Below, piece after piece: positions 1-64,000 of a stretch of 64,000 nucleotides of DNA. The position numbers were made by a program, and so were the translations under genes. How positions within the stretch are numbered: position 1 is the stretch's first letter; every line of letters begins with the position of its first letter. Under the pieces are notes generated by a model. That model was not told the origin of the DNA. It did no database searches and worked only from the letters and a program-made list of their open reading frames with translations. Origin of the DNA: a virus; the UHGV virus genome UHGV-1550212. One strand, written 5' to 3'.

Positions 1-98
1 TTTCTTGTTTGTACAGCCATAGTATGAAATTGTTTGAAGTTTGTCTGTTATTTGTATTGCAGACAAGCTCGAACAATTTCATCATTCAAGTATGTCTG

Positions 99-506
99 CT
101 ATTTGTAGAAAGCGCGATTAATTAACACCCAACGAGTTGTGTTGCCTGCAATAAGAATTGCATATGACATTGCGCCAGTTGCATTTGCTGATACATCTGA
201 GTAGCCTGCTGCATAGTACAATGGCCCATTATTAAATGCAAATGTTGTTGTCGCATTGCAAACTGTTGCATTGCCTACTCGATTAATAACACATGATTCG
301 CCATATGTTAAGTTTGACAATGCGCATGTTATTGCTGACGATGTCGTTATATTATGCACTGTGTTTGCGACTGCATTAAATGACGCAGATTCAAGCGTCG
401 CATTCGCCATCAACGCACTATCAATGAGGTCGCCAAATTGTGCCGAGGTGGGTTTATCTCCGGTTTCAAAATACGTTTTGAGTACCGAACGTGTTTGAAC
501 TGCCAT
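99..506 (-). CDS. putative tail-fibre-like virion protein
   Basis: 135-aa ORF, ATG confirmed (cat at 504-506 on + strand). N-terminus KTYFETGDKPTSAQFGDLIDS resembles N-termini of phage tail-fibre/structural proteins (recalled, not searched). Confidence 0.4.
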   Translation of the reverse strand: MAVQTRSVLKTYFETGDKPTSAQFGDLIDSALMANATLESASFNAVANTVHNITTSSAITCALSNLTYGESCVINRVGNATVCNATTTFAFNNGPLYYAAGYSDVSANATGAMSYAILIAGNTTRWVLINRAFYK

Positions 507-615
507 ATGTTTCGATGTTTTAAGTTATGCAATGTGACATGAAAGCAACACTGCAAACTTTCCATCGAATGCAATGTCGCCTACGTTATAACAAGAGATT
601 GAGCCAGATATGTGA

Positions 616-629
616 CCCCCCCCCCAGTT
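616..629. repeat. C10 homopolymer, left arm of inverted repeat
   Basis: CCCCCCCCCCAGTT (616-629) is the reverse complement of AACTGGGGGGGGG (920-932); the arms enclose the tandem-repeat cassette. Confidence 0.7.
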
Positions 630-727
630 CAATTTGAATGTCATAAAGCTTATGAGTTTTTCAAAAATTAAATTGTTTGTTTTATATATTTTGACTGCTC
701 ATATGTACATATCAAAACTCAAAAGAT

Positions 728-875
728 TTGCATCTTGCATCAAAACTCAAAAGTTTTGCATTTTGCATCAAAACAACATCTTAGTTGTTTTGCATCTTGC
801 ATCAAAACAACATCTTAGTTGTTTTGCATCTTGCATCAAAACAACATCTTAGTTGTTTTGCATCTTGCATCAAAA
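728..875 (+). repeat. tandem 34-bp direct repeats (about 4 copies) with TTGCAT(C/T)TTGCATC core
   Basis: TTTGCATCTTGCATCAAAACAACATCTTAGTTGT at 789-822 and 823-856, a partial copy at 857-875 and degenerate copies at 728-788; each unit carries the inverted repeat GTTGTTTTG / CAAAACAAC. Confidence 0.7.
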
Positions 876-904
876 ACTCAACTCACTTCAAAAACTCAAT
901 TCAT

Positions 905-1261
905 ATGCAAATCCCTCGTAACTGGGGGGGGGCACAACAAGCCCTCCAACAAAGAAAGCTGTTAAAGCAGTTCACCGTACATATTTATACTCGGTACACT
1001 ATACCAATTAGACTGACATTTCTTGATAGAGAATTGCCACAAGAAGTTGGTCCTATTAAAACAGTGACGCCAATGTTGTATGATAATAGTACAGCTATCA
1101 CAATTTACAAAGGCACGCAAGTGTTCTATGATTTGTACTATGATGAAGTTAAGTTTGCTACGCATATCATAGCAACACAAGGCAACACAAACTATGGTGA
1201 AATTGAATTTGACGCTGATGATATCAAAGCATCAGAATATGCAATATACATTGGTATTTGA
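905..1261 (+). CDS. hypothetical small protein; G9 homopolymer in codons 7-10
   Basis: ATG at 905-907 directly downstream of the tandem repeats; reading frame runs through the G9 tract (924-932) to the stop at 1261. The track's longer 785..1261 ORF starts inside the repeats (MFCILHQNN is repeat translation). Alternative start ATG 1075. Confidence 0.3.
   Translation: MQIPRNWGGAQQALQQRKLLKQFTVHIYTRYTIPIRLTFLDRELPQEVGPIKTVTPMLYDNSTAITIYKGTQVFYDLYYDEVKFATHIIATQGNTNYGEIEFDADDIKASEYAIYIGI
920..932. repeat. G9 homopolymer, right arm of inverted repeat; lies in codons 7-10 of ORF 905..1261
   Basis: AACTGGGGGGGGG; in frame the tract reads tgg ggg ggg gca (W G G A). Confidence 0.7.
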
Positions 1262-1330
1262 TAAGTAAATTTGTAAACATTTCAGACTATATTACACTTA
1301 GACTGTATCAATTAAGCGCGTCACAGTGCA

Positions 1331-1365
1331 CAAAAAAGACTCAGCAATATTGCTGAGTCTTTTTA
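1331..1365. terminator. bidirectional hairpin terminator
   Basis: A-run, stem AAGACTCAGCAA / TTGCTGAGTCTT (1336-1361), T-run; lies between convergent ORFs 905..1261 (+) and 1381..2136 (-). Confidence 0.55.
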
Positions 1366-1380
1366 TGCATTTGCAGTTCA

Positions 1381-2136
1381 TTACAGCATATTCCAGTTTG
1401 TCATGTCATACATGTTGAAGTTGAACGCTGATGTAATATGTTCAAGAGCAGTCAAGATGTCATTACCAACTACTGGGTCATTTGCAATAAGCAAAATACA
1501 GTCAGTGACAGACGTATCGACCATGTTGCCTGCTTGAAAATCATTGAGCATTAGCCATTCAGCAAAGCAGTTGTCATAGTACGCAGGCTTGCCTGCAAAC
1601 ACTTTATCATCTCCAAATGATTCAAATGGGTGCGACAATGTCGATGCAAGCAGTTGAATGTCTTCATCTGTGCAATGAGATTCAATTCCCTCAAGCACAA
1701 TTGCTACACGCCACTCATTTGTCTCTGAATCGCCTCTATGAATTTCGTGAATCCAGGGTAAGCATGCAAGTGTATCACCACATGTCAAATTGACATTATC
1801 AAGTGTCTCACCTTGACCTGCGTAGCAATATAAAGTGGAGCCAGTGCCATAACGTAGACAGTCATTTACACTGACATTATCAAGATACACTGAACAAATT
1901 GACAATGCACCTGCACCAAGCCTGTTTGCGGGAATTGTCAACTTATATGTTGGCACGCCATTTGGCTGCACTGTGATAGGTGAGCCTGCTAAGAATTCAC
2001 CAGTGTCAGCATCATAGCATTCGACTTCTTGCATAGTCGCATATGCAGCTTCAAGCAGTGAACCATCTGCTTTATTGATAGCGCCGCTGATAATAGTGTC
2101 ACGAAGAGCCCCCCGCGATTGACTGCTGGCGTTCAA
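1381..2136 (-). CDS. hypothetical virion protein
   Basis: 251-aa ORF; start codon at 2134-2136 is TTG (no in-frame ATG upstream before a stop); first internal ATG is codon 35. Confidence 0.45.
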   Translation of the reverse strand: MNASSQSRGALRDTIISGAINKADGSLLEAAYATMQEVECYDADTGEFLAGSPITVQPNGVPTYKLTIPANRLGAGALSICSVYLDNVSVNDCLRYGTGSTLYCYAGQGETLDNVNLTCGDTLACLPWIHEIHRGDSETNEWRVAIVLEGIESHCTDEDIQLLASTLSHPFESFGDDKVFAGKPAYYDNCFAEWLMLNDFQAGNMVDTSVTDCILLIANDPVVGNDILTALEHITSAFNFNMYDMTNWNML

Positions 2137-2220
2137 ACCAGAGTTGAGTAGTTTTCATAAGCGAAAAGACTTTTGTATGTGAAATTTATTGACATATTAT
2201 ATATCATGCTGCACTACGCA

Positions 2221-2256
2221 CAAAAAGAAGAGCATCGGTTGATAACCGATGCTCTT
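2221..2256 (-). terminator. rho-independent terminator
   Basis: Perfect 13-bp stem AAGAGCATCGGTT / AACCGATGCTCTT with 3-nt loop, followed on the minus strand by a T-run; 50 nt downstream of the stop of 2305..2919. Confidence 0.5.
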
Positions 2257-2304
2257 TCAAGTTCTGCTGTAAACTGTTCAATAGTGTAATCTCGTTGTAC
2301 TCGA

Positions 2305-2919
2305 TTACGATACAGTCCACGGGCAGTTTGCAGTAACCGTAACCGTAACTGCAGGAGTACCGGCCTGAGGAATCTTGATTTCCTGCTTGTCGAGCACCAG
2401 CGTCGGGTCACCAGCAGCCTGAACGATTGCAATCTGAGCAGTCTGGGCACCGTTGGCAGTTACCAAAATCGATGTCGTACGCTCATCAATCGTCAAGTTG
2501 GCGGGAATGTCAAGCTCAATGCTGAACGCAAACTCAGCGCTAGCACCAGGGTCACCAGTGATTGCCACACCGTTGTTGGTTTCTACACCAGCAACCGCGT
2601 ACTTTTCAGGCAGTTCGATAACGAACTCGCCGCCCTCAACGACGCTGAACGTCAGCTTCAATGAGTTAGATACACCGGTTACGGTAAGAGTACCGCCAGC
2701 CTTAGGAGCTGACATCTCTGAACCGTTGTCAAATGACACGAATTCAGCCTTTGCAGTCTGCTGCACATTGTACGTCGAAGGCGTCGAAATACCGGCACCC
2801 TGAACGGTTACGACACCAGTACGTGCAATACGACCAGTGTGGGCGTCAGCAGAGTTGGAAATTGAACCATTACCCGAACCAGATGTCGGGCTAAGTTTCA
2901 ACCATGCGGGTTTAGCCAT
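2305..2919 (-). CDS. BACON-like N-terminal-domain protein (tail/fibre associated)
   Basis: 204 aa, ATG confirmed. N-terminus MAKPAWLKLSPTSGSGNGSISNSADAHTGRIARTGVVTV fits the BACON pattern (W..SP.sGsGN.....a..HTGR..R.G..tv); paralogous N-terminus with 2976..3575 and 3647..7975. Confidence 0.55.
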   Translation of the reverse strand: MAKPAWLKLSPTSGSGNGSISNSADAHTGRIARTGVVTVQGAGISTPSTYNVQQTAKAEFVSFDNGSEMSAPKAGGTLTVTGVSNSLKLTFSVVEGGEFVIELPEKYAVAGVETNNGVAITGDPGASAEFAFSIELDIPANLTIDERTTSILVTANGAQTAQIAIVQAAGDPTLVLDKQEIKIPQAGTPAVTVTVTANCPWTVS

Positions 2920-2975
2920 TGTTCAAAATTGTTATAAAGTGAGTGTATATGTGTACAAAATTCGATGATTGCTCA

Positions 2976-3575
2976 TCAAAGAATTTTCCAAGAAGCATTT
3001 GATGTCAAGTTCATTGTGATTGTTGTGCCGTCATCATCGACTGTCACAGACTCTGTGCTCAATACAAGAGTTGCTGCCGCAGCTGCTTGAGTAATACTAA
3101 CATTCAATGACTTGCCACCAGGTGTCGTCACTGTCAATACAAATGATTTCTGTTCAATTGTCAAATTTTGCGGTATTGTAACTTCAATTGACCAAGCAAA
3201 CTTTGCAATATATCCAGGGTCATTTGCAATTGCTGTGTCATTTGTTGCAGCGGCGCCATTTGCTGTGTACGCAGTCGGAATGCTAAGATTCGGATTTGTA
3301 GTTGCAAACTTAAGTTTTGCTGCGTTAGACTCACCAGAAACGACAATTTTTGTGGCAGCAGCAATCACATTATATGATGCTGTGCCTGACACAAATTCTG
3401 CAAGAGCAGCTTGGTTAATCGTCGTTTGCTTTGTAACTGTAGGTGTAGTCTTCGTTTGCACAGTCGCAATTGTGCTACGAATGCCTCTACCTGTATGAGC
3501 TCCTGCAGTAAATGCCAGGATATCATTGCCTTCACCAGACATTGGTGAACACTGCGCCCATATAGCTTTTGCCAT
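2976..3575 (-). CDS. BACON-like N-terminal-domain protein (tail/fibre associated)
   Basis: 199 aa, ATG confirmed; N-terminus MAKAIWAQCSPMSGEGNDILAFTAGAHTGRGIRSTIATV paralogous to the two neighbours. Confidence 0.55.
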   Translation of the reverse strand: MAKAIWAQCSPMSGEGNDILAFTAGAHTGRGIRSTIATVQTKTTPTVTKQTTINQAALAEFVSGTASYNVIAAATKIVVSGESNAAKLKFATTNPNLSIPTAYTANGAAATNDTAIANDPGYIAKFAWSIEVTIPQNLTIEQKSFVLTVTTPGGKSLNVSITQAAAAATLVLSTESVTVDDDGTTITMNLTSNASWKIL

Positions 3576-3646
3576 TGTTACTGTGCAATTTTTAATTGTT
3601 TGACATGATATTTATATGCATTGCTTAAGCAATGTTGAATTGACAT

Positions 3647-6600
3647 TTATCGAACAAGGAATGACGTACCAACAACCATATTCGGGATTGCCAAGCCATT
3701 GCCAGACTGGCTTACTGCAACTGTGCCACTTGTGTAACCTGACAATGCTGCAGTAATTGTTGCCGACCTGCTGTTATCTGAACCCCAGTTATTTGCAGCG
3801 GACAATGTCGAACCTCTGATTGTGAATGCGCCATTGTTCGATGAGTACGTTGGAGTAACCGCAGCATCTGATGTTGTAGACTGACCTGTCGTGTACTTTG
3901 TGACAGTTCGACCTGTCGTAGACAATGTTGCAGTGCCACCAGCAGCCCCAAAGCTTGTAACAGTTGAGCTGACAATCAGAGTCTTCGTAGTCGAAGTCAC
4001 ACTGTTGGCTTCCTGTGTAGCAGTGATTGCTTTTGAGCCAGTTTGACCATTCAACGCAACCGTCATATTGACTGTAGCGGTTCTTGCAGAACCAGCAGTT
4101 GTGCCACGATTTGCAGCAGTCAATGAACCGGTTGTACTACTGTTAAGCGTAAAGCCAGTAGTTGTAGCCATACTGTATGAAATTGTACCGCCAGATGTAA
4201 TAGTAGTTTTTGAACCACTTGTGTACGTTGCTGTCTGCGAGTATGCTGGCGTGCCTGTTGGAGTCTTTGTTGCACCTGCTGCAGCAAATGTTGCATATGA
4301 TGTTGCTGTAGTAACTGTGACTGCACTGTATGATACACTGTTAGTTGCTTGATAGACATCAAGTGCTTTTGTAGCAGTCTTAGACCCTTCACCAGTAGCA
4401 GTTGCAGTCAAAGTGCCAATCTTTGTACGAGCTTTAACTGTAGTGCCAAGCGATGATGCGCTGACTTTTGTGCTATACGCAATGCTAACTGAGCCTGCCC
4501 TTGTGCTGCCAGACGTATATGTAATTGTCTGTGATGCACTGATGCCAGACATTGATGCGACTTCACCACCGCCAGCAGGAATATCTGATACAGAACCACC
4601 AGAGATTGTTACTGCGCCATATGTCGTAATTGCATTTGCAGCTTGGTACACATCGACTGCTTTTGTTCCAGATTTGCCATTGACTGTTACAGTAACAGTA
4701 GATGTTGTAATCTTTGTGCGGGCTTTAGCAGTAGTGCCAAGTGAACTACCAGACACTGCGCCAGTAGACGTTGTTACACCAGTACCAGACCATGATTTGC
4801 TGCCGCCAGACGTAACTGTCTGTGTTGAGCCACTTGACCACGTAACTGATTGACTGAATGACACCGTAGGCGTAACTGAGCCGCCTTTTGCAGGAATATC
4901 ACCATAAGTCATCGAAACTGTTGGCATGCCATATGTAGCAGCATTAGCATTTTGAGATGCAGTAGCAGTCTTTGTTCCACTGATAGTCTTTGTGCCTGCT
5001 GCGTTGTATGATGCAGTTGGCGTCCATGTAGCCTTTACAGTCTTTGTGACTGTTGGCGATGTTGTTGCACCACTTGCAGTAGTGCCTTTTGATGATGCGG
5101 TTATAGCACCAGTAGATGCATTGAGTGCAGTGAACAATCCTGATGCGCCTGGCCAGCTATATGATGTTGTAGTTGACAATGAACCATACGTAGATGCTGG
5201 CGCAGTAGTTGAAGTACTGCCACTACTAAAGTGGTATGTTACTGTGTTTGCACCATTTGACGGTGTAGATGTTCCGCCACCTGCAGCAATTGCAGGATAT
5301 GACATCGAACCAACTGCAATATTGAGTGCAGTCACATAGTTGCCTGCCTGATAAATCGTTGCAGACTTGCTGGCAGATTTGCCATTCATTGTGACTTTAA
5401 CAGTCAGTGTACCTGCAGTAGTCTGGTTAGATATTGTAGTGCCCTTTGATTGCACAGTGACTGTCGATGTGTACTCAATTGTTCCGCCGCTTGTCAGTGT
5501 TTCTGTCGTCTTTTCACCAGTAGCATATGTCGTAGTTTTGACTTGCGAATAAGTTACTGTACCAGATTTTACAGAACCGCCGCTTGCTGCAATGATAGTT
5601 GCAGACGGTGTCAAGTTAACTGTGATATCGCTATATGTAACTGTGCCAGCAGATTGAGCTGCTTGATAAACATCTGCAGCTTTTGATGCAGACTTACCGT
5701 TGAGTGCTACTGTGACAGTTAATGTGCCAATCTTTGTTCGTGGCTTAACTGATGTGCCAAGTGATGATGCAGATATACCTGCTGCTGGGCTATATGAAAT
5801 TGTGCCACCAGTAGTAATGTTCTGAGTTGATGTTGATGTGTATGTAGCAGTCTGCGAATATGACACATTGCCACTCTTAATTGTACCACCAGTTGCAGGA
5901 ATATCTGCTACAGTGAAGCTTGAAATTGTAACTGCGCCATATGACACAGTGTTTGCAGCTTGCTTGACTGTGCAAGAACCAGTTTTTGTAACACCGCCCT
6001 CAGTGTATGAGCCAGAAATTGTAATGCTGCGTTCTGCGCCTACGACTGTTGTGCGATTTGCTGCAGTTACTGTAGTAGTCGACAATGTAAAGCCAGTTGC
6101 TGAACCGCTAAGTGTTGCAGATACTGCAGCAGATGACGTTGAGCCTGATGCATATGTGTATGACGCTGTTGAAGTGATTGTAGTTGAACCGCCACCAGCT
6201 GCCAATGTTGCAGCGCCAGGTGTCAATGTCAAGCCATTCAGCGTCTTTGAGTTTGCAGTTTGTGTTGCAGTAGCAGTTTTTGTAGCAGACTTGCCATTGA
6301 TTGCTACCGTAACTGTGACAGCATTTGAAGCATCAGTAGAGCCTACATATGATGTGCCCATTGACGTTACAGTCAATGCGCCACTTGTCGTATTCAATGT
6401 CCAGCGTGACTTAGCAGTCATTGCATAAGACAATGTAGCACCACTTGTCAATGTGCCACCTGAGCCAGCTACGCCATTCCAAGTCCAGACTTGTGAATAT
6501 GAAACAGTTGGGTTTGATGTACCACCAGCAGGAGCAATGTTTGAATATGAGAACGTTCCAATGACAGGCGTTTCATAGACTTTAGCGCCTGCAGCTTGGT

Positions 6601-7975
6601 TAAACGTGATGTCTTTTGATGCAGACTTACCATTTGCGGTGACTGTCAAGGTAACAACAAATCCATTACGTGCAGCAGTAGAATTGTTGTTTGTCACTGC
6701 GACATTCAAGCCAGATAAGCTATAGCCTGTTACAGCAGTTTTGACCGCAGCAGTCCATGTGCCACCTGATGTGTTGCTGTCAGTTGAACCGCTGCTGTAT
6801 GTCATTGACTGCGTAAATGTTGCAGATGCATTGGCTGCAACAGTTTGACCTGCTACTGCAAGAGCAACTGGTGTTGTCTTTGTAATGACTGGCGTGCCAT
6901 ATGTAATGCTGTTAGCAGCTTGTGTAATCGATACAGTAGCAGTTGCATTGCCATATGACGCTGTGCCACTAAATGACCGAGCATCACCGACAGTCTTGCC
7001 ACGATTTGCAGATGTTACAGAATTTGCAGATATCGTAAATCCTGTTGCAGTGCCAGTAATTGTAGGCTTGACATTTGTTTCAGTAGATGTAACAACACCA
7101 TTCCATGTTACAGTGTAAGTGCCTGTGATTGTTGATGTTCCACCTGCTGCAGTATGACTTGTTGAATATGCGTTCAGAGCAAGTTTGTATACGACTGAGC
7201 CTGCTGCTTGTGAACATTTAACAGTCTTCGATAAGTCATGACCACTTACAGTCAGTGTTGGTGTAACTGCTGCAGTTGATGCATTGTTCGGTGTATTGAC
7301 AGTGATTGTTACAGGGCCTGTGCCAGATGCTTTTGAGACTGACCAACCTGCAGGTACGCCTGAAATTGTCCATGCAAAGTCAGGGTTACAAGAAATTGCG
7401 AATGTTTTCGATTCACCCTTTGCAACAAATGACAGAGTTTCTGGTGATACTGCCAATGTTGCACTTGCACCAGCTTGATTTACAGTAAATGCTGCAGACT
7501 CGCCACCAGGCGTTGACAATGTAAAAGTGAACGCCTTTGCAGCGATTGCAGTATGTGCATCAATCTGCACTCGTACAATCACTTCAAATTCAGCATTGAC
7601 ACCAGGGTCATTGTCAAAGTTTGTGTTGAGCTCGTAGTTTTTGCCTGCAACAGTCACGCCAAGCACTGTGCCGCTTGCAGTACCACCAGTACTGCCAAGC
7701 ACAAGTTTTTGTGCATTTGTGACGCATTTCAATGTTGCAATAGTGCCACCATTTGACGCAATGTTTGTAGATGCAACTGTAGCTCGTATAGTTTCACCAG
7801 GAGACTCTTGCAATACTGCACAGTTTTCAGTTACTACTGGTGAACCTGTAGTTGTTTGCGCAGTAAAGCTGCCAGACCTGTTATTTCGACCAGTATGCAC
7901 AGATGCTTTGACAGACAACTGTGAGTTGCCTGTGCCAACATCAGGTGTAACTGTCAACCAAGTAGGCTTTGCCAT
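3647..7975 (-). CDS. large tail fibre/adhesin-like protein with BACON-like N-terminus and tandem Ig-like repeats
   Basis: 1442 aa, ATG confirmed; BACON-like N-terminus, then very Thr/Ser/Gly/Ala/Val-rich repetitive beta-rich sequence with recurring GGT.SG, LNGKSASK and VYQA motifs typical of Ig-like repeat arrays. Confidence 0.6.
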   Translation of the reverse strand: MAKPTWLTVTPDVGTGNSQLSVKASVHTGRNNRSGSFTAQTTTGSPVVTENCAVLQESPGETIRATVASTNIASNGGTIATLKCVTNAQKLVLGSTGGTASGTVLGVTVAGKNYELNTNFDNDPGVNAEFEVIVRVQIDAHTAIAAKAFTFTLSTPGGESAAFTVNQAGASATLAVSPETLSFVAKGESKTFAISCNPDFAWTISGVPAGWSVSKASGTGPVTITVNTPNNASTAAVTPTLTVSGHDLSKTVKCSQAAGSVVYKLALNAYSTSHTAAGGTSTITGTYTVTWNGVVTSTETNVKPTITGTATGFTISANSVTSANRGKTVGDARSFSGTASYGNATATVSITQAANSITYGTPVITKTTPVALAVAGQTVAANASATFTQSMTYSSGSTDSNTSGGTWTAAVKTAVTGYSLSGLNVAVTNNNSTAARNGFVVTLTVTANGKSASKDITFNQAAGAKVYETPVIGTFSYSNIAPAGGTSNPTVSYSQVWTWNGVAGSGGTLTSGATLSYAMTAKSRWTLNTTSGALTVTSMGTSYVGSTDASNAVTVTVAINGKSATKTATATQTANSKTLNGLTLTPGAATLAAGGGSTTITSTASYTYASGSTSSAAVSATLSGSATGFTLSTTTVTAANRTTVVGAERSITISGSYTEGGVTKTGSCTVKQAANTVSYGAVTISSFTVADIPATGGTIKSGNVSYSQTATYTSTSTQNITTGGTISYSPAAGISASSLGTSVKPRTKIGTLTVTVALNGKSASKAADVYQAAQSAGTVTYSDITVNLTPSATIIAASGGSVKSGTVTYSQVKTTTYATGEKTTETLTSGGTIEYTSTVTVQSKGTTISNQTTAGTLTVKVTMNGKSASKSATIYQAGNYVTALNIAVGSMSYPAIAAGGGTSTPSNGANTVTYHFSSGSTSTTAPASTYGSLSTTTSYSWPGASGLFTALNASTGAITASSKGTTASGATTSPTVTKTVKATWTPTASYNAAGTKTISGTKTATASQNANAATYGMPTVSMTYGDIPAKGGSVTPTVSFSQSVTWSSGSTQTVTSGGSKSWSGTGVTTSTGAVSGSSLGTTAKARTKITTSTVTVTVNGKSGTKAVDVYQAANAITTYGAVTISGGSVSDIPAGGGEVASMSGISASQTITYTSGSTRAGSVSIAYSTKVSASSLGTTVKARTKIGTLTATATGEGSKTATKALDVYQATNSVSYSAVTVTTATSYATFAAAGATKTPTGTPAYSQTATYTSGSKTTITSGGTISYSMATTTGFTLNSSTTGSLTAANRGTTAGSARTATVNMTVALNGQTGSKAITATQEANSVTSTTKTLIVSSTVTSFGAAGGTATLSTTGRTVTKYTTGQSTTSDAAVTPTYSSNNGAFTIRGSTLSAANNWGSDNSRSATITAALSGYTSGTVAVSQSGNGLAIPNMVVGTSFLVR

Positions 7976-8030
7976 TTTATGTCGTTTTGTTATTTTCTGT
8001 GATATTTACACACACAATGTAACTTGCATT

Positions 8031-9959
8031 TTATCGAACATGCCAAAGAGTGTTCGACTTCACATTGACAGAGCTCTTAAAGTTATTATGACTGCACAGC
8101 CAAACATGCGACTTGTCAAGTTCTGCATAAGCATCTGACTTTAAGAATGCTTCAGAAGATTTGCTTGTCTGTTGCTTTGTCATTGACGCATCACCTACAA
8201 GCATTGCAGTCGAACCTTTATACACTTGTTGCGCATCATCTGCAATTAACGTAGCTTCAAATGGCTGTTGTTGCATAAGCAATGCAAGCGTAGACCGACA
8301 TGAATCTTTGTCTACTCTTATATGTGTAATTTTGCCGGCAAAACCATACAGCTGAACAATGTCTGAGTCATTTGACCAGTCATGCAAAATTGATGTAGAC
8401 TTAACAACTTCTGTCAAGATTTGCATGTCATTGACTGTGGTCGATGTTGACAAACTCAGTACAAGTTCAACGTCACCATTGTTAAGATTGCGTTGTCTAA
8501 TGACTACGCCGTTCCAGCTCTTGCAAATCTTATCATCTACGCTTGCTAAGCTTTCGCCAGTTTTGACATCAAGCACATGTAACAAGCCAGATGACACTGC
8601 AAGCATCAATCTGCCAAGTCGCATCAGTTGCCATGATGCTGCTTGAGCTTTTGCATTGTCTTCAAGCATAAACAAGCAACATGCAGACCAATCTGACGTA
8701 TCAAGTGATTTGACATACTCAACTGCAATGTCATTGCCAACTGCATTCATATCATAATATGCAGCAGACACTGGCACATATTTGAACGACAGCGGTGATT
8801 CATTTACACTGACTGCTTTATGAATGAATCTACGATTATTTTCGTACATGCTCAAGTCGACATGCATGTCATTAACAAACATATTGAGAGCAATGTCTTC
8901 GACTTGTTCAGTTGCAACTTTGTCTGCATCAAAAGTATCAAATGTTTTTGTGAGCTCGTCCAAATTAAGTATCTCTTTCACATCATCAGCAACTTGCATT
9001 TTAGACTCGTCACGGTATTCAGGTCGGTGCTCATATGACTTCAATGTCAGCTCATAATATGGCGTTGATAACATAATGCCATCTGGATGTTGCACAGATG
9101 CAACTTCAAGCATTCGATTTGCTATTGGTACATAGCAATAGTCAAATTGCTGTGGCTGCTTGCCAATGCCAAACACTCGTTCGTATTCTGCTTTTGGCAC
9201 ATGAGCCGTTATACCTTGTTCAAAGTCAATGTCAAATGCGTCATATGTGACTTTGTTCGTGCTAAATTCATTGTCAACAACCATCAGCTTCAGCCACTTA
9301 ACTGCACCAGTATGAATCAAGTCATATGCACGTAATGATGCAACACGATGTTCATCTGACACTTCATGACTAAACCAGATAACAACATGACCAAGCTGAC
9401 GATTCACAGCATTTACAATGTTATCTTGCAATACTATAGCATCTTGCATGTGCGTGTATGGATTGTACAGATGATTGTCTGATTCAATGACAATTGATGC
9501 TTGTTTTGCTGGTGCAAGAATCTCATCAGCGTATGTGACATTGTCAACAGATTCTTCGTTGACTTTGATATCTTCGAGTACGTATGAGTCATGACGAACG
9601 TTTGCTGCATCTGTCCATTGCTTGCGCCATGCAACATCAACAATCATAATGAACTTGACATGTACAGGCTCATCTGCAGTTGCATATGCAAGTACAAACT
9701 CATTCAAATGTGTCGCAGCGTCATACACAGAACCAGGCTCAGACCATGTCTTGCCTGCATCTACAGACCATTTGAATTGCACATTGAGCATTGCATAACA
9801 TTGCTCAGCGTTATCAACAAGCTCAATGTTATTCAATGAGCCTTTGATATCTACAGCAAATTCAAGATACAGTGTAGAATCTTGTCTTACGATGATGCAA
9901 TCGTCATCAGCCCTTTGTGACACTGACTGCTTTGTTGATTCGTTTGATGACTTTGCCAT
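8031..9959 (-). CDS. hypothetical structural protein (baseplate/tail module)
   Basis: 642-aa ORF, ATG confirmed; position within the structural gene block; no recognisable catalytic motif. Confidence 0.5.
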   Translation of the reverse strand: MAKSSNESTKQSVSQRADDDCIIVRQDSTLYLEFAVDIKGSLNNIELVDNAEQCYAMLNVQFKWSVDAGKTWSEPGSVYDAATHLNEFVLAYATADEPVHVKFIMIVDVAWRKQWTDAANVRHDSYVLEDIKVNEESVDNVTYADEILAPAKQASIVIESDNHLYNPYTHMQDAIVLQDNIVNAVNRQLGHVVIWFSHEVSDEHRVASLRAYDLIHTGAVKWLKLMVVDNEFSTNKVTYDAFDIDFEQGITAHVPKAEYERVFGIGKQPQQFDYCYVPIANRMLEVASVQHPDGIMLSTPYYELTLKSYEHRPEYRDESKMQVADDVKEILNLDELTKTFDTFDADKVATEQVEDIALNMFVNDMHVDLSMYENNRRFIHKAVSVNESPLSFKYVPVSAAYYDMNAVGNDIAVEYVKSLDTSDWSACCLFMLEDNAKAQAASWQLMRLGRLMLAVSSGLLHVLDVKTGESLASVDDKICKSWNGVVIRQRNLNNGDVELVLSLSTSTTVNDMQILTEVVKSTSILHDWSNDSDIVQLYGFAGKITHIRVDKDSCRSTLALLMQQQPFEATLIADDAQQVYKGSTAMLVGDASMTKQQTSKSSEAFLKSDAYAELDKSHVWLCSHNNFKSSVNVKSNTLWHVR

Positions 9960-11457
9960 TGCGAGGATTTATGATTGCAAGTTCAATATCATAGTCGCCG
10001 ATATGACGAAAATGATGTCTAAAAAGATATTTGTCAGATGTAGCTTCAATGACACCACCAGATATTGCATTACGATATGCGCATGTCCATTTGATGTCAT
10101 GCGGAGCATAAGCATATGACAGCTCATCTGGGAAGCAGCACACTTGACTCCCAACTGTCACAGTTGCGCCATTGTCAATCTTGCAGAACCTTGTGTCATT
10201 TGGTCTACGTTGCACTGCATAGTGATGCTGACATTCAAACATGTCTGATTTGATTAACAGAGTTTGCCAAGGCGATTCAATGAGATATCGAGGCTTTTGA
10301 GACTCTTCACTTACAAGTTTACAATGCAGTCCAAGATTTTCAAGCTCTTCAACAAGTTGAGTATTTGCAATGTGTTGGGTGTAGTGTTTGTCATTTGTGT
10401 GTATTTCCACATCATGCTCAGTAGTGTCAACGACATCTGCAATAATTGTCGCAGGCCAGTTGCCAGTCAGCTCAAAATCATCAAATGCAAAATGCAAGTC
10501 GGTGTTAACATGCAATTGTGCTCTGCTCATAGGCTCTTTGCTGTACGCATACAATGCCCATTGCATTGAATTGTCAAGCATCTGAATTTCTTGCACAGAC
10601 CATGTAAACTTTGCAAATTGTGAATCTGCATGCAATTCACAGTAGTCATTGATTTGCTTAAGCAAGTCTTTAACATCTGCGTATGCAATGTTGACTTCAT
10701 CTGCATCAACTTGAATGCCATTGACATCGACAAACTCAGACATCGACATTGCAAATGTGTCAGCATCTTCAATATCAATTTGCATGTTCAGATATGTTGA
10801 GCCGTACTGCAACAATCGCATGCAATCAGAATCAACAAGTTTGATGTCATTCAAATGGTCAAGCCATAGAACATTTGATTGCGCCTTGTCAAGATTGTAG
10901 AGCCATTTTATGATTGAGTCGTCTTTTTTGACATTTTCTGGGTCAAACACATTTGGGTCTGGGTAGCTCATGAAATCTGGCACACCCAATGCTTTTCGTG
11001 TGCTATAGTACAATGTAGCATTGTTCATGCCTGCAATGTCAATTGACTCATCAGGCTCTTGAAGCTTTGCAGCAATTTGAGACAACGAATTGCCTGCATA
11101 TATCTGCTCAAGTGAATGTCGTTTGTTGTCTGCAATAGCAATGACAAAGTTTGCTTGCAATTCTACGATGTTCAGTGTGCGTTTGAATGCTTGTACTTGA
11201 CCATAACAATCTTTGATAGTCAACACAAGTTCATACACACCTGCAGTTGTTATGCCAAGCTTAAGATGCTGTTGAACATCAAGATACGTTCTGTCAAACA
11301 CAAGCTTGCCAGAATCATCATAGATTTCATACGTAGCTTCTCTACAATTTTGTATGAGCGCAGATAAGTCTGCGTCTTTTGATGACCATGCTGCAATTGA
11401 AATGTCTATAATTGCTACATTGTCTCTGTAAAAAAGCCCTATAGGTTGTGGATTCAT
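9907..11457 (-). CDS. hypothetical structural protein
   Basis: 516-aa ORF, ATG confirmed; 53-nt overlap with the downstream gene. Confidence 0.5.
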   Translation of the reverse strand: MNPQPIGLFYRDNVAIIDISIAAWSSKDADLSALIQNCREATYEIYDDSGKLVFDRTYLDVQQHLKLGITTAGVYELVLTIKDCYGQVQAFKRTLNIVELQANFVIAIADNKRHSLEQIYAGNSLSQIAAKLQEPDESIDIAGMNNATLYYSTRKALGVPDFMSYPDPNVFDPENVKKDDSIIKWLYNLDKAQSNVLWLDHLNDIKLVDSDCMRLLQYGSTYLNMQIDIEDADTFAMSMSEFVDVNGIQVDADEVNIAYADVKDLLKQINDYCELHADSQFAKFTWSVQEIQMLDNSMQWALYAYSKEPMSRAQLHVNTDLHFAFDDFELTGNWPATIIADVVDTTEHDVEIHTNDKHYTQHIANTQLVEELENLGLHCKLVSEESQKPRYLIESPWQTLLIKSDMFECQHHYAVQRRPNDTRFCKIDNGATVTVGSQVCCFPDELSYAYAPHDIKWTCAYRNAISGGVIEATSDKYLFRHHFRHIGDYDIELAIINPRNGKVIKRINKAVSVTKG

Positions 11458-11468
11458 TGTATTGCAGT

Positions 11469-11918
11469 CTATTGATGATTGTTGTTATCGCACTTATTGA
11501 GCAACTGGTCATAATACGTTTGCTCTGTCTTACGTTGCTGCTCTATCAAAATAATAATTTGTTCCATTTGAATTTCAAATGCAGCGTTTTTGCGAACAAG
11601 TGCTTTATGTTGCTCAGTAGTTAATGCTGCGTCAAGAATATCCAACATATCTGCATGATATGCAGCAATAATTTTGTTGTATTGCTGCATAGCAGTTTGC
11701 AAAGACTCAAATGACTGGTCAGATAGTGTTGACAAAATTTGAACATGCATTTTGTCTGTCAAGCCAATTTTTGCTTGCAGCAAATCACGTTCTGCCGAAT
11801 GCTTTCTGTCAATGTTGATGATAAACATCATCAAAATCATCAATACAAAAGCTATAACAGTCTTGTAGTTCTTGTCATCAATGAATCGCAGCAAAAATAT
11901 GTCTAAAAACTTTTCCAT
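11469..11918 (-). CDS. hypothetical membrane-anchored coiled-coil protein
   Basis: 149 aa, ATG confirmed; hydrophobic segment VIAFVLMILMMFIINI near the N-terminus followed by a predicted helical/coiled region. Confidence 0.45.
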   Translation of the reverse strand: MEKFLDIFLLRFIDDKNYKTVIAFVLMILMMFIINIDRKHSAERDLLQAKIGLTDKMHVQILSTLSDQSFESLQTAMQQYNKIIAAYHADMLDILDAALTTEQHKALVRKNAAFEIQMEQIIILIEQQRKTEQTYYDQLLNKCDNNNHQ

Positions 11919-11935
11919 TGCTTATTCTGCATTGT

Positions 11936-13261
11936 TCATTCTGCGATTTCCCAGATTCGTGTTCGTTTATTTGCTATGCTTCGTACTACAGCACTGTCAC
12001 CTATGCGAACATCCCATGCTCGATTTGATGTCAATGTGATGTTCTTTGTGCCACCAGGCTGCTCAAATGATAAGTTTGCTTTGTCAAGTTCAAGCAATGG
12101 GGCCAAGTCCATGCTTTGGTCAATAAGCCAGTCAAAGTACTCAGCGTCAATTTGCGATGTATCAATGTCTGCTTCTGTGACTACAAAAATGTCATTAAGC
12201 TTGTTTGGTCTAACAGTGTCACCAATTGGCTCAAATGCAGTGCTTGGCAGAAGCATTGTATGTGGACGAATGTAAATGATGTCTTCATCTACAAATGCAT
12301 TCATATCTTTAACTATAATTTGCGCTGCTGGCGTGTATGGTTTTGATGTTACAATTTCTGCATTGTCTGAGCCATACAAATATCGAGCCATGTATGATGC
12401 AAAAACATCAATGCTGACATCTGCAAAATGAATGTGCTCTGGCAAAAAGACGTCTTCAAGAATCATGACAAGATACTGCAGCTTCAGCAACAAATCTTGA
12501 TTGTCTGCCATGTTCTTGACAAATTCAGGCATGCCACAATTCAGATATTTGCCAGACGCTTCATTGTATTCATAGGTCAATTGCAGCAAATTTGTGCGTT
12601 TGTACATGCCTGCGTATGGCGAAATGTCATCTTGCAATGGCAGCAATGTTCTGTTGTTGCCATCAAGTGATTTGAGCACTTCATAGATGCGAACAGCTTC
12701 ACTGTAGCCAAGCCAGTCTAATGCAGCATGCAACCCATTGTATGTGCCAAGCTTGCTGTCAATATCATCTCGTCGTATAAGCCACTCTCTTGCTTTGCTA
12801 TTCTGCAATATGAAGTCAACGACATCTTGTCGAATGTCATTCAGCATCAATGCTTTGTTGTAGTACTCAAGATAGTCATGACCCATATTAGACATCATGA
12901 CAAGCAAACGTTCATCAGCATCAACTACTGTAGCAGTCACATTGATATGCAATGCAATGTCATCAACGACAACTTCAATTGCACAAACGTTGTTGCCAAC
13001 ATCGACAGCATTGAATATGATGTTTGCAGTCATGTCGTCATTGACAAGATGCCGAGTAGTCTTATCTACAAGCAGCAATTCATTATTCTCATTAACTGCA
13101 AAGAAACTCAATGCAGACGATAGCAATCTAACTGTGCATTCAACATTGTCTGAAAACAATGATGCAATGTTATATGTGCCCTTTGACACATTGCCAAGCT
13201 CTATGTTAGCGCCGTCATAGATGCGCTTGCCGAATCTGTCAAAAATGTTTATTGCAGCCAT
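11936..13261 (-). CDS. hypothetical structural protein
   Basis: Track ORF 11936..13285 begins with TTG; first ATG is codon 9 (cat at 13259-13261), used here. Confidence 0.5.
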   Translation of the reverse strand: MAAINIFDRFGKRIYDGANIELGNVSKGTYNIASLFSDNVECTVRLLSSALSFFAVNENNELLLVDKTTRHLVNDDMTANIIFNAVDVGNNVCAIEVVVDDIALHINVTATVVDADERLLVMMSNMGHDYLEYYNKALMLNDIRQDVVDFILQNSKAREWLIRRDDIDSKLGTYNGLHAALDWLGYSEAVRIYEVLKSLDGNNRTLLPLQDDISPYAGMYKRTNLLQLTYEYNEASGKYLNCGMPEFVKNMADNQDLLLKLQYLVMILEDVFLPEHIHFADVSIDVFASYMARYLYGSDNAEIVTSKPYTPAAQIIVKDMNAFVDEDIIYIRPHTMLLPSTAFEPIGDTVRPNKLNDIFVVTEADIDTSQIDAEYFDWLIDQSMDLAPLLELDKANLSFEQPGGTKNITLTSNRAWDVRIGDSAVVRSIANKRTRIWEIAE

Positions 13262-13524
13262 GTTACAGTTTCTTATCAATGTCAAAGTTTCTTGTCAATA
13301 TCAAAATATGACGTAAAGCGATTCACAAATTCAACAAACAAAATCGATAGTGCGTCACACATGCCAATGAGAGTTGACACGCCAAAATACGCTGCAACTC
13401 TTGTGCTCTTATTGAACACTACTCTACTATACACACCACTCTGCCATGATGGCTTTGCAGTGACAAGCATTGATTGCTTGATTTTGTCTCTTGTAGTGAA
13501 ATTCGATTGCATATTTGTGAATCA

Positions 13525-15135
13525 TCAACATTCTACATACGAGCCATCAGTGTTTTCAACAAGCACTTTGATACTCAAGCTTACATCTGTGCCTTGTTGA
13601 CTTCTTATCAATGGCACAATGTCTTTTGCTTGCGGTGCAATATTGCCCATATTGTCAATGTGCTTGTCATTGCCAATGAACTGCACATCTACTGATTTGA
13701 TGACATCAAGCTCTTCAAGTTTTGCAATTGCAGCAGAACGACTAACGAATGTCGATGCATTTGACCAGGAGTCTTCTACAAACGCTTTTGCGGCATCAAG
13801 CAGTTGTTGTTTGACGTCTTCTATGTTTTGCAGTACTGCAGTCTTTTTGACAAGAATGAGCATTTGATAAAATTCAAGTTGCACAGTGTCAAATTGCACA
13901 TCAGTTAGCAGCACATAGTCACCAGTGTTTTCGATAGCATTGTTCAGATATTGTCTATCTGTAGAGTCAATCGTAAATTCTGCTATTGGCAATGACCAGT
14001 AGTCATACACTATTGAGCTCGCTTTGACATACTTGTCTGCAATGTTGGGCACCAGTACAACATGAATTGTCTGAGTCTCTGTATTTGACCAGACATCAAG
14101 TATCTTGTACTGACCAAAACGTGACATAAACGCCCTGATTGAATCTGCTGAGTGCAATACAAGCGCCCTGTTAATTGAACCTGCATGTGAACGTATTGAT
14201 TCGATGTCTTCACCATTGTAGCCGCCGACAATATCTGTCAGCTGTTCAATGACTAATACACCCTTTGGGCTTACAGCAGTAGTGTTTGCATCATACATGC
14301 CATTGACCCATTCAAATGTTGCGTCATTGTCAATCAAAATGTTTCCTGCATAGCCCTCACATGCAGTGTATTCTACATTGACAACTGCATTTTGTGCAGG
14401 AATTTGACCAGCAGTGCCATTGCCAAACACAATCTGTAGTTTGCCATCATATGACCAGCGTTCAATATACCCCTTGCTGTATCTGTCCATTTCATCAAAC
14501 CCTGCATAGCGAGTCCACAGCTCATTGCCAACTGTGACAGTCAATGAATCTTCAGATACAATCAAGTTGCGTTCTTCGATAGTGAATGTTGTCATTGACT
14601 CGCCATCAGAAATGTATTGCTGAGACTTGCGTTCACCTTGTCTGACTGCGAATTCATATCGTACACCCGTCAACTCATTGTTGATGTTGAGTTGCGCAAA
14701 GTCTTGATGCATATCGATGTAGTACATCAATGAGTTCTCTTTGCATTTAATTGCTGCATATCGTTTAATGAACACAGTTGGACCAAGCTCTTTGACTGCA
14801 TCATATGAAAAACTCAATGCAATTTTGCCTGATGCTGCAATGCCACCAACACATTTGTAACATGCAAGCTGTGCAAGTCCTCGTACAGATGCGGTCTGTT
14901 CTGCAGTAAGCAAGTTGTTTTCTTTTGTGCCTACTACAATTTGCGTAAAGATGAGTGACGCAAGTTCTCTGAAACTCTGAACAAGAATTCCAAAAATTGT
15001 GTACTTACCATATTGTTTCTTTGTAGAGTTCAGCAAATTCTGCAGCCAAGTATCTATAGACTGTGACACACCTGAATATGACATTTGCATTTTCTGCATC
15101 CACGTCATATTGTCACGAGTGTTATTTGTGCGCAT
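13525..15135 (-). CDS. hypothetical structural protein
   Basis: Track ORF 13525..15237; its first ~34 codons translate the 30-bp tandem repeats, so the start is placed at ATG 15135 (MRTNNTRDNMTWMQ); ATGs at 15108 and 15099 are also possible. Confidence 0.5.
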   Translation of the reverse strand: MRTNNTRDNMTWMQKMQMSYSGVSQSIDTWLQNLLNSTKKQYGKYTIFGILVQSFRELASLIFTQIVVGTKENNLLTAEQTASVRGLAQLACYKCVGGIAASGKIALSFSYDAVKELGPTVFIKRYAAIKCKENSLMYYIDMHQDFAQLNINNELTGVRYEFAVRQGERKSQQYISDGESMTTFTIEERNLIVSEDSLTVTVGNELWTRYAGFDEMDRYSKGYIERWSYDGKLQIVFGNGTAGQIPAQNAVVNVEYTACEGYAGNILIDNDATFEWVNGMYDANTTAVSPKGVLVIEQLTDIVGGYNGEDIESIRSHAGSINRALVLHSADSIRAFMSRFGQYKILDVWSNTETQTIHVVLVPNIADKYVKASSIVYDYWSLPIAEFTIDSTDRQYLNNAIENTGDYVLLTDVQFDTVQLEFYQMLILVKKTAVLQNIEDVKQQLLDAAKAFVEDSWSNASTFVSRSAAIAKLEELDVIKSVDVQFIGNDKHIDNMGNIAPQAKDIVPLIRSQQGTDVSLSIKVLVENTDGSYVEC

Positions 15136-15160
15136 ATCAGTTAATTTGTTTGTATATGTA

Positions 15161-15232
15161 TTCGAATGTGCACACATGAGAATAGGTCTCTTCGAATGTG
15201 CACATATGAGAATAAGTCTCTTCGAATATGTA
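15161..15232 (-). repeat. tandem ~30-bp direct repeats (2.4 copies) with TGTGCACA palindromic core
   Basis: TTCGAATGTGCACACATGAGAATAGGTCTC (15161-15190), TTCGAATGTGCACATATGAGAATAAGTCTC (15191-15220), then a partial copy TTCGAATATGTACACA; sits between a terminator and the gene start. Confidence 0.6.
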
Positions 15233-15266
15233 CACAAAAAGAAGAGCTTGCATATGCAAGCTCTTC
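15233..15266 (-). terminator. rho-independent terminator
   Basis: Perfect palindrome GAAGAGCTTGCATATGCAAGCTCTTC (15241-15266) followed on the minus strand by TTTTTG; 43 nt downstream of the stop of 15309..15692. Confidence 0.55.
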
Positions 15267-15308
15267 CATCACCAAAACCTATCTAATTATGGAAACACCT
15301 CTGAAAGG

Positions 15309-15692
15309 TCAAATGATGAATCGTTTTGTGATTGGTCTAAAGTCTTCTGGTAAATCATAGCGTTTTGTAATTGTCACATCGCAAACAAGCAAATCATTCA
15401 TTTGCGTAGCAGACTTTGTAATGAAGCAATTGACTGTCCATTCAAACAAATGCTGCGTAACACTATAATTTTTGAGTGCTGTGATGATATGCGATTGAAT
15501 TGTTGCTGTTGAAATGCTTCTGTGATAAAGCGCAGCATCAATCTTCTCAACATCAAACATAATGTCAATTTCATTCAAAAAGACACGCAATGAATCTGTT
15601 GTTTGCAATTCGTCGTCTTCTTGAGTTTCTACAAAGTCAATGCCTTGCAGCTCTTGCGACATTTGTGATGTATCGAAACGATTATCTGACAT
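15309..15692 (-). CDS. hypothetical protein
   Basis: 127-aa ORF, ATG confirmed. Confidence 0.45.
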   Translation of the reverse strand: MSDNRFDTSQMSQELQGIDFVETQEDDELQTTDSLRVFLNEIDIMFDVEKIDAALYHRSISTATIQSHIITALKNYSVTQHLFEWTVNCFITKSATQMNDLLVCDVTITKRYDLPEDFRPITKRFII

Positions 15693-15698
15693 GATATG

Positions 15699-17009
15699 CT
15701 ATGCTGTTTGTTGAACATTGACAGTCACAAGTACCTGTTTGCCAGGCTCCTGTGATTTCATTTGACGCGAGACTTCAATGAAAGCATCAAGCAATTGAGC
15801 AGGTGAAACTGTCATGCCTTGCTCCATAAGCTGCTTACGTAATGCTGCGATTTGCTGACTTGCATTTTGGTCATTGCCAATTGACAGCAGCAATGCATCA
15901 AGTCTGCGCTCAAGCTCTGCAACTTTAAGCTGAATTGACTGCAATTGTGATGCTGAATCTGCAAGTTGACTGATGGCTTGCATGTACAAATCAAGCGATA
16001 CGCCATCAATATTCGATACTTCAATGGGCGCAAGCCCAACATTACATGAGCTTACTCGAGTGCAAATGCGAAATGCGATTGCATTTGCAGAGCCGTCATC
16101 AGACATTGCTTTCTTAACAAAGCGTTGCATGCTGTAGCCTCTGCCACCTGATTCTTCATATCGATTGACAAAGAACAATGAGTGCAAGCATCGTGTTTTG
16201 ATAGATGGATTTGACTGCAGCCAAACATCACAATACAATGCAATGCAATTGAATTCAATGTCTTCATTGAATGCTTCATAATCTGAGAACTGCAGCTTCA
16301 ATCTGTCAACTGCACGACTCAGACTGTATCGACTTGCAGGTTCTACAATATCTGCATTGTCATAGATAGCTTTTGTGAATGTTGTGTCGCCATCTTCAAG
16401 ACCCTGAGCATTTTCTTGAAATGCTTCTGGCACATAGCCAACTTCAATGCCTGGATATGTTGCAGCAGACCACTTTGCATTGCATCGCTTTGCATTTGCA
16501 GGTATGTACAGATACTGTTCTGTGTACGACATGCCATTAAGCTCAACTACACCAAAATCTATCGCATTGCCAATGTATGTAACAAGCGGCTGCCAATCTG
16601 AACGTTGCACGAATGCTGCGCCATCTGCAGTAGACTCAAGTTCAAGAGCAGAAGCTTTTTGAAGCATCTTCCACAACGCAGATTCTGCAAATGTTTCATT
16701 AGCAGACTCAAGCAATGAAGTTGCAAGCAATGAGCAGTTGTCAAGGTAATTTTGACACAATGCAGGCACAAGAGCATTTGCGTCTTCAACCATCGTAGTG
16801 TCATTGAACTCTGATGGATGCACAAAGAACTTTTGCCCATTATGCTCAGCGTCGTTGTACCAGTCTGGAATGTTCAAACAAGCAAACACAGACGGCGATA
16901 CGACAATGTCATGATTCAATGTTGCATTTGTCAACAATGTATTTGTGTCAGTGAACACAAGTACAGTGCCTTGTGTTAACTTTAATGGGTCGAAAACGGA
17001 AACTCTCAT
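15699..17009 (-). CDS. hypothetical structural protein with C-terminal coiled coil
   Basis: 436-aa ORF, ATG confirmed; C-terminal heptad-like region LQSIQLKVAELERRLDALLLSIG. Confidence 0.5.
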   Translation of the reverse strand: MRVSVFDPLKLTQGTVLVFTDTNTLLTNATLNHDIVVSPSVFACLNIPDWYNDAEHNGQKFFVHPSEFNDTTMVEDANALVPALCQNYLDNCSLLATSLLESANETFAESALWKMLQKASALELESTADGAAFVQRSDWQPLVTYIGNAIDFGVVELNGMSYTEQYLYIPANAKRCNAKWSAATYPGIEVGYVPEAFQENAQGLEDGDTTFTKAIYDNADIVEPASRYSLSRAVDRLKLQFSDYEAFNEDIEFNCIALYCDVWLQSNPSIKTRCLHSLFFVNRYEESGGRGYSMQRFVKKAMSDDGSANAIAFRICTRVSSCNVGLAPIEVSNIDGVSLDLYMQAISQLADSASQLQSIQLKVAELERRLDALLLSIGNDQNASQQIAALRKQLMEQGMTVSPAQLLDAFIEVSRQMKSQEPGKQVLVTVNVQQTA

Positions 17010-17011
17010 TG

Positions 17012-17446
17012 TTATGAAATTGTCAATCGATGTTCTGCATCAGTTTGCTCACTACTGAATGTCACTGTTACTGAGTGCTCAGTGTCATTGAAACTTGCAA
17101 TGCACTCATGCTCAATGCCGGCGATTCGCAAATGCACATCAGCAAAAGTCTTGTCAATTGTCGATTTGATGACATACACATATTGCGGTGACTGTGATTC
17201 AAGTCGAGTAACAGTCACATACTGATTGTCTACTTGCTCTTCACTATTTACAAGCTCAGTCAATGTTGGCTTTACTACACTGACATGTGCAAACTGCAAT
17301 GCTTTAAGTACTGCTTTGCTTCTTGAATCTACTTGTTGCTGATTTGACACCAGCAGTTTGATTGCAGAGTATGGCGTCTCTACATTAGCATCAATAGTAT
17401 TGAGTGCAATAGGCTTTACAGTAGCCAAAAATTCTGCAAGTGTCAT
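17012..17446 (-). CDS. hypothetical protein
   Basis: 144-aa ORF, ATG confirmed; tightly packed (2-nt gaps) with neighbours. Confidence 0.45.
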   Translation of the reverse strand: MTLAEFLATVKPIALNTIDANVETPYSAIKLLVSNQQQVDSRSKAVLKALQFAHVSVVKPTLTELVNSEEQVDNQYVTVTRLESQSPQYVYVIKSTIDKTFADVHLRIAGIEHECIASFNDTEHSVTVTFSSEQTDAEHRLTIS

Positions 17447-17447
17447 A

Positions 17448-17948
17448 TTATGAAAGCTGAGCTGTAGTGTACCAAGTTAAGTCAGATTCATTGTACGTCA
17501 ATGCAATTGTAAGAGCTTGACCAAGTTGCTGTGACAATTGCTTACATGAATCAATGAATGCTTGCATATCTGCATATGACTTTGTGTAGAACATGCACCA
17601 TTCTGTTGTATTGACTGCGACATTATGAACATCTGCAAGATGACAGACTTCTACAGATGATACATTAAAGTCTGAGCCATCTTCATCAACATGATGCACA
17701 TTGTTTGCGCACCAATACTGATACAAACGAGCTTTGTCTGATGCAGTCATGTCAAACTGCATGCATTGAGCAATTGATTCATCGACATTATCAATGAATT
17801 GCTTTGCTGATTTTGACTCAAGCATCGCATGATGCAGTGTATAATTTGCATGCCAGTCTGGAGTGCCGATTGCTACGCTAAGCTGATTTTCAAACACAAA
17901 CTGCTGTGCTTGAGCTTCTTCGTAGCATTGTGTCCATGTCTTTGTCAT
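17448..17948 (-). CDS. hypothetical protein
   Basis: Track ORF 17448..17978 begins with TTG; first ATG at 17946-17948 (MTKTWTQCYEE) used. Confidence 0.45.
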   Translation of the reverse strand: MTKTWTQCYEEAQAQQFVFENQLSVAIGTPDWHANYTLHHAMLESKSAKQFIDNVDESIAQCMQFDMTASDKARLYQYWCANNVHHVDEDGSDFNVSSVEVCHLADVHNVAVNTTEWCMFYTKSYADMQAFIDSCKQLSQQLGQALTIALTYNESDLTWYTTAQLS

Positions 17949-18006
17949 GTTGTTTATCTTAAGTTTGTATATGTACAAATACTGTTGATGTTGTATTGAA
18001 GCATCG

Positions 18007-18046
18007 CAAAATAAGGCCAGACTACTCGGTTGAGCTTGTCTGGCCT
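18007..18046 (-). terminator. rho-independent terminator
   Basis: Stem AGGCCAGAC / GTCTGGCCT (18014-18046) followed on the minus strand by TTATTTTG; 20 nt downstream of the sigma-factor stop. Confidence 0.5.
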
Positions 18047-18065
18047 TTCAAATGCATTTTGCTTA

Positions 18066-18962
18066 TTACAATGTTCCGCAAAGCAATTCACGTAAATCCA
18101 TGCCAGCTTGTGTACTATACTGAGCAATAAGATTACGTTCTGAATCAGACATGCTCCAATAAATCTTATGCTGAGCTCTACGAATAATAGTATGAATGCC
18201 AGATGTGCTACAATTGAACTTCTTTGCAAGTTCTGCATGAGTTAACAAATCCGCATCGCCAAGGCCATACACATGTGTGAGTACAAGCTTTTCATTTTGA
18301 GTGAGTTGTTCAAATGCTCTTTGCAGAATCTTTGTGTTGCGTTTGTGAGCATCCTCGATTTCAAGAACTTCTTGGCCTGTTTTGAAGTCTGACCTCAAAT
18401 CATTCTGAACTGGTGACCATGCATCACCATCTTTATCAAGTGTAGTGTCATCCTTACTGGTGAATTGTTTGCCTTCAAGAGCTCTTTCATATGCTCCACG
18501 AATACCAGTAGATAATTGTTGACTTGTCAGATTGAGTTCGTCAAGCACATATTTCTTAATCCAAGGATATGCATATGTGCTAAACTTTGCTTCACGAACT
18601 CCTGCAGGCAATACGCCTTCTACGTAATTCTTGGCTGCTATTGACAATCCAAGATTGCCTGCTTGAATGACGTCATCCAATGGAACCGAGCGTTTGCCAG
18701 ATGCGAACCATAAGCTTCGTGCAACTGATATGACCAATCTTAAACAAGATTTGATAAGAGCTTCACGATTTTCTTGAGTCTTCTTGAATCGAGTAACATC
18801 ACAATATCGCTTTGCAGTAGCCAGCGATTTGACTTCTTCAGGAGTAAGCTCATTCTCCATCCTCATTTGCTTGAGCTCCTCCTTTGTGTATAGACGTTCT
18901 CTTGTGATTCTACCTACGTCCTTTACGTAGCCTTGATTGATTTGTGAATTTGAACCTGCCAT
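18066..18962 (-). CDS. sigma-70-family RNA polymerase sigma factor
   Basis: 298 aa, ATG confirmed. DDVIQAGNLGLSIAAKNYV...KFSTYAYPWIKKYVLDEL matches sigma-70 region 2 (DLIQEGNIGLMKAV...RFSTYATWWIRQAI); C-terminal HAELAKKFNCSTSGIHTIIRRAQHKI is a region-4-like helix-turn-helix. Confidence 0.6.
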   Translation of the reverse strand: MAGSNSQINQGYVKDVGRITRERLYTKEELKQMRMENELTPEEVKSLATAKRYCDVTRFKKTQENREALIKSCLRLVISVARSLWFASGKRSVPLDDVIQAGNLGLSIAAKNYVEGVLPAGVREAKFSTYAYPWIKKYVLDELNLTSQQLSTGIRGAYERALEGKQFTSKDDTTLDKDGDAWSPVQNDLRSDFKTGQEVLEIEDAHKRNTKILQRAFEQLTQNEKLVLTHVYGLGDADLLTHAELAKKFNCSTSGIHTIIRRAQHKIYWSMSDSERNLIAQYSTQAGMDLRELLCGTL

Positions 18963-19064
18963 GGTTGTGTAACTTATTTAGTTTTAATTTGTTATATAAA
19001 TTTAATCATTTTTTGTCACATGTGAAACGTTTTGCACATTATTTTCACATAAAGTGTAAAAAAG
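18963..19064 (-). promoter_or_regulatory. AT-rich upstream region of sigma-factor gene with sigma-70-like hexamers
   Basis: On the minus strand GTGACA, 18-nt spacer, TATAAC lies about 30-60 nt upstream of the ATG; hexamer match only. Confidence 0.3.
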
Positions 19065-20123
19065 TTATGAACGTCTTGTTAACAATGCATGACCACAATC
19101 ATAAACTGCAACATAGCCAGTGTTAAGCATCTCTTGCTCATCTTGGCCGGCGTCTACAATATGTTCTTTGCTGTTAAGTTTGACCCAGTGCTTGCAGATT
19201 GTTGATTTATCATCTGACAATTTAGGGTTAATGCAGAAGTCTGTTGAGTTTATTGTGTTGTCGAGATGTTGTTTGATGACATCGACAACTTGCTCTGGTG
19301 TCATCCAATCAAACACTGTTATGCAAGTGTAGCCATATTTGAGAGCAAGTTGAGCTTTGTTGAAGTGATAGTCGAATGGAATTGGATGATTGTGTTTTGA
19401 TTTGCCAATTGCATATGCATAGCCATATGTAGAGTTGTGACTGATTGTTGGGCAAATTTCAATCAGCAAATGCTTATAATGCAGGTCATATGACTGGCGT
19501 TCAATATTGACGTCATCACAGTCAAATGCAAGCCCAAGTTCTTGTAACAGCAAAGTTTGCCATCGTTTGTTTGTAGCTGATATGACATTTTTGTGAGCAT
19601 TGCGACATTTTTGATGCATACAAAAGAATGGGACACCATATTTTTGCTGCATCAATTTAGTGTCAATGCCTGCTGCATTGCCATAACGTTCAAGCTTCGT
19701 TGCTCTAATTTTGTCAGCATCACCCCAAATGTTGCCATATCGTTTGCGCTTTGTGTCTTGAGACTTCTTAATGTTGCCACTGCGGTTGCCATAAATAAGT
19801 TCCTTTGATTGACACGCATGTTCAGCAGCATCTGGCCCATATATGTGACCGTATTTTTGAAGCTTAATTTCATTGATACGTTCTACTGGGCCATTTGGAT
19901 GACCATAGCGTTCTTGTTTGATGCGTTTTGTGTGCTCAATTGTTGACTTTAATGCAAGCTTTGACGTGACGCCAAATTTGCGCAAACAGCCTATTCTAAT
20001 ATTGAAACTACGTTTAATATGTGATGCTTCTATTTTTGTAACAGCCAATTGCAATGCATCATCACGTTCAGTTTCAAGCATGCAAATTTGTTCATCAATT
20101 GTCATAGCATCAAACCATTTCAT
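19065..20123 (-). CDS. homing-endonuclease-like protein, paralogue 1 (tandem R/K-YG repeats plus C-terminal putative nuclease domain)
   Basis: 352 aa, ATG confirmed. Five repeats of the type K.ERYGHPNGP / KLQKYGHIYGP / RKRYGNIWGD / LERYGNAAG / QQKYGVP, then a conserved C-terminal block (YDLHYKHLLIEICPTISHNS ... VYDCGH) shared with 35290..36585 and 48845..49876; free-standing between conserved genes. Confidence 0.4.
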   Translation of the reverse strand: MKWFDAMTIDEQICMLETERDDALQLAVTKIEASHIKRSFNIRIGCLRKFGVTSKLALKSTIEHTKRIKQERYGHPNGPVERINEIKLQKYGHIYGPDAAEHACQSKELIYGNRSGNIKKSQDTKRKRYGNIWGDADKIRATKLERYGNAAGIDTKLMQQKYGVPFFCMHQKCRNAHKNVISATNKRWQTLLLQELGLAFDCDDVNIERQSYDLHYKHLLIEICPTISHNSTYGYAYAIGKSKHNHPIPFDYHFNKAQLALKYGYTCITVFDWMTPEQVVDVIKQHLDNTINSTDFCINPKLSDDKSTICKHWVKLNSKEHIVDAGQDEQEMLNTGYVAVYDCGHALLTRRS

Positions 20124-21693
20124 TCAACTTGTCAACATTCTTTTTGGCATCTGCACTTTGTACAAATGCATAGACGTTGTCATAGACTTTGCTAATTGCT
20201 GCATCTGTATAGTCATAGAAGTTGTGTCGAGTTCTTGAAGTTCTACCACCTTTGATGCCGAGTGATGTTTTGTCAGAATCTGATGGTTTCCAATATGTTC
20301 GCCCAAACCCAGTAGATAAAATCATACTTTCCACACCAGACCTATCTCGAGGCATAGCATGCTTCAAATGGCAAGTTACAATGAAGTCAGTTGGAAAGTC
20401 ATCATAGCCAAGCTCACTTGATGCAGGTTGAATGTCAGTTTTCGTCAAGATAAGATTGCCAATGCATGCAATTGGGCGAAGGGGATTTCCTAATAGCAAG
20501 TGCCATTCGCCGATGGCGTCGCCCTTCAACAAGCTATTCATAACAGGGATTGCTGGTCGACCAATAGTGTTCAAGAATTTTGCAACAGCAAAACGTTGAA
20601 ATGCAAGTTTAGCAATCTGCTGCAATTTTTGTTTTGCTGCTTCTTTTCCACCACCGCTTGCATTCATAATGTTTTGGGCAATACCTTTGAAGAAGTCTGT
20701 GATTGAGTTGAATGAACCATCAAGTGCATCTTGAATAACTGCAGATTCAAGTTCAAGCGCTTTGTTCCAGAATATTGAAGGCTGACCGCCGACCCAATAT
20801 CGGCCCCCACCCCAAAACTTTGCATCATTGTATGTGCATTGCATCACATTGCTCAACAAGTCAAGCATTGCTGTTTTGGGATTGATTCCATCAATCGACT
20901 TCAATGAATAAAAGAATTTGACAGTCAATTCATGTTCGAAGTTCAAACCAACATCACGAATATGAGTCTGCGTAATTGAATCAATCGGGCCATAAACTTT
21001 GTTATGGTCATGTGTAGGGTCTATTGACAGTCGTGCTTTGCCACGCATTTGGTCTTTTGCATACACTGGGTCCATCAATTTTGCCACTCGACCCATCCAG
21101 CCACTAATGCCATAATTACCTCCACTGTCACCACGCATTTCGCCTTGCTCCAATGCAGCAGATAATTCTTTCCAACGCATGCCAAAACTGAAGCTTAGCA
21201 AATCTTCAAGTTTGTTGTTTTCACCATCAAACCACGTAATCATATGGGCGATTTCTGGTGTTTGCTGAACTGTTGTGTTGAAGATGTCATCTTGACATGG
21301 CTCAGCAAATCTACGCAATGTGATGAGTCTGTTGTTCGGGATTTGGCCAAGAAATCTGCAATATGCAAAGTCTTGCCAATCATATGTTGATGCACCAATG
21401 GGGTTGTTGATGATATTTGCTGCAGTAGGCGTCAAGTATTGCAGGCCTTGCAAGTCTTGGTCAAAGTACACAGTTTTGCCATCAGGCAATTGCGGTGCTG
21501 CAAATAGATTCCATGCATTGAACAAAGACTGCACACCTTGTTTTGATGCATCTTCTGCACCACGAGGCATATCAGCATTGAGCTTCTTTTCATAAAAACC
21601 ATGCTCATAATCTGTTTCTTGTGCAAATGCGCCAGTCAGTGTGCTACTATCTGCATTAAGCTTATTGTCTTTTGGCGGAGCTATTGTAGCCAT
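20110..21693 (-). CDS. hypothetical virion protein
   Basis: Track ORF 20110..21723 begins with TTG; first ATG at 21691-21693 (MATIAPPKDNKL) used; 527 aa. Confidence 0.5.
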   Translation of the reverse strand: MATIAPPKDNKLNADSSTLTGAFAQETDYEHGFYEKKLNADMPRGAEDASKQGVQSLFNAWNLFAAPQLPDGKTVYFDQDLQGLQYLTPTAANIINNPIGASTYDWQDFAYCRFLGQIPNNRLITLRRFAEPCQDDIFNTTVQQTPEIAHMITWFDGENNKLEDLLSFSFGMRWKELSAALEQGEMRGDSGGNYGISGWMGRVAKLMDPVYAKDQMRGKARLSIDPTHDHNKVYGPIDSITQTHIRDVGLNFEHELTVKFFYSLKSIDGINPKTAMLDLLSNVMQCTYNDAKFWGGGRYWVGGQPSIFWNKALELESAVIQDALDGSFNSITDFFKGIAQNIMNASGGGKEAAKQKLQQIAKLAFQRFAVAKFLNTIGRPAIPVMNSLLKGDAIGEWHLLLGNPLRPIACIGNLILTKTDIQPASSELGYDDFPTDFIVTCHLKHAMPRDRSGVESMILSTGFGRTYWKPSDSDKTSLGIKGGRTSRTRHNFYDYTDAAISKVYDNVYAFVQSADAKKNVDKLNEMV

Positions 21694-21720
21694 ATCTTCA
21701 AATGTATTTAGGATATGTAC

Positions 21721-21758
21721 CAAACAAACAAAAAGCTTGACTTATTCAGTCAAGCTTT
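21721..21758 (-). terminator. rho-independent terminator
   Basis: Stem AAAGCTTGACT / AGTCAAGCTTT followed on the minus strand by TTTTGTTTGTTTG; overlaps the last codons of 21742..22233. Confidence 0.45.
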
Positions 21759-22233
21759 GTTCAGAAAGTTCAATAATTTGTGTTTCGTATAGTCGTCGTA
21801 GTTCATCAAATCTTACACAGTTTTTGTCATACAGTGTAGCAAGGCCTTGCAATGCTTGTTGTTTGCTTGTCCATATGATGTCAGCAGTCAAATCCCATAG
21901 CCACTTTTGTGCATAATAAAACTTCCAGTCATGCCAAAATGTCTGTGCAGTGATTTGCTGTTCTTTATCATCAATGTAGATAAAGTGATGTGTTGGATTG
22001 CCGCTTTCAAGGTCTATGAATCTGAATGTTTTGTTTGCTACATGCTTAGCAATCCATTCGTCAGACGCAATGACTTCTTGTAACGCACATTGATAATAGT
22101 AGCGTTTTGCAATATCAAAGTGTCGAACTACTACGCCACGAAACAATGTCCATAGCCAGGGCTCTTCTTCTGAACTTCTAATCCAATAAACTTCTTGATT
22201 TACTGGTAGAAAATCGTAGTGAACGAGGTCCAT
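21742..22233 (-). CDS. hypothetical protein
   Basis: 163-aa ORF, ATG confirmed. Confidence 0.45.
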   Translation of the reverse strand: MDLVHYDFLPVNQEVYWIRSSEEEPWLWTLFRGVVVRHFDIAKRYYYQCALQEVIASDEWIAKHVANKTFRFIDLESGNPTHHFIYIDDKEQQITAQTFWHDWKFYYAQKWLWDLTADIIWTSKQQALQGLATLYDKNCVRFDELRRLYETQIIELSEQSLTE

Positions 22234-22236
22234 CGC

Positions 22237-22827
22237 TTACAGATGCACATTTACACTTGTCACAAGGTCGCAATCAATCAATGCTTTGAGCGTGTCAATT
22301 TCATTGTAGCCAAATGCACTTGTAGCAGCAAGCACATGATTGACATCAACTGCAGCAGTAATGTCAACCACAACAGTTTTGTCATCTTCAAGTGGCTGCA
22401 AACGTTTAATGAGTTGATGCAGCATATCATCTGCCGGTATGCTTGGCTGTTGTGCAGATTCAGCAACATAAGTGGTTTTGACTGGCTGTTGCGCAGGATA
22501 TGCAGGCACTGGTGACACTGGTTCAACTGAGCGCTCAGTTTGTAGCGCAGCAACTGGCTGCGTTGGCAAAATTGTCTCTGACACAGTACTGCCATCTGCA
22601 GCAGTTGTAGTTACGCTTGGAATCACAATTGGCTGAGAGAACACGTCGTCTTGAGGACGATTCCAGGTTTCAATTTCAGACAATGCATAAAGACGATTTT
22701 GGTCATCCCATGCCTTATCAGCTTCTTCGTCAATTGCAACAATTGTTCGAATTTCTGCTGTTGCTGGCCTATCGCCATTTTCAAGTTGTTCAATGACTCT
22801 GATAGGCGCTATTGATGTTCGTGACAT
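22237..22827 (-). CDS. hypothetical protein with Pro/Ala/Gln-rich linker
   Basis: Track ORF 22237..22866; the first 13 codons overlap a TTGTACAATATAAAAAAAACC promoter-like motif, so the start is placed at ATG 22825-22827 (MSRTSIAPIR). Confidence 0.45.
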   Translation of the reverse strand: MSRTSIAPIRVIEQLENGDRPATAEIRTIVAIDEEADKAWDDQNRLYALSEIETWNRPQDDVFSQPIVIPSVTTTAADGSTVSETILPTQPVAALQTERSVEPVSPVPAYPAQQPVKTTYVAESAQQPSIPADDMLHQLIKRLQPLEDDKTVVVDITAAVDVNHVLAATSAFGYNEIDTLKALIDCDLVTSVNVHL

Positions 22828-22837
22828 ATTTGGATGG

Positions 22838-22860
22838 TTTTTTTTATATTGTACAACGTA
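22838..22860 (-). promoter_or_regulatory. promoter-like element (CGTTGTACAATATA...)
   Basis: Minus strand reads ACGTTGTACAATATAAAAAAAACC immediately upstream of ATG 22827; same TTGTAC+TATA element as at six other loci. Confidence 0.4.
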
Positions 22861-22956
22861 AAGCATGCATTTGCATCTGTGTACGTTATTTTTATGCTGA
22901 GCACTCTGCGTAAAATAGCAAAATGCTTATTTTACGCAGGGTACTACAAATTAACT

Positions 22957-25900
22957 TTATCGTACGATGAATGGCTTGTTAGAGTCTTCAATAATCATTG
23001 AGCCGATGCCATGCAGCTCTTGAGTAACCTCGACAGATACATCTTGTGCAGTGTTGTATGAGCACTTGAATGCTGCAACTCGACTAAATGCGTCAATGTC
23101 TGAATAACTGAGTTCATCAACTTGTATTGAGATTTCACCAATTGCTGGCGCAGTCTTTGATGGTGTAATTGTGATGTCATGCAGCCAGCCCGGATTGCCA
23201 ACAATGACTGCAGTCAATGATTCACCATCAATTGGATTGACAACTTCATAATTGAAGCTCAAAGTCTTTGATGAGTCATCAGTTGTTGCTGACGCAGGCG
23301 TAATGTTGATTGTTGTTACGCCTTTCGCAGCCTGAACAATTTGTGCAGTAACATCTTGAGCATTGATGTGAGAGAACTTAACTGAGCAGCTACGTTGTTC
23401 TGTCGTTAAGTTGCGGTCACATTCAATAGTCAAGTAGCCTTTGCCTGTGTTATCATCATATTCGAAATTTGTGTCAGTGAATACGCCAGCTCCATTAAGA
23501 ACTTCATATGACAACTGCTGACCTGCAATTGGATTGCCAACAGTGACCTCAAAGACTGCTTGAGTATCTGTTGACTTCAATTGAGCAATAATCGGCTCAA
23601 CAGTTATTGTCGACACGCCTTGAGCTGCTTGTGTAATGTTGACTGTTACGTTGTCAGCAGTCATATATGACAGTCTCAAGTATAAGTTACGAGTAGCTGT
23701 TGCAGTGTTGATGTCAAGCGCAAATTGTATTGTGCCAGCTGACATATTTACTACAGGTTCGCCAACAAAGCCAGAGCCCTCTGCAGCAACTGTCAGTGTT
23801 TCGTCTTCAATAGGATTGGTGATGCTAAAGTTAACTGTAAACGAACCACCATTAGCTGCTGCGTTGATTGTCAGCGGTTCAGCATTGATGACTGTAGCTT
23901 CTTTAGCAGCCTGAGCAAGCGATACTGCTACATTGTCTGCAGTTGGATATTGTAGTACAATGTTTGCTGTACGAGTGCTTGTTTGCAATGTCTTGTCATA
24001 ATCAAATGTAATCTTGCCATCAGCAACTTGAACATTGTGAATCCAGCTTTTTGTTGCATATGCAGTGACTGCAGCACCAGCATAGCCATTACGAATTTGA
24101 TATGTAATTTCAGATGAACCGCCAGCAGCATTAAGTGACATAGAACTTGTGACAATGATTTCAGGCCTTGTTGATGCACTTGTGCTGTATTGAACTACAG
24201 ATGCAATTACACGAGGCTCAAATATGACAGCATTTGCAGAGCCGCCAAATGTCGGTGTTGCAATCACATAGATTGGCCAAACTCCACTTGATGCGACATT
24301 GCGTAAGATTGCTCGATAGTGCAGTTCATTGCATGCATCTTGCAATTCACTCCATGTTTTTGCAGTGTCAATTGTTGTCAAGCATGCAGGCAACACCGCA
24401 CATGTTGATGGCTTATCGGCGTCAATAGGTGTTGCATTGCCACTTGCTATTGGTTTGTAGCTCAAGTCGACTTTGACTGATGCATAACCATTGCCATACA
24501 CAATGAATGGCACAGTGATATCAAGCAAAATATCGACAGTTGCAGGCATGTTCAGATATGCTGGCAGCGGTACAAGCGTTTGCATTGCAGTAGCACCTGG
24601 CACATTGTCATCGAATGATTCAACATACACAGGTGGCGTCAAATCATCTTTGTGAGCATATTCTGCATGAGTGTGGTCTGAATGTGACACTGTGCTTGCA
24701 TAACCAGACCCAGCAAAGTCTTTATTGAATGCAGACTTCTTTGCTTCTTCAGTCAATCTGCCAGAGCCATCATATGCCAGCACAGTATTTGATGCGCCGA
24801 CACCTGCTGCAAGATGATTTGAGCCATCAATGAAGACATGTTTATATTGACGTTCAAACAAATGAGCATCAAAATTGTCAAATATCGAATTGAACAGCTT
24901 TTTGACTGCGGATGCTGTAGGCAGATGCTTGTTTGCATTTGCGCCATCAATGATGATACTTGCCCAATTGTCTGAGCTCTTGAAGATGCCAAGAAGCATA
25001 TCGATGACTTTGCCAGTAGCGTCTGTGCCAAGAACACTTGCACCAGGCAGTTTCATCAATTGTAAGTCGACTGTTGCAGCAAGTTTAAGCAACTGCTTTG
25101 TCAATGTCAGAATGTCTGTGACAACTCCAGCATCTGACAATGCTGCAATGCGATATGACTGATTGATGAGTTGCGCAAACTTATATGCACGAATGAATGA
25201 CTCTCGCTTTGCTTCTGCATCCAAGCCTTTTGCCAAGAACAACTCATCATATTTCAGATTTGCATATGACAATATGTCAAGCTCATTGACTGCAGATGTA
25301 AAATGATTGCGAAGTCTAATGCCCTCATATGATTGCCACAATGCAGCCAAATCAGCAAATGACTTGACATGTGAATCATCTGATGCAAAGCCAAACACAA
25401 GACCGCTGTTAAAGTCGTTTTGCAACAGCATATGTGGAAAAGCATCAATGCCTGGCAACTGATTCTTTTTGTCTGCATCAAGACGATTCAGTGTTCGTTG
25501 TGTGAGGTCGTAATAGTAATATGGATTGCCCAATATCTGCACAACTGGCTTTGCTGCTTTGTTGTTTGCATTGCCAAGACCATCAATTTGTGTATCACTC
25601 GGTGCAAGCAGAATAACTGAGCTGTCAACGTTATTGTATCGAGGCACACTTTCAAGCCCTATTGACAATGCGCCTGTATGCTTGTTTGAGTAGCTGTTGT
25701 CGATTTCTGCACCAGGCTGGCCATCTGCTGCAATGTTGAACATTGCTGCGTATGACTTGATTGTACCGCCGTACTTTGTTTTGATGAGCTCTTCAATGAT
25801 TTGCGTAATGATGACATTCAAGTTATCATTGTCACTTGTCAGCAATTGCAAGCCCGTAAATTGCCACCATTGCGCATCATCTGATGACGCGTCATACCAG

Positions 25901-26295
25901 TACACTTTGCCATCTGGTGCAATGACCCAGTCTGCGTATGACAAAGCATCTGTATGCAAAATGTTGCAAAACGCGGGTTTGTTTGCATCTGAACAGAACT
26001 CATTGAATGCTGCAGCATCGACAACTTTTGCAGTACCTGCGTCATTTTGCGTAGCTGACCAATCACTGCCAAATGTTGCATTGATATCAGCAAGTGATGC
26101 ATACATAATGCGGTTGCCTCGATAGCCATCGAAGCCAGGCAAACCGCGGTCACCAGTTTCACCAATACGACCCTTAAATAGGGGGGAATTCACAATTCTA
26201 CTGAAATTGTAATTCAAAATTTCACACAACTCTGCATAAGATGTGACTTGAAGTTTTTTCAGTACAATTGGCTGTGCTTTATGTTCTGCAGACAT
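22957..26295 (-). CDS. tail fibre/spike-like protein with short collagen-like motif and C-terminal Ig-like repeats
   Basis: 1112 aa, ATG confirmed. N-terminal GRIGETGDRGLPGFDGYRGN is a Gly-X-Y run; the C-terminal third contains repeated Ig-like blocks (VT.TQA..V.TI). Confidence 0.5.
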   Translation of the reverse strand: MSAEHKAQPIVLKKLQVTSYAELCEILNYNFSRIVNSPLFKGRIGETGDRGLPGFDGYRGNRIMYASLADINATFGSDWSATQNDAGTAKVVDAAAFNEFCSDANKPAFCNILHTDALSYADWVIAPDGKVYWYDASSDDAQWWQFTGLQLLTSDNDNLNVIITQIIEELIKTKYGGTIKSYAAMFNIAADGQPGAEIDNSYSNKHTGALSIGLESVPRYNNVDSSVILLAPSDTQIDGLGNANNKAAKPVVQILGNPYYYYDLTQRTLNRLDADKKNQLPGIDAFPHMLLQNDFNSGLVFGFASDDSHVKSFADLAALWQSYEGIRLRNHFTSAVNELDILSYANLKYDELFLAKGLDAEAKRESFIRAYKFAQLINQSYRIAALSDAGVVTDILTLTKQLLKLAATVDLQLMKLPGASVLGTDATGKVIDMLLGIFKSSDNWASIIIDGANANKHLPTASAVKKLFNSIFDNFDAHLFERQYKHVFIDGSNHLAAGVGASNTVLAYDGSGRLTEEAKKSAFNKDFAGSGYASTVSHSDHTHAEYAHKDDLTPPVYVESFDDNVPGATAMQTLVPLPAYLNMPATVDILLDITVPFIVYGNGYASVKVDLSYKPIASGNATPIDADKPSTCAVLPACLTTIDTAKTWSELQDACNELHYRAILRNVASSGVWPIYVIATPTFGGSANAVIFEPRVIASVVQYSTSASTRPEIIVTSSMSLNAAGGSSEITYQIRNGYAGAAVTAYATKSWIHNVQVADGKITFDYDKTLQTSTRTANIVLQYPTADNVAVSLAQAAKEATVINAEPLTINAAANGGSFTVNFSITNPIEDETLTVAAEGSGFVGEPVVNMSAGTIQFALDINTATATRNLYLRLSYMTADNVTVNITQAAQGVSTITVEPIIAQLKSTDTQAVFEVTVGNPIAGQQLSYEVLNGAGVFTDTNFEYDDNTGKGYLTIECDRNLTTEQRSCSVKFSHINAQDVTAQIVQAAKGVTTINITPASATTDDSSKTLSFNYEVVNPIDGESLTAVIVGNPGWLHDITITPSKTAPAIGEISIQVDELSYSDIDAFSRVAAFKCSYNTAQDVSVEVTQELHGIGSMIIEDSNKPFIVR

Positions 26296-26357
26296 ATTGT
26301 TCAGATGTTTTGCTTTGTATATGTATCGAATCTCATTGCATTTGATTATGTATCACT

Positions 26358-26397
26358 GTGTGCATTTTGCATCACGAAGTGCATTTTGCATATCATC
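26358..26397. promoter_or_regulatory. two copies of TGCATTTTGCAT operator-like core
   Basis: GTGCATTTTGCATCAC (26360-26375) and GTGCATTTTGCATATC (26379-26394) in the 100-bp gap upstream of the fibre gene 22957..26295. Confidence 0.4.
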
Positions 26398-29300
26398 ATT
26401 GCCACTCTACAATGCACCTTGCTGCGCCTTGTTGAGCTTCAAATTGCACTGTGACATATGAATTTGAGCTGTCCCTGTTCAATGCAATTGGCATGATGAG
26501 CTGACCTGTAAAGACATCATAGAATGTCAATGTTGGTTGTGGCAGTTTTGCAATCAAGTAATTTGCATATTGCATTGATTTTGCATTGTCGCCAAGCAAT
26601 TTTGCAAGTACTGCTACAAGCGATAAGCGTTGTTCTGCACCAGCAACATCAGGTAATTGCAGTTCTGCTGTTTTTGTTGTTGCAATAGACATAATTGCTG
26701 CGAACATGCAAAGTTCAAACACTGTAGGGCCTGCAATATGCTCAAATGTGCCATCAAGCCAAACTCTTGACAATTGTGTTGACAATGGGCTAATGACTTG
26801 TTCTACTGTAAGAACTTCATTGTCAATCAATGCCCACAAATGAACTGAACTTGACTGAGCAAACGCTACTTTGTGCTGCAAAGACTCATCATCATTTGCA
26901 AGCGCAGACCATTGCGTAACTTGAGTCAATTCAGGCAGACAATATGTGCCATATCGAGTCAAATTGACAAGCAGCTTATTTGTTGGACTTGCATTTGCAG
27001 GGTCTGCATCAATGATTTGCTGCTGCATAAACTTTTGCATTACTGCAATTCCATCAAGAGCATTGATTGCATCACGTTGATTGTAGAATGCTATTGGCGC
27101 GAATCTATGAATCATTGTCTGCATTGTTGGCATAACTTGCATCACAATGCTTGTCATCATTGACTCAAGAATTCGTGGTTTAACAGAGCCCTCGATAAAT
27201 GCATCGACGTCATTGTCAAATGTCACAGCAAGCTCTGTTTGTATCATATGTCGAGGCCAACTGTATGTTTCACCAGACTCGTATTCAATTGATGGAATGA
27301 TGTCTTTGACCCAGATGATTGCTTCTGTGTCATTCAGCAAGTTCACTTCAATTACATCGAACAGTTGTACAACTGCAGTCTTATATGCTACTGCACTTGT
27401 CCAGTTTGTTATGTCAAGTTTGACATTTGTGCCTACAATGAAGATGTCCTTAATTGAGAACAAGTTTTGCAATGCAATAACTTTGATTGCAATGTCAATT
27501 GAGCCGTCATCATTTATGACGATTGGCTTGTCTACTGTAGTGCCTTTGTATGGAAAGCTTGCAACAGTTTTGCTAAGCGGATAACAGTTGAATGCTACAT
27601 CTACTTGTGCAATTTTATTGTCATCAAGAGCAACGATGCTTGAATTGTCATAGTAGATGCTTTTGTCAATTGCAGATGTTTGCAAAACGCCATCAAGATT
27701 GACAAGAGACTGGTCAATAACTTTGAATGGCAATACAACTGTCAATGTTTTGAACTTGTTATTGATGATAAGCTGCGGTTTGCATTCAAATATGCTGTCA
27801 CCATCTACTCTGACTACTGCAAAACGCCAGCCAACATACGATGATGACACACTGTATTCAACACCCTTAAACAATGCAAATGCTGTGATATGGTCTGGCT
27901 TGGCGTAGCAATATGTGTAGCATGGCACTTCAAGAACAGCCTTGTCAGTTACAGCAAATTTATGTGTCAGTTTTGTGTCAAATACATCGATAGTAGTGTC
28001 AGCAAACTCTTTTATGTCAATTGCTTCTGTGGCATATGACTTGCAAAGCAGTTTTGCATGCTGATGCTGCAGCACATAGTCAGGACAACCAGACCCTTCA
28101 ACAAACCAGCTATAGTTAAATGAATCCAGCGCAATTCCTGTCAAGCGCTCATATGGCGCAAAGCCAGTACAGTTGAATGCTATTGAATTATTTGCTCTGT
28201 ATTGCTTGTTCAGCGCATCAGTAGCTTCAATTGCAGCAAAATGACATTGACGAATATTAGGCTTATTGTCCTTGTCATTAACTGCAAGGTCGTCAAATCT
28301 GTCATAGACAGAATCAGAAAATATCAATGCAGAGTCTTTTGACTCAAGAGTCTTAATTGCGTTTGGCTGTGAGTTGCCTTGCAATTGCTTAACATGCTGA
28401 GCTATTGCATCAACATATTGCATACGTTTTGACTTTTCTGCTGTAGCAGTCATGCTAGTAGCCCATGCATCAATATCGAATTCTGTGTTTGCTGTCAGTC
28501 TCAATTCAGACTCATAGAAGCCTGACCAGTCATACACATCATGCAATTTACAAAGTCGAGCTTGCGCAGCTTGAATTTGCAGCATGTCAAATGCAATTTT
28601 GACTGCAATGTCTGGTAGTACATCATCTACAAGTACTACAAGCGAATCAATAGATGTCAATGACTCATCAATTTCTGCAAGAGTCATCAATTGACGAATT
28701 CGTACTTTGATTGCATCGGTGTCATTAAGATGCAGCAACAATGCATTTGCAGTTTGCAAGTATTGTCGCATTGTAGCACTAATGACAAGTGAATTATTGA
28801 CAGTAACTGCTGCATCAAATTGCACTGTTTGACTGCTGTATGTACTTTTCTTGTACATCGACCACGGCAGCAAAACTTCAATGTTGACGTCATTTGAGTT
28901 GCAATTTGTCTCAATTCGCAGTCTTGGATTGCTTTCTGCACTATACTTTGACGATGGCAACACTGTTACAGTATAGTCATATGTAGACTTTGCTGATGCA
29001 TTTTTGAATGCTTCAATGAATCTGTCAATGCTTTCTTGCCAGTTTAGACCAAACAAGAATTGATTGTCATCAACTGTTCGGCCATATTCCCATGCATATA
29101 GACGTTCACCATCGATGCCAGCATCTTTCATTTGGCAAATAACTTGCACATCGACTTTGCCATCTACAATGATTTCGAATTTTTCACCAGGCGTCATTTT
29201 GCCTGTCAATTCCAAATCAAGTGTTCGCTTTCGTGTAAACGTGTTTGGCTTAAGACCATCATTTGCAGAAAATGATGCTACAACAGTTTCTGCGTACAGC

Positions 29301-30199
29301 TTAGATGAATCAAGCAATGCCGGCAATTTGACAGTATCGCCATCAATGTATGTCAGCAAGCCAAGCGCATCACCAGATACATATGCATCAATGAATGGCA
29401 AATGTGACAATGACATCGTTGGTGCCCACTCTGTCATTTGAGCATCTGACACATACAAGCCGACATATCGATGCTCACCTGGAGTGACATCTTCAAATTC
29501 AAATGACAAGTTGACAATTTGCGAGCATATCAGACCATTGTCTCGCCAAGCTTCTGACAACGCAGCATCAAAGTCATATGGCGACAATTCTGCGTCATCA
29601 ATGTTTGGCACACCAAGTGTAGCATCTTTATATTGCGCAGTGACTGCATCAAAGCCCCATACACGACTTTGCTGATTGCTGCTATGCGACACAAAACATG
29701 TTGCTTCAGACATTGATGCTTGATGTTTTGTCAACTCAGCAATGTCTTTCAATCGCCATTGATGCACAAGCACAGCATCTTTAATAAGTTCTTGCCAATT
29801 TGTCGCCATCAAATTATCTGAACGCAATACAACAAAGTATTGTGGCATAGACGTCTTTGACAGCAACAATGGTGCAAAATATCTGAACACATTGAGTCGC
29901 TTCGTATATCTGCAACCACATACATATGTCATGTCAAATTGTTTTGCAAGCTCATTGTTTTGCTGCATACCAACGAGTGTGCTTTGTTGCACATTGCAAA
30001 TCTTTGATATGCCCCACTTAAGACGAGACCACATTGCAGCAGCATTGTCTGCATATGAGCCTGCATTCGAGTCAAACTCAAGTGAACTTGAATTTGTAAG
30101 TGGCGCAAACTTGACTTTGCTATACATGTCTACAATGCATTGTACATCGCCAGACAGCAATGTATTTGTGCGAAACAGTGCTTTTGATTCGTGTATCAT
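26396..30199 (-). CDS. large structural protein (possible baseplate/hub component)
   Basis: 1267-aa ORF, ATG confirmed; immediately follows the tape-measure gene in transcription order; no recognisable enzymatic motif. Confidence 0.5.
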   Translation of the reverse strand: MIHESKALFRTNTLLSGDVQCIVDMYSKVKFAPLTNSSSLEFDSNAGSYADNAAAMWSRLKWGISKICNVQQSTLVGMQQNNELAKQFDMTYVCGCRYTKRLNVFRYFAPLLLSKTSMPQYFVVLRSDNLMATNWQELIKDAVLVHQWRLKDIAELTKHQASMSEATCFVSHSSNQQSRVWGFDAVTAQYKDATLGVPNIDDAELSPYDFDAALSEAWRDNGLICSQIVNLSFEFEDVTPGEHRYVGLYVSDAQMTEWAPTMSLSHLPFIDAYVSGDALGLLTYIDGDTVKLPALLDSSKLYAETVVASFSANDGLKPNTFTRKRTLDLELTGKMTPGEKFEIIVDGKVDVQVICQMKDAGIDGERLYAWEYGRTVDDNQFLFGLNWQESIDRFIEAFKNASAKSTYDYTVTVLPSSKYSAESNPRLRIETNCNSNDVNIEVLLPWSMYKKSTYSSQTVQFDAAVTVNNSLVISATMRQYLQTANALLLHLNDTDAIKVRIRQLMTLAEIDESLTSIDSLVVLVDDVLPDIAVKIAFDMLQIQAAQARLCKLHDVYDWSGFYESELRLTANTEFDIDAWATSMTATAEKSKRMQYVDAIAQHVKQLQGNSQPNAIKTLESKDSALIFSDSVYDRFDDLAVNDKDNKPNIRQCHFAAIEATDALNKQYRANNSIAFNCTGFAPYERLTGIALDSFNYSWFVEGSGCPDYVLQHQHAKLLCKSYATEAIDIKEFADTTIDVFDTKLTHKFAVTDKAVLEVPCYTYCYAKPDHITAFALFKGVEYSVSSSYVGWRFAVVRVDGDSIFECKPQLIINNKFKTLTVVLPFKVIDQSLVNLDGVLQTSAIDKSIYYDNSSIVALDDNKIAQVDVAFNCYPLSKTVASFPYKGTTVDKPIVINDDGSIDIAIKVIALQNLFSIKDIFIVGTNVKLDITNWTSAVAYKTAVVQLFDVIEVNLLNDTEAIIWVKDIIPSIEYESGETYSWPRHMIQTELAVTFDNDVDAFIEGSVKPRILESMMTSIVMQVMPTMQTMIHRFAPIAFYNQRDAINALDGIAVMQKFMQQQIIDADPANASPTNKLLVNLTRYGTYCLPELTQVTQWSALANDDESLQHKVAFAQSSSVHLWALIDNEVLTVEQVISPLSTQLSRVWLDGTFEHIAGPTVFELCMFAAIMSIATTKTAELQLPDVAGAEQRLSLVAVLAKLLGDNAKSMQYANYLIAKLPQPTLTFYDVFTGQLIMPIALNRDSSNSYVTVQFEAQQGAARCIVEWQ

Positions 30200-30204
30200 G
30201 TCTC

Positions 30205-33200
30205 TTATTTGTGTACTTTTATGCCTGCGCCTTCAAGCAATTCGAAGATGTCAATCAATATCGACATTACAGGATTGTCTGGGTCATCTGCAAATTCTGC
30301 ATATTTATCAGCGCCTTCTATAGGATTGTCTGCTGTGCCAAGTTTAAGCATTGGTTGATTTGCAATAGATGGCGTAGGCATTGCATTCATTGAACTGAAC
30401 TCATTCTGTTCATAGTTCTTTTTCAAGAATGTATCAAGAGTATCAAACAGTTTCTTAAGCGACTGCACCAGCGGCCCTTCAATGGTTGCTGCAACTTGTT
30501 TGAGTCCTGCAATCATTTCTTGTGATTGCAATGATTTATATTGAATGTCGAGCTTTGTCAGTTTTTCGAAGTTGAGTGAATTGATTGCAGTTTGAATGTT
30601 CTCAATGTTTGTTGCAGTAGATTGCAGTTCTTTATTGCGCTTGTCAAGGTTGCCATCAGCAAGAACATCAAAGAATGCGTCAAGAGATTTACCAACTGTT
30701 TGCACTCTATATGTGTTAATGCCTTGCATGCCATCAAACATTGATACGATAGCGCCTACTGCAGCTTTTGCTGTTGGTGCAAATGTCTTTTCAATGTAAT
30801 TGACATCAAGTTTTTGTTGCGAGAAGCCTGTTATGAGATTGACAAGTGGGTCAAGTATTGTGCCAATTCCATCAAAGCCAGCTTTTGCTTGTCGCATACG
30901 CTTCTTGAAATCTTCACGTTCAGCTGCGTTTATGCAAGCATTTACAAGAGAATCAATGACTGATTCAAGGCCTACACCAACTTTTGGCAATGCTTCAGAC
31001 AAATCAATTGTGCCGACAACTACGAGTTCACCATTTCGAGCTTCATATTTTGGGAACACAAGAGTCGCCATGCCCTTAATGCCCTCTGACAATTGATATA
31101 TGAGATTGCCAAGACCTGACAGCGCGTTGATTGCTTTCTTAGCGCCCTTTGCTTTGTCTTCAACGCCATCAAGAGCATTGACCATGACCTCAATGAATGT
31201 CGCAAGATTATTGCCAATGCTTACAAGTTCAGCGTCAGTCAAATTAACTTCTGACATTGTTTTGATTGTCTTTGCAAAGCTAAGCATCGACAAGCCAACA
31301 GCGCCAAGTGCTGCAGCGCCAGCAAGCGTAAATGGTAATGTGAATGGGTTGCCTGTCACAGTAGCAACGCCTACAAGAGCTGCAACAGTGCCAGCAATTG
31401 ATGCAACATCAAGGTCTTTGACTGCCTGCATCTTTTCAAGTGCAGCCGCAAAAACATATGTTGCTGCACCAGTAGCAGCCATTGCAGCTGCACCAAGCAA
31501 TGCAAGTGGACCAACCAAGCCAAGCGCAGTTGCTGCAGCAGTTACAGTAACTACAAATGCACCAAGTGCAAGCATTGTAGTGCCATCAACAGATTGAGCT
31601 TTGACAAGAGCGTTTGCATACATTGTAGTGCCGACTGCAGATAATACAAGTGCAGCGCCACCAAGCAATGCAGTCGCGCCCATATTGCCCAGAATTGCGA
31701 TTGCGCCAACATTTGCTGCAATAAACAAGCCCATCATGACAGCAGTCTCACCATCAACAGCATTTGCAATCAACAATGCGCCAGCAAGCAATGCAACGCC
31801 AACTGAGGTAATTATAAGCGCACCAGCAGCCATAAGCGGCGAGCCCTTGCTTGATAGAGCCATCAATGCTGCAAGTGCACCAGTTACAACTGCAAGCGCT
31901 GCACCAGCTTTACCCATGTCTTCCCAATCAAGCAGTTTGTAGGGCAACATTGCAATGCCAAGAATGCCAACTGCTGCAGCCATCACAATAACACCAGTAG
32001 CAATTGATAGCACTTGTTTGCTATCTTTTGCTACTCTTGTCATAACTGCAAATATCGTAGCAAGCACACCAATCCCAAGTGCAGCCTTGCCCATGTCTTC
32101 CCACTCAACAATTCGCCAAGCAAATATGCCAAGTGCAAGTGCACCAACCGCTGCAGCCATAGCAAGCACGCCTACACCAAGCTTTTGCATATCGCCATCT
32201 TTGCCAGCAAGACGATTTGCACCAGCCATTGCCAATGCAAGTGTAGTAATTGTTATTGCAGGCGCAAATGCATATGTGTAATCAGGTATGAGTTCATGCC
32301 AAGCCCAAATTGACAATGCAAGCACCGCTATTGAACCTGCAATCATCATCATTTGAGCACCGATGCCACCCTTAAGATTTGAGCCCTCTGTCTGCATTTT
32401 GCTGAATGCATCAGCATTGCCAGATAGCTTCATACCAAGGCCTGCACCTGCAGATGATATGCCATTTGCAAAGCCGATTGCAAGACCCAATGCAACAATG
32501 ACACCAAAGATTAAGCCAACAGATTCCCAGCTTGCTTCCATCAATTCACCTGCAGCAACCACTGCAAGCACAAACAGAGCAATTGAGCCTGATAGCATCA
32601 GCATTTCTTTGCCCACTGCATTCTGCTGTCCTTTCTTGCCGCCTGAACCAAACAGCGATTCACCAGACAATGCTTTGCCAAGCACCCATATTGCTCCACT
32701 GACAGCAAGCAAAGCAACTGAACCCATAACAACACCACTCCATGATACATTGCTAAATAGCATCATTGACAATGCGACCATGCTAAGCGCGCCTGCAATC
32801 ATCATGACATTCTTTGCACCAGCTGATGCATCTTTGTCAGTGATTTTGCCAATTGCCCAATATGCTGCAATGAATGTCAATGTGCCAAGCGTGAACATTC
32901 CAAGAGCTTCAAATGTCACAAGTTGACCAAATGACCATATTGTAAGACCCACAAGAGCAATTGCTGCAGCAGCTTTCATGACAACCTCTGTCGTTCTATC
33001 AAGAGATGCCACAAGTGATTCAACTTGGCTGACCATGTCAGCCACTGCAGTCATTGACTCTTTATGAGATTTCAGAGTTTCAGCAGCTTTCAAATACGAA
33101 TCGACAAGCTTATTCAAGGCAGCCTCAAATCTTGGAGCAGCCTTTTCAAGCCTGTCGACAATCAAATCGATAGCTTCAAGACCGCTTTCAAGCTGCAATC

Positions 33201-33918
33201 GTTTGACAGGCGACATATTTGTCAAAGAGTCAATGATTGTTGCAAAAGCAGTAGCTATCGTGCCCATTTTTGGGTCAATGTTGGGCGCATTGCTTGCATT
33301 GGCCTTGCTGTTTGCGATTGAGTCTTTTTCTTGACGTTCTGCAATGACGTCTGCAAATGTTGTCAGGTCATCAAGTTTTGATGACATCAATGCAAAGATG
33401 TTGCGTTGATTTTCCTCGATAACTTCAAGATAGACTCTTACAAGGTCACAATGTTGTGTAAATTCAGTATGTTGTGATTCAACATGCTCTGCAATCACAT
33501 CAAGCAAAACAGAAGCATCTGATATGTTTGTTGCAGCAGCTTTGTTTTCAATATGCTCTGCAATGATTTCAAGCAATGCGTTTGTGTCAGACAATAATGC
33601 AGATACTGATGTTGCTGAAGATGATTCGTCTGTTTGCAGTTCAGATATGATTTGAGCAAGACCTGCAAACATATTTGTTTCTGCACTCGAATCTTTTTCT
33701 TTCCATGATTGATACAAAACTGCACCAACAGTTGAGCACAATGACGCAACAATAGTGTCGTTGCCAACAATTGACATGAAAGTGTTTTCAAGCTTTGTCA
33801 GCTCATCATCACTGACATCAGTCGAAGATGCTGACGACGTGTCAGCATCTTCGAACTCTTGCCAGTTTGTTGGCTTGTCGCCTGTAGAATCGTAGACGTT
33901 TGTTTTGTCTTCAGCCAT
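30205..33918 (-). CDS. tail tape-measure protein
   Basis: 1237 aa, ATG confirmed. N-terminal coiled coil, then a long run of Ala/Gly-rich hydrophobic segments with a recurring WEDMGKA motif, then a helical C-terminal part: the usual TMP architecture and position upstream of baseplate/fibre genes. Confidence 0.6.
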   Translation of the reverse strand: MAEDKTNVYDSTGDKPTNWQEFEDADTSSASSTDVSDDELTKLENTFMSIVGNDTIVASLCSTVGAVLYQSWKEKDSSAETNMFAGLAQIISELQTDESSSATSVSALLSDTNALLEIIAEHIENKAAATNISDASVLLDVIAEHVESQHTEFTQHCDLVRVYLEVIEENQRNIFALMSSKLDDLTTFADVIAERQEKDSIANSKANASNAPNIDPKMGTIATAFATIIDSLTNMSPVKRLQLESGLEAIDLIVDRLEKAAPRFEAALNKLVDSYLKAAETLKSHKESMTAVADMVSQVESLVASLDRTTEVVMKAAAAIALVGLTIWSFGQLVTFEALGMFTLGTLTFIAAYWAIGKITDKDASAGAKNVMMIAGALSMVALSMMLFSNVSWSGVVMGSVALLAVSGAIWVLGKALSGESLFGSGGKKGQQNAVGKEMLMLSGSIALFVLAVVAAGELMEASWESVGLIFGVIVALGLAIGFANGISSAGAGLGMKLSGNADAFSKMQTEGSNLKGGIGAQMMMIAGSIAVLALSIWAWHELIPDYTYAFAPAITITTLALAMAGANRLAGKDGDMQKLGVGVLAMAAAVGALALGIFAWRIVEWEDMGKAALGIGVLATIFAVMTRVAKDSKQVLSIATGVIVMAAAVGILGIAMLPYKLLDWEDMGKAGAALAVVTGALAALMALSSKGSPLMAAGALIITSVGVALLAGALLIANAVDGETAVMMGLFIAANVGAIAILGNMGATALLGGAALVLSAVGTTMYANALVKAQSVDGTTMLALGAFVVTVTAAATALGLVGPLALLGAAAMAATGAATYVFAAALEKMQAVKDLDVASIAGTVAALVGVATVTGNPFTLPFTLAGAAALGAVGLSMLSFAKTIKTMSEVNLTDAELVSIGNNLATFIEVMVNALDGVEDKAKGAKKAINALSGLGNLIYQLSEGIKGMATLVFPKYEARNGELVVVGTIDLSEALPKVGVGLESVIDSLVNACINAAEREDFKKRMRQAKAGFDGIGTILDPLVNLITGFSQQKLDVNYIEKTFAPTAKAAVGAIVSMFDGMQGINTYRVQTVGKSLDAFFDVLADGNLDKRNKELQSTATNIENIQTAINSLNFEKLTKLDIQYKSLQSQEMIAGLKQVAATIEGPLVQSLKKLFDTLDTFLKKNYEQNEFSSMNAMPTPSIANQPMLKLGTADNPIEGADKYAEFADDPDNPVMSILIDIFELLEGAGIKVHK

Positions 33919-33927
33919 AGTGTATCA

Positions 33928-34182
33928 TCAGAACTTTGGCAGTTCAAAATTATTGTTGAACTTTGGCATTGGCAGACTTGTCGGCATCATTGACTTTGCT
34001 TTGCGCATATATGCATCTTGTTGAGCCTTGATGCTTTTATGAGTACCGCTTTGTGAATCAGCATCGCCTTTTCGAGCTTCTTCTTCAGTTTTGATAAGCT
34101 CAAGAACATCATCCAGCAGCCATTGATATTCATAGTATGGCAATGCGTCCAATTCAGAAAACTGAAGAGGACATTTTTGCAT
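33928..34182 (-). CDS. hypothetical small protein
   Basis: Track ORF 33928..34326; first 48 codons overlap the upstream gene, so ATG 34180-34182 (MQKCPLQF), 17 nt after the upstream stop, is used; 84 aa. Confidence 0.35.
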   Translation of the reverse strand: MQKCPLQFSELDALPYYEYQWLLDDVLELIKTEEEARKGDADSQSGTHKSIKAQQDAYMRKAKSMMPTSLPMPKFNNNFELPKF

Positions 34183-34198
34183 GATGTATATGCGATTC

Positions 34199-35221
34199 TT
34201 ACAAAAGTTCCGATTCGAGATTTTGAACTGGTTGAAAAATCTGCTTGATTCCCTCTGGAAATCGAAACGGGGCTTCACCCTCCATGTGACACTTCGGGCA
34301 AGTGAACTTGATATTGTTAGATGCAAGAATCATGCACTTAGACAGAATCTTCAGCTTAAGCGGCAATTCTTTGAATGCATCCATTGCTTGGAACGACTGA
34401 CAAATTTGCTCAGCTTTCTTGACATTAAGACCTCGCCAATCAGGTGTAAGCCACTGAGCTGCAAGAATGTATGTCTTTGCGTTCATCAATGTGTCTTTGT
34501 CAAGTGTTCGCATGTACTCTGCAAAAACTTTGCCAACGCCGATTGTCGATGGCTTGAGTACAAGTTCGCCATACGAACGAGTTTGAACTCGATAGCAGCC
34601 GGTTTCAGAATCAATGTATTTGTCCATTGATTCATCGGGCTCATCCCAAGTCATATTGTCAGCAGTTAAGTCAAGCTTAAAATTATGCTTGCAAGTGCCT
34701 GATGAAATTTCCAGCGTAATCGGGTTTGTCAGCTCAGAGTTCTCAGGGAATGTGAGGTCGTGAATCAACATTATCAGGTACCACTTGTCGTGTTCGTATA
34801 TATCATCAACTGACCAATGATTCATGCCAGACTTGCTGACGCATCGAACGCATACCTTAACAATGTCGTTCAAATATGTTGCTGCTTCAGCTGGATTTGC
34901 ATTGTCATCAAGATTCGACCAGTGACGAATTTCACCTGCTCGACATGCTCGATAGATAATTTGCAAATCACTTGGGTACAGTCGACCTTGCTTAGCAAGC
35001 TTCGTCATGTCAACATTGAACCAGCCAGTGTCTGTAACTTCTGATTGACGTGCTCTTTCTGCAATACGCTCTTGAGCTACTTCAGTTGCAGCATCAATTG
35101 CGCTATCATTGACTCTTGTAGCTGCTTCAGCTTCTTCTACTACAGATGCAAGCGGATTGTTTCTACCCGCATTCTCACCGCCATCTGCTGGAATGACGAG
35201 ACGTTTCTTTTCTTGTGGCAT
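34199..35221 (-). CDS. hypothetical protein (tail module, upstream of tape measure)
   Basis: Track ORF 34199..35284; start placed at ATG 35219-35221 (MPQEKKRLVIP); 340 aa. Confidence 0.45.
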   Translation of the reverse strand: MPQEKKRLVIPADGGENAGRNNPLASVVEEAEAATRVNDSAIDAATEVAQERIAERARQSEVTDTGWFNVDMTKLAKQGRLYPSDLQIIYRACRAGEIRHWSNLDDNANPAEAATYLNDIVKVCVRCVSKSGMNHWSVDDIYEHDKWYLIMLIHDLTFPENSELTNPITLEISSGTCKHNFKLDLTADNMTWDEPDESMDKYIDSETGCYRVQTRSYGELVLKPSTIGVGKVFAEYMRTLDKDTLMNAKTYILAAQWLTPDWRGLNVKKAEQICQSFQAMDAFKELPLKLKILSKCMILASNNIKFTCPKCHMEGEAPFRFPEGIKQIFQPVQNLESELL

Positions 35222-35289
35222 ATTGTAATGTATTTGAATGGTTTTGAATATGTATTTGAGATGTGCACACATTGAAAATATCACACAAA

Positions 35290-36585
35290 CTATTGTTTGC
35301 GTTGTAATGTCAGTAGTCCACAGTCATATACAGGTAAAAATCCTGCAGCATTGTAGTCTTCTGCATGTGATATGTCATTGTCTATAAAATGCTCACCAGT
35401 TCGCATATTATGCCAATGACATTGTATAACATTGCTTACTAATTTATAGTCATCTACATATTTTGTAGGGTCTTCTTTTGACAAGTCTATTGTAATAACG
35501 TCGGCAGTTTTCAATTGTTCTGTGTCATCGATGATTGACTTTAGCAATGCGACAATTGTATCAGCGTCATCCCAATCCCAAATTGTGACGCATCGATAGC
35601 CTTGCGACATTGCTTTGCAACATTTGTCTGCATGACTATTTGCATGTCTATGCCAATTTGCTGCAGAGCGGCCTGTCATATACTCAAAGCTATACGCACT
35701 ATTATGCGTAAACGTTGGATTGATTTCAATTGCTATGTTCTCATAGCGTAAGTCATATGTAAATGATTCTATTTGCGGTTGCTCAAACTCAAATTGAACG
35801 TTAAGCGATTCTAACAAGTATCGTTGCCACCATTGATTTTGCTTAGATATGATGTGACCTTGCGCAAGTTTACAATGTGTAGTCATGCAATAATATGGCA
35901 CACCATAACGCATCATATTTGTACGTACAACTGCTTGTGTGCGTCGTTTTAAGTCACCGCCCCACTTGTTGCCATACCGTTCAAGCTTTGTTTGCGTTGC
36001 CAGTTGTATATTCACACATCCATTTGCTTTGCCATATCGTTCAAGTTTGACTTGCGTAATTTTGTCCATAGGCCCAAATGCATTACCAAATTGTGCAATC
36101 TTTGTAGCTTTCATTTTGTCAATATTGCCAACACCTTTGCTGCCAAATCGAACAAGCTTAGTGTCGCCAACTTTGCATTTAACATCATGCAATTGTGATA
36201 TGAATTCTACACCGTATTTGAGCAAGTTATTGATGCGACCATTATAACGCTGTTTAATGATGCCATGCGATGTTTTGCGTGGTGCATAACGAACAAATGG
36301 TGTATTAGCAAGTTCAGCATCTCGCAATTCTTCAAGTTCTTTTATTCGAGCTGCATGTTCAGATGCGTTATCATATTGCAACGCGCCAGCATGACGTTCA
36401 TATGGCAATCTTCCATGCTTACGTATGAAAGCAATTTTGTTTGCATATTGCACACGTATCTTACTATGTGTAGATACTCTTGCGCTTAATTTTGCATATG
36501 GCGTTTCTGCAATCAATTTATCACGTTCAGCTTCAAGTTCTTTTATTCGAGCTTCAAGAGCATCACCAGTTAGTCGTTCAGCCAT
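35290..36585 (-). CDS. homing-endonuclease-like protein, paralogue 2 (with internal N-terminal module duplication)
   Basis: Track ORF 35290..36633; start placed at ATG 36583-36585 (MAERLTGDALEARIKELE). Coiled-coil N-terminal module present twice (nt 36300-36360 and 36500-36560 share CTTCAAGTTCTTTTATTCGAGC), R/K-YG repeats, C-terminal block IEINPTFTHNS ... VYDCG. Divergently adjacent to the terminase start. Confidence 0.4.
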   Translation of the reverse strand: MAERLTGDALEARIKELEAERDKLIAETPYAKLSARVSTHSKIRVQYANKIAFIRKHGRLPYERHAGALQYDNASEHAARIKELEELRDAELANTPFVRYAPRKTSHGIIKQRYNGRINNLLKYGVEFISQLHDVKCKVGDTKLVRFGSKGVGNIDKMKATKIAQFGNAFGPMDKITQVKLERYGKANGCVNIQLATQTKLERYGNKWGGDLKRRTQAVVRTNMMRYGVPYYCMTTHCKLAQGHIISKQNQWWQRYLLESLNVQFEFEQPQIESFTYDLRYENIAIEINPTFTHNSAYSFEYMTGRSAANWHRHANSHADKCCKAMSQGYRCVTIWDWDDADTIVALLKSIIDDTEQLKTADVITIDLSKEDPTKYVDDYKLVSNVIQCHWHNMRTGEHFIDNDISHAEDYNAAGFLPVYDCGLLTLQRKQ

Positions 36586-36652
36586 TGTGCATGAATGTTC
36601 AATATGTAAATTCACTATATGTACATATAACACGAATATTCAAGTTAGATGC

Positions 36653-38644
36653 ATGGCTGAAGTCAAGAATCAAGTGTTTAATCCAGTAGCACAATTCAAA
36701 TCTGCTGAAGAAAAAGAAGCTGCGAAAGTTATATGGTGCAGTGAATCAGTCGCAATGGCATATGATGCAGTTGACCAAGGCTTGCCACTTAGAGCAAATC
36801 CGTGGTTCTTTGGCAATATTGCACTGCGTAAGCCCGGATTGCTATACAGATACACTGACATAGAATTGCGTGAATGGCTTAGATGCAAGTATGACATATT
36901 ATATTTTGCTGACACATGGTGTCAGATTTTAACTCCAGATGGCACAAGAAAGCATTTTAATTTGAGACCATATCAACGCAAAATGCTGCGTGCATATCAA
37001 CGACAAAAGTATACGATAGTTCTTACTGGGCGACAAGTAGGCAAAACGGTCGTTACATCAGTATTTCTCGCTTGGGCAGTCATTTTCAATCGTGAGCTTA
37101 ACATAGCAGTACTTGGCGACCGCTTGGCAACATCAAGTGAAAACCTGAACAAAACAAAAGACATCATAAACAATCTGCCGTTCTTTATGAAGCCTGGTGT
37201 GTTTGTTTGGAATGGCGGAATGGTCGCATTTGACAATGGTTGCAAAATTATCACAGGTACTGCTCAAAAGTCATCACTTGTCGGTAAGACAATTCACATC
37301 TTATATCTTGATGAGCTCGCAATTCCACCTGCTCAGCAATCAAAGACTCTTGTAGATTATGCATTGCCAACAATTGCGTCATTGCCAACTGGCAAAGTTA
37401 TCGTAACATCTACGCCATCTGGTGATAATGTGTTCAAGACTTTGTGGCTTGGTGCAATTAACAAAACAAATGGCTTCTTTCCAATTCAAGTAAACTGGTG
37501 GGATATTCCTGGCCGTGATGAAAAGTGGAAAGCTGAGCAAATCGCAATTCTTGGTGAAGATGCTTTCAATGAGCAATACAACTGCGTGTTCTTGTCAGGT
37601 GCAACGTCAATTTTCAATTCAAGAGCAATTGATGATATTGCAAGACGACAGCAAAAGTATGAATTTGTTGCTGATGAGCGTCTTGAATCACTACTCAGAT
37701 TCTTCATTGCTGATTCAGATGTCGGCACTGAACCCGAGCCGCACTCATTTATGACTTGGCGTGCAGATATTGACCCAGCAACACTCAAAAATGAAACATG
37801 TATCATCAATATTGACATTGCTGAAGGTTTATCTGGCGACTTTTCTGTCATACATGTGCATCGTATAGTTGACATTACAAAAGATGTTGAACTTGAACTT
37901 GATGCAAGCAATCTGTATGATATGTTTGACGATGACAAAAAATCATTGTTTGCAAAAGCAGTTGAAATGCAACGTCAAATGTCAGCAACACAAGCTCAAG
38001 ATGATGACGATGATGACGATGACGACTGGTTTGGCGCAGACGATGATGTCGCTCAAGGCGTTGATGCATATCAAGATTATGCGAATGCTGCAGTAGAAGA
38101 GATTGGCTTATGGCGTTCAAATGTGACATCAATCAAAGTCATGGCTCTGTATTTGCAGTTCTTAATGACGTATGTGTTTGATGCAAACAAAACAAAGATT
38201 ATCTATGAACGCAACAAATATGGTGGAGAGTTTCGTTCATATTGTTTGTCTGAACGTGCACGCAATATTGCAATTGATGAAGAGAGCTTCGTAAGCTTCC
38301 AACGAACTCTTGGTTCAGAACAACTTGCACCAGGCTGTTCAATTACGCCTGGCACCAAACCAGTGTACGTAAGACAGCTCAAAGACCTTATTGAAACTGG
38401 CAAGATTCTTGAAAACAATGCAGATACGCAAAGAGAGCTTACATATTTTGGCGGTGTCAAAGGCAAGAATGGTCACGTGTCATATCAGGCGTCACCTGGC
38501 TTCCATGATGACATTGCAATGACTCTTGTATCTCTTGCAGCATTTATGGACACTCGATGCAATGACTGGCTTGAACTGCTTGATGTGTTCTACAATGGCA
38601 GCAGTCAAACAAGTTCTGATGATGACGATGATGACTGGATTTGA
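36653..38644 (+). CDS. terminase large subunit
   Basis: ATG at 36653 (MAEVKNQV); the track's 36425 start overlaps the neighbouring minus-strand gene. ATPase motifs LTGRQVGKT (Walker A) and ILYLDELA (Walker B), followed by a nuclease-type C-terminal half. Contains an internal D9-W-F tract (38000-38029) and ends DDDDDDWI. Confidence 0.7.
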   Translation: MAEVKNQVFNPVAQFKSAEEKEAAKVIWCSESVAMAYDAVDQGLPLRANPWFFGNIALRKPGLLYRYTDIELREWLRCKYDILYFADTWCQILTPDGTRKHFNLRPYQRKMLRAYQRQKYTIVLTGRQVGKTVVTSVFLAWAVIFNRELNIAVLGDRLATSSENLNKTKDIINNLPFFMKPGVFVWNGGMVAFDNGCKIITGTAQKSSLVGKTIHILYLDELAIPPAQQSKTLVDYALPTIASLPTGKVIVTSTPSGDNVFKTLWLGAINKTNGFFPIQVNWWDIPGRDEKWKAEQIAILGEDAFNEQYNCVFLSGATSIFNSRAIDDIARRQQKYEFVADERLESLLRFFIADSDVGTEPEPHSFMTWRADIDPATLKNETCIINIDIAEGLSGDFSVIHVHRIVDITKDVELELDASNLYDMFDDDKKSLFAKAVEMQRQMSATQAQDDDDDDDDDWFGADDDVAQGVDAYQDYANAAVEEIGLWRSNVTSIKVMALYLQFLMTYVFDANKTKIIYERNKYGGEFRSYCLSERARNIAIDEESFVSFQRTLGSEQLAPGCSITPGTKPVYVRQLKDLIETGKILENNADTQRELTYFGGVKGKNGHVSYQASPGFHDDIAMTLVSLAAFMDTRCNDWLELLDVFYNGSSQTSSDDDDDDWI

Positions 38645-38651
38645 TTTGTGA

Positions 38652-38709
38652 CACATCATCACAAAACAAGCCAGCAGAATTGTCTGCTGGCTTGTTTTGT
38701 GATGATGTG
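38652..38709. terminator. long perfect hairpin between convergent genes (bidirectional terminator)
   Basis: 27-bp arms CACATCATCACAAAACAAGCCAGCAGA / TCTGCTGGCTTGTTTTGTGATGATGTG with a 4-nt loop; between the terminase stop (38644) and the DHFR stop (38713). Confidence 0.6.
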
Positions 38710-38712
38710 CTG

Positions 38713-39216
38713 TCATCGTTTTCGATGGAAGACTTTGAATTTGTATCGTAACGTTCTGTCATTATCTGTGCATGTGTATAGTGCAGACTCAGATTTTTTA
38801 GTCCACATTCGCCAATTGACTGCAGGAAATCGAACGTCGCCTTCAGCATAATTGTCAATCATCGTCAAGTACATTCTGTCTGCATAAATCATTGCTTCTT
38901 CAAACAACTTAGAACCGCCGATGATAAACATGTTAGACGCAAATGCAGACTTGCAATATGCTATTGCATTGGCTAGCGTGCTAAATACGAAATAGTCGCT
39001 TGTTGGCTGCAATGTAGAGCTTATAACAATGTTAATTCTGTCGGGCAAGGGCTTGCAATTCATCGACTCAAAAGTCTTACGACCCATGATGACAATGTGA
39101 TTCTTTGTGAGTTTCTTGAAGTGCTGCAAGTCATGTGGAATATGCCAGGGCAAATCACCATTGCGACCTATGACATTGTTATTTGATACTGCTGCTATGA
39201 TATTGATGTATTGCAT
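38713..39216 (-). CDS. folA: dihydrofolate reductase
   Basis: 167 aa, ATG confirmed. IIAAVSNNNVIGRNGDLPWHIP...IVIMGRKTFESM...FIIGGSKLFEEAM aligns motif-for-motif with bacterial/T4 DHFR (IAALAVDRVIGMENAMPW...VIMGRHTWESIG...MVIGGGRVYEQFL). Confidence 0.8.
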   Translation of the reverse strand: MQYINIIAAVSNNNVIGRNGDLPWHIPHDLQHFKKLTKNHIVIMGRKTFESMNCKPLPDRINIVISSTLQPTSDYFVFSTLANAIAYCKSAFASNMFIIGGSKLFEEAMIYADRMYLTMIDNYAEGDVRFPAVNWRMWTKKSESALYTCTDNDRTLRYKFKVFHRKR

Positions 39217-39231
39217 TGTTGATGAAGTTGT

Positions 39232-39537
39232 TTATAATGAGTCAGACACTACAGATGCATATTGCAAGACCTGTTTGCGAATATCACTGCCAATCAGTCG
39301 TTCATACTGCAGACGCAGTTTTGTAACTGTCATATTATCTGGCAGTTCTTTGATTTTGATGAACACACCAGCTCTATGACCTTTATCGATGTAGCCGCAT
39401 TTTTCACACATATTGCGCAAATTGTCGACGTATGACTCTTTGTCATTGACTGCAGATAGCATTTGCTGTCTGCTAAATGAATCGCCAATTGCAATTGATG
39501 CTATGAATTGTTTGAATGAATCCCAAGCAGTCATCAC
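39232..39537 (-). CDS. hypothetical protein
   Basis: 101-aa ORF abutting the DHFR gene. Confidence 0.4.
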   Translation of the reverse strand: MMTAWDSFKQFIASIAIGDSFSRQQMLSAVNDKESYVDNLRNMCEKCGYIDKGHRAGVFIKIKELPDNMTVTKLRLQYERLIGSDIRKQVLQYASVVSDSL

Positions 39538-39989
39538 ATATTTGACTTATAAGTTTCACAGCGTTTCCAATCTGTTGCAGACTTCAAGCCCTTCAAGTAT
39601 TCTACATACATTGGGTGCTCCCATGCAGGGTCATCAGTCACAGCAACATAGCCTTTGCTATGCTTATCTTTGTCAATAAGCATCTCTGCGTATTTTGGTG
39701 CAAGCAGTCGTTTGTTTGCAGCCCAAGCAAAATGACATTTGACAAAGTGCCGCGTAATTCTTGTGTATGCTGCTTTGACAGACTTTAGCATATCAGGGTC
39801 TGCAATGACATCTGACAAATTCTGTGGTGCTGCAGCAATGAAAACTGCTTCACAGTCTTTGTGCTTTGCCGCAATTTGCTGCAGCAAGTCTTCATGTGAA
39901 TTGAGATGCAGAATCGTCGAACAGATGACCACGATATCTGTTGCAGGTTCGATTCGCTTTGCTTGTTCTTTAAGAGATGGTTGTTCCAT
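39534..39989 (-). CDS. hypothetical protein
   Basis: 151-aa ORF, ATG confirmed. Confidence 0.45.
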   Translation of the reverse strand: MEQPSLKEQAKRIEPATDIVVICSTILHLNSHEDLLQQIAAKHKDCEAVFIAAAPQNLSDVIADPDMLKSVKAAYTRITRHFVKCHFAWAANKRLLAPKYAEMLIDKDKHSKGYVAVTDDPAWEHPMYVEYLKGLKSATDWKRCETYKSNM

Positions 39990-39995
39990 GTTGTG

Positions 39996-40250
39996 TCAGA
40001 TTTTGATATGTCGTAGCAAAATTTTATGCAAATTCAACAATGATTGCGCTGCATATGCTGTATTTGGTTGAAGCTCTTTGCAGTTGTCGCATTTCAATGA
40101 CAGTTCAGTTATTTGAGCATCTGTGTCAATGTCAATTGCAGTTTGGCAAACTACACATTGCCATTTAAGTGTATGTGTATGCAAGTTGTTTACGAACAAC
40201 GTAGAGCCAAACTTGTCTTGCCAGTCTTCTGCGCATTTTGGATGAAACAT
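39996..40250 (-). CDS. small zinc-ribbon-like protein
   Basis: Track start 40256 is TTG; ATG at 40248-40250. Two C-x2-C pairs (CVVCQ ... CDNCK). Confidence 0.4.
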   Translation of the reverse strand: MFHPKCAEDWQDKFGSTLFVNNLHTHTLKWQCVVCQTAIDIDTDAQITELSLKCDNCKELQPNTAYAAQSLLNLHKILLRHIKI

Positions 40251-40252
40251 TG

Positions 40253-41254
40253 TCAATGAGCCCAGTTAAGCCATACGTCATCAATTGATTGCGTAGTATA
40301 TTCACAATCATACAAAAAATCTACAAGAGCATCATAATTGCGTCTGCCCCATAATTTGTGCTTCAGACTGCCGATTTCTTCGTCTTTCTTGTAATTGTTG
40401 TAGATTCGTTCAAGCATTGCTGAAGAACCTGCTTTTGTGTCATATTCTGCCTCAAACAAACAGCCACAACTTGCTTTCTTTACAATTATGCGGTCATACA
40501 TTGACACTACTGCTCTCAAAATGCTCTTTGACTGCAATCGTAGCGTGTCAAGTTTATTGCATTGAGACTCCCATTTTTTGTACAACGTGTTGAATGATGG
40601 ATTGTCAAGTAGCTTGTCTGCAATTGCATACGCAAATGACATTGCATGCCAATCATCTGTTCTGAAGTCCTCTGTGTTATGCTTGTTGTAATAGGCGCCA
40701 GTCGGTGCACAGCCAATAAACGCTTCAAGCTGTCCAGCATCATTTCGCAATATACGCAATGAATGCTTGTTAAAGAATGACACCCATATGCGATTGTGCG
40801 CAACTATCACAGAATACTTGTTTTCGCATTTTGCAGCAGCATCACTTATTGAACGACAATCAATTTGCTTGCAAATTGATGTTATGAATGCTGCAAACTC
40901 TTCATGCTTCTTGAGCTTGTTTTGCGTGACGTCATACAGATGTAGCAGTCCATTGACAACAGAGTCAAGCTTAGCTTCGTCAGATTCAAAACTGCCAAAT
41001 GTTTCAAAGACTCGCATCTCTTTGTCAACAAGTGTTTCTACAATTGCATCAATATCTTTGCTAAGTAGTGTTTTGGGTTCTAACGTTGCATGCATAAATG
41101 TCAATTGAAGCAATGCATTTGCAGTTTGCTCAGACAACACATCATTTGCACGTGCAATGTCGATTGCAGCTTTAAGTTCTGTTCGTTTGACTTCAAAATA
41201 TCGTTGCAGCTGTAGTTTAAGTTGCTGAGAGTAGACGTTATTTGGTCTGAGCAT
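40253..41254 (-). CDS. hypothetical protein
   Basis: 333-aa ORF, ATG confirmed. Confidence 0.45.
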   Translation of the reverse strand: MLRPNNVYSQQLKLQLQRYFEVKRTELKAAIDIARANDVLSEQTANALLQLTFMHATLEPKTLLSKDIDAIVETLVDKEMRVFETFGSFESDEAKLDSVVNGLLHLYDVTQNKLKKHEEFAAFITSICKQIDCRSISDAAAKCENKYSVIVAHNRIWVSFFNKHSLRILRNDAGQLEAFIGCAPTGAYYNKHNTEDFRTDDWHAMSFAYAIADKLLDNPSFNTLYKKWESQCNKLDTLRLQSKSILRAVVSMYDRIIVKKASCGCLFEAEYDTKAGSSAMLERIYNNYKKDEEIGSLKHKLWGRRNYDALVDFLYDCEYTTQSIDDVWLNWAH

Positions 41255-41294
41255 ATTTGGGACGGATTCTTGTCTTTACTTTACTATATGAAAA

Positions 41295-41340
41295 TTGTAC
41301 CACAAGTTGTCAAGTTTTGCTAACTTTGACGACTTGTGGT
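41295..41340 (-). terminator. hairpin downstream of Cys-rich gene (terminator-like)
   Basis: 11-bp arms GTACCACAAGT / ACTTGTGGTAC enclosing a second imperfect inverted repeat; weak T-run on the minus strand. Confidence 0.35.
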
Positions 41341-41363
41341 ACGTCTGTTTTGTACATATGCAG

Positions 41364-41732
41364 TTATTTGATTGCACGTTCAAACATTCTGCAGCACCAG
41401 TCTTTATATGCAGGATTGCCCTTGACATCTGCTCGGAATGCGCAGTTGATAAGAGTCTTCTCCTCATTAACAAAGCATGCATAACGGCAGTTTGCGCAAC
41501 AACGAGCATCTTCTTGTTTTGTGCAAAATGCTGCACATGTCATGTCATCTTCTGTGTTGCGAATTGTTTTTGTTGGCGTGTACTCATAAGTGCACTGACA
41601 AATGCCATTATGCTCACGATGAAAGAAGCAATTTTTGCAAATATGTGCAACTTCTTCAACTGGTGCTGATGCTGCATATGTTTGTTCTTGCTCTACTGCA
41701 GACTGTGCAGCAACTTTAGTCTTTTTTGCCAT
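41364..41732 (-). CDS. cysteine-rich protein (probable metal-binding)
   Basis: Track ORF 41364..41816 starts inside the tandem repeats; start placed at ATG 41730-41732 (MAKKTKVAAQ). 122 aa with 14 Cys including CKNCFF, CQC, CCANCRYAC, CC. Confidence 0.45.
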   Translation of the reverse strand: MAKKTKVAAQSAVEQEQTYAASAPVEEVAHICKNCFFHREHNGICQCTYEYTPTKTIRNTEDDMTCAAFCTKQEDARCCANCRYACFVNEEKTLINCAFRADVKGNPAYKDWCCRMFERAIK

Positions 41733-41757
41733 TGTATCAAATATTTGTATTTGTAAG

Positions 41758-41832
41758 TTGTTTTGATGCAAAATGCAAAACAATATAAAATTGTTTTGAT
41801 GCAAAATGCAAAACAATATAAAATTGTTTTGA
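41758..41832 (-). repeat. tandem 33-bp repeats (2.3 copies) carrying the TGCATTTTGCATC core
   Basis: GTTTTGATGCAAAATGCAAAACAATATAAAATT x2 plus a partial copy; 26 nt upstream of the Cys-rich gene and just downstream of the ligase stop. Reverse complement of the motif in the 728-875 array. Confidence 0.6.
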
Positions 41833-41835
41833 TAT

Positions 41836-43740
41836 CTACAAAGATTTGAACAATTCCTCGTATGTTACAATTTTCTTGCCTTTTGCAAGTGCTGCTTTCA
41901 TTTTGTTCGACAGCTTGTTGACATCATTTGTGACAACATAGTCACATGCATCAATGTTTGCACCGACATCTTCAAGCTTACCATTTGCTGCATCAATAAA
42001 TGCGCCTTTTGTAGCCCAAGTAGGCTTAGGCGAGCCCGTCATGACAACTTTGATTGCTGCATCATTTGTAGACGTCTCTTTATGCATTTCATTAAACATT
42101 ACGAAGCATTGCGGAAAATGCTTGAGCAATCTTTGTATGACATTCAGCTTTATGAGCTTGTCAATTGGCTCCATGCTCAAGCCCTTAAAGTCATACTGAC
42201 AATTGCTGAAGTATGCAGATAACTGATACGCTGCTTTGCTGCCAAGACCAGGAATCTGCATGCATTCAATGAAATGCGATAAGTAAATGCTACTGAAGCG
42301 TTCACGTAAGCCTGCAATGACTGTACGGTCATTTTTGCTGTTTGTGTCAAACTGCAGCAGCTCAAACAGTCGTTCATTGTCAACTTCTTGCACAATGCAG
42401 AACAAGTCTTCAATTGTGGGCGCATCAGAGAATGTCAACATGACATCAAGATTGTCTTGTGCAATAAGCAAAGCCTCGCAAATTTTCGTAGCATAAACCC
42501 AACCAAGCCCATCGATGTTAAGCTTGCAAACGCCTTTGATAAACCTCGTGCATCTTGCAAATTCCTCAGGCATCATCAAGTGAATGCCATCGACATATGC
42601 ATGTACAGGAATGTCAGCTTTGCTGATATCACCAGGTTCAATACATTCTTGAATGTCTGGAATAATGTCGCCGCCCTTTTCAATACGAACAAGAGCGCCA
42701 GGCCAAATGTCATTTGCATGCAAAAAGCCATAGTGAAATGCTGAAGCTGCTTTTACTGTAGTGCCATCAAGCTCAACAGGCTCAAGTTCAACTCTCGGAA
42801 AAAGCTCACCATTGATTCGCTGACGCCAATCAATTCTAGTCACTCGAGTTACAGCAGACATTGCATCAAGCTTCAATGCAACCATGTTTGCGTATTCTGC
42901 TGCATTTGCAAACTGCTGCTCAATCCACAAGTCATCTGCAAAAGGCTTGACTACAATGCCATCAATGCGATATTTGAATTCTGGGCGTTCATTAGCAATT
43001 TTTGTGCAAGTTTCTGCAAACTCATTGTAATCAGTGACTTCAAAGACTTCTGCAATGAATTCTGCAGGCCAGCCAACTTTAGCAAGAGCATCTGCAGGAT
43101 TGGTTTGCTCATATGTTTTGCCATCAAGTGTGTCAGTCAACATGTATGCCATAGGGTCAATGTCTTCCATGCCACACATATCTAATGACTTCACAAATGC
43201 CGCAGCAGTATTACGCTCATTTTTGTATTTAACTGAGCCATCAGAGTTGAAGTGATACTTTTGTGCAAAAATGTCTTTTGCAATGACAGCTTCAAAGCGA
43301 ATCTGATATGGCTGTTCTGCTGCAGCAAGCTGCATCGGCACTTTGCCTGCTACAACAAATTTGCGCGTGACATCATAGCCCGTATAGCCATCACCACGAG
43401 TAACAACTTTTAGCAATCTGCCATCAGTGTCGTAATGTGCTTCACAGCCCATGCCGTCATACTTGTGCATAAGTAACATTTTATAACCAACAATGTTGCA
43501 CACAATATCATGCAATGTGGTTGTAAACTGTGACTTTGTGTGAATTGCAGCAAGACTTAATGCAGGTGTAAGATGCTTAACTTCTTGCTTGTTTGACTCT
43601 TCAAAACGAATCTTATGTTTAATGTCATCATTTGCAAGAAGCTGCTGTTCAAGAGCATCAAATGCATCATCAGACATTATCGGATTGCCCGCATAATATG
43701 CAGCTATAGCGTCATGGTACGTATTGAGCATGTCAGTCAT
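41836..43740 (-). CDS. ligA: NAD-dependent DNA ligase
   Basis: 634 aa, ATG confirmed. Adenylation motif HKYDG (KxDG) and VTRGDGYTGYDVT (LigA motif TRGDGxxGEDVT). Confidence 0.7.
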   Translation of the reverse strand: MTDMLNTYHDAIAAYYAGNPIMSDDAFDALEQQLLANDDIKHKIRFEESNKQEVKHLTPALSLAAIHTKSQFTTTLHDIVCNIVGYKMLLMHKYDGMGCEAHYDTDGRLLKVVTRGDGYTGYDVTRKFVVAGKVPMQLAAAEQPYQIRFEAVIAKDIFAQKYHFNSDGSVKYKNERNTAAAFVKSLDMCGMEDIDPMAYMLTDTLDGKTYEQTNPADALAKVGWPAEFIAEVFEVTDYNEFAETCTKIANERPEFKYRIDGIVVKPFADDLWIEQQFANAAEYANMVALKLDAMSAVTRVTRIDWRQRINGELFPRVELEPVELDGTTVKAASAFHYGFLHANDIWPGALVRIEKGGDIIPDIQECIEPGDISKADIPVHAYVDGIHLMMPEEFARCTRFIKGVCKLNIDGLGWVYATKICEALLIAQDNLDVMLTFSDAPTIEDLFCIVQEVDNERLFELLQFDTNSKNDRTVIAGLRERFSSIYLSHFIECMQIPGLGSKAAYQLSAYFSNCQYDFKGLSMEPIDKLIKLNVIQRLLKHFPQCFVMFNEMHKETSTNDAAIKVVMTGSPKPTWATKGAFIDAANGKLEDVGANIDACDYVVTNDVNKLSNKMKAALAKGKKIVTYEELFKSL

Positions 43741-43972
43741 CGTCTTCTTCTGTTAAATCATTTTCTTCTACCAATGTGTCGGTTGTGTCAATATCTGGAA
43801 ATTCGTAGTTGTTAGGTCGTTTTACGCTAATGTCATGCAAATGCTTCATAAGTTTATCACGAGTCATAAAGAACGTGTTATTATTATCATTTGCATACAT
43901 TAAGGGTTTTGCTGTAGATTCATATGTAGTTGCCGTGCATACATACAACGGCGAGCCATTCAGTGTTGGCAT
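43733..43972 (-). CDS. hypothetical small protein, acidic C-terminus
   Basis: 79-aa ORF, ATG confirmed; ends LTEEDDD; overlaps the ligase start by 8 nt. Confidence 0.35.
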   Translation of the reverse strand: MPTLNGSPLYVCTATTYESTAKPLMYANDNNNTFFMTRDKLMKHLHDISVKRPNNYEFPDIDTTDTLVEENDLTEEDDD

Positions 43973-43973
43973 T

Positions 43974-44417
43974 TCATTGCAATTGTTTTTGATACGCTAT
44001 CAATTCATTAAGCAATTCATCTGCATGACATTGAACAAGCAGTTGCCACGTTTTTGAATCAATGCCCTCAGTTTGCATATACAAGTCTACTACTCGTTTG
44101 TCAAACTTGTTTATTGCATCTACAGTAGCATTACTTGCAGGTTTGTCAACTTTCTTACCGCTGATAAAAGACCATTTTGGCTGTCTTGCATTACCAAGTT
44201 CTCTATGATAAGCATTCATAACTTGTGTCATGTCCATACCGAGTTTGTTGAATGCTTGAGCAATCTGCGGAAAGGCTATGGCAACATTGCGATTTGTCAT
44301 GAATGCATTGTCTGCTTTTTGTTTTGCAGTCAACTTATCATAATCGCTATCACGAACATACAATAGCTCCTTGAATTTGAAGAAGTCTACTTTTTGTGTG
44401 ATGAATTGTTCTGCCAT
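43974..44417 (-). CDS. hypothetical protein
   Basis: 147-aa ORF, ATG confirmed (cat 44415-44417); first gene downstream of promoter-like element 44433-44478. Confidence 0.45.
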   Translation of the reverse strand: MAEQFITQKVDFFKFKELLYVRDSDYDKLTAKQKADNAFMTNRNVAIAFPQIAQAFNKLGMDMTQVMNAYHRELGNARQPKWSFISGKKVDKPASNATVDAINKFDKRVVDLYMQTEGIDSKTWQLLVQCHADELLNELIAYQKQLQ

Positions 44418-44432
44418 TGAAGTTTATTGTTA

Positions 44433-44478
44433 TATAGTGATATAGTACAACAAAAATCTCAAATTTGCACACTATGAT
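44433..44478 (-). promoter_or_regulatory. composite promoter-like element
   Basis: Minus strand: ATCATAGTGTGCAAATTTGAGATTTTTGTTGTACTATATCACTATA, 15-60 nt upstream of ATG 44417; near-identical copies at 59956-60000 and 62388-62428. Confidence 0.5.
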
Positions 44479-44996
44479 GGCTTTTTGTCATCAAATTTGA
44501 AAATGACTGGCATTGCAGAATCAGGCTTTATGTCGCCTTTGCTAACTGCGTCATTTAAGCATTCTACAATCTTTTTGCCAAAGTCTTTTACTTCTGCAGG
44601 AATTTTCTCATATGGCACATTTGATGACAATTGGGGCTCGTTTTGTTGATGCTCATTTTGTTGAAGCTCTGCTGTTTCAGATAGCTGCTTGTCAATTCGA
44701 GTACACATCAATTCATCACGTGCATCAATAAATTCTTGAATTGCTTGCAGCTGCTCAATGCTGCATATGACAACACATTGCAATAAGTTTGATGCATCAT
44801 AGAATGACATGCCAACAATTCGTGTAGTGTCATAATCGAATGCACATGAAGATTGCGCATAATCGATGTCTTTCAATGTATCCATAAACGACATTGATAA
44901 GTCTTCAATACCTGATACATCTGCAATGCTGAACACAAATTGTGTGCTGCCAACGCATTCATGCTTATCTGAAAATATGAGCTTATCTACTGTCAT
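44472..44996 (-). CDS. hypothetical protein
   Basis: 174-aa ORF, ATG confirmed. Confidence 0.45.
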   Translation of the reverse strand: MTVDKLIFSDKHECVGSTQFVFSIADVSGIEDLSMSFMDTLKDIDYAQSSCAFDYDTTRIVGMSFYDASNLLQCVVICSIEQLQAIQEFIDARDELMCTRIDKQLSETAELQQNEHQQNEPQLSSNVPYEKIPAEVKDFGKKIVECLNDAVSKGDIKPDSAMPVIFKFDDKKPS

Positions 44997-45208
44997 TTCG
45001 TAGTTACTTTTGTGATGATGCCCTTTGCAAGCATCTTTTTGTATGTGTCATAGCCGATAATGTCAATTGTTGTGTCGTTTACTCGCCGAACAATCAACTC
45101 TGCTTTATCTGCAGCAGACATGATGTTATCTGCAGCTTCTTTGTTTGCAGTGATAGCAGACCACTTACCATTACCGAGCTTAGTTATGTTTGCTTTGATT
45201 GATGTCAT
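44993..45208 (-). CDS. hypothetical small protein
   Basis: 71-aa ORF, ATG confirmed; 4-nt overlap with the downstream gene. Confidence 0.4.
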   Translation of the reverse strand: MTSIKANITKLGNGKWSAITANKEAADNIMSAADKAELIVRRVNDTTIDIIGYDTYKKMLAKGIITKVTTK

Positions 45209-45213
45209 TGTTG

Positions 45214-46557
45214 TCAGAATTGAAACATGTTGTTGATAAACGTATCGCCAAACTGCGCATCTGCAGCTTTTGACGTTATGTCATACGTTGCTGCATTGAT
45301 GCCGAGTGCAGTTATTGTTGATTGCGCATCTACAAGTTCATACACTTTGCAGCTTGGCTTTGTAATGTCTGTAAACGACATTGTGTACATGAAGTTTTCA
45401 AAGATATGTCTTGGTACTTCACGTGCATTCAAACATGCAAGTTGTCTATTTTCTGCAAATCGCGCCTTGAGCCATTCAAAGTCATCTGCAGGTACTGAGT
45501 CAACATTCATGAATGTCTTATATGCTGCAGTCAAAAACATTGCAATGACTTCGTCATCATACAAATCTTCACCAAGCATATATCGCATGCCAGGTTCCAA
45601 CTGTTTTGCATTGTCAGTTTCAATACCAAGAGACTTCAATGCATCGTAGATTTGGCCTACAGATAAATGCGACCAATTGTTGCCACGTTTCTTGAGCTTG
45701 CCAAACAATTCTGGGATGTTGTCACCAGCATCACCAAGCACAATCTTGTAAAACAAGAAACTTGGCACATGTTCATGAATCTCTGCATCAACATACTCAA
45801 GCAATGCTGCATATGGGTTGTCAAGAATGCGTGTTTTAACTTGAGCACCAGCAAAGCTGTCGAAGATGCTGCCGCCGACATTCTGCGACTTTTCACCAGC
45901 AAGTTCTTTGATGTGTTCAAGCACAAACTTGTCGCCCATCAGTACTCGAGACTTCTGCCACCCATTTGCTTTGCAGCCATTTTTGATGATTGCATATGCT
46001 GAACATGCGCCAGTGTATGTGTCAACACAAACACATTGAGTCAAGTCTTTGTCAGTGCCTTGATACAACACATTGCGGCCTTTTGACGTTGCATATCTGC
46101 TAAGCATGAAGATGACATCATCAGCTTCTGCTTCAGAAAGCTTAATGTGACGAATGCCATGCACTTCTTGCATCAACTTCAACCAGTCAAAGTATACACC
46201 ATAAACTTTGAGCCAGTTGATTGTCTGGTCATATGTTCGAGTGCCTTTGTAACCAGCATCTTCACCTTGTTCAAAGCCCTCTCTTGTCAAGTATTGATGC
46301 TTTGAGCGCCACAAATTCGACTTTTTGTCATCGACCGCAATGATGACATCATCAACAACATCTTCAAGTCTACGAAGCTCATTACAAAGGTCGAGCGTTA
46401 ACTTGGATATCAAAGACAGTCTTGATGCATTCTCATTCTTTTCGAATGACAAGTCTGTGCCTGATTTTGCTAATACTGGCACTCTGCTCTTCAACCACCA
46501 GCTTCCATCAATTACGTAGATGAACTTGTGATTATGAGTATTGTCAAGCTTTGTCAT
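45214..46557 (-). CDS. 5'-3' exonuclease / flap endonuclease (T4 RNase H-like)
   Basis: 447 aa, ATG confirmed. FIYVIDGSWW (N-terminal metal-site I.D motif), VIIAVDDKKS, LSEAEADDVIFML and GTDKDLTQCV match the FEN/T4 rnh acidic motifs. Confidence 0.55.
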   Translation of the reverse strand: MTKLDNTHNHKFIYVIDGSWWLKSRVPVLAKSGTDLSFEKNENASRLSLISKLTLDLCNELRRLEDVVDDVIIAVDDKKSNLWRSKHQYLTREGFEQGEDAGYKGTRTYDQTINWLKVYGVYFDWLKLMQEVHGIRHIKLSEAEADDVIFMLSRYATSKGRNVLYQGTDKDLTQCVCVDTYTGACSAYAIIKNGCKANGWQKSRVLMGDKFVLEHIKELAGEKSQNVGGSIFDSFAGAQVKTRILDNPYAALLEYVDAEIHEHVPSFLFYKIVLGDAGDNIPELFGKLKKRGNNWSHLSVGQIYDALKSLGIETDNAKQLEPGMRYMLGEDLYDDEVIAMFLTAAYKTFMNVDSVPADDFEWLKARFAENRQLACLNAREVPRHIFENFMYTMSFTDITKPSCKVYELVDAQSTITALGINAATYDITSKAADAQFGDTFINNMFQF

Positions 46558-46805
46558 TGTCTGAATGCTTTTGCAATTGCTGATGTTGAGAGCATTGGCA
46601 CACTACCATTTTTGAAGCGAGGCTTTTTGTTTGACAACGACCACTTTTGCTTATGCCACTTTGAGCAGTTTGTGCCACGATTTGTTACATCTGCGCCGGA
46701 CCTTGAGCACTTGAGTCGGAAATCTTGTGCAGATGTGCAGTGCTTCTTTATTGAATGCTGACAATTATAGCAGCATTTATCTTGTGGTGTCACTGGATAT
46801 CTCAT
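46554..46805 (-). CDS. small basic Cys-rich protein (putative)
   Basis: Track ORF 46554..46913 overlaps the upstream gene; an internal ATG at 46805 gives an 83-aa basic protein with CCYNC ... C ... C. Confidence 0.3.
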   Translation of the reverse strand: MRYPVTPQDKCCYNCQHSIKKHCTSAQDFRLKCSRSGADVTNRGTNCSKWHKQKWSLSNKKPRFKNGSVPMLSTSAIAKAFRQ

Positions 46806-46806
46806 G

Positions 46807-47274
46807 TCATTCAATGATAAGCGTATGACCAACTTCTTTCGCAAATGACACAATGCAGCCAAACAATTGCGGGTCACACCAAGGCTTGATGAACTGCTGC
46901 CACCAGTGAACATCAGATGACACCATCATTTCTTTGACAAGGTCTTCCTTTTCCCTGTCAAGATATGCAATATCACCCAATGCAAACATTGACTTCAAGA
47001 TGTTATCATCACTCATGTCAAACTTGCCAAGCCCTTGTTCGTCAACTTTTCGTGCAACTTTTATTGCATCAGGCAGCTTGCATGCCCCATTTGCGCATAA
47101 ACATGCTGCAAGAATTACAAATGCAGGCTTCTTATCCTGTGCAAGTCTGTATGCCCAATTGCGTGTTGCAGGAAAGTTTGGTACCCTGATGTCTACACCT
47201 TGAGGCAGATTTGATTCTTTAACTGCTTTGAGCTTGGCATCACTGCCAACCATGCCCATCTTTATTTGTGTCAT
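46807..47274 (-). CDS. hypothetical protein
   Basis: 155-aa ORF, ATG confirmed. Confidence 0.45.
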   Translation of the reverse strand: MTQIKMGMVGSDAKLKAVKESNLPQGVDIRVPNFPATRNWAYRLAQDKKPAFVILAACLCANGACKLPDAIKVARKVDEQGLGKFDMSDDNILKSMFALGDIAYLDREKEDLVKEMMVSSDVHWWQQFIKPWCDPQLFGCIVSFAKEVGHTLIIE

Positions 47275-47401
47275 ATATCAATCTTGGTCAAGAAATTGTT
47301 CTTCGTCATTTGACTGTTTCTTTGTCGACTCATCGACATTGTCTGCATCAAGCCATTTGTCATCTTGCTTGACTGTTCCAGTATCTGGTGCGTTCATATT
47401 G

Positions 47402-47797
47402 TCATCGGTTCTTTGAAAATGAAACTTGTGTTGATTGCTGTGGTCGTATATCGACAAACACTGAATCTACTGCGTCAAACTTAAGTGTCGCAAGTGAATC
47501 AATTGTCTGTCTTGCTTTTTGCAACTTGCGTGCTTTGATGCCTGATACTGTTGCAGACTTTTCAAGCAGATATGCATCACGAGGCGTCCAGTAACGAGCT
47601 TGCCAACGCATATGCATAGAGTCAACAATCAGATTTTCTGCTGCAGCGTCAATAATTGCCGCAGTTGATTGCTGAGTTGCATCAAGTCGTTGCTGCAACA
47701 CTGCTAATTGTTTTGTGTGCTGTTGCTGATGTTTGAATACTATGCTGATTGCTCCAAATAAGAGAAACCATGCAATAAACTGCAAAAATGACTTCAT
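47402..47797 (-). CDS. hypothetical membrane-anchored protein
   Basis: 131 aa, ATG confirmed; N-terminal hydrophobic segment FLQFIAWFLLFGAISIVF. Confidence 0.4.
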   Translation of the reverse strand: MKSFLQFIAWFLLFGAISIVFKHQQQHTKQLAVLQQRLDATQQSTAAIIDAAAENLIVDSMHMRWQARYWTPRDAYLLEKSATVSGIKARKLQKARQTIDSLATLKFDAVDSVFVDIRPQQSTQVSFSKNR

Positions 47798-48768
47798 GAT
47801 TGCTGCACGAATTTTGAGAGCTCGAATGATAATGCGAGCATTGTTATGAATTGGTCAATTGATTGTTTCGACTCTACACCGTATTTGTGAGCTGCAATGA
47901 CAATGTCTCCAAGTCGTGCAACAAAACCGGGTGTGTTCTTTGAGAGCTTTGCATAGCACCAATTTGCAAAGTCAGTTGAGAGAGCATTGATGACTTCGGT
48001 TTCACGACCTTTGTATTGTGACAGTGTTTTGTAAAATTCACGTGGGTCTTTGCATGCAACAATGAAATCATACAGTTCTTCAAACTTTGCTGACATGCCC
48101 TTTGTGACATGCTCAAGCGTTATATGACGCTCGCCTTGATTGAAGACAAAGTAGCAAATGTTCAGAATTTTGCGGAAGTCTGGGTAGTTATCTTGAATTA
48201 GCTTGATGAGCGCTTCTTTTTCAATTGTGCATTCATTTTCCTTCAAGATATTGTAGACGCGAACCATGCATTTCTTCATCAACTGTTCTGCGACATCATC
48301 AGAAAAGTCGAATGATAGCATTTTGAGACGAGATTGAGCAATTGATGCATCAATGCGGTCTGGATAGTTGCAAGTTGCAATGAAAAACGCGATGCCTGCA
48401 AACTCTTCAATGGTGCCTCTTAAAGCCATCTGACTTTGCACAGATAAAAAATCCATTTCATCAAGCAGCACAACCTTTACGCCACTTGACGACAATGACA
48501 TATGCTGACAGAATTCTGAAATTGTGTTGCGAACTGTGTCAATGCCAGAATTCTTTGAGCAGTTAATTTGCAAAATTGAACGCCTATCAGTCCACTTCAA
48601 TGCCAATGCTCTTGCTGCGGTTGTTTTTCCACTTCCTGGTGCTCCTGCGAACAAATAATTTTGCGGCTGACCATTAAATGCTGCAGCATAATCATCAGGC
48701 ACAATTAACTCTTCGACTTTTGTTGGCCTGTAGCGTTCTAACCAAGTTTTATCTTTAAGGGATGCCAT
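47794..48768 (-). CDS. sliding-clamp loader ATPase (T4 gp44-like AAA+)
   Basis: Track start 48801 is TTG; ATG at 48766-48768 used. WLERYRPTKVEELIVP, FAGAPGSGKTT (Walker A), VVLLDEMD (Walker B) and NYPDFRKIL parallel T4 gp44 (KYRPSTIDECILP, SPGTGKTT, VIVIDEFD, NFPDFRKTI). Confidence 0.75.
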   Translation of the reverse strand: MASLKDKTWLERYRPTKVEELIVPDDYAAAFNGQPQNYLFAGAPGSGKTTAARALALKWTDRRSILQINCSKNSGIDTVRNTISEFCQHMSLSSSGVKVVLLDEMDFLSVQSQMALRGTIEEFAGIAFFIATCNYPDRIDASIAQSRLKMLSFDFSDDVAEQLMKKCMVRVYNILKENECTIEKEALIKLIQDNYPDFRKILNICYFVFNQGERHITLEHVTKGMSAKFEELYDFIVACKDPREFYKTLSQYKGRETEVINALSTDFANWCYAKLSKNTPGFVARLGDIVIAAHKYGVESKQSIDQFITMLALSFELSKFVQQS

Positions 48769-48775
48769 TTGTTGT

Positions 48776-48844
48776 TTGTTGTGATATGTGATATGATGCA
48801 AAATGCATATTCATATTGTATATGAATATGATACAACAAACGTG
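48776..48844 (-). promoter_or_regulatory. promoter-like region upstream of clamp loader
   Basis: Minus strand: CGTTTGTTGTATCATATTCATATACAATATGAATATGCATTTTGCATCATATCAC; combines the TTGTA+ATAT element with one TGCATTTTGCATC core. Confidence 0.45.
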
Positions 48845-49876
48845 TCAATTTTGCACAGCATGACCGCAATCGTACACAGGCAAAAAGCCTGCGTCAAGCA
48901 TCTCTTGTGTATCTTGTCCACAATCTTTAACATATTGTCGTGTTTTGAAATTATGCCAATGCTTATGAATTGTTGACTTGTCATCTGACAGCTGTGGATT
49001 GAGCGCGAAGTCAGTCGAGTCTACTGGTTCACCTGCAAGATGCTTTCTAATGGCATCAATGACTTCATTGTCATCCATCCATTCGAATATTGTAATGCAA
49101 GTGTAGCCATGCTTGAGAGCAAGCTGAGTTTTGTTGAAGTGATAGTCGAATGCAAGTGGATGATTATGCGTTGATTTGCCCATTGCATATGCAAATCCAT
49201 ATGCTGCATTGTGTGAAAACGTTGGGTTAATTTCAATGAGCAATTTGCAATGTTCATTGCTGTAGTTCAAATCAAATGAAAATCTATGCAATGAAATTTC
49301 ATCATAGCCACAATTGATGCAAAGTTCTTGCTGCAGTTTATCATGCCAATATTTGTTTATCGCTGAAATTGGGCGACCATTTGCATCTCTGCATCTCTTT
49401 GTCATGCAAAACCATGGCACACCATATCGTTGCAGCGTTGTTGCATTGATTTTTTGTTTAGGCCCAAATGCATTGCCATACAAGCGTTGTTTTGTTTCAA
49501 GCATTTTGTTAATGTTGCTTAGAGAGTCACCCCACTTTGCTCGTTTTGTTTCAATTGATTTTGCGACGTTGCCCCATGCATTGCCGTAGCGCTCTAAATT
49601 TGTTTGTCGTTGTTTAGCGACATTGCCCATGCCATTGCCATATTTTGCACGTTTTGATGCAACCATTTTCGCAGCAACATCTTTGCATTGATTGCTATGT
49701 TCTACACCATATTTGTGCAAACATGCTATTTTTCGATTGTACTTTGTTTTAATTGCGCCATGCGATGTTTTACGTGGCGCATATCTCACAAATGGCGTTT
49801 CTGCAAGCAATTTGTCTCTTTCCTCTTCAAGTTCTTTTATGCGAGCTTCAAGAGCTTCTCCTGTCAATTTTTCCAT
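48845..49876 (-). CDS. homing-endonuclease-like protein, paralogue 3
   Basis: 343 aa, ATG confirmed. N-terminus MEKLTGEALEARIKELEEERDKLLAETPFVRYAPRKTSHG nearly identical to paralogue 2; R/K-YG repeats; C-terminal IEINPTFSHNAAYGFAYAMGKS ... VYDCGH. Sits between the helicase terminator and the clamp-loader promoter. Confidence 0.4.
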   Translation of the reverse strand: MEKLTGEALEARIKELEEERDKLLAETPFVRYAPRKTSHGAIKTKYNRKIACLHKYGVEHSNQCKDVAAKMVASKRAKYGNGMGNVAKQRQTNLERYGNAWGNVAKSIETKRAKWGDSLSNINKMLETKQRLYGNAFGPKQKINATTLQRYGVPWFCMTKRCRDANGRPISAINKYWHDKLQQELCINCGYDEISLHRFSFDLNYSNEHCKLLIEINPTFSHNAAYGFAYAMGKSTHNHPLAFDYHFNKTQLALKHGYTCITIFEWMDDNEVIDAIRKHLAGEPVDSTDFALNPQLSDDKSTIHKHWHNFKTRQYVKDCGQDTQEMLDAGFLPVYDCGHAVQN

Positions 49877-49898
49877 ATGTCATTTGTGTAAATGTCAA

Positions 49899-49942
49899 CA
49901 AAAATAGCGCAGCAGTGTAATCTCACGACTAACTGCTGCGCT
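49899..49942 (-). terminator. rho-independent terminator
   Basis: Stem AGCGCAGCAG / CTGCTGCGCT with a 17-nt loop, followed on the minus strand by TATTTTTGTTG; downstream of the helicase gene. Confidence 0.5.
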
Positions 49943-50110
49943 TGAACATTGTGCTATGAAAGAATGACCATCCCAAACACCCAAACAAGCACAAATGTTC
50001 CGACACAAGAAAACGGAAGAACCCGAAAGAAGCGAGGAGCACGCTTTGTTTGTGACTGGATTGTTATCAATGTATGTACTTATAGGGTGTTTGTTCGTGG
50101 GTTCTTGTCA

Positions 50111-53100
50111 TCAAAAGCTTCGATTCATCAGTTCATCAGCAAGTCGTTCAAGTTCAGTAGCAGCTTTTTGTCGCTTGGCTTCTCTTTCTGCTTCAACATC
50201 TGCTTTGCTTACTGGCGATTCCAAGTCTTTTGCAGGTGCATCTTCAATAACAGTCAAATTGCTGTCATCAAACTTGTTGTCAATGTCAACTCGTTTGAAT
50301 GATATGATGCCTGATGACACCTGAGCTTCTGCTTGTTGTTTGTCAAATACAAGGCTGCTAATTGTTGATTGCAGTTTTGTAGATGCCAGCAATCGTTCTG
50401 TGTTATCTGCAAAAATGTCATCAGTAAACAATACATGCAGCATTTGAGCAATCGAATCACGACTTCTGCTGCAGCCACTGTCAAATGCAGGCAACTGCTT
50501 AATTGCATAGATGTCGCCATCATGTACAGTAATTGCATTGAACATGCGTCTTGCAATTGATGCCACCGAATCAAGTACATCTGGTGATTGCGGCGTGTAG
50601 CCTCGTGAATCGAAGTATATGAGTGCAGAGTTCTTAACAATTTGGTCGACTACTTCTGATGCAATTGAGACTGCATCTTTGCTGTTATTGAAGACATCAT
50701 TTAGCATATATGACACAATCTTGATGTTCGACTCATGCATTGTGCCACTTGAACCCGCATCAAATATTGACACTGCATCTTTGATTGATTTGAGTCTTGC
50801 AAGTCGATACATGTCTTTGTTGTCAATGACATACATATCGATAGTCTTCATGATGGTGTCAAACAAGTAATGATGCGATAGTGTTCGCAATGCATGTCGC
50901 CAATCATCAAACACTCGTCTGTCTTCTACAAGATATGTAAGCTTGCCATTTTTCTTGACAAGTTCAAATCTGTCTGATTCTTGAACTTGCTCTGCTGGCA
51001 AATTCATGATAACTTCGAATGTAGCCTGATTGACAAATGATGCAAACATTTTGCCAATCTTGCTGTTCTTTTCTTGACGGTACTCTGCTCGAGCTTCTTT
51101 TGCAGCATTGAGAACTTGAGCAATCATCATGTCATCTGCAACAACATCTTGCACGACTTTGCATTCATAGCCATACGATGACAATGTGTTCTGAATGATG
51201 ACAAGCTGAGTAGCCCATTGTCGCCATTTCTGCTCAAACATATTGAGCTTATACGCAGTCAAGTGAATCTTGATTTCACCTGTGTACGGGTCACGATAAA
51301 AGTACGGTGCATTGAATGCCCATTCAAAGAAATCAAAGAGACTTCTTGAGTCATTGCGCTTTGTCTGCATTTGCAAAATGTCCCAGAATGACAGCTTTTC
51401 AACATTTGTTAATGTCAAGTCAAGCTCGTCATATGCAGTAATGTTTCGTGGGTCGCCATTTGATTTTGTCATACTGAAATACACATATGACTGAATGGAT
51501 ATTTTGCGAAGCCGTGAGTTAAATTGTTCGATTTCTTGACCTGTAAATGCCTCGTCATAAATGACATCAAATTCATAGCTGTCATTGATATCAATGCCAA
51601 CTGACAAGTAATTTGTGCAGAACAGCAGTTCAATATCACCAATTGTGCCAGATTCATTGATTGATTGAACAAAGTCATGCATTGCATTGTCACGCTTGTA
51701 GTACTTGACTTTTGGATTTCTGCCAAGCATCATTCGAACTGCGCCTACAATTGCATGAGTAAATGCGTCGCCTTTGTTTGTTGGGAACAGAATTCGTTTG
51801 CCTGCTTTAATTGCTGTTGAGATATGTGATGCAAGTTTTGTAATCTTGTCGCCGTCATGTTTGCAGCAGACAAATCTGACACCTTTGTTGTAATTAAGCG
51901 GCTTGTCGCAGAATATGACAGTGTCAAAATGACAGAACATGTGTTCAGCTACAGGTGTGCCTGTCATCAAAATGACTTTTGTCTGCAACTTTGTTAAGTT
52001 GTCAATCACATTTGCAGGTACAACATCACGATATGCAGACATTGTCAACAAGTGCGATTCGTCGACGACAACATAGTCATATAAAATTGACACTTCCTCT
52101 GGGTCAGCTAATGTAAATTTATCGAATGTCAAAGCTACATTGACATGCTTAGACAATTCAAGACCTCGTTGACCAAATGAGCAATACATGCCAAGGTCTG
52201 ACATCTCAATCTTTGATTGCAAGATTGATGTGTATGGTTCAATCAGCATGACTCGTTTTCCATCACGAGTAAGCTGCTTGATAAATTCTGTCTTGCCTGA
52301 GCCTGGCCGTGCAATCAAGTAATTGATGCCAGTTACAAATACTTCTTCAAGTTCATGCTTGTATGTTGACAAGTACTCATTTTCTGCAAGTTTGAAGACA
52401 TGCGTATGTCGAAGTTCAAAGTCTTTTTGCTGTGCAACTTTCGACATAATGTACTGACTGATTGCATCTTCTGTATTGTGTTCAGCAATCAGTTCATTGA
52501 CAGTTACAGATGACTTGTTAGCAAACTTGAATTTGAAGCCGTGCTTTTCACGAAGTTCTTTGACAGATGACCATACGCACGGACAAGTGCCTGCTGCATT
52601 ACGTTCAACTGCAGACCTGAATGAGTTTGCCCAGCTGTTATGCTCTGCATTGAACTTTGGATTACCCGAACACATTTGCAAGAACATTTGCAACACATGT
52701 TCATATTGACCACCTGTAGTTGACTTCAAATCATATAGCCATGCAAGTGTATAGGCCAAGCGATATCTACCAGTGTTGTCGTAGTTTTGTGGAGTGATTG
52801 TGAGCATTGTGCCCTCTTCAATCATTGTGATGTCATCACGTTGAGTGAAGACTTGCTCGCCGTCAGTCATTGCAGTCATATGAGACTTCGGCGCATAATC
52901 AAAACGACCTCGAAGTCTATCAAACATTGTCTTCAGTTTGTCGATGCAAAATTTTGCATCAACTGAAGCATAGATGCTAACATCAAACTCTGGTTGCTCA
53001 ATGAATTGCGCGTTTTGATTGATGATGACATCTTTATCACGTGCAACAAACAACGGCTGACTAATTTTGCAAACAGATGCATCAACTACTCGAGATTCAG

Positions 53101-53710
53101 ACATTTGACCTGACTTTTCAAGTCGTCTTGACAATGTATTGTTGACAGGATGCACTTCTCGAGCCATGTCATGATTGCCCTCTGATTCAAGCTGGTCACT
53201 CAGCAACACAAGGCATTTCCAAATGACATACAATTTTGCCTCATATGCATCAAGATATGCTTTCTTTGCTGCAGAAGCATTTTCAGATGACACAAATACA
53301 GCATCTTCAGTTTGAATTGACAGAGGCTTTGAGATTGTGTAGACGTGCAAGCCTGAACCAGAAGTCGACTTAAGCACAGCAACACACCACGGATATTTGC
53401 AAAGCATTGCAGCCAAACGTGGTTTGATGACTTCTACAAGTTCTTTTGAGTGAAAGTCCAAATCGACTGGCTGCAGACCTGACCAAGTCAAGTAGTCATG
53501 AACTTGTTGTTTTGGTCGAGCAAACATTGTCGATTGCGACACAAAGGGACGATGTGCTTTATCTACTGTGTCAAGTGACTCATCATTTGCAACTTTCATG
53601 ATGAGGTCATACAATGAAATTTGTTGCTTATTGACAGTGTCTTCTGTTTTACGAACACTGTCGCCCATCATGAACTTTATGCCACTGAGCAAATCTTTGA
53701 CGTTTGACAT
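50111..53710 (-). CDS. superfamily-2 DNA helicase (large replication/recombination helicase)
   Basis: 1199 aa, ATG confirmed. Walker A ARPGSGKTEF, DExH box VVVDESHLL, motif III-like LMTGTP; long N- and C-terminal extensions of unknown function. Confidence 0.6.
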   Translation of the reverse strand: MSNVKDLLSGIKFMMGDSVRKTEDTVNKQQISLYDLIMKVANDESLDTVDKAHRPFVSQSTMFARPKQQVHDYLTWSGLQPVDLDFHSKELVEVIKPRLAAMLCKYPWCVAVLKSTSGSGLHVYTISKPLSIQTEDAVFVSSENASAAKKAYLDAYEAKLYVIWKCLVLLSDQLESEGNHDMAREVHPVNNTLSRRLEKSGQMSESRVVDASVCKISQPLFVARDKDVIINQNAQFIEQPEFDVSIYASVDAKFCIDKLKTMFDRLRGRFDYAPKSHMTAMTDGEQVFTQRDDITMIEEGTMLTITPQNYDNTGRYRLAYTLAWLYDLKSTTGGQYEHVLQMFLQMCSGNPKFNAEHNSWANSFRSAVERNAAGTCPCVWSSVKELREKHGFKFKFANKSSVTVNELIAEHNTEDAISQYIMSKVAQQKDFELRHTHVFKLAENEYLSTYKHELEEVFVTGINYLIARPGSGKTEFIKQLTRDGKRVMLIEPYTSILQSKIEMSDLGMYCSFGQRGLELSKHVNVALTFDKFTLADPEEVSILYDYVVVDESHLLTMSAYRDVVPANVIDNLTKLQTKVILMTGTPVAEHMFCHFDTVIFCDKPLNYNKGVRFVCCKHDGDKITKLASHISTAIKAGKRILFPTNKGDAFTHAIVGAVRMMLGRNPKVKYYKRDNAMHDFVQSINESGTIGDIELLFCTNYLSVGIDINDSYEFDVIYDEAFTGQEIEQFNSRLRKISIQSYVYFSMTKSNGDPRNITAYDELDLTLTNVEKLSFWDILQMQTKRNDSRSLFDFFEWAFNAPYFYRDPYTGEIKIHLTAYKLNMFEQKWRQWATQLVIIQNTLSSYGYECKVVQDVVADDMMIAQVLNAAKEARAEYRQEKNSKIGKMFASFVNQATFEVIMNLPAEQVQESDRFELVKKNGKLTYLVEDRRVFDDWRHALRTLSHHYLFDTIMKTIDMYVIDNKDMYRLARLKSIKDAVSIFDAGSSGTMHESNIKIVSYMLNDVFNNSKDAVSIASEVVDQIVKNSALIYFDSRGYTPQSPDVLDSVASIARRMFNAITVHDGDIYAIKQLPAFDSGCSRSRDSIAQMLHVLFTDDIFADNTERLLASTKLQSTISSLVFDKQQAEAQVSSGIISFKRVDIDNKFDDSNLTVIEDAPAKDLESPVSKADVEAEREAKRQKAATELERLADELMNRSF

Positions 53711-53740
53711 ATTTTGTTGATGCTTTTTGTTTGGTCAAAA

Positions 53741-53767
53741 TTATATTGAATATGATACAACACTTGT
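53741..53767 (-). promoter_or_regulatory. promoter-like element upstream of helicase gene
   Basis: Minus strand: GTGTTGTATCATATTCAATATAA, 30-55 nt upstream of ATG 53710. Confidence 0.45.
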
Positions 53768-53778
53768 GACATTTTTGC

Positions 53779-54420
53779 TTAGAATGCGACACCGACATGT
53801 GCGCCAATCATAGCAGCTTTTGAGTCAACTTTCTTCATGCAGCCTGCATCAAGACCTATACGCCATTGTAAACTACTCTTACCAAATTGACGAGTGTATG
53901 ATAGCCAATACATGTCAATTGATTGCTTGTTAAATGTGCCAAATGCATAGTGAAAGTCTACATTATTTCGTGGTGCATCATGGTCAATGACTTTGATTGT
54001 CGTAGTTTGCACTTCACGAATAACTGTGTCTGCTTTGAACATCAAAACGTCCCAATCACGTTGCTTGATTGTGTTTTGCGTAATGTAGTCTTTTATTGCT
54101 ATTTGCAGTTTGTCTGACTTCAATGTGTCTGCATACTCATACTGTGCAAAGTAGTCATTAACATACTGCATAAGCTTTGTAGTGTCTATGTCAACTACAA
54201 GAGTCGTGTCACGATACACTGGCACTGGTATTGTCTTGCCAGGCATATGAACTGTGTCGTGTTTAATAACAGTGTCAGCTTTGACAATTGGCTCTGCATT
54301 TATAGCATCTTGATATGTTTGCCAGTCTTTTGGGCTGACAAAATGCCAATCTTTGAAAATCATGACAGCAGTCAATACAATGACTGCTGTCATGACTATG
54401 ATTTTGAGTGTCTTCAACAT
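53779..54420 (-). CDS. hypothetical membrane-anchored protein
   Basis: Track start 54426 is GTG; ATG at 54418-54420. N-terminal transmembrane segment LKIIVMTAVIVLTAVMIF. Confidence 0.45.
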   Translation of the reverse strand: MLKTLKIIVMTAVIVLTAVMIFKDWHFVSPKDWQTYQDAINAEPIVKADTVIKHDTVHMPGKTIPVPVYRDTTLVVDIDTTKLMQYVNDYFAQYEYADTLKSDKLQIAIKDYITQNTIKQRDWDVLMFKADTVIREVQTTTIKVIDHDAPRNNVDFHYAFGTFNKQSIDMYWLSYTRQFGKSSLQWRIGLDAGCMKKVDSKAAMIGAHVGVAF

Positions 54421-54426
54421 ATTCAC

Positions 54427-56022
54427 TTATGCTTTTGCAGTTACAGATGATAAGACAATTCGTTGCAGGAAATTGCCTGCAGTGTCCATAATGTCCCAAG
54501 TAGTACTTGAGCCCTCATTGTTTGACAATGTAAATCTGATGTAATTCGATGTTCTTGTCAATTCATCGCGAATGATATTGTTGCCTGAACGTGCAATGTA
54601 ACTGCCAAATTTTTGCAATGCTATCTGAGCATTGTCTGTGTCAAGCAATGCAATTGATATGTCTACAGAAGAGCCCTTTGGGCAGTTGATTGTCTTGACA
54701 ACGAACAATGATTGAGCATCATCATTTATCACAAGCTTGCTGATAAGCGTAGGCACAGGTCTGTCAATCTGCAAGACTCTATCTACGCCCGCTTTTGCAT
54801 TGCCAATGACTGTCTTTTGATTGATGACTTTATGCACAATGTCATATGATTCAAATTTGACTTGAGGTTTACGATGCCAGCAAAGCATTGCAATGTCATC
54901 TTCAGACAGAATCAATTGCATTGAACGACTTATGCGTACTTGTCCAAGAGTTGACACGTAATCAAGCACAGCAGTAACATACACAAGAGCCATTTTTGGC
55001 TTGTTATCTGGATTGTCATCGTCTACAATGATAGGCGACCATTCAACTGCTTGTGTCGCGTTGTCAACATTTGCAAATTGCATATGTCGTATGCTTGAAT
55101 CTATGAGAACGCCTTCTGCATTGTATGCTTGCAAGATGACGTCATACGTGACATTCGCATCATCAATCAACTCAAGTCTTGAAATCCAATCTGACAGTTG
55201 CATTGTACGATGCTTCATCTGCATTTCAATGCATGCAGGCGCAAATTCGGATTCTTGTCGCAGTACTACATCTGCATACAAAGTCTCATCTTCATTGCCG
55301 GTCAACAGCAATGCTTGTTTGATTTCTCGAAGAGCAAACTGAGTAAATGTTCTGACTGCCCCAGATACAAGTGACTGCTCAAATGAGTAAACTTTGTCAT
55401 CATACACAAGTCCAATCTCAACATTGATATTTGATTGCAATGCTCGTCTTGTAGATGTGCCAAACACGAACTCACGAACTTTAGACATTTCATCACTGTT
55501 CATTGAACACAAGAAGTCAATATCGACAATCTTGAATTCAATTTCAGTAGTGAACTGCTCATTGTCAATGACGACAATCTTGTTTTTGACAGGTGTAAAC
55601 AATGAACGTGCTTTGATGTCAAGCAATGACATCAAACTGTATTTGACATCATCAATGTCAATTGACAGTCTAAGCCAAACGCCAATGACATTTGATGCAT
55701 AACGAAATCCACTGACTGCGTATAATCTGCATGTCAGATATTGCAGTTTGTCAAGCGATGTCGTCTTATATGCCGAATCTGCAAAATTTGCGACAATTGT
55801 GTCTGTGTATGAGTCTGGTGTCAGATATGTCGGCACCTGATATGTAGTGTTTTGTGCAACTGAACTGTATTCACGAACATTGTGTGTTTCTGCACCATCG
55901 GCATTCAATAGATGCACAACACCGCCACTTGCAATCTTATGCAAGGGCACGTCTGTCATGTCGTAGACACTTGAATCACCAATCTCAAGTGCAAAGTCTT
56001 CAGTCAGTCTCAGTCGTTGCAT
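54427..56022 (-). CDS. hypothetical protein
   Basis: 531-aa ORF, ATG confirmed. Confidence 0.5.
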   Translation of the reverse strand: MQRLRLTEDFALEIGDSSVYDMTDVPLHKIASGGVVHLLNADGAETHNVREYSSVAQNTTYQVPTYLTPDSYTDTIVANFADSAYKTTSLDKLQYLTCRLYAVSGFRYASNVIGVWLRLSIDIDDVKYSLMSLLDIKARSLFTPVKNKIVVIDNEQFTTEIEFKIVDIDFLCSMNSDEMSKVREFVFGTSTRRALQSNINVEIGLVYDDKVYSFEQSLVSGAVRTFTQFALREIKQALLLTGNEDETLYADVVLRQESEFAPACIEMQMKHRTMQLSDWISRLELIDDANVTYDVILQAYNAEGVLIDSSIRHMQFANVDNATQAVEWSPIIVDDDNPDNKPKMALVYVTAVLDYVSTLGQVRISRSMQLILSEDDIAMLCWHRKPQVKFESYDIVHKVINQKTVIGNAKAGVDRVLQIDRPVPTLISKLVINDDAQSLFVVKTINCPKGSSVDISIALLDTDNAQIALQKFGSYIARSGNNIIRDELTRTSNYIRFTLSNNEGSSTTWDIMDTAGNFLQRIVLSSVTAKA

Positions 56023-56089
56023 ATTGTCGAAATCTTGTTTGTGTTATATGTACACAAAACTGCACCAGCAATTTTGCTGGTGCAGCTGG

Positions 56090-56347
56090 TTAATTGTTGA
56101 GATACTGCTGAAGCTCAACTTCTGTTGCAAGTCTACATTGCTTAATATTGAACACTGTCATAATATGACAACTCTTGCATTTATGCCAAATTTCAGCAAC
56201 AGCAGTTTGTGTGTTCTTTGGCAATGAGCGTCTGTACTTGACAATGTCTGTAGTGCCGCAGCATTTACATGTGCCAAGCACTACATACAATTTTGAGTTA
56301 GTCGCGCTCAATTGTGACATGTCTAACTTCTGCTTCTTCATAGCCAT
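56090..56347 (-). CDS. small zinc-ribbon protein
   Basis: 85 aa, ATG confirmed; CKCCG ... CKSCH. Confidence 0.4.
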   Translation of the reverse strand: MAMKKQKLDMSQLSATNSKLYVVLGTCKCCGTTDIVKYRRSLPKNTQTAVAEIWHKCKSCHIMTVFNIKQCRLATEVELQQYLNN

Positions 56348-57719
56348 GCTCTCTTAGCTTTTCAATGAGTGCTTCAACATCTGCTCGATAAGTGTCACGA
56401 TTGTCAGAACGTTCAACTACTTTGTACTCTTTCTTAAGTTCTACAATCTTTGCTTTTAGTTTTTTCTGCTCATCTTGAGTCAATCTGCTGACTGCAATTT
56501 CAAGAACTTTGTGATTGATTGAATGCTCATCAAGAATAGACTTGACTTGTTTAGTAGTCATCTTATGCAGTACAATGACTTCGTCAAGCACAAGTTGAAT
56601 GAACTTCATGATGTCTTCATACCACTGAATTGTAGTACGAATGTCTTCAAGTCGTTTTTGCTTGCGAATTTCATAGAATTGCAAACGCCACTCGACAAAT
56701 CGCATAATGAGTGAACCGACTGTTTTGTATCGACGAATCTTGTCATCGAAGTCAATGACAGTCAAGTTGTCACGTTCAATTCTGCAGAACATTGCAAGAG
56801 TCCAGTACAATGAGTCTTTTGCAAGCAACTCAACAAGTTTTGCTTTCGTAAACTTTATCTCATACAGAATCTTGTCTTTGTGAGAGTAATTTGTCCATGC
56901 TTCAATAATGTCACGGTCAAGCAGCATATTGAGATGGTTTTCATAGCCATCGAATGTGTTATTGTATGGGATTGCAGTTACATTGACTGTAGTGTCATCA
57001 ACAACTTCCATTCGACCATGATGCTCATATACACCATTGACAAGTCGCCATTCTCCTTGCAAGCCTTTGACATACGGCGTAATTTTGCGTTCAGAAATAT
57101 CTTCGCCATCAAGAGCATCAATAACAGCATTGCAAACTTCAATTGGATTACGATTGATAATTGTGCTTGAATAGCCAACCGCGATGCCCATAATTGAGTT
57201 TAGCAAAATTGTGGGCACAATTGGCAGATAAAATTGCGGCTCAACTTCAATGCCCTCTTGCCAACGATTTGTCAGCAACTCATTGTCTTTCATGAGCAAC
57301 TCAAATGCATCTGACAATCGAACAAAGATGTATCGAGGCGCACCTGCATATGGGCTGTAGAATGTACCAAACTGACCCTCACCAATGAAGTATGGAATGT
57401 TCTGCTTAAAGTCCTGAGACATGATTGTGATATTGCCCTCAAGACTTGTCTGGCCGTGTTCGTAACCACCCTCTGCTTTTACATAGCCCGCAAATGCACC
57501 TACAGTTTGCTTAACACCACCTTTAAGACGCTTGAGCGCAACATACATGATTTTTCGTGCAGTAGGCTTAAAGCCATCACGAACATCAGGTATTGCACGT
57601 TCAAATGCAGTGTGTAACGCATACTCTTTATATCGAGTATTCAAAAATTCCGCAATGGAAATTTGAATATCTTGTTCTGTCAATGGTTCTGTGTAAACTT
57701 CTTGTTTTCGTCGTGCCAT
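56298..57719 (-). CDS. DNA topoisomerase II subunit (T4 gp52-like, GyrA N-terminal homologue)
   Basis: Track start 57758 is TTG; ATG at 57719 (MARRKQEVYT) used. ERAIPDVRDGFKPTARKIMYVAL, GQFGTFYSPYAGAPRYIFVRLS and PQFYLPIVPTILLNSIMGIAVGYSS match the GyrA/gp52 breakage-reunion motifs. Confidence 0.8.
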   Translation of the reverse strand: MARRKQEVYTEPLTEQDIQISIAEFLNTRYKEYALHTAFERAIPDVRDGFKPTARKIMYVALKRLKGGVKQTVGAFAGYVKAEGGYEHGQTSLEGNITIMSQDFKQNIPYFIGEGQFGTFYSPYAGAPRYIFVRLSDAFELLMKDNELLTNRWQEGIEVEPQFYLPIVPTILLNSIMGIAVGYSSTIINRNPIEVCNAVIDALDGEDISERKITPYVKGLQGEWRLVNGVYEHHGRMEVVDDTTVNVTAIPYNNTFDGYENHLNMLLDRDIIEAWTNYSHKDKILYEIKFTKAKLVELLAKDSLYWTLAMFCRIERDNLTVIDFDDKIRRYKTVGSLIMRFVEWRLQFYEIRKQKRLEDIRTTIQWYEDIMKFIQLVLDEVIVLHKMTTKQVKSILDEHSINHKVLEIAVSRLTQDEQKKLKAKIVELKKEYKVVERSDNRDTYRADVEALIEKLREHGYEEAEVRHVTIERD

Positions 57720-57740
57720 TGTAGCTAATTTGATTTTATT

Positions 57741-57760
57741 TCCTATATTATTGTACAACG
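57741..57760 (-). promoter_or_regulatory. promoter-like element upstream of topoisomerase gene
   Basis: Minus strand: CGTTGTACAATAATATAGGA; contains the palindromic TTGTACAA core. Confidence 0.4.
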
Positions 57761-57766
57761 ATGTTG

Positions 57767-57940
57767 TTAGATTTGCATCATTTGAATATCTTCAAATCTG
57801 CAAAGCTGCGCAGTAGACTGAATACGGAATACTAAGAATACACCAGAATCAGTGACGCATTTAACAAGTGCATCTTCATTTGTGGGCGTGTACAATACGA
57901 CATCCCAAGGTTCAAGTTGTTTTGCTTCTTCTGCTGTCAT
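57767..57940 (-). CDS. hypothetical small protein (57 aa, not in ORF track)
   Basis: ATG at 57938-57940 (MTAEEAKQLEPWDVVLYTPTNEDALVKCVTDSGVF...), stop at 57767-57769; fills an otherwise uncoded gap. Confidence 0.25.
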   Translation of the reverse strand: MTAEEAKQLEPWDVVLYTPTNEDALVKCVTDSGVFLVFRIQSTAQLCRFEDIQMMQI

Positions 57941-57951
57941 ATGCGTAGTGT

Positions 57952-58920
57952 TTAATCAAGCCAATGCAACATATTCTCATCATCAAAACGAGATTCAAGC
58001 TCTGCTGTCGTAATGAATGCAAGTTTGTTCAGCATATACTGCTGCAATTCACGTTTGCGAATTGATTCAAATCTGACAAATGTTTCAGGCACTTCAAGTT
58101 CACCATCAGCATCATATGTTGCAACAGACGTGTCAACATTGATGTTATGAATCTTTTCACATGACACTCTGTACTTTGTCAAGTCAAAGCCTGGCATGCC
58201 ATCATTACGAGGCAGCAAACTCCACATAGCAAAGTTTTCTACAGCTTCAGCAACAAATGCAAGAGCTTCATGCATGTCAACACTATAGTCTTCTATAAGA
58301 TTTGCATACAATGTAGCTACAATGTTTTGGTGTGTTGCAAGGTCAAGCTTATTACTAATTGCATGCTCAAAAATGTCTTTGAAGTTCTCATACATAGTAA
58401 AGTTCTTCAAGACAAGTCGCTGTAATGCTGTGCGATCTTCAAGAGCTGCAAATGCTGCGTCATCATGCATTGCAGAAGCTGCTGCTTGCTGAGCATTCAG
58501 TACAACTGACACATCATGAATGACAAATTTTGAGTCAATCAATACTGACACTGCAATAAATGGTGCAACAGACTTTGAGTCTTTTTGAGCAAAGTCAATC
58601 TTAATGTGAAATGAATTGCCTTGTCGTGATTGCACTGAATGATAAATGTCGTAGTCGTTGACATACAGCTTAAAGTGCTGCTTGATTGCATCATTGACTG
58701 CATTGATGCCCGCATCATAAATGTTGCCAATCACTTCAAGTGCACGAGTGTTAAGCGTATGTGCAAGAAATGCTACGTTTTGATAGTTGACGAGTTTGTG
58801 AGACAAGTCAGTCGTGCTGTTAAGTTGTCTCATCAAATCATGCAGTGCATCGTATGACAATTTGATGTCATCTAATGTGTTGCACTCATGTATTGCGTTA
58901 ATTTGCTGTGCCAGAGTCAT
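57952..58920 (-). CDS. hypothetical protein
   Basis: 322-aa ORF, ATG confirmed. Confidence 0.5.
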   Translation of the reverse strand: MTLAQQINAIHECNTLDDIKLSYDALHDLMRQLNSTTDLSHKLVNYQNVAFLAHTLNTRALEVIGNIYDAGINAVNDAIKQHFKLYVNDYDIYHSVQSRQGNSFHIKIDFAQKDSKSVAPFIAVSVLIDSKFVIHDVSVVLNAQQAAASAMHDDAAFAALEDRTALQRLVLKNFTMYENFKDIFEHAISNKLDLATHQNIVATLYANLIEDYSVDMHEALAFVAEAVENFAMWSLLPRNDGMPGFDLTKYRVSCEKIHNINVDTSVATYDADGELEVPETFVRFESIRKRELQQYMLNKLAFITTAELESRFDDENMLHWLD

Positions 58921-59164
58921 TTTGTGTATGTTCTTGATTTGCTTGTTCTGCTAAGTTGTTTATGAATGCTTTGAGCAATGTAATGATTGTTGTTAGCAAC
59001 TGAATTTGAAACAATACAATGCTAAACACGACAATTGCTACAACGCAAAATGAAATGAAGAGCATATTGATGTCAAATTTGTTTGCTATCAATGTTTGCA
59101 GCCAAGTTATGACTGCAAACATTGAAATCAGTATGAATGCTTTGTGCTGTGATAACGATTTCAT
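58898..59164 (-). CDS. small two-transmembrane-segment protein (holin-like topology)
   Basis: 88 aa, ATG confirmed; two hydrophobic segments (FILISMFAVITWL and FISFCVVAIVVFSIVLF) and a polar C-terminus. Confidence 0.35.
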   Translation of the reverse strand: MKSLSQHKAFILISMFAVITWLQTLIANKFDINMLFISFCVVAIVVFSIVLFQIQLLTTIITLLKAFINNLAEQANQEHTQNDSGTAN

Positions 59165-59880
59165 TTGAAATGTGTGGATGTTGGATTAGTGTCGGTCATT
59201 CTAACATGCCAATCATAAATGAACCATCTTGCGAGGTCATCATTTTTGATGTTATGAGTTTTGACATACTGTTCAGGACCTAATGCCTCACCAGTTTCAG
59301 GATTGACTGCGAAATGAGATTCATCTACATTAGTAGACTTGTTTTTGATGTTTGAGATTCGGAGCTTTGTATGCAGTTCAGTGCCATCAGATTGCAGTGT
59401 TTTGACATAGAATGCAGTTTTTGTCGTTGCTTCATTGTCAAGCCATACTCCAAACTTAACTCCGTGCGATTTCCAGTATGCATTGTCAGCATCCCTGATT
59501 GCTTTGAAGTTCGGGTCATCCAACCAAGGTTTGAAGACGTATACAGCATGTTGTTCTTTTCGAGTGATTTCGCCTTTGCCTTCACAAACTGTATGATACA
59601 GCCGCATTGCAGTTTCTTCATCAAAATAGTAAGTCAGATTGCCTGGCTTATCAAATGTGCCAAGCTGTTGACCATCGATTACAAGAATGAATGTGTACCG
59701 CGAATCCTTAAAGAATTCTACTTGTACAGGCTGTTTGTGCTGTTTGCTGTTAAGCAGTCTGTCAATTGTAATGACTGCCCAGTTGGTGCCTGTCTTTGTT
59801 TTGTTGCCGTGAAACAGTTCAGGATATGAAACTGTGTAAGGCAATGCTTTGTACTTCCAATGTTCATTAAAGCTTTTCAT
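59161..59880 (-). CDS. hypothetical protein
   Basis: 239-aa ORF, ATG confirmed. Confidence 0.5.
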   Translation of the reverse strand: MKSFNEHWKYKALPYTVSYPELFHGNKTKTGTNWAVITIDRLLNSKQHKQPVQVEFFKDSRYTFILVIDGQQLGTFDKPGNLTYYFDEETAMRLYHTVCEGKGEITRKEQHAVYVFKPWLDDPNFKAIRDADNAYWKSHGVKFGVWLDNEATTKTAFYVKTLQSDGTELHTKLRISNIKNKSTNVDESHFAVNPETGEALGPEQYVKTHNIKNDDLARWFIYDWHVRMTDTNPTSTHFK

Positions 59881-59955
59881 ATGTAGAGATTTTTGTAGTT
59901 TGTATCAATTGCATTCTATATCAATTGTATCTTGTATCAAATACATTATATTGAT

Positions 59956-60000
59956 ATATGATAATTGTACTACAAAAATCCCAAATTTGCACACTTTGAT
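59956..60000 (-). promoter_or_regulatory. composite promoter-like element
   Basis: Minus strand: ATCAAAGTGTGCAAATTTGGGATTTTTGTAGTACAATTATCATAT, about 75-120 nt upstream of ATG 59880. Confidence 0.5.
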
Positions 60001-60039
60001 AATCAAAAGTGCAAACAAAATTCAAAGTTATATTGTACA

Positions 60040-60069
60040 TCACAAAGTGCAAATTTGCACTTTGTGATG
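60040..60069. promoter_or_regulatory. perfect 30-bp palindrome (candidate operator)
   Basis: ATCACAAAGTGCAAATTTGCACTTTGTGAT is its own reverse complement; core GTGCAAATTTGCAC is shared with the composite promoter-like elements. Confidence 0.55.
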
Positions 60070-60215
60070 TTAAAATGCCCCATTGTACAATATTTTGTGC
60101 TATTTTGCACAAAGCAGCATGTTAAAATGTAACCATTTATAACGCTGCAAAATGTCTGCATAAAATAAGCAGCTTAGCAATCTAAGCTGCTGTCATTGTA
60201 TGCATGCAGTCACTG

Positions 60216-60701
60216 TCATTTGTAGTGCTCAGTTATGTATGCTGAGCATAGCAATACAACTGATATGCAAATGACAATGTATGTTGGTGTAATCAGTGTC
60301 ACATTAAATAGCAATGCAGTCAATGCGCATACTGTTACTGATATAAGTGTTGAAATGAATACTGCATATGTACTAAACTTGCTTTTGAATAGACGCTCAA
60401 TGATGTACGTTGTTACAATAGATAGCAAGACTATGCATACAAATAACAGCAACCAAGTTGAGTTTGACGTTGTCGGCTCTTCAATAAATTGCAATGTTGC
60501 AGATGATACTTCAATGTTGTTTGGCGCTTGTAAAGTGCCACTTGCTGCATCTGCGTACATCACAGTTAAGTAGTGTCGTTGAATTTCTGCTGCGTCTACT
60601 TTATAGATTCTATGCCATGCAACATCTGATATGATGTATGTTGCAGCCATAAATGCAGCAATGCATAGCATATAAGAGCCAAACTTTGCAATCGGTTTCA
60701 T
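60216..60701 (-). CDS. integral membrane protein (about 4 transmembrane segments)
   Basis: Track start 60749 is TTG; ATG at 60699-60701 (MKPIAKFGSYM); multiple long hydrophobic stretches. Confidence 0.45.
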   Translation of the reverse strand: MKPIAKFGSYMLCIAAFMAATYIISDVAWHRIYKVDAAEIQRHYLTVMYADAASGTLQAPNNIEVSSATLQFIEEPTTSNSTWLLLFVCIVLLSIVTTYIIERLFKSKFSTYAVFISTLISVTVCALTALLFNVTLITPTYIVICISVVLLCSAYITEHYK

Positions 60702-61079
60702 GCAAATATATTTTTGTTTGTATATGTACATAAAAGAGCAAGTTCTCAATGTGGAGAACTTGCTCAGCTGACCTGTTGCCAGGTGAAAGCGTGGTGCAGC
60801 ACCTTGTGCTGCAATGGCTATGCTGCCATCGCCATAACGGGCTGAGCATTGCCCAGCATCATTACACGACCAGCTGCATTAAGCGTACGCTTTGCTTTGT
60901 TGAAAAATTTGCCAGTTATCTGGTATCTGCACATCTATTCAAGCGACCTACTATGCAATCAAATGCCTGTCGAGCCCAATGTTTGAGCAGTTGTTTGTCA
61001 GATGCTCAGCTGACTGCAGTCTTTCTGAGTGTATCAAGTTCAGCGATTCTGCATCTTTGCTAAATGGCAATAGTTCAGG

Positions 61080-61155
61080 TGGACTCGCCGAGAATCGAAC
61101 TCGGGTCTTACATAGCGCATCCTTGACTTGGTCCTGTAAACAGGGTTGTCAACAT
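61080..61155 (-). pseudogene. tRNA-like 3' fragment (T-arm plus acceptor 3' strand only)
   Basis: Minus strand: CCGAG-TTCGATT-CTCGG followed by CGAGTCC-A, but no matching 5' acceptor strand, D-arm or anticodon arm within 80 nt upstream. Confidence 0.3.
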
Positions 61156-61160
61156 GCATT

Positions 61161-61231
61161 GCAATACGACAGGACTCGAACCTGCGACCTCGGATTGGAC
61201 GTCCGCGCTCTTACCGCTGAGCTACGTATTC
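61161..61231 (-). tRNA. tRNA, probably tRNA-Gly (anticodon TCC); Trp (CCA) not excluded
   Basis: Minus strand: GAATACG-TA-GCTC-AGCGGTAA-GAGC-GCGGA-CGTCCAA-TCCGA-GGTC-GCAGG-TTCGAGT-CCTGT-CGTATTG-C. Canonical D- and T-arms; anticodon stem has a G-A pair and position 33 is G, so the register is uncertain. Hand fold. Confidence 0.5.
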
Positions 61232-61321
61232 TTATCAATTGACTGCACTGCAATGCAATCAATCGTGCCAATGATATTTGACGCATAATTGCAGTTATGC
61301 GTAACAATTCAAATGTCATTG

Positions 61322-61394
61322 AGCCAACTGCAGGAGTCGAACCTGTAACCTGCTGATTACAAATCAGCTGCTCTGCCAATTGAGCTAAGTTGGC
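61322..61394 (-). tRNA. tRNA-Thr (anticodon TGT)
   Basis: Minus strand: GCCAACT-TA-GCTC-AATTGGCA-GAGC-A-GCTGA-TTTGTAA-TCAGC-AGGTT-ACAGG-TTCGACT-CCTGC-AGTTGGC-T; perfect 7-bp acceptor and 5-bp anticodon stem. Confidence 0.8.
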
Positions 61395-61476
61395 ATAAAG
61401 TCGTTGGGCCATTGCAACCCAAACCTATCATCTTTGTCTAACCAAAGATGCAAGTGTTCTCTTACACCACGACTTG

Positions 61477-61548
61477 TAGCCGAACTTGGAGTCGAACCAA
61501 GCTTTCGAGAATGAAAATCTCGCGTCCTAACCGATAGACGAAACGGCC
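61477..61548 (-). tRNA. tRNA-Glu (anticodon TTC), acceptor stem imperfect
   Basis: Minus strand: GGCCGTT-TC-GTCT-ATCGGTTA-GGAC-G-CGAGA-TTTTCAT-TCTCG-AAAG-CTTGG-TTCGACT-CCAAG-TTCGGCT-A; D-arm identical in form to E. coli tRNA-Glu, but acceptor pairs 6-67 and 7-66 are T-T. Confidence 0.5.
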
Positions 61549-61635
61549 AAGAGCAGTTCAAGTCTGCAGCATTGAACTGCGGAAACAATGCCTGTACGGG
61601 CAGCAAATTGTGCAGATACAGCGACATTGCAAAAT

Positions 61636-61728
61636 CACACCGAACCAAGTTTGTGGCTCTTCTGTCTCATAAAAACAAGTAATCATTACACTTGGCACCA
61701 ATGATTCTGATGTAAAAATCGGTGTGTT
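61636..61728. ncRNA. structured RNA-like element with 8-bp terminal inverted repeat (not a canonical tRNA)
   Basis: CACACCGA (61636-61643) pairs with TCGGTGTG (61721-61728); internal hairpin CAAGT-AATCATTAC-ACTTG; no T-loop consensus. Lies between tRNA-Glu and tRNA-Ser. Confidence 0.25.
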
Positions 61729-61731
61729 ATG

Positions 61732-61816
61732 CGGAGAGTAAGGGATTCGAACCCCTGGTACGTTGCCGTACAGTGGTTTTCAAGACCACCGCCATCGACC
61801 GCTCGGCCAACTCTCC
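61732..61816 (-). tRNA. tRNA-Ser (anticodon TGA), long variable arm
   Basis: Minus strand: GGAGAGT-TG-GCCG-AGCGGTCGAT-GGC-G-GTGGT-CTTGAAA-ACCAC-TGTACGGCAACGTACC-AGGGG-TTCGAAT-CCCTT-ACTCTCC-G. Confidence 0.8.
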
Positions 61817-62010
61817 ATAAAACATTGCATAAGCATTCTTATCTCTTGATGAGACCAAGTAGCTAATTTGGCAAGTTTGTTATATCTATCGTGACTGTTG
61901 CAGTTTGTTTGTCACTCAATACACAAAACTTTCGAACATTCATTGACAGCACTGCAATATCGCTTTTTAAGCTTAGCCATCAATGTATTTATGCAATGTA
62001 TAACAATTCG

Positions 62011-62092
62011 TAGCCAAACCGGGACTTGAACCCAGACTCCTAATGGAACAACATTTTGAGTGTTGCGTGTCTACCAATTCCACCATTTGGCC
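62011..62092 (-). tRNA. tRNA-Leu (anticodon CAA), long variable arm
   Basis: Minus strand: GGCCAAA-TG-GTG-GAATTGGTAGA-CAC-G-CAACA-CTCAAAA-TGTTG-TTCCATTAGGAGTC-TGGGT-TCAAGTC-CCGG-TTTGGCT-A. Confidence 0.75.
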
Positions 62093-62182
62093 ATTTACAA
62101 ATGCAATCTATTTCACAACTGTTTGCATTTGCATTGTTTAACACTAAAAATATGATTCATCTAATCAAAAACCAGAGAATTG

Positions 62183-62256
62183 TAGGGTAGACAGGACTCA
62201 AACCTGCGACCACGTGGTCCCAAACCACGCATTCTAATCAACTGAACTACTACCCT
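62183..62256 (-). tRNA. tRNA-Pro (anticodon TGG)
   Basis: Minus strand: AGGGTAG-TA-GTTC-AGTTGATTA-GAAT-G-CGTGG-TTTGGGA-CCACG-TGGTC-GCAGG-TTTGAGT-CCTGT-CTACCCT-A; all stems pair. Confidence 0.8.
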
Positions 62257-62262
62257 AAGTAG

Positions 62263-62334
62263 TTGAACCGTCTGGACTCGAACCAGAAATGGCTGAACCA
62301 AAATCAGCTGTGTTACCGATTACACCACGATTCA
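62263..62334 (-). tRNA. tRNA-Gln (anticodon TTG)
   Basis: Minus strand: TGAATCG-TG-GTG-TAATCGGTAA-CAC-A-GCTGA-TTTTGGT-TCAGC-CATT-TCTGG-TTCGAGT-CCAGA-CGGTTCA-A; U1-A72 as in bacterial tRNA-Gln. Confidence 0.75.
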
Positions 62335-62387
62335 ATCAAATGCAAATCTTTGTAAGGCGTTTGCAATCCTGTAATTTGTTTATGTAT

Positions 62388-62428
62388 TTTATAGTGATAT
62401 AATACTACAAACATTTATGATTTGCACC
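62388..62428 (-). promoter_or_regulatory. composite promoter-like element upstream of the tRNA cluster
   Basis: Minus strand: GGTGCAAATCATAAATGTTTGTAGTATTATATCACTATAAAATAC, about 55-95 nt upstream of tRNA-Gln (first tRNA in transcription order). Confidence 0.45.
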
Positions 62429-62450
62429 ATATACTGTAACTTTGTATCAC

Positions 62451-62813
62451 TTAATTGTACAATATGACTCTGTCTTTAAGTTTGTGCATGTGTAGCACGC
62501 TTGTAATATCTACTGGCAACTTATATGACCCATCAGATATTGCAAATGCAGCAAGTTGCATAATCAAATCTGCATTGTCTGTAAGAACTTCTGCAAATTT
62601 ACTGGCATCACAACATGCATAATACTTGCGAATTGTTGTTGCTTGTTTTTGTATGATGACGCGCACGTAAACAGTTTGAGCAATGATTGCGCGTCGTAAA
62701 TCAACTTTGACAATACACATAGTGTCATCGTGGTCATTTATGACATGTCGCCATACACCGTCATTGCAAATGCCGTGCTGTGCTATAAGTATTTTCGTGA
62801 TATCAGACATCAT
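62451..62813 (-). CDS. hypothetical protein
   Basis: 120-aa ORF, ATG confirmed. Confidence 0.45.
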   Translation of the reverse strand: MMSDITKILIAQHGICNDGVWRHVINDHDDTMCIVKVDLRRAIIAQTVYVRVIIQKQATTIRKYYACCDASKFAEVLTDNADLIMQLAAFAISDGSYKLPVDITSVLHMHKLKDRVILYN

Positions 62814-62858
62814 CTCTGTTCAAATATAATTTTTTGATAATAAAATTCCATACAAATA

Positions 62859-63356
62859 TCATTCGATGTTACCAGATAATATCCGAATGGCATCCAATGC
62901 ATTTTCTCGTATTAAGCCAAACTTACCTATAACTTGAACAAAATGTTTGTCATTTTCAAATGTTGAGTCGTCAAGAATGACATATTGTTTGATGTTATGT
63001 TTATCAACAAGCGCAGGCACTGCAGCAAATCTGTCATAAAAGCCCTCAGCATAAATTGATGGCAACAAATAGCCCGGCATATTGCGCTTAAGCCACATTG
63101 TCTTGCAGTCATCAAGAATAGCCCAACTACTTATCAAGCAAATTGCGCCAACATCTGACATCTGACAAATGTATCTCAACCAGCCAACACAACGTTCGTC
63201 AAATAATTGACCAAACTCATCTCTCGACTGCACATCCATGTTTGCACGATGTTTTGACATGTGCAACATATTGAGATTATCTTGGCTATTCAAAACGCCA
63301 TCAATATCCAAGAAAATTACTTTGTCAGGCCAAATCACTTTGCTTGCTGCGTTCAT
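62859..63356 (-). CDS. HAD-superfamily phosphatase-like protein
   Basis: 165 aa, ATG confirmed; N-terminal KVIFLDIDGVLNS matches HAD motif I (DxDG[T/V]); later VILDDS is a candidate motif IV. Confidence 0.45.
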   Translation of the reverse strand: MNAASKVIWPDKVIFLDIDGVLNSQDNLNMLHMSKHRANMDVQSRDEFGQLFDERCVGWLRYICQMSDVGAICLISSWAILDDCKTMWLKRNMPGYLLPSIYAEGFYDRFAAVPALVDKHNIKQYVILDDSTFENDKHFVQVIGKFGLIRENALDAIRILSGNIE

Positions 63357-63951
63357 AACGATGCTTTATTATGTCTTCTATTGTTAGATTGAGCGCAGGC
63401 CACGTGTCAAACACTTTTTGTAATTGCTCATCTGACTTATTAAGAAGCTTCTTATATGTTGTGCTCAATGATTGATAATGAGCGTCAAGAGCTTTGCTGA
63501 TGTGCGCAAGTGGTATTTGCAAATGCACAATACAATGCAGCACAAATGCTTGTTTGCGAAGTCTTTGAACGCCACCATCCAAACGCCAAATTTGCAGCAT
63601 ATTGCATTTTAACGCATCTTCATACAATGACTGCACAACTTGTATGTTATGCTCTGCTGTAGTACGTCTGCTATCGCGTTTTGTTGCTGCAAGCGACCTG
63701 CGTGAATCTGGGCGTTGTCTTGTGTGCTTAATAGTCTGTGCTGTGACATCATTGATATGAATATGAGTTTTCTCAATGTCAATGAATTCAGTACGATGTT
63801 CTTTTGCTGCAGTTTTTCGTCTGCCAAGTACACGTTTGTCATATACTTGTTCTTGCAGTCGTTCAGACAACTCTGCTTGCAAATCTGCGACTTGTTTGCG
63901 CAATATTGCATTTTGCGCAGATTGTTGTGCTGCAATATCTGCAACAGACAT
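63325..63951 (-). CDS. hypothetical protein with N-terminal coiled coil
   Basis: 208-aa ORF, ATG confirmed. Confidence 0.45.
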   Translation of the reverse strand: MSVADIAAQQSAQNAILRKQVADLQAELSERLQEQVYDKRVLGRRKTAAKEHRTEFIDIEKTHIHINDVTAQTIKHTRQRPDSRRSLAATKRDSRRTTAEHNIQVVQSLYEDALKCNMLQIWRLDGGVQRLRKQAFVLHCIVHLQIPLAHISKALDAHYQSLSTTYKKLLNKSDEQLQKVFDTWPALNLTIEDIIKHRYERSKQSDLA

Positions 63952-64000
63952 AATGTCAAAGACTGTGTTGAGCTGCAGCCATACATTATATGCGCATTCT

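Follow-up and report, generated by a model that had tools for sequence, protein, structure and literature searches.

Two-piece tmRNAs are documented in marine and aquatic phages, among them the OM43 phage Melnitz, pelagimyophages and cyanophages (Buchholz et al. 2022, PMC9004378), and the Rfam model for the permuted form, RF04321 (tmRNA_permuted), derives from alpha-, beta- and cyanobacterial sequences only (PMC11915505). Here we analysed a 64,000-nucleotide stretch of the virus genome UHGV-1550212, referred to as the window, and found that a half-tRNA at positions 61080-61155 belongs, as the acceptor piece, to a circularly permuted (two-piece) tmRNA gene, which extends on the minus strand from about 61160 to 60730 at the 3′ end of a seven-tRNA operon. 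Because phage two-piece tmRNAs have already been described, the gene is a divergent new member of that class rather than a new class. What appears to be a broken tRNA is a complete ribosome-rescue RNA gene that is missed at standard Rfam thresholds. Very probably, the cluster is a phage operon in which seven tRNAs are followed by the two-piece tmRNA and one strong terminator, and in which the tmRNA serves to tag stalled proteins.

ARAGORN and the Rfam model RF00005 agree on the seven minus-strand tRNA genes listed in a preliminary description of this DNA, with RF00005 scores of 44-66 bits, all above the gathering score of 29. Beginning with the first gene of the cluster, these are tRNA-Gln (UUG, 62262-62334, 59.1 bits), tRNA-Pro (UGG, 62182-62256, 62.5 bits), tRNA-Leu (CAA, 62010-62092, 54.2 bits), tRNA-Ser with its long variable arm (UGA, 61731-61816, 56.5 bits), tRNA-Glu (UUC, 61476-61548, 46.4 bits), tRNA-Thr (UGU, 61321-61394, 65.9 bits) and tRNA-Gly (UCC, 61161-61231, 44.1 bits). 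Two irregularities reported earlier were recovered as well. The sequence and the Rfam alignment place a G at the usual U33 position of tRNA-Gly (anticodon loop CGUCCAA), whose imperfect anticodon stem consists of 4 bp and one G·A mismatch, and the two T-T acceptor pairs of tRNA-Glu are, in the Rfam alignment, pairs 6 and 7 of the stem, both of them U·U mismatches. Because these oddities are the same in every relative that carries the respective gene, they are stable characters rather than errors of sequencing. A search of the minus strand upstream of the cluster gave no sigma-70-like promoter. The motif TTGCA, which seemed frequent in the cluster spacers, was rejected as cluster-specific because it is enriched across the whole genome (812 matches versus 660 expected).

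Between tRNA-Ser and tRNA-Glu lies a 93-nt element (61636-61728, minus strand) that is non-canonical and closed by an 8-bp stem, as previously noted. The outer stem pairs CACACCGA with UCGGUGUG (61726-61719 with 61643-61636), an internal hairpin joins 61706-61700 to 61687-61681, and CCAAGU (61695-61690) in the hairpin loop could form a pseudoknot with its complement ACUUGG (61650-61645). The predicted fold is not a cloverleaf, and a tRNA was called neither by ARAGORN nor by RF00005 at E ≤ 10; the element is not a tRNA. A small open reading frame across it (a Cys-rich frame of 41 codons) was rejected because the close relatives L001 and L016 carry indels of 1 and 2 nt.

Three compensatory pairs in one relative suggest that the 93-nt element may be a real structured RNA. 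In L023, three of the seven internal-hairpin pairs are doubly compensated and 7/7 pairs are kept despite a heavily substituted interior, and no change from the window is seen in the outer stem or in CCAAGU and ACUUGG, so that the element behaves in this genome like the surrounding tRNA genes. Overall, the internal hairpin is paired in 105/105 cells, and its pairing collapses in any shifted register; neither the outer stem nor the candidate pseudoknot stem varies, so that they carry no information on covariation. These observations have to be weighed against a simpler reading, to which we give slightly less than an even chance, namely that the element is only an inter-tRNA spacer, with hairpins that are incidental or only punctuate processing, and that no stable or functional RNA comes from it. 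The fold z-score is only -2.7, no Rfam family matches at E ≤ 10, the element has no further copies and is missing in distant relatives, L022 has lost it together with tRNA-Glu from an otherwise intact cluster, and the covariation comes from the L023 lineage alone. The element, a separate and putatively structured RNA, is co-transcribed between tRNA-Ser and tRNA-Glu; we regard it as about evenly balanced whether it has a function of its own or is no more than a spacer for processing.

The second non-canonical element, a T-arm and acceptor 3′ strand that had been described as lacking a 5′ half, was found in its place at 61080-61155. Its 5′ strand is in fact present about 100 nt farther downstream, which makes the arrangement that of a permuted tmRNA. 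The acceptor piece (61078-61160, minus strand) is identified by an ARAGORN tmRNA* call, the RF04321 alignment, cofolding and covariation, and comprises the 5′ strand of helix P2, CUAUGUAA (61115-61108), the T-arm CCGAG-UUCGAUU-CUCGG (61104-61088), in which a stem of 5 bp carries a UUCGAnn loop of 7 nt, the acceptor 3′ strand CGAGUCC (61087-61081) and the discriminator A73 (61080). The CCA end is encoded only in part, as CC (61079-61078) followed by U. An intervening segment (60978-61077) is presumably cut out as the RNA matures; 6 nt upstream of G1 it has the hairpin UGAGCA...UGCUCA (61008-60984), the stem of which reads GAGCA/UGCUC in the window, GGACA/UGUCC in L001 and GCAAG/CUUGC in L005.

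The coding piece (60736-60977, minus strand) is identified by ARAGORN, RF04321, cofolding, covariation and codon-like tag substitutions. It begins with the 5′ acceptor strand GGGCUCG (60977-60971), which pairs with CGAGUCC in a 7-bp acceptor stem that contains the alanine identity pair G3·U70 and is followed by A73. Then come the 3′ strand of P2, UUGCAUAG (60958-60951), the tag frame (60895-60818) from the resume codon GCA (60895-60893) to the stop codon TAG (60820-60818), and a post-stop hairpin (60812-60796). The tag of 25 codons, AKRTLNAAGRVMMLGNAQPVMAMAA followed by the stop, has the C-terminus PVMAMAA; it is long and ends in MAA compared with the common LAA. An intrinsic terminator (60730-60765) with a 12-bp stem and UUUUAU closes the tRNA-tmRNA transcription unit and was the strongest minus-strand site in a terminator scan of positions 60500-62900. 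The permuted order, in which the T-arm and acceptor 3′ strand precede the acceptor 5′ strand, is kept in six relatives.

The architecture of the gene, its pairing and covariation and the coding-type conservation of its tag are demonstrated in this analysis. ARAGORN called a permuted tmRNA at 60727-61169 on the minus strand, and RF04321 aligned over its full model at 60818-61138 with 30.8 bits (E = 6.6e-4), compared with a gathering threshold of 47 bits. Every relative has an RF04321 hit at the syntenic position, and L016, L017 and L018 score 30.6, 27.2 and 35.1 bits there, respectively; the L005 homolog passes the gathering score with 74.9 bits, whereas the other relatives remain at 27-35 bits, and it reaches 44 bits on RF01849. 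Among the relatives, ARAGORN independently called permuted tmRNAs in L005, L016, L018 and L022. Across four distinct alleles, the acceptor and T stems are paired in 46/46 cells, with double compensatory changes in five pairs (three in the acceptor stem and two in the T stem) and an invariant G3·U pair, and any register slide of these stems lowers the paired fraction to 37-54%. Cofolding of the two pieces of the window and of L005 formed the acceptor stem, the T-arm and P2 in trans, the latter with further pairs in addition to those between CUAUGUAA and UUGCAUAG; P2 is less clear for the type-B alleles found in relatives, which also have a T-loop of unusual length (6 nt, UUCGAU).

The tag frame evolves like a coding sequence. 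Compared with L018, it shows 10 synonymous and 6 nonsynonymous codon differences, 14/24 changes in third positions and one in-frame 3-nt indel, and both the position of the stop codon (TAG to TAA) and the C-terminal PVMAMAA are kept. The tag of L005 begins with AK and ends with RMAA, sharing both the AK start and the MAA ending. Upstream of the resume codon, the only candidate seen for PK1 was a 4-bp hairpin, CCAG-AUAA-CUGG, and folding alone gave nothing convincing; its type-B counterpart is shifted in register (GCCA/UGGC in L001), with one pair lost in L018.

For processing, charging, dependence on SmpB and benefit to the phage, we infer the following course. The host RNase P would cut at G1 (60977), and host tRNA-processing enzymes would trim the 3′ end and complete the CCA after A 61080. 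Base pairs of the acceptor stem and helix P2 would keep the two released RNAs together as a tRNA-Ala-like domain, which AlaRS would charge by virtue of G3·U70. Together with SmpB, the charged tmRNA would gain access to stalled ribosomes, where translation would continue on the tag frame and append AKRTLNAAGRVMMLGNAQPVMAMAA to the stalled protein. The phage might thereby keep ribosome recycling going during infection or, alternatively, possess a stand-in for host tmRNA that is depleted or targeted.

It is improbable that the tmRNA is made mainly as a decoy whose tRNA-like domain titrates SmpB or inhibits host trans-translation instead of tagging, a role that has been proposed for mycobacteriophage DS6A. 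A phage tmRNA reduced to the tRNA-like domain does exist, a similar molecule inhibits tmRNA in E. coli (PMC4131195; PMC11915505), and the tRNA-like domain is the part of the present gene that undergoes allele diversification. However, the frame is conserved in a codon-like manner together with its stop position and C-terminus, which would be unexpected if it were never translated and speaks against a decoy-only role.

We consider it highly unlikely that the half-tRNA is a fragment of a decaying tRNA gene and that the tmRNA calls by ARAGORN and Rfam are false positives, to which the prediction of permuted tmRNAs is known to be prone. Consistent with such an error are the sub-threshold Rfam score of the window copy, the lack of an ARAGORN tmRNA call in L001, L015 and L017, and the high false-positive rates of some tmRNA detectors (PMC4131195). 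A pseudogene, however, would not be expected to keep all 46 paired cells with five doubly compensated pairs between segments 100 nt apart, an invariant G3·U70 pair or codon-like tag substitutions with an in-frame indel, and the syntenic homolog in L005 scores above the threshold curated by Rfam. The weakest reading, a remnant of a tRNA- or tmRNA-derived attachment site (an attP or attL-type duplication) left after integration or excision, appeals to the classic duplication of tmRNA and tRNA 3′ halves where elements integrate (PMC11915505; PMC9004378), but it has next to no likelihood in a genome that looks like a large tailed phage of the myovirus type with a T4-type terminase and no integrase in the subset of ORFs scanned, in which the 5′ strand, the P2 partner, the tag frame and the terminator are all present and co-vary, and for whose 3′ segment (type A) bacterial genomes gave 0 hits; the type-B segment of relatives gave one chance match inside a CDS.

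The compensatory changes between the two halves exclude both the decaying tRNA and the attachment-site remnant, which the preliminary description had offered as options next to a processed RNA; its view that the neighbours are non-canonical and include at least one possible processed stable RNA stands, and neither element was reassigned as an ordinary tRNA by ARAGORN or Rfam. The exact pattern of the type-A T-arm and acceptor strand gave no match in viral contigs and none in bacterial genomes. The type-B 22-mer match, in one Rubritalea MAG, lies within an ordinary coding region without an ARAGORN or Rfam signal and was therefore rejected as chance. A degenerate tag-codon pattern, run against viral contigs, matched a single relative that was already known.

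More unusual than the presence of the tmRNA is the allelic variation of its tRNA-like domain and of several tRNA bodies: highly divergent alleles are reshuffled among near-identical phage genomes and adjoin homing-endonuclease-like insertions. Allele identity is 44-80% in tRNA bodies, the tRNA-like domain and the interior of the 93-nt RNA versus 91-100% in the spacers. For tRNA-Gln, L016 has an alternative allele of 64% identity; tRNA-Pro has three allele classes among the relatives (mutual identity 49-80%), tRNA-Leu has only one, and L001 and L022 carry a non-canonical alternative allele of tRNA-Ser. Defence systems that cleave tRNAs and phage tRNA countermeasures are now being uncovered (PMC10264068, PMC11555353, PMC13096335). 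We tentatively propose that old, structurally compensated alleles are shuffled as cassettes, probably by gene conversion via the homing-endonuclease-like genes, and that their diversity is kept by host tRNA-targeting nucleases or by host-specific charging and processing enzymes. The tmRNA might then be both a target and a player in a tRNA-centred arms race, and oddities such as G33, the T-loop of 6 nt, the long variable arm of a Thr tRNA and the 6-bp D-stem of a Ser allele might be escape variants. The allele mosaic is a natural experiment on what selects the structure of phage tRNA and tmRNA.

The nearest cultured phages of this lineage infect Bacteroidota. To our knowledge, Bacteroidota hosts use a one-piece tmRNA; if such a host is confirmed, the origin of the permuted gene and its acceptance by host enzymes become questions. 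The Bacteroidota-type -7 promoter box TAnnTTTG shows no clear enrichment between genes (6 observed versus 3.2 ± 1.7 expected) and therefore gives no information on the host. The whole cluster is absent from relatives at about 52% protein identity (L004, L007, L012 and L014) and from Chryseobacterium phage MA9V-1, and a metagenome scan with a neighbour-protein family gave three loci, 0/3 with the cluster. Searched against PHROGs and Pfam, the genes flanking the cluster had no match except a HAD_SAK_2 domain upstream.

The set had been called T4-like on account of its anticodons. ARAGORN on T4 confirmed five anticodons in common (Gly, Thr, Ser, Pro and Gln), but that of tRNA-Leu is CAA in the window versus UAA in T4, and tRNA identity to T4 is 59-68% for the same isoacceptor versus 47-68% for other pairs. 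The likeness is confined to anticodon choice and cluster layout, without specific tRNA similarity. The T4 cluster (segB, rnaD, rnaC; NC_000866, 70908-72530) is likewise compact and same-strand, starts with tRNA-Gln and has non-tRNA stable RNA genes at its 3′ end. The analogy drawn earlier to these two small RNAs holds for position at the tRNA cluster only, as rnaC and rnaD have no sequence similarity to the tmRNA or the 93-nt element (the only blastn-short match, of 13 nt and T-loop type, was to rnaC) and no Rfam family in common with them. The free-standing homing endonuclease segB within the T4 cluster has counterparts in DUF559/NUMOD3-like ORFs of L015, L017 and L022, although the T4 enzyme is of the GIY-YIG family and the DUF559 domain of the relatives is of the PD-(D/E)xK type. 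Unlike the window, T4 has no tmRNA by ARAGORN.

Phage ssrA genes beside large tRNA sets, as found here, are also known from mycobacteriophages (Bxz1 group), Bacillus phage G and huge phages (PMC4131195, PMC7162821). A presumed role in sustaining or manipulating ribosome rescue is common to them; however, they are standard one-piece genes, whereas the present gene is permuted. With the Caulobacter-type two-piece tmRNA of alphaproteobacteria (RF01849, RF04321), it shares the gene order, a tRNA-like domain formed in trans from acceptor stem, T-arm and P2, as well as G3·U70, A73 and a GCN resume codon. It differs in its score of only 30.8 bits, a PK1 that is not identifiable, another tag length and sequence, its location in a phage and its dimorphic tRNA-like-domain alleles.

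Like the phages of the Melnitz type, the window combines a permuted ssrA gene, in which the acceptor piece precedes the coding piece and which ARAGORN calls as tmRNA*, with tRNA genes in a myovirus-like genome of the T4 terminase type. Blastn against phage records found no sequence similarity. Unlike in the Melnitz type, Rfam detected no glutamine riboswitch in the window, and the gene ends a seven-tRNA operon, encodes a 25-aa tag ending in MAA and scores below the Rfam threshold. Its nearest cultured relatives are phages of Bacteroidota and not of Alphaproteobacteria or Cyanobacteria; with this gene, phage two-piece tmRNAs reach beyond the marine groups known for them, into a further lineage.

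Judged from its sequence, the half-tRNA beside the tRNA genes is one of the two pieces that make up a split tmRNA. The orphan T-arm was indeed present, together with an acceptor 3′ strand, at 61104-61078 on the minus strand, and the segment singled out in the preliminary description (61080-61155) corresponds almost exactly to the acceptor piece of a permuted tmRNA gene called by ARAGORN at 60727-61169. The Rfam model RF04321 (tmRNA_permuted) aligned over its whole length at 60818-61138 with 30.8 bits (E = 6.6e-4), which falls under its curated threshold of 47 bits. The acceptor 3′ strand CGAGUCC (61087-61081, minus strand) is followed by a discriminator A and CC and pairs with the 5′ strand GGGCUCG (60977-60971, minus strand), located about 100 nt downstream of the T-arm; the pairs G1-C and G2-C precede G3·U, the alanine identity pair. 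Helix P2 consists of CUAUGUAA (61115-61108), which lies upstream of the T-arm, and UUGCAUAG (60958-60951), both on the minus strand, and cofolding of both pieces recovered the acceptor stem, T-arm and P2 in trans. On the same strand, the tag frame runs from GCA at 60895 to TAG at 60820-60818 and encodes AKRTLNAAGRVMMLGNAQPVMAMAA; its stop codon is followed by a hairpin and then by a 12-bp intrinsic terminator (60765-60730), the strongest of the region on the minus strand. At the 3′ end, CC alone is encoded in the window, and relatives encode CCA, CA or CG.

For comparison, we used relatives from independent assemblies that were reached through flanking proteins: a close set of L001 (a 175.5 kb IMG/VR contig), L015, L016, L017, L018, L022 and L023, and the more distant L005. 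At the syntenic position, ARAGORN called a permuted tmRNA in L005, L016, L018 and L022, and RF04321 matched there with 27-35 bits in L016, L017 and L018 and with 74.9 bits, exceeding the 47-bit threshold, in L005. The acceptor strands of the tRNA-like domain (TLD) are GGGCUCG/CGAGUCC in type A (window, L016, L022), GGGGGUG/CACCUCC in type B (L001, L015, L017, L018) and GGGGCUG/CAGCUCC in L005. In the alignment of the paired core, standard pairs occupied 46/46 cells, with compensatory double changes in five pairs and an invariant G3·U; sliding the partner strands by one to three columns as a control lowered pairing to 37-54%. The small hairpin directly upstream of G1 also kept its pairing despite sequence change (GAGCA/UGCUC, GGACA/UGUCC, GCAAG/CUUGC). 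In the type-B T-arm, seen in four independent assemblies (L001 ~7795-7815, L015 2158-2178, L017, L018), the loop enclosed by the 5-bp stems has 6 nt (UUCGAU), and one stem pair is compensated in L018 (CCGCC/GGCGG to CCGGC/GCCGG).

Between the window and L018, the tag frame differs by 10 synonymous and 6 nonsynonymous codons and by a 3-nt in-frame indel, and third positions account for 14 of the 24 substitutions; the stop position is kept (TAG to TAA), and the C-terminus PVMAMAA is identical. The L005 tag, AKNSKVVAFAGHSQRMAA, has both ends as in the window tag and a similar context, CAAACAAA. By this pattern, the tag frame behaves as a translated ORF does. The proposal that a phage tmRNA acts as a decoy, as suggested for the TLD-only RNA of DS6A (PMC4131195), fits poorly with this conserved frame. 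The preliminary description was right to set the half-tRNA apart as non-canonical, but its readings as a decaying tRNA gene or the remains of an attachment site are both excluded because of pairing within a tmRNA architecture, covariation, tag conservation and syntenic homologs taken together.

The gene architecture of the tmRNA, its pairings, their covariation and the coding-type conservation of the tag are established here; the remaining steps are modelled on Caulobacter and other bacterial two-piece tmRNAs. By this analogy, the whole operon would be transcribed as a single precursor. In it, G1 would be the site of RNase P cleavage, the 100 nt between the pieces would be lost, and the acceptor piece would be completed by 3′ processing and a CCA-adding enzyme, which we invoke because the window lacks the final A. 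AlaRS would then charge the tmRNA, and SmpB and EF-Tu would bring it to stalled ribosomes, where the tag would be appended. Proposed roles of phage tmRNAs include upkeep of the hijacked translation apparatus, selective tagging and host-state sensing (PMC9004378; PMC7162821).

ARAGORN and Rfam concurred on seven minus-strand tRNA genes at 61161-62334, namely Gln-UUG, Pro-UGG, Leu-CAA, Ser-UGA, Glu-UUC, Thr-UGU and Gly-UCC. The atypical features reported earlier are real in the Rfam alignments: tRNA-Gly has G at position 33 (anticodon loop CGUCCAA) and an imperfect anticodon stem, and the acceptor stem of tRNA-Glu contains two U·U mismatches. The 93-nt element between tRNA-Ser and tRNA-Glu was likewise found at 61728-61636 (minus strand), closed by the 8-bp stem CACACCGA/UCGGUGUG. 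It is not a tRNA: ARAGORN called none in it, and Rfam gave no match even at E ≤ 10. Its fold is modestly better than that of shuffled sequences (z = -2.7), no further copies were found elsewhere in the window or in distant relatives, and a small ORF is excluded by 1- and 2-nt indels among close relatives. In the heavily substituted interior of the L023 copy, an internal hairpin remains fully paired (7/7) although three of its pairs are changed on both strands (window 61706-61700 with 61687-61681, AAUCAUU/AAUGAUU; L023, GAUUGUU/AACAAUC), and the outer stem, the hairpin-loop CCAAGU and the complementary downstream ACUUGG are unchanged. This hairpin, which is not in the minimum-free-energy fold, would form a pseudoknot together with CCAAGU:ACUUGG. 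Because the covariation comes from one lineage only and the other helices are invariant, we consider the odds about even that the element is a functional structured RNA. L022 has lost it along with tRNA-Glu, so at least this genome can do without it.

We compared alleles across window positions 60896-62334 with L001, L015, L016, L022 and L023. tRNA bodies are usually more conserved than spacers, and this pattern is reversed here: spacers were 91-100% identical, whereas certain RNA-gene alleles were only 44-80% identical, namely those of tRNA-Gln, tRNA-Pro, tRNA-Ser, tRNA-Thr, the interior of the 93-nt element and both halves of the TLD. Because every allele was seen in two or more independent assemblies, in varying combinations and with 4/4 combinations of Ser and TLD alleles present (window, L022, L015, L001), the alleles are real and recombining. 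The alternative tRNA-Ser(UGA) allele is identical in two independent assemblies (L001 7103-7186, L022 1420-1503) and was called by neither ARAGORN nor Rfam. Its acceptor stem has 7 bp and its D-like stem 6-7 bp; the anticodon loop CUUGAAA is unchanged, the variable arm is capped by UUCG, and the T-arm is aberrant. In L022, a tRNA-Thr(UGU) allele (1994-2079, 86 nt) has a long hairpin-forming variable arm, which is unusual in bacterial-type tRNA-Thr. Between tRNA-Gln and tRNA-Thr of L005, a tRNA-like cloverleaf uncalled by ARAGORN and Rfam (5090-5158; fold z = -4.1) combines a long anticodon stem with the loop UUUUAA(U), which could present an ochre-suppressor-like UUA anticodon.

Two homing-endonuclease-like insertions were found in the cluster among relatives. 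The first, a 279-aa ORF (L015 1305-2144; also L017 1-130), lies exactly between tRNA-Gly and the tmRNA, at window ~61155-61160, and its stop codon falls within the acceptor piece. With a DUF559 (PD-(D/E)xK-type) nuclease domain (25.9 bits; cutoff 20.6 bits) and basic motifs that we read as NUMOD3-like, it resembles a free-standing homing endonuclease of the kind that segB represents in T4. The second (L022 1504-1993) has two short overlapping ORFs without a Pfam match in place of the 93-nt element and tRNA-Glu; the first ORF starts with a motif that we likewise read as NUMOD3-like (HKVSDDVRKRISATMKARK), and the insertion is probably a decayed second homing-endonuclease gene.

The window is part of a large tailed phage, and almost all of its genes lie on the minus strand. 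Among the encoded proteins are topoisomerase II subunits, an NAD-dependent ligase, a baseplate wedge protein and a large terminase of the T4 type. Because its nearest cultured relatives by terminase and topoisomerase (27-47% identity) are Chryseobacterium phages MA9V-1/MA9V-2, phage PAU, Tenacibaculum and Flavobacterium phages and Prevotella Lak phages, a Bacteroidota host is weakly suggested; a promoter-motif test was uninformative. The host of PAU has since been reclassified as Sphingobacterium, Bacteroidota are known to use one-piece tmRNA, and we take the ENA assembly labels ZELL14 and SHET22 to resemble human-gut study codes. Four further relatives (L004, L007, L012, L014), with ~52% identity in the neighbour protein, keep the gyrB...topoisomerase A gene order and lack the entire tRNA/tmRNA cluster, so the cluster is accessory and belongs to a single sub-lineage. 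Directly upstream of the cluster, every cluster-bearing relative carries a protein with a HAD_SAK_2 ('Swiss Army Knife RNA repair' HAD) domain (54 bits; window 62859-63356, minus strand; also L005 3269-3856 and L023 1945-2442), and this conserved position hints at RNA-repair functions tied to tRNA genes. Elsewhere, tandem repeats at window 711-875 (28 nt, 2.3 copies; 34 nt, 3.6 copies, 98% matches) contain TTGCATCTTGCA in every unit and are possibly a protein-binding array or origin-like iteron region; TTGCA and its complement TGCAA are in genome-wide excess (812 matches vs 660 ± 24 in dinucleotide-preserving shuffles).

The T4 cluster is annotated as Gln, Leu, Gly, Pro, Ser, Thr, Ile, segB, Arg, rnaD, rnaC. 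The described T4 likeness stands for five shared anticodons and the layout but not for descent: identity between T4 and window tRNAs is 59-68% for the same isoacceptor vs 47-68% for unrelated tRNAs, rnaC and rnaD showed no similarity to the tmRNA or the 93-nt element, and neither ARAGORN nor Rfam found a tmRNA in T4. The likeness is one of layout and U34-anticodon preference, not homology. Both kinds of cluster have non-tRNA stable RNA genes at the 3′ end and resident homing endonucleases, for which T4 SegB is a precedent (PMC2330249), recently linked to evading a tRNA-cleaving defence (PMC13096335). An arms race of this kind might also underlie the allele diversity described above. T4 rnaC (species 1 RNA, 2909-3047 of the T4 sequence L019), with only a weak tRNA-Sec-like match in Rfam, ends in a perfect T-arm and acceptor-like strand (CCGGG-UUCGAAU-CCCGG-CGUUUCG) and therefore is also a 'half-tRNA'-like stable RNA closing a phage tRNA cluster.

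Phage tmRNAs have been known since Bxz1-type mycobacteriophages (PMC4131195), and the 2025 tmRNA database holds 79 phage sequences (PMC11915505). Two-piece forms made up 53 of the 133 unique phage tmRNAs in the survey of Buchholz et al. 2022, and most came from phages of marine or aquatic origin (PMC9004378). The window tmRNA is therefore no new class; it is a divergent new example. It differs from the known examples in its score under the Rfam threshold, in a long tag that ends in MAA and in closing a tRNA operon, and, in contrast to the mostly marine or aquatic set, the nearest cultured relatives of its lineage are Bacteroidota phages.
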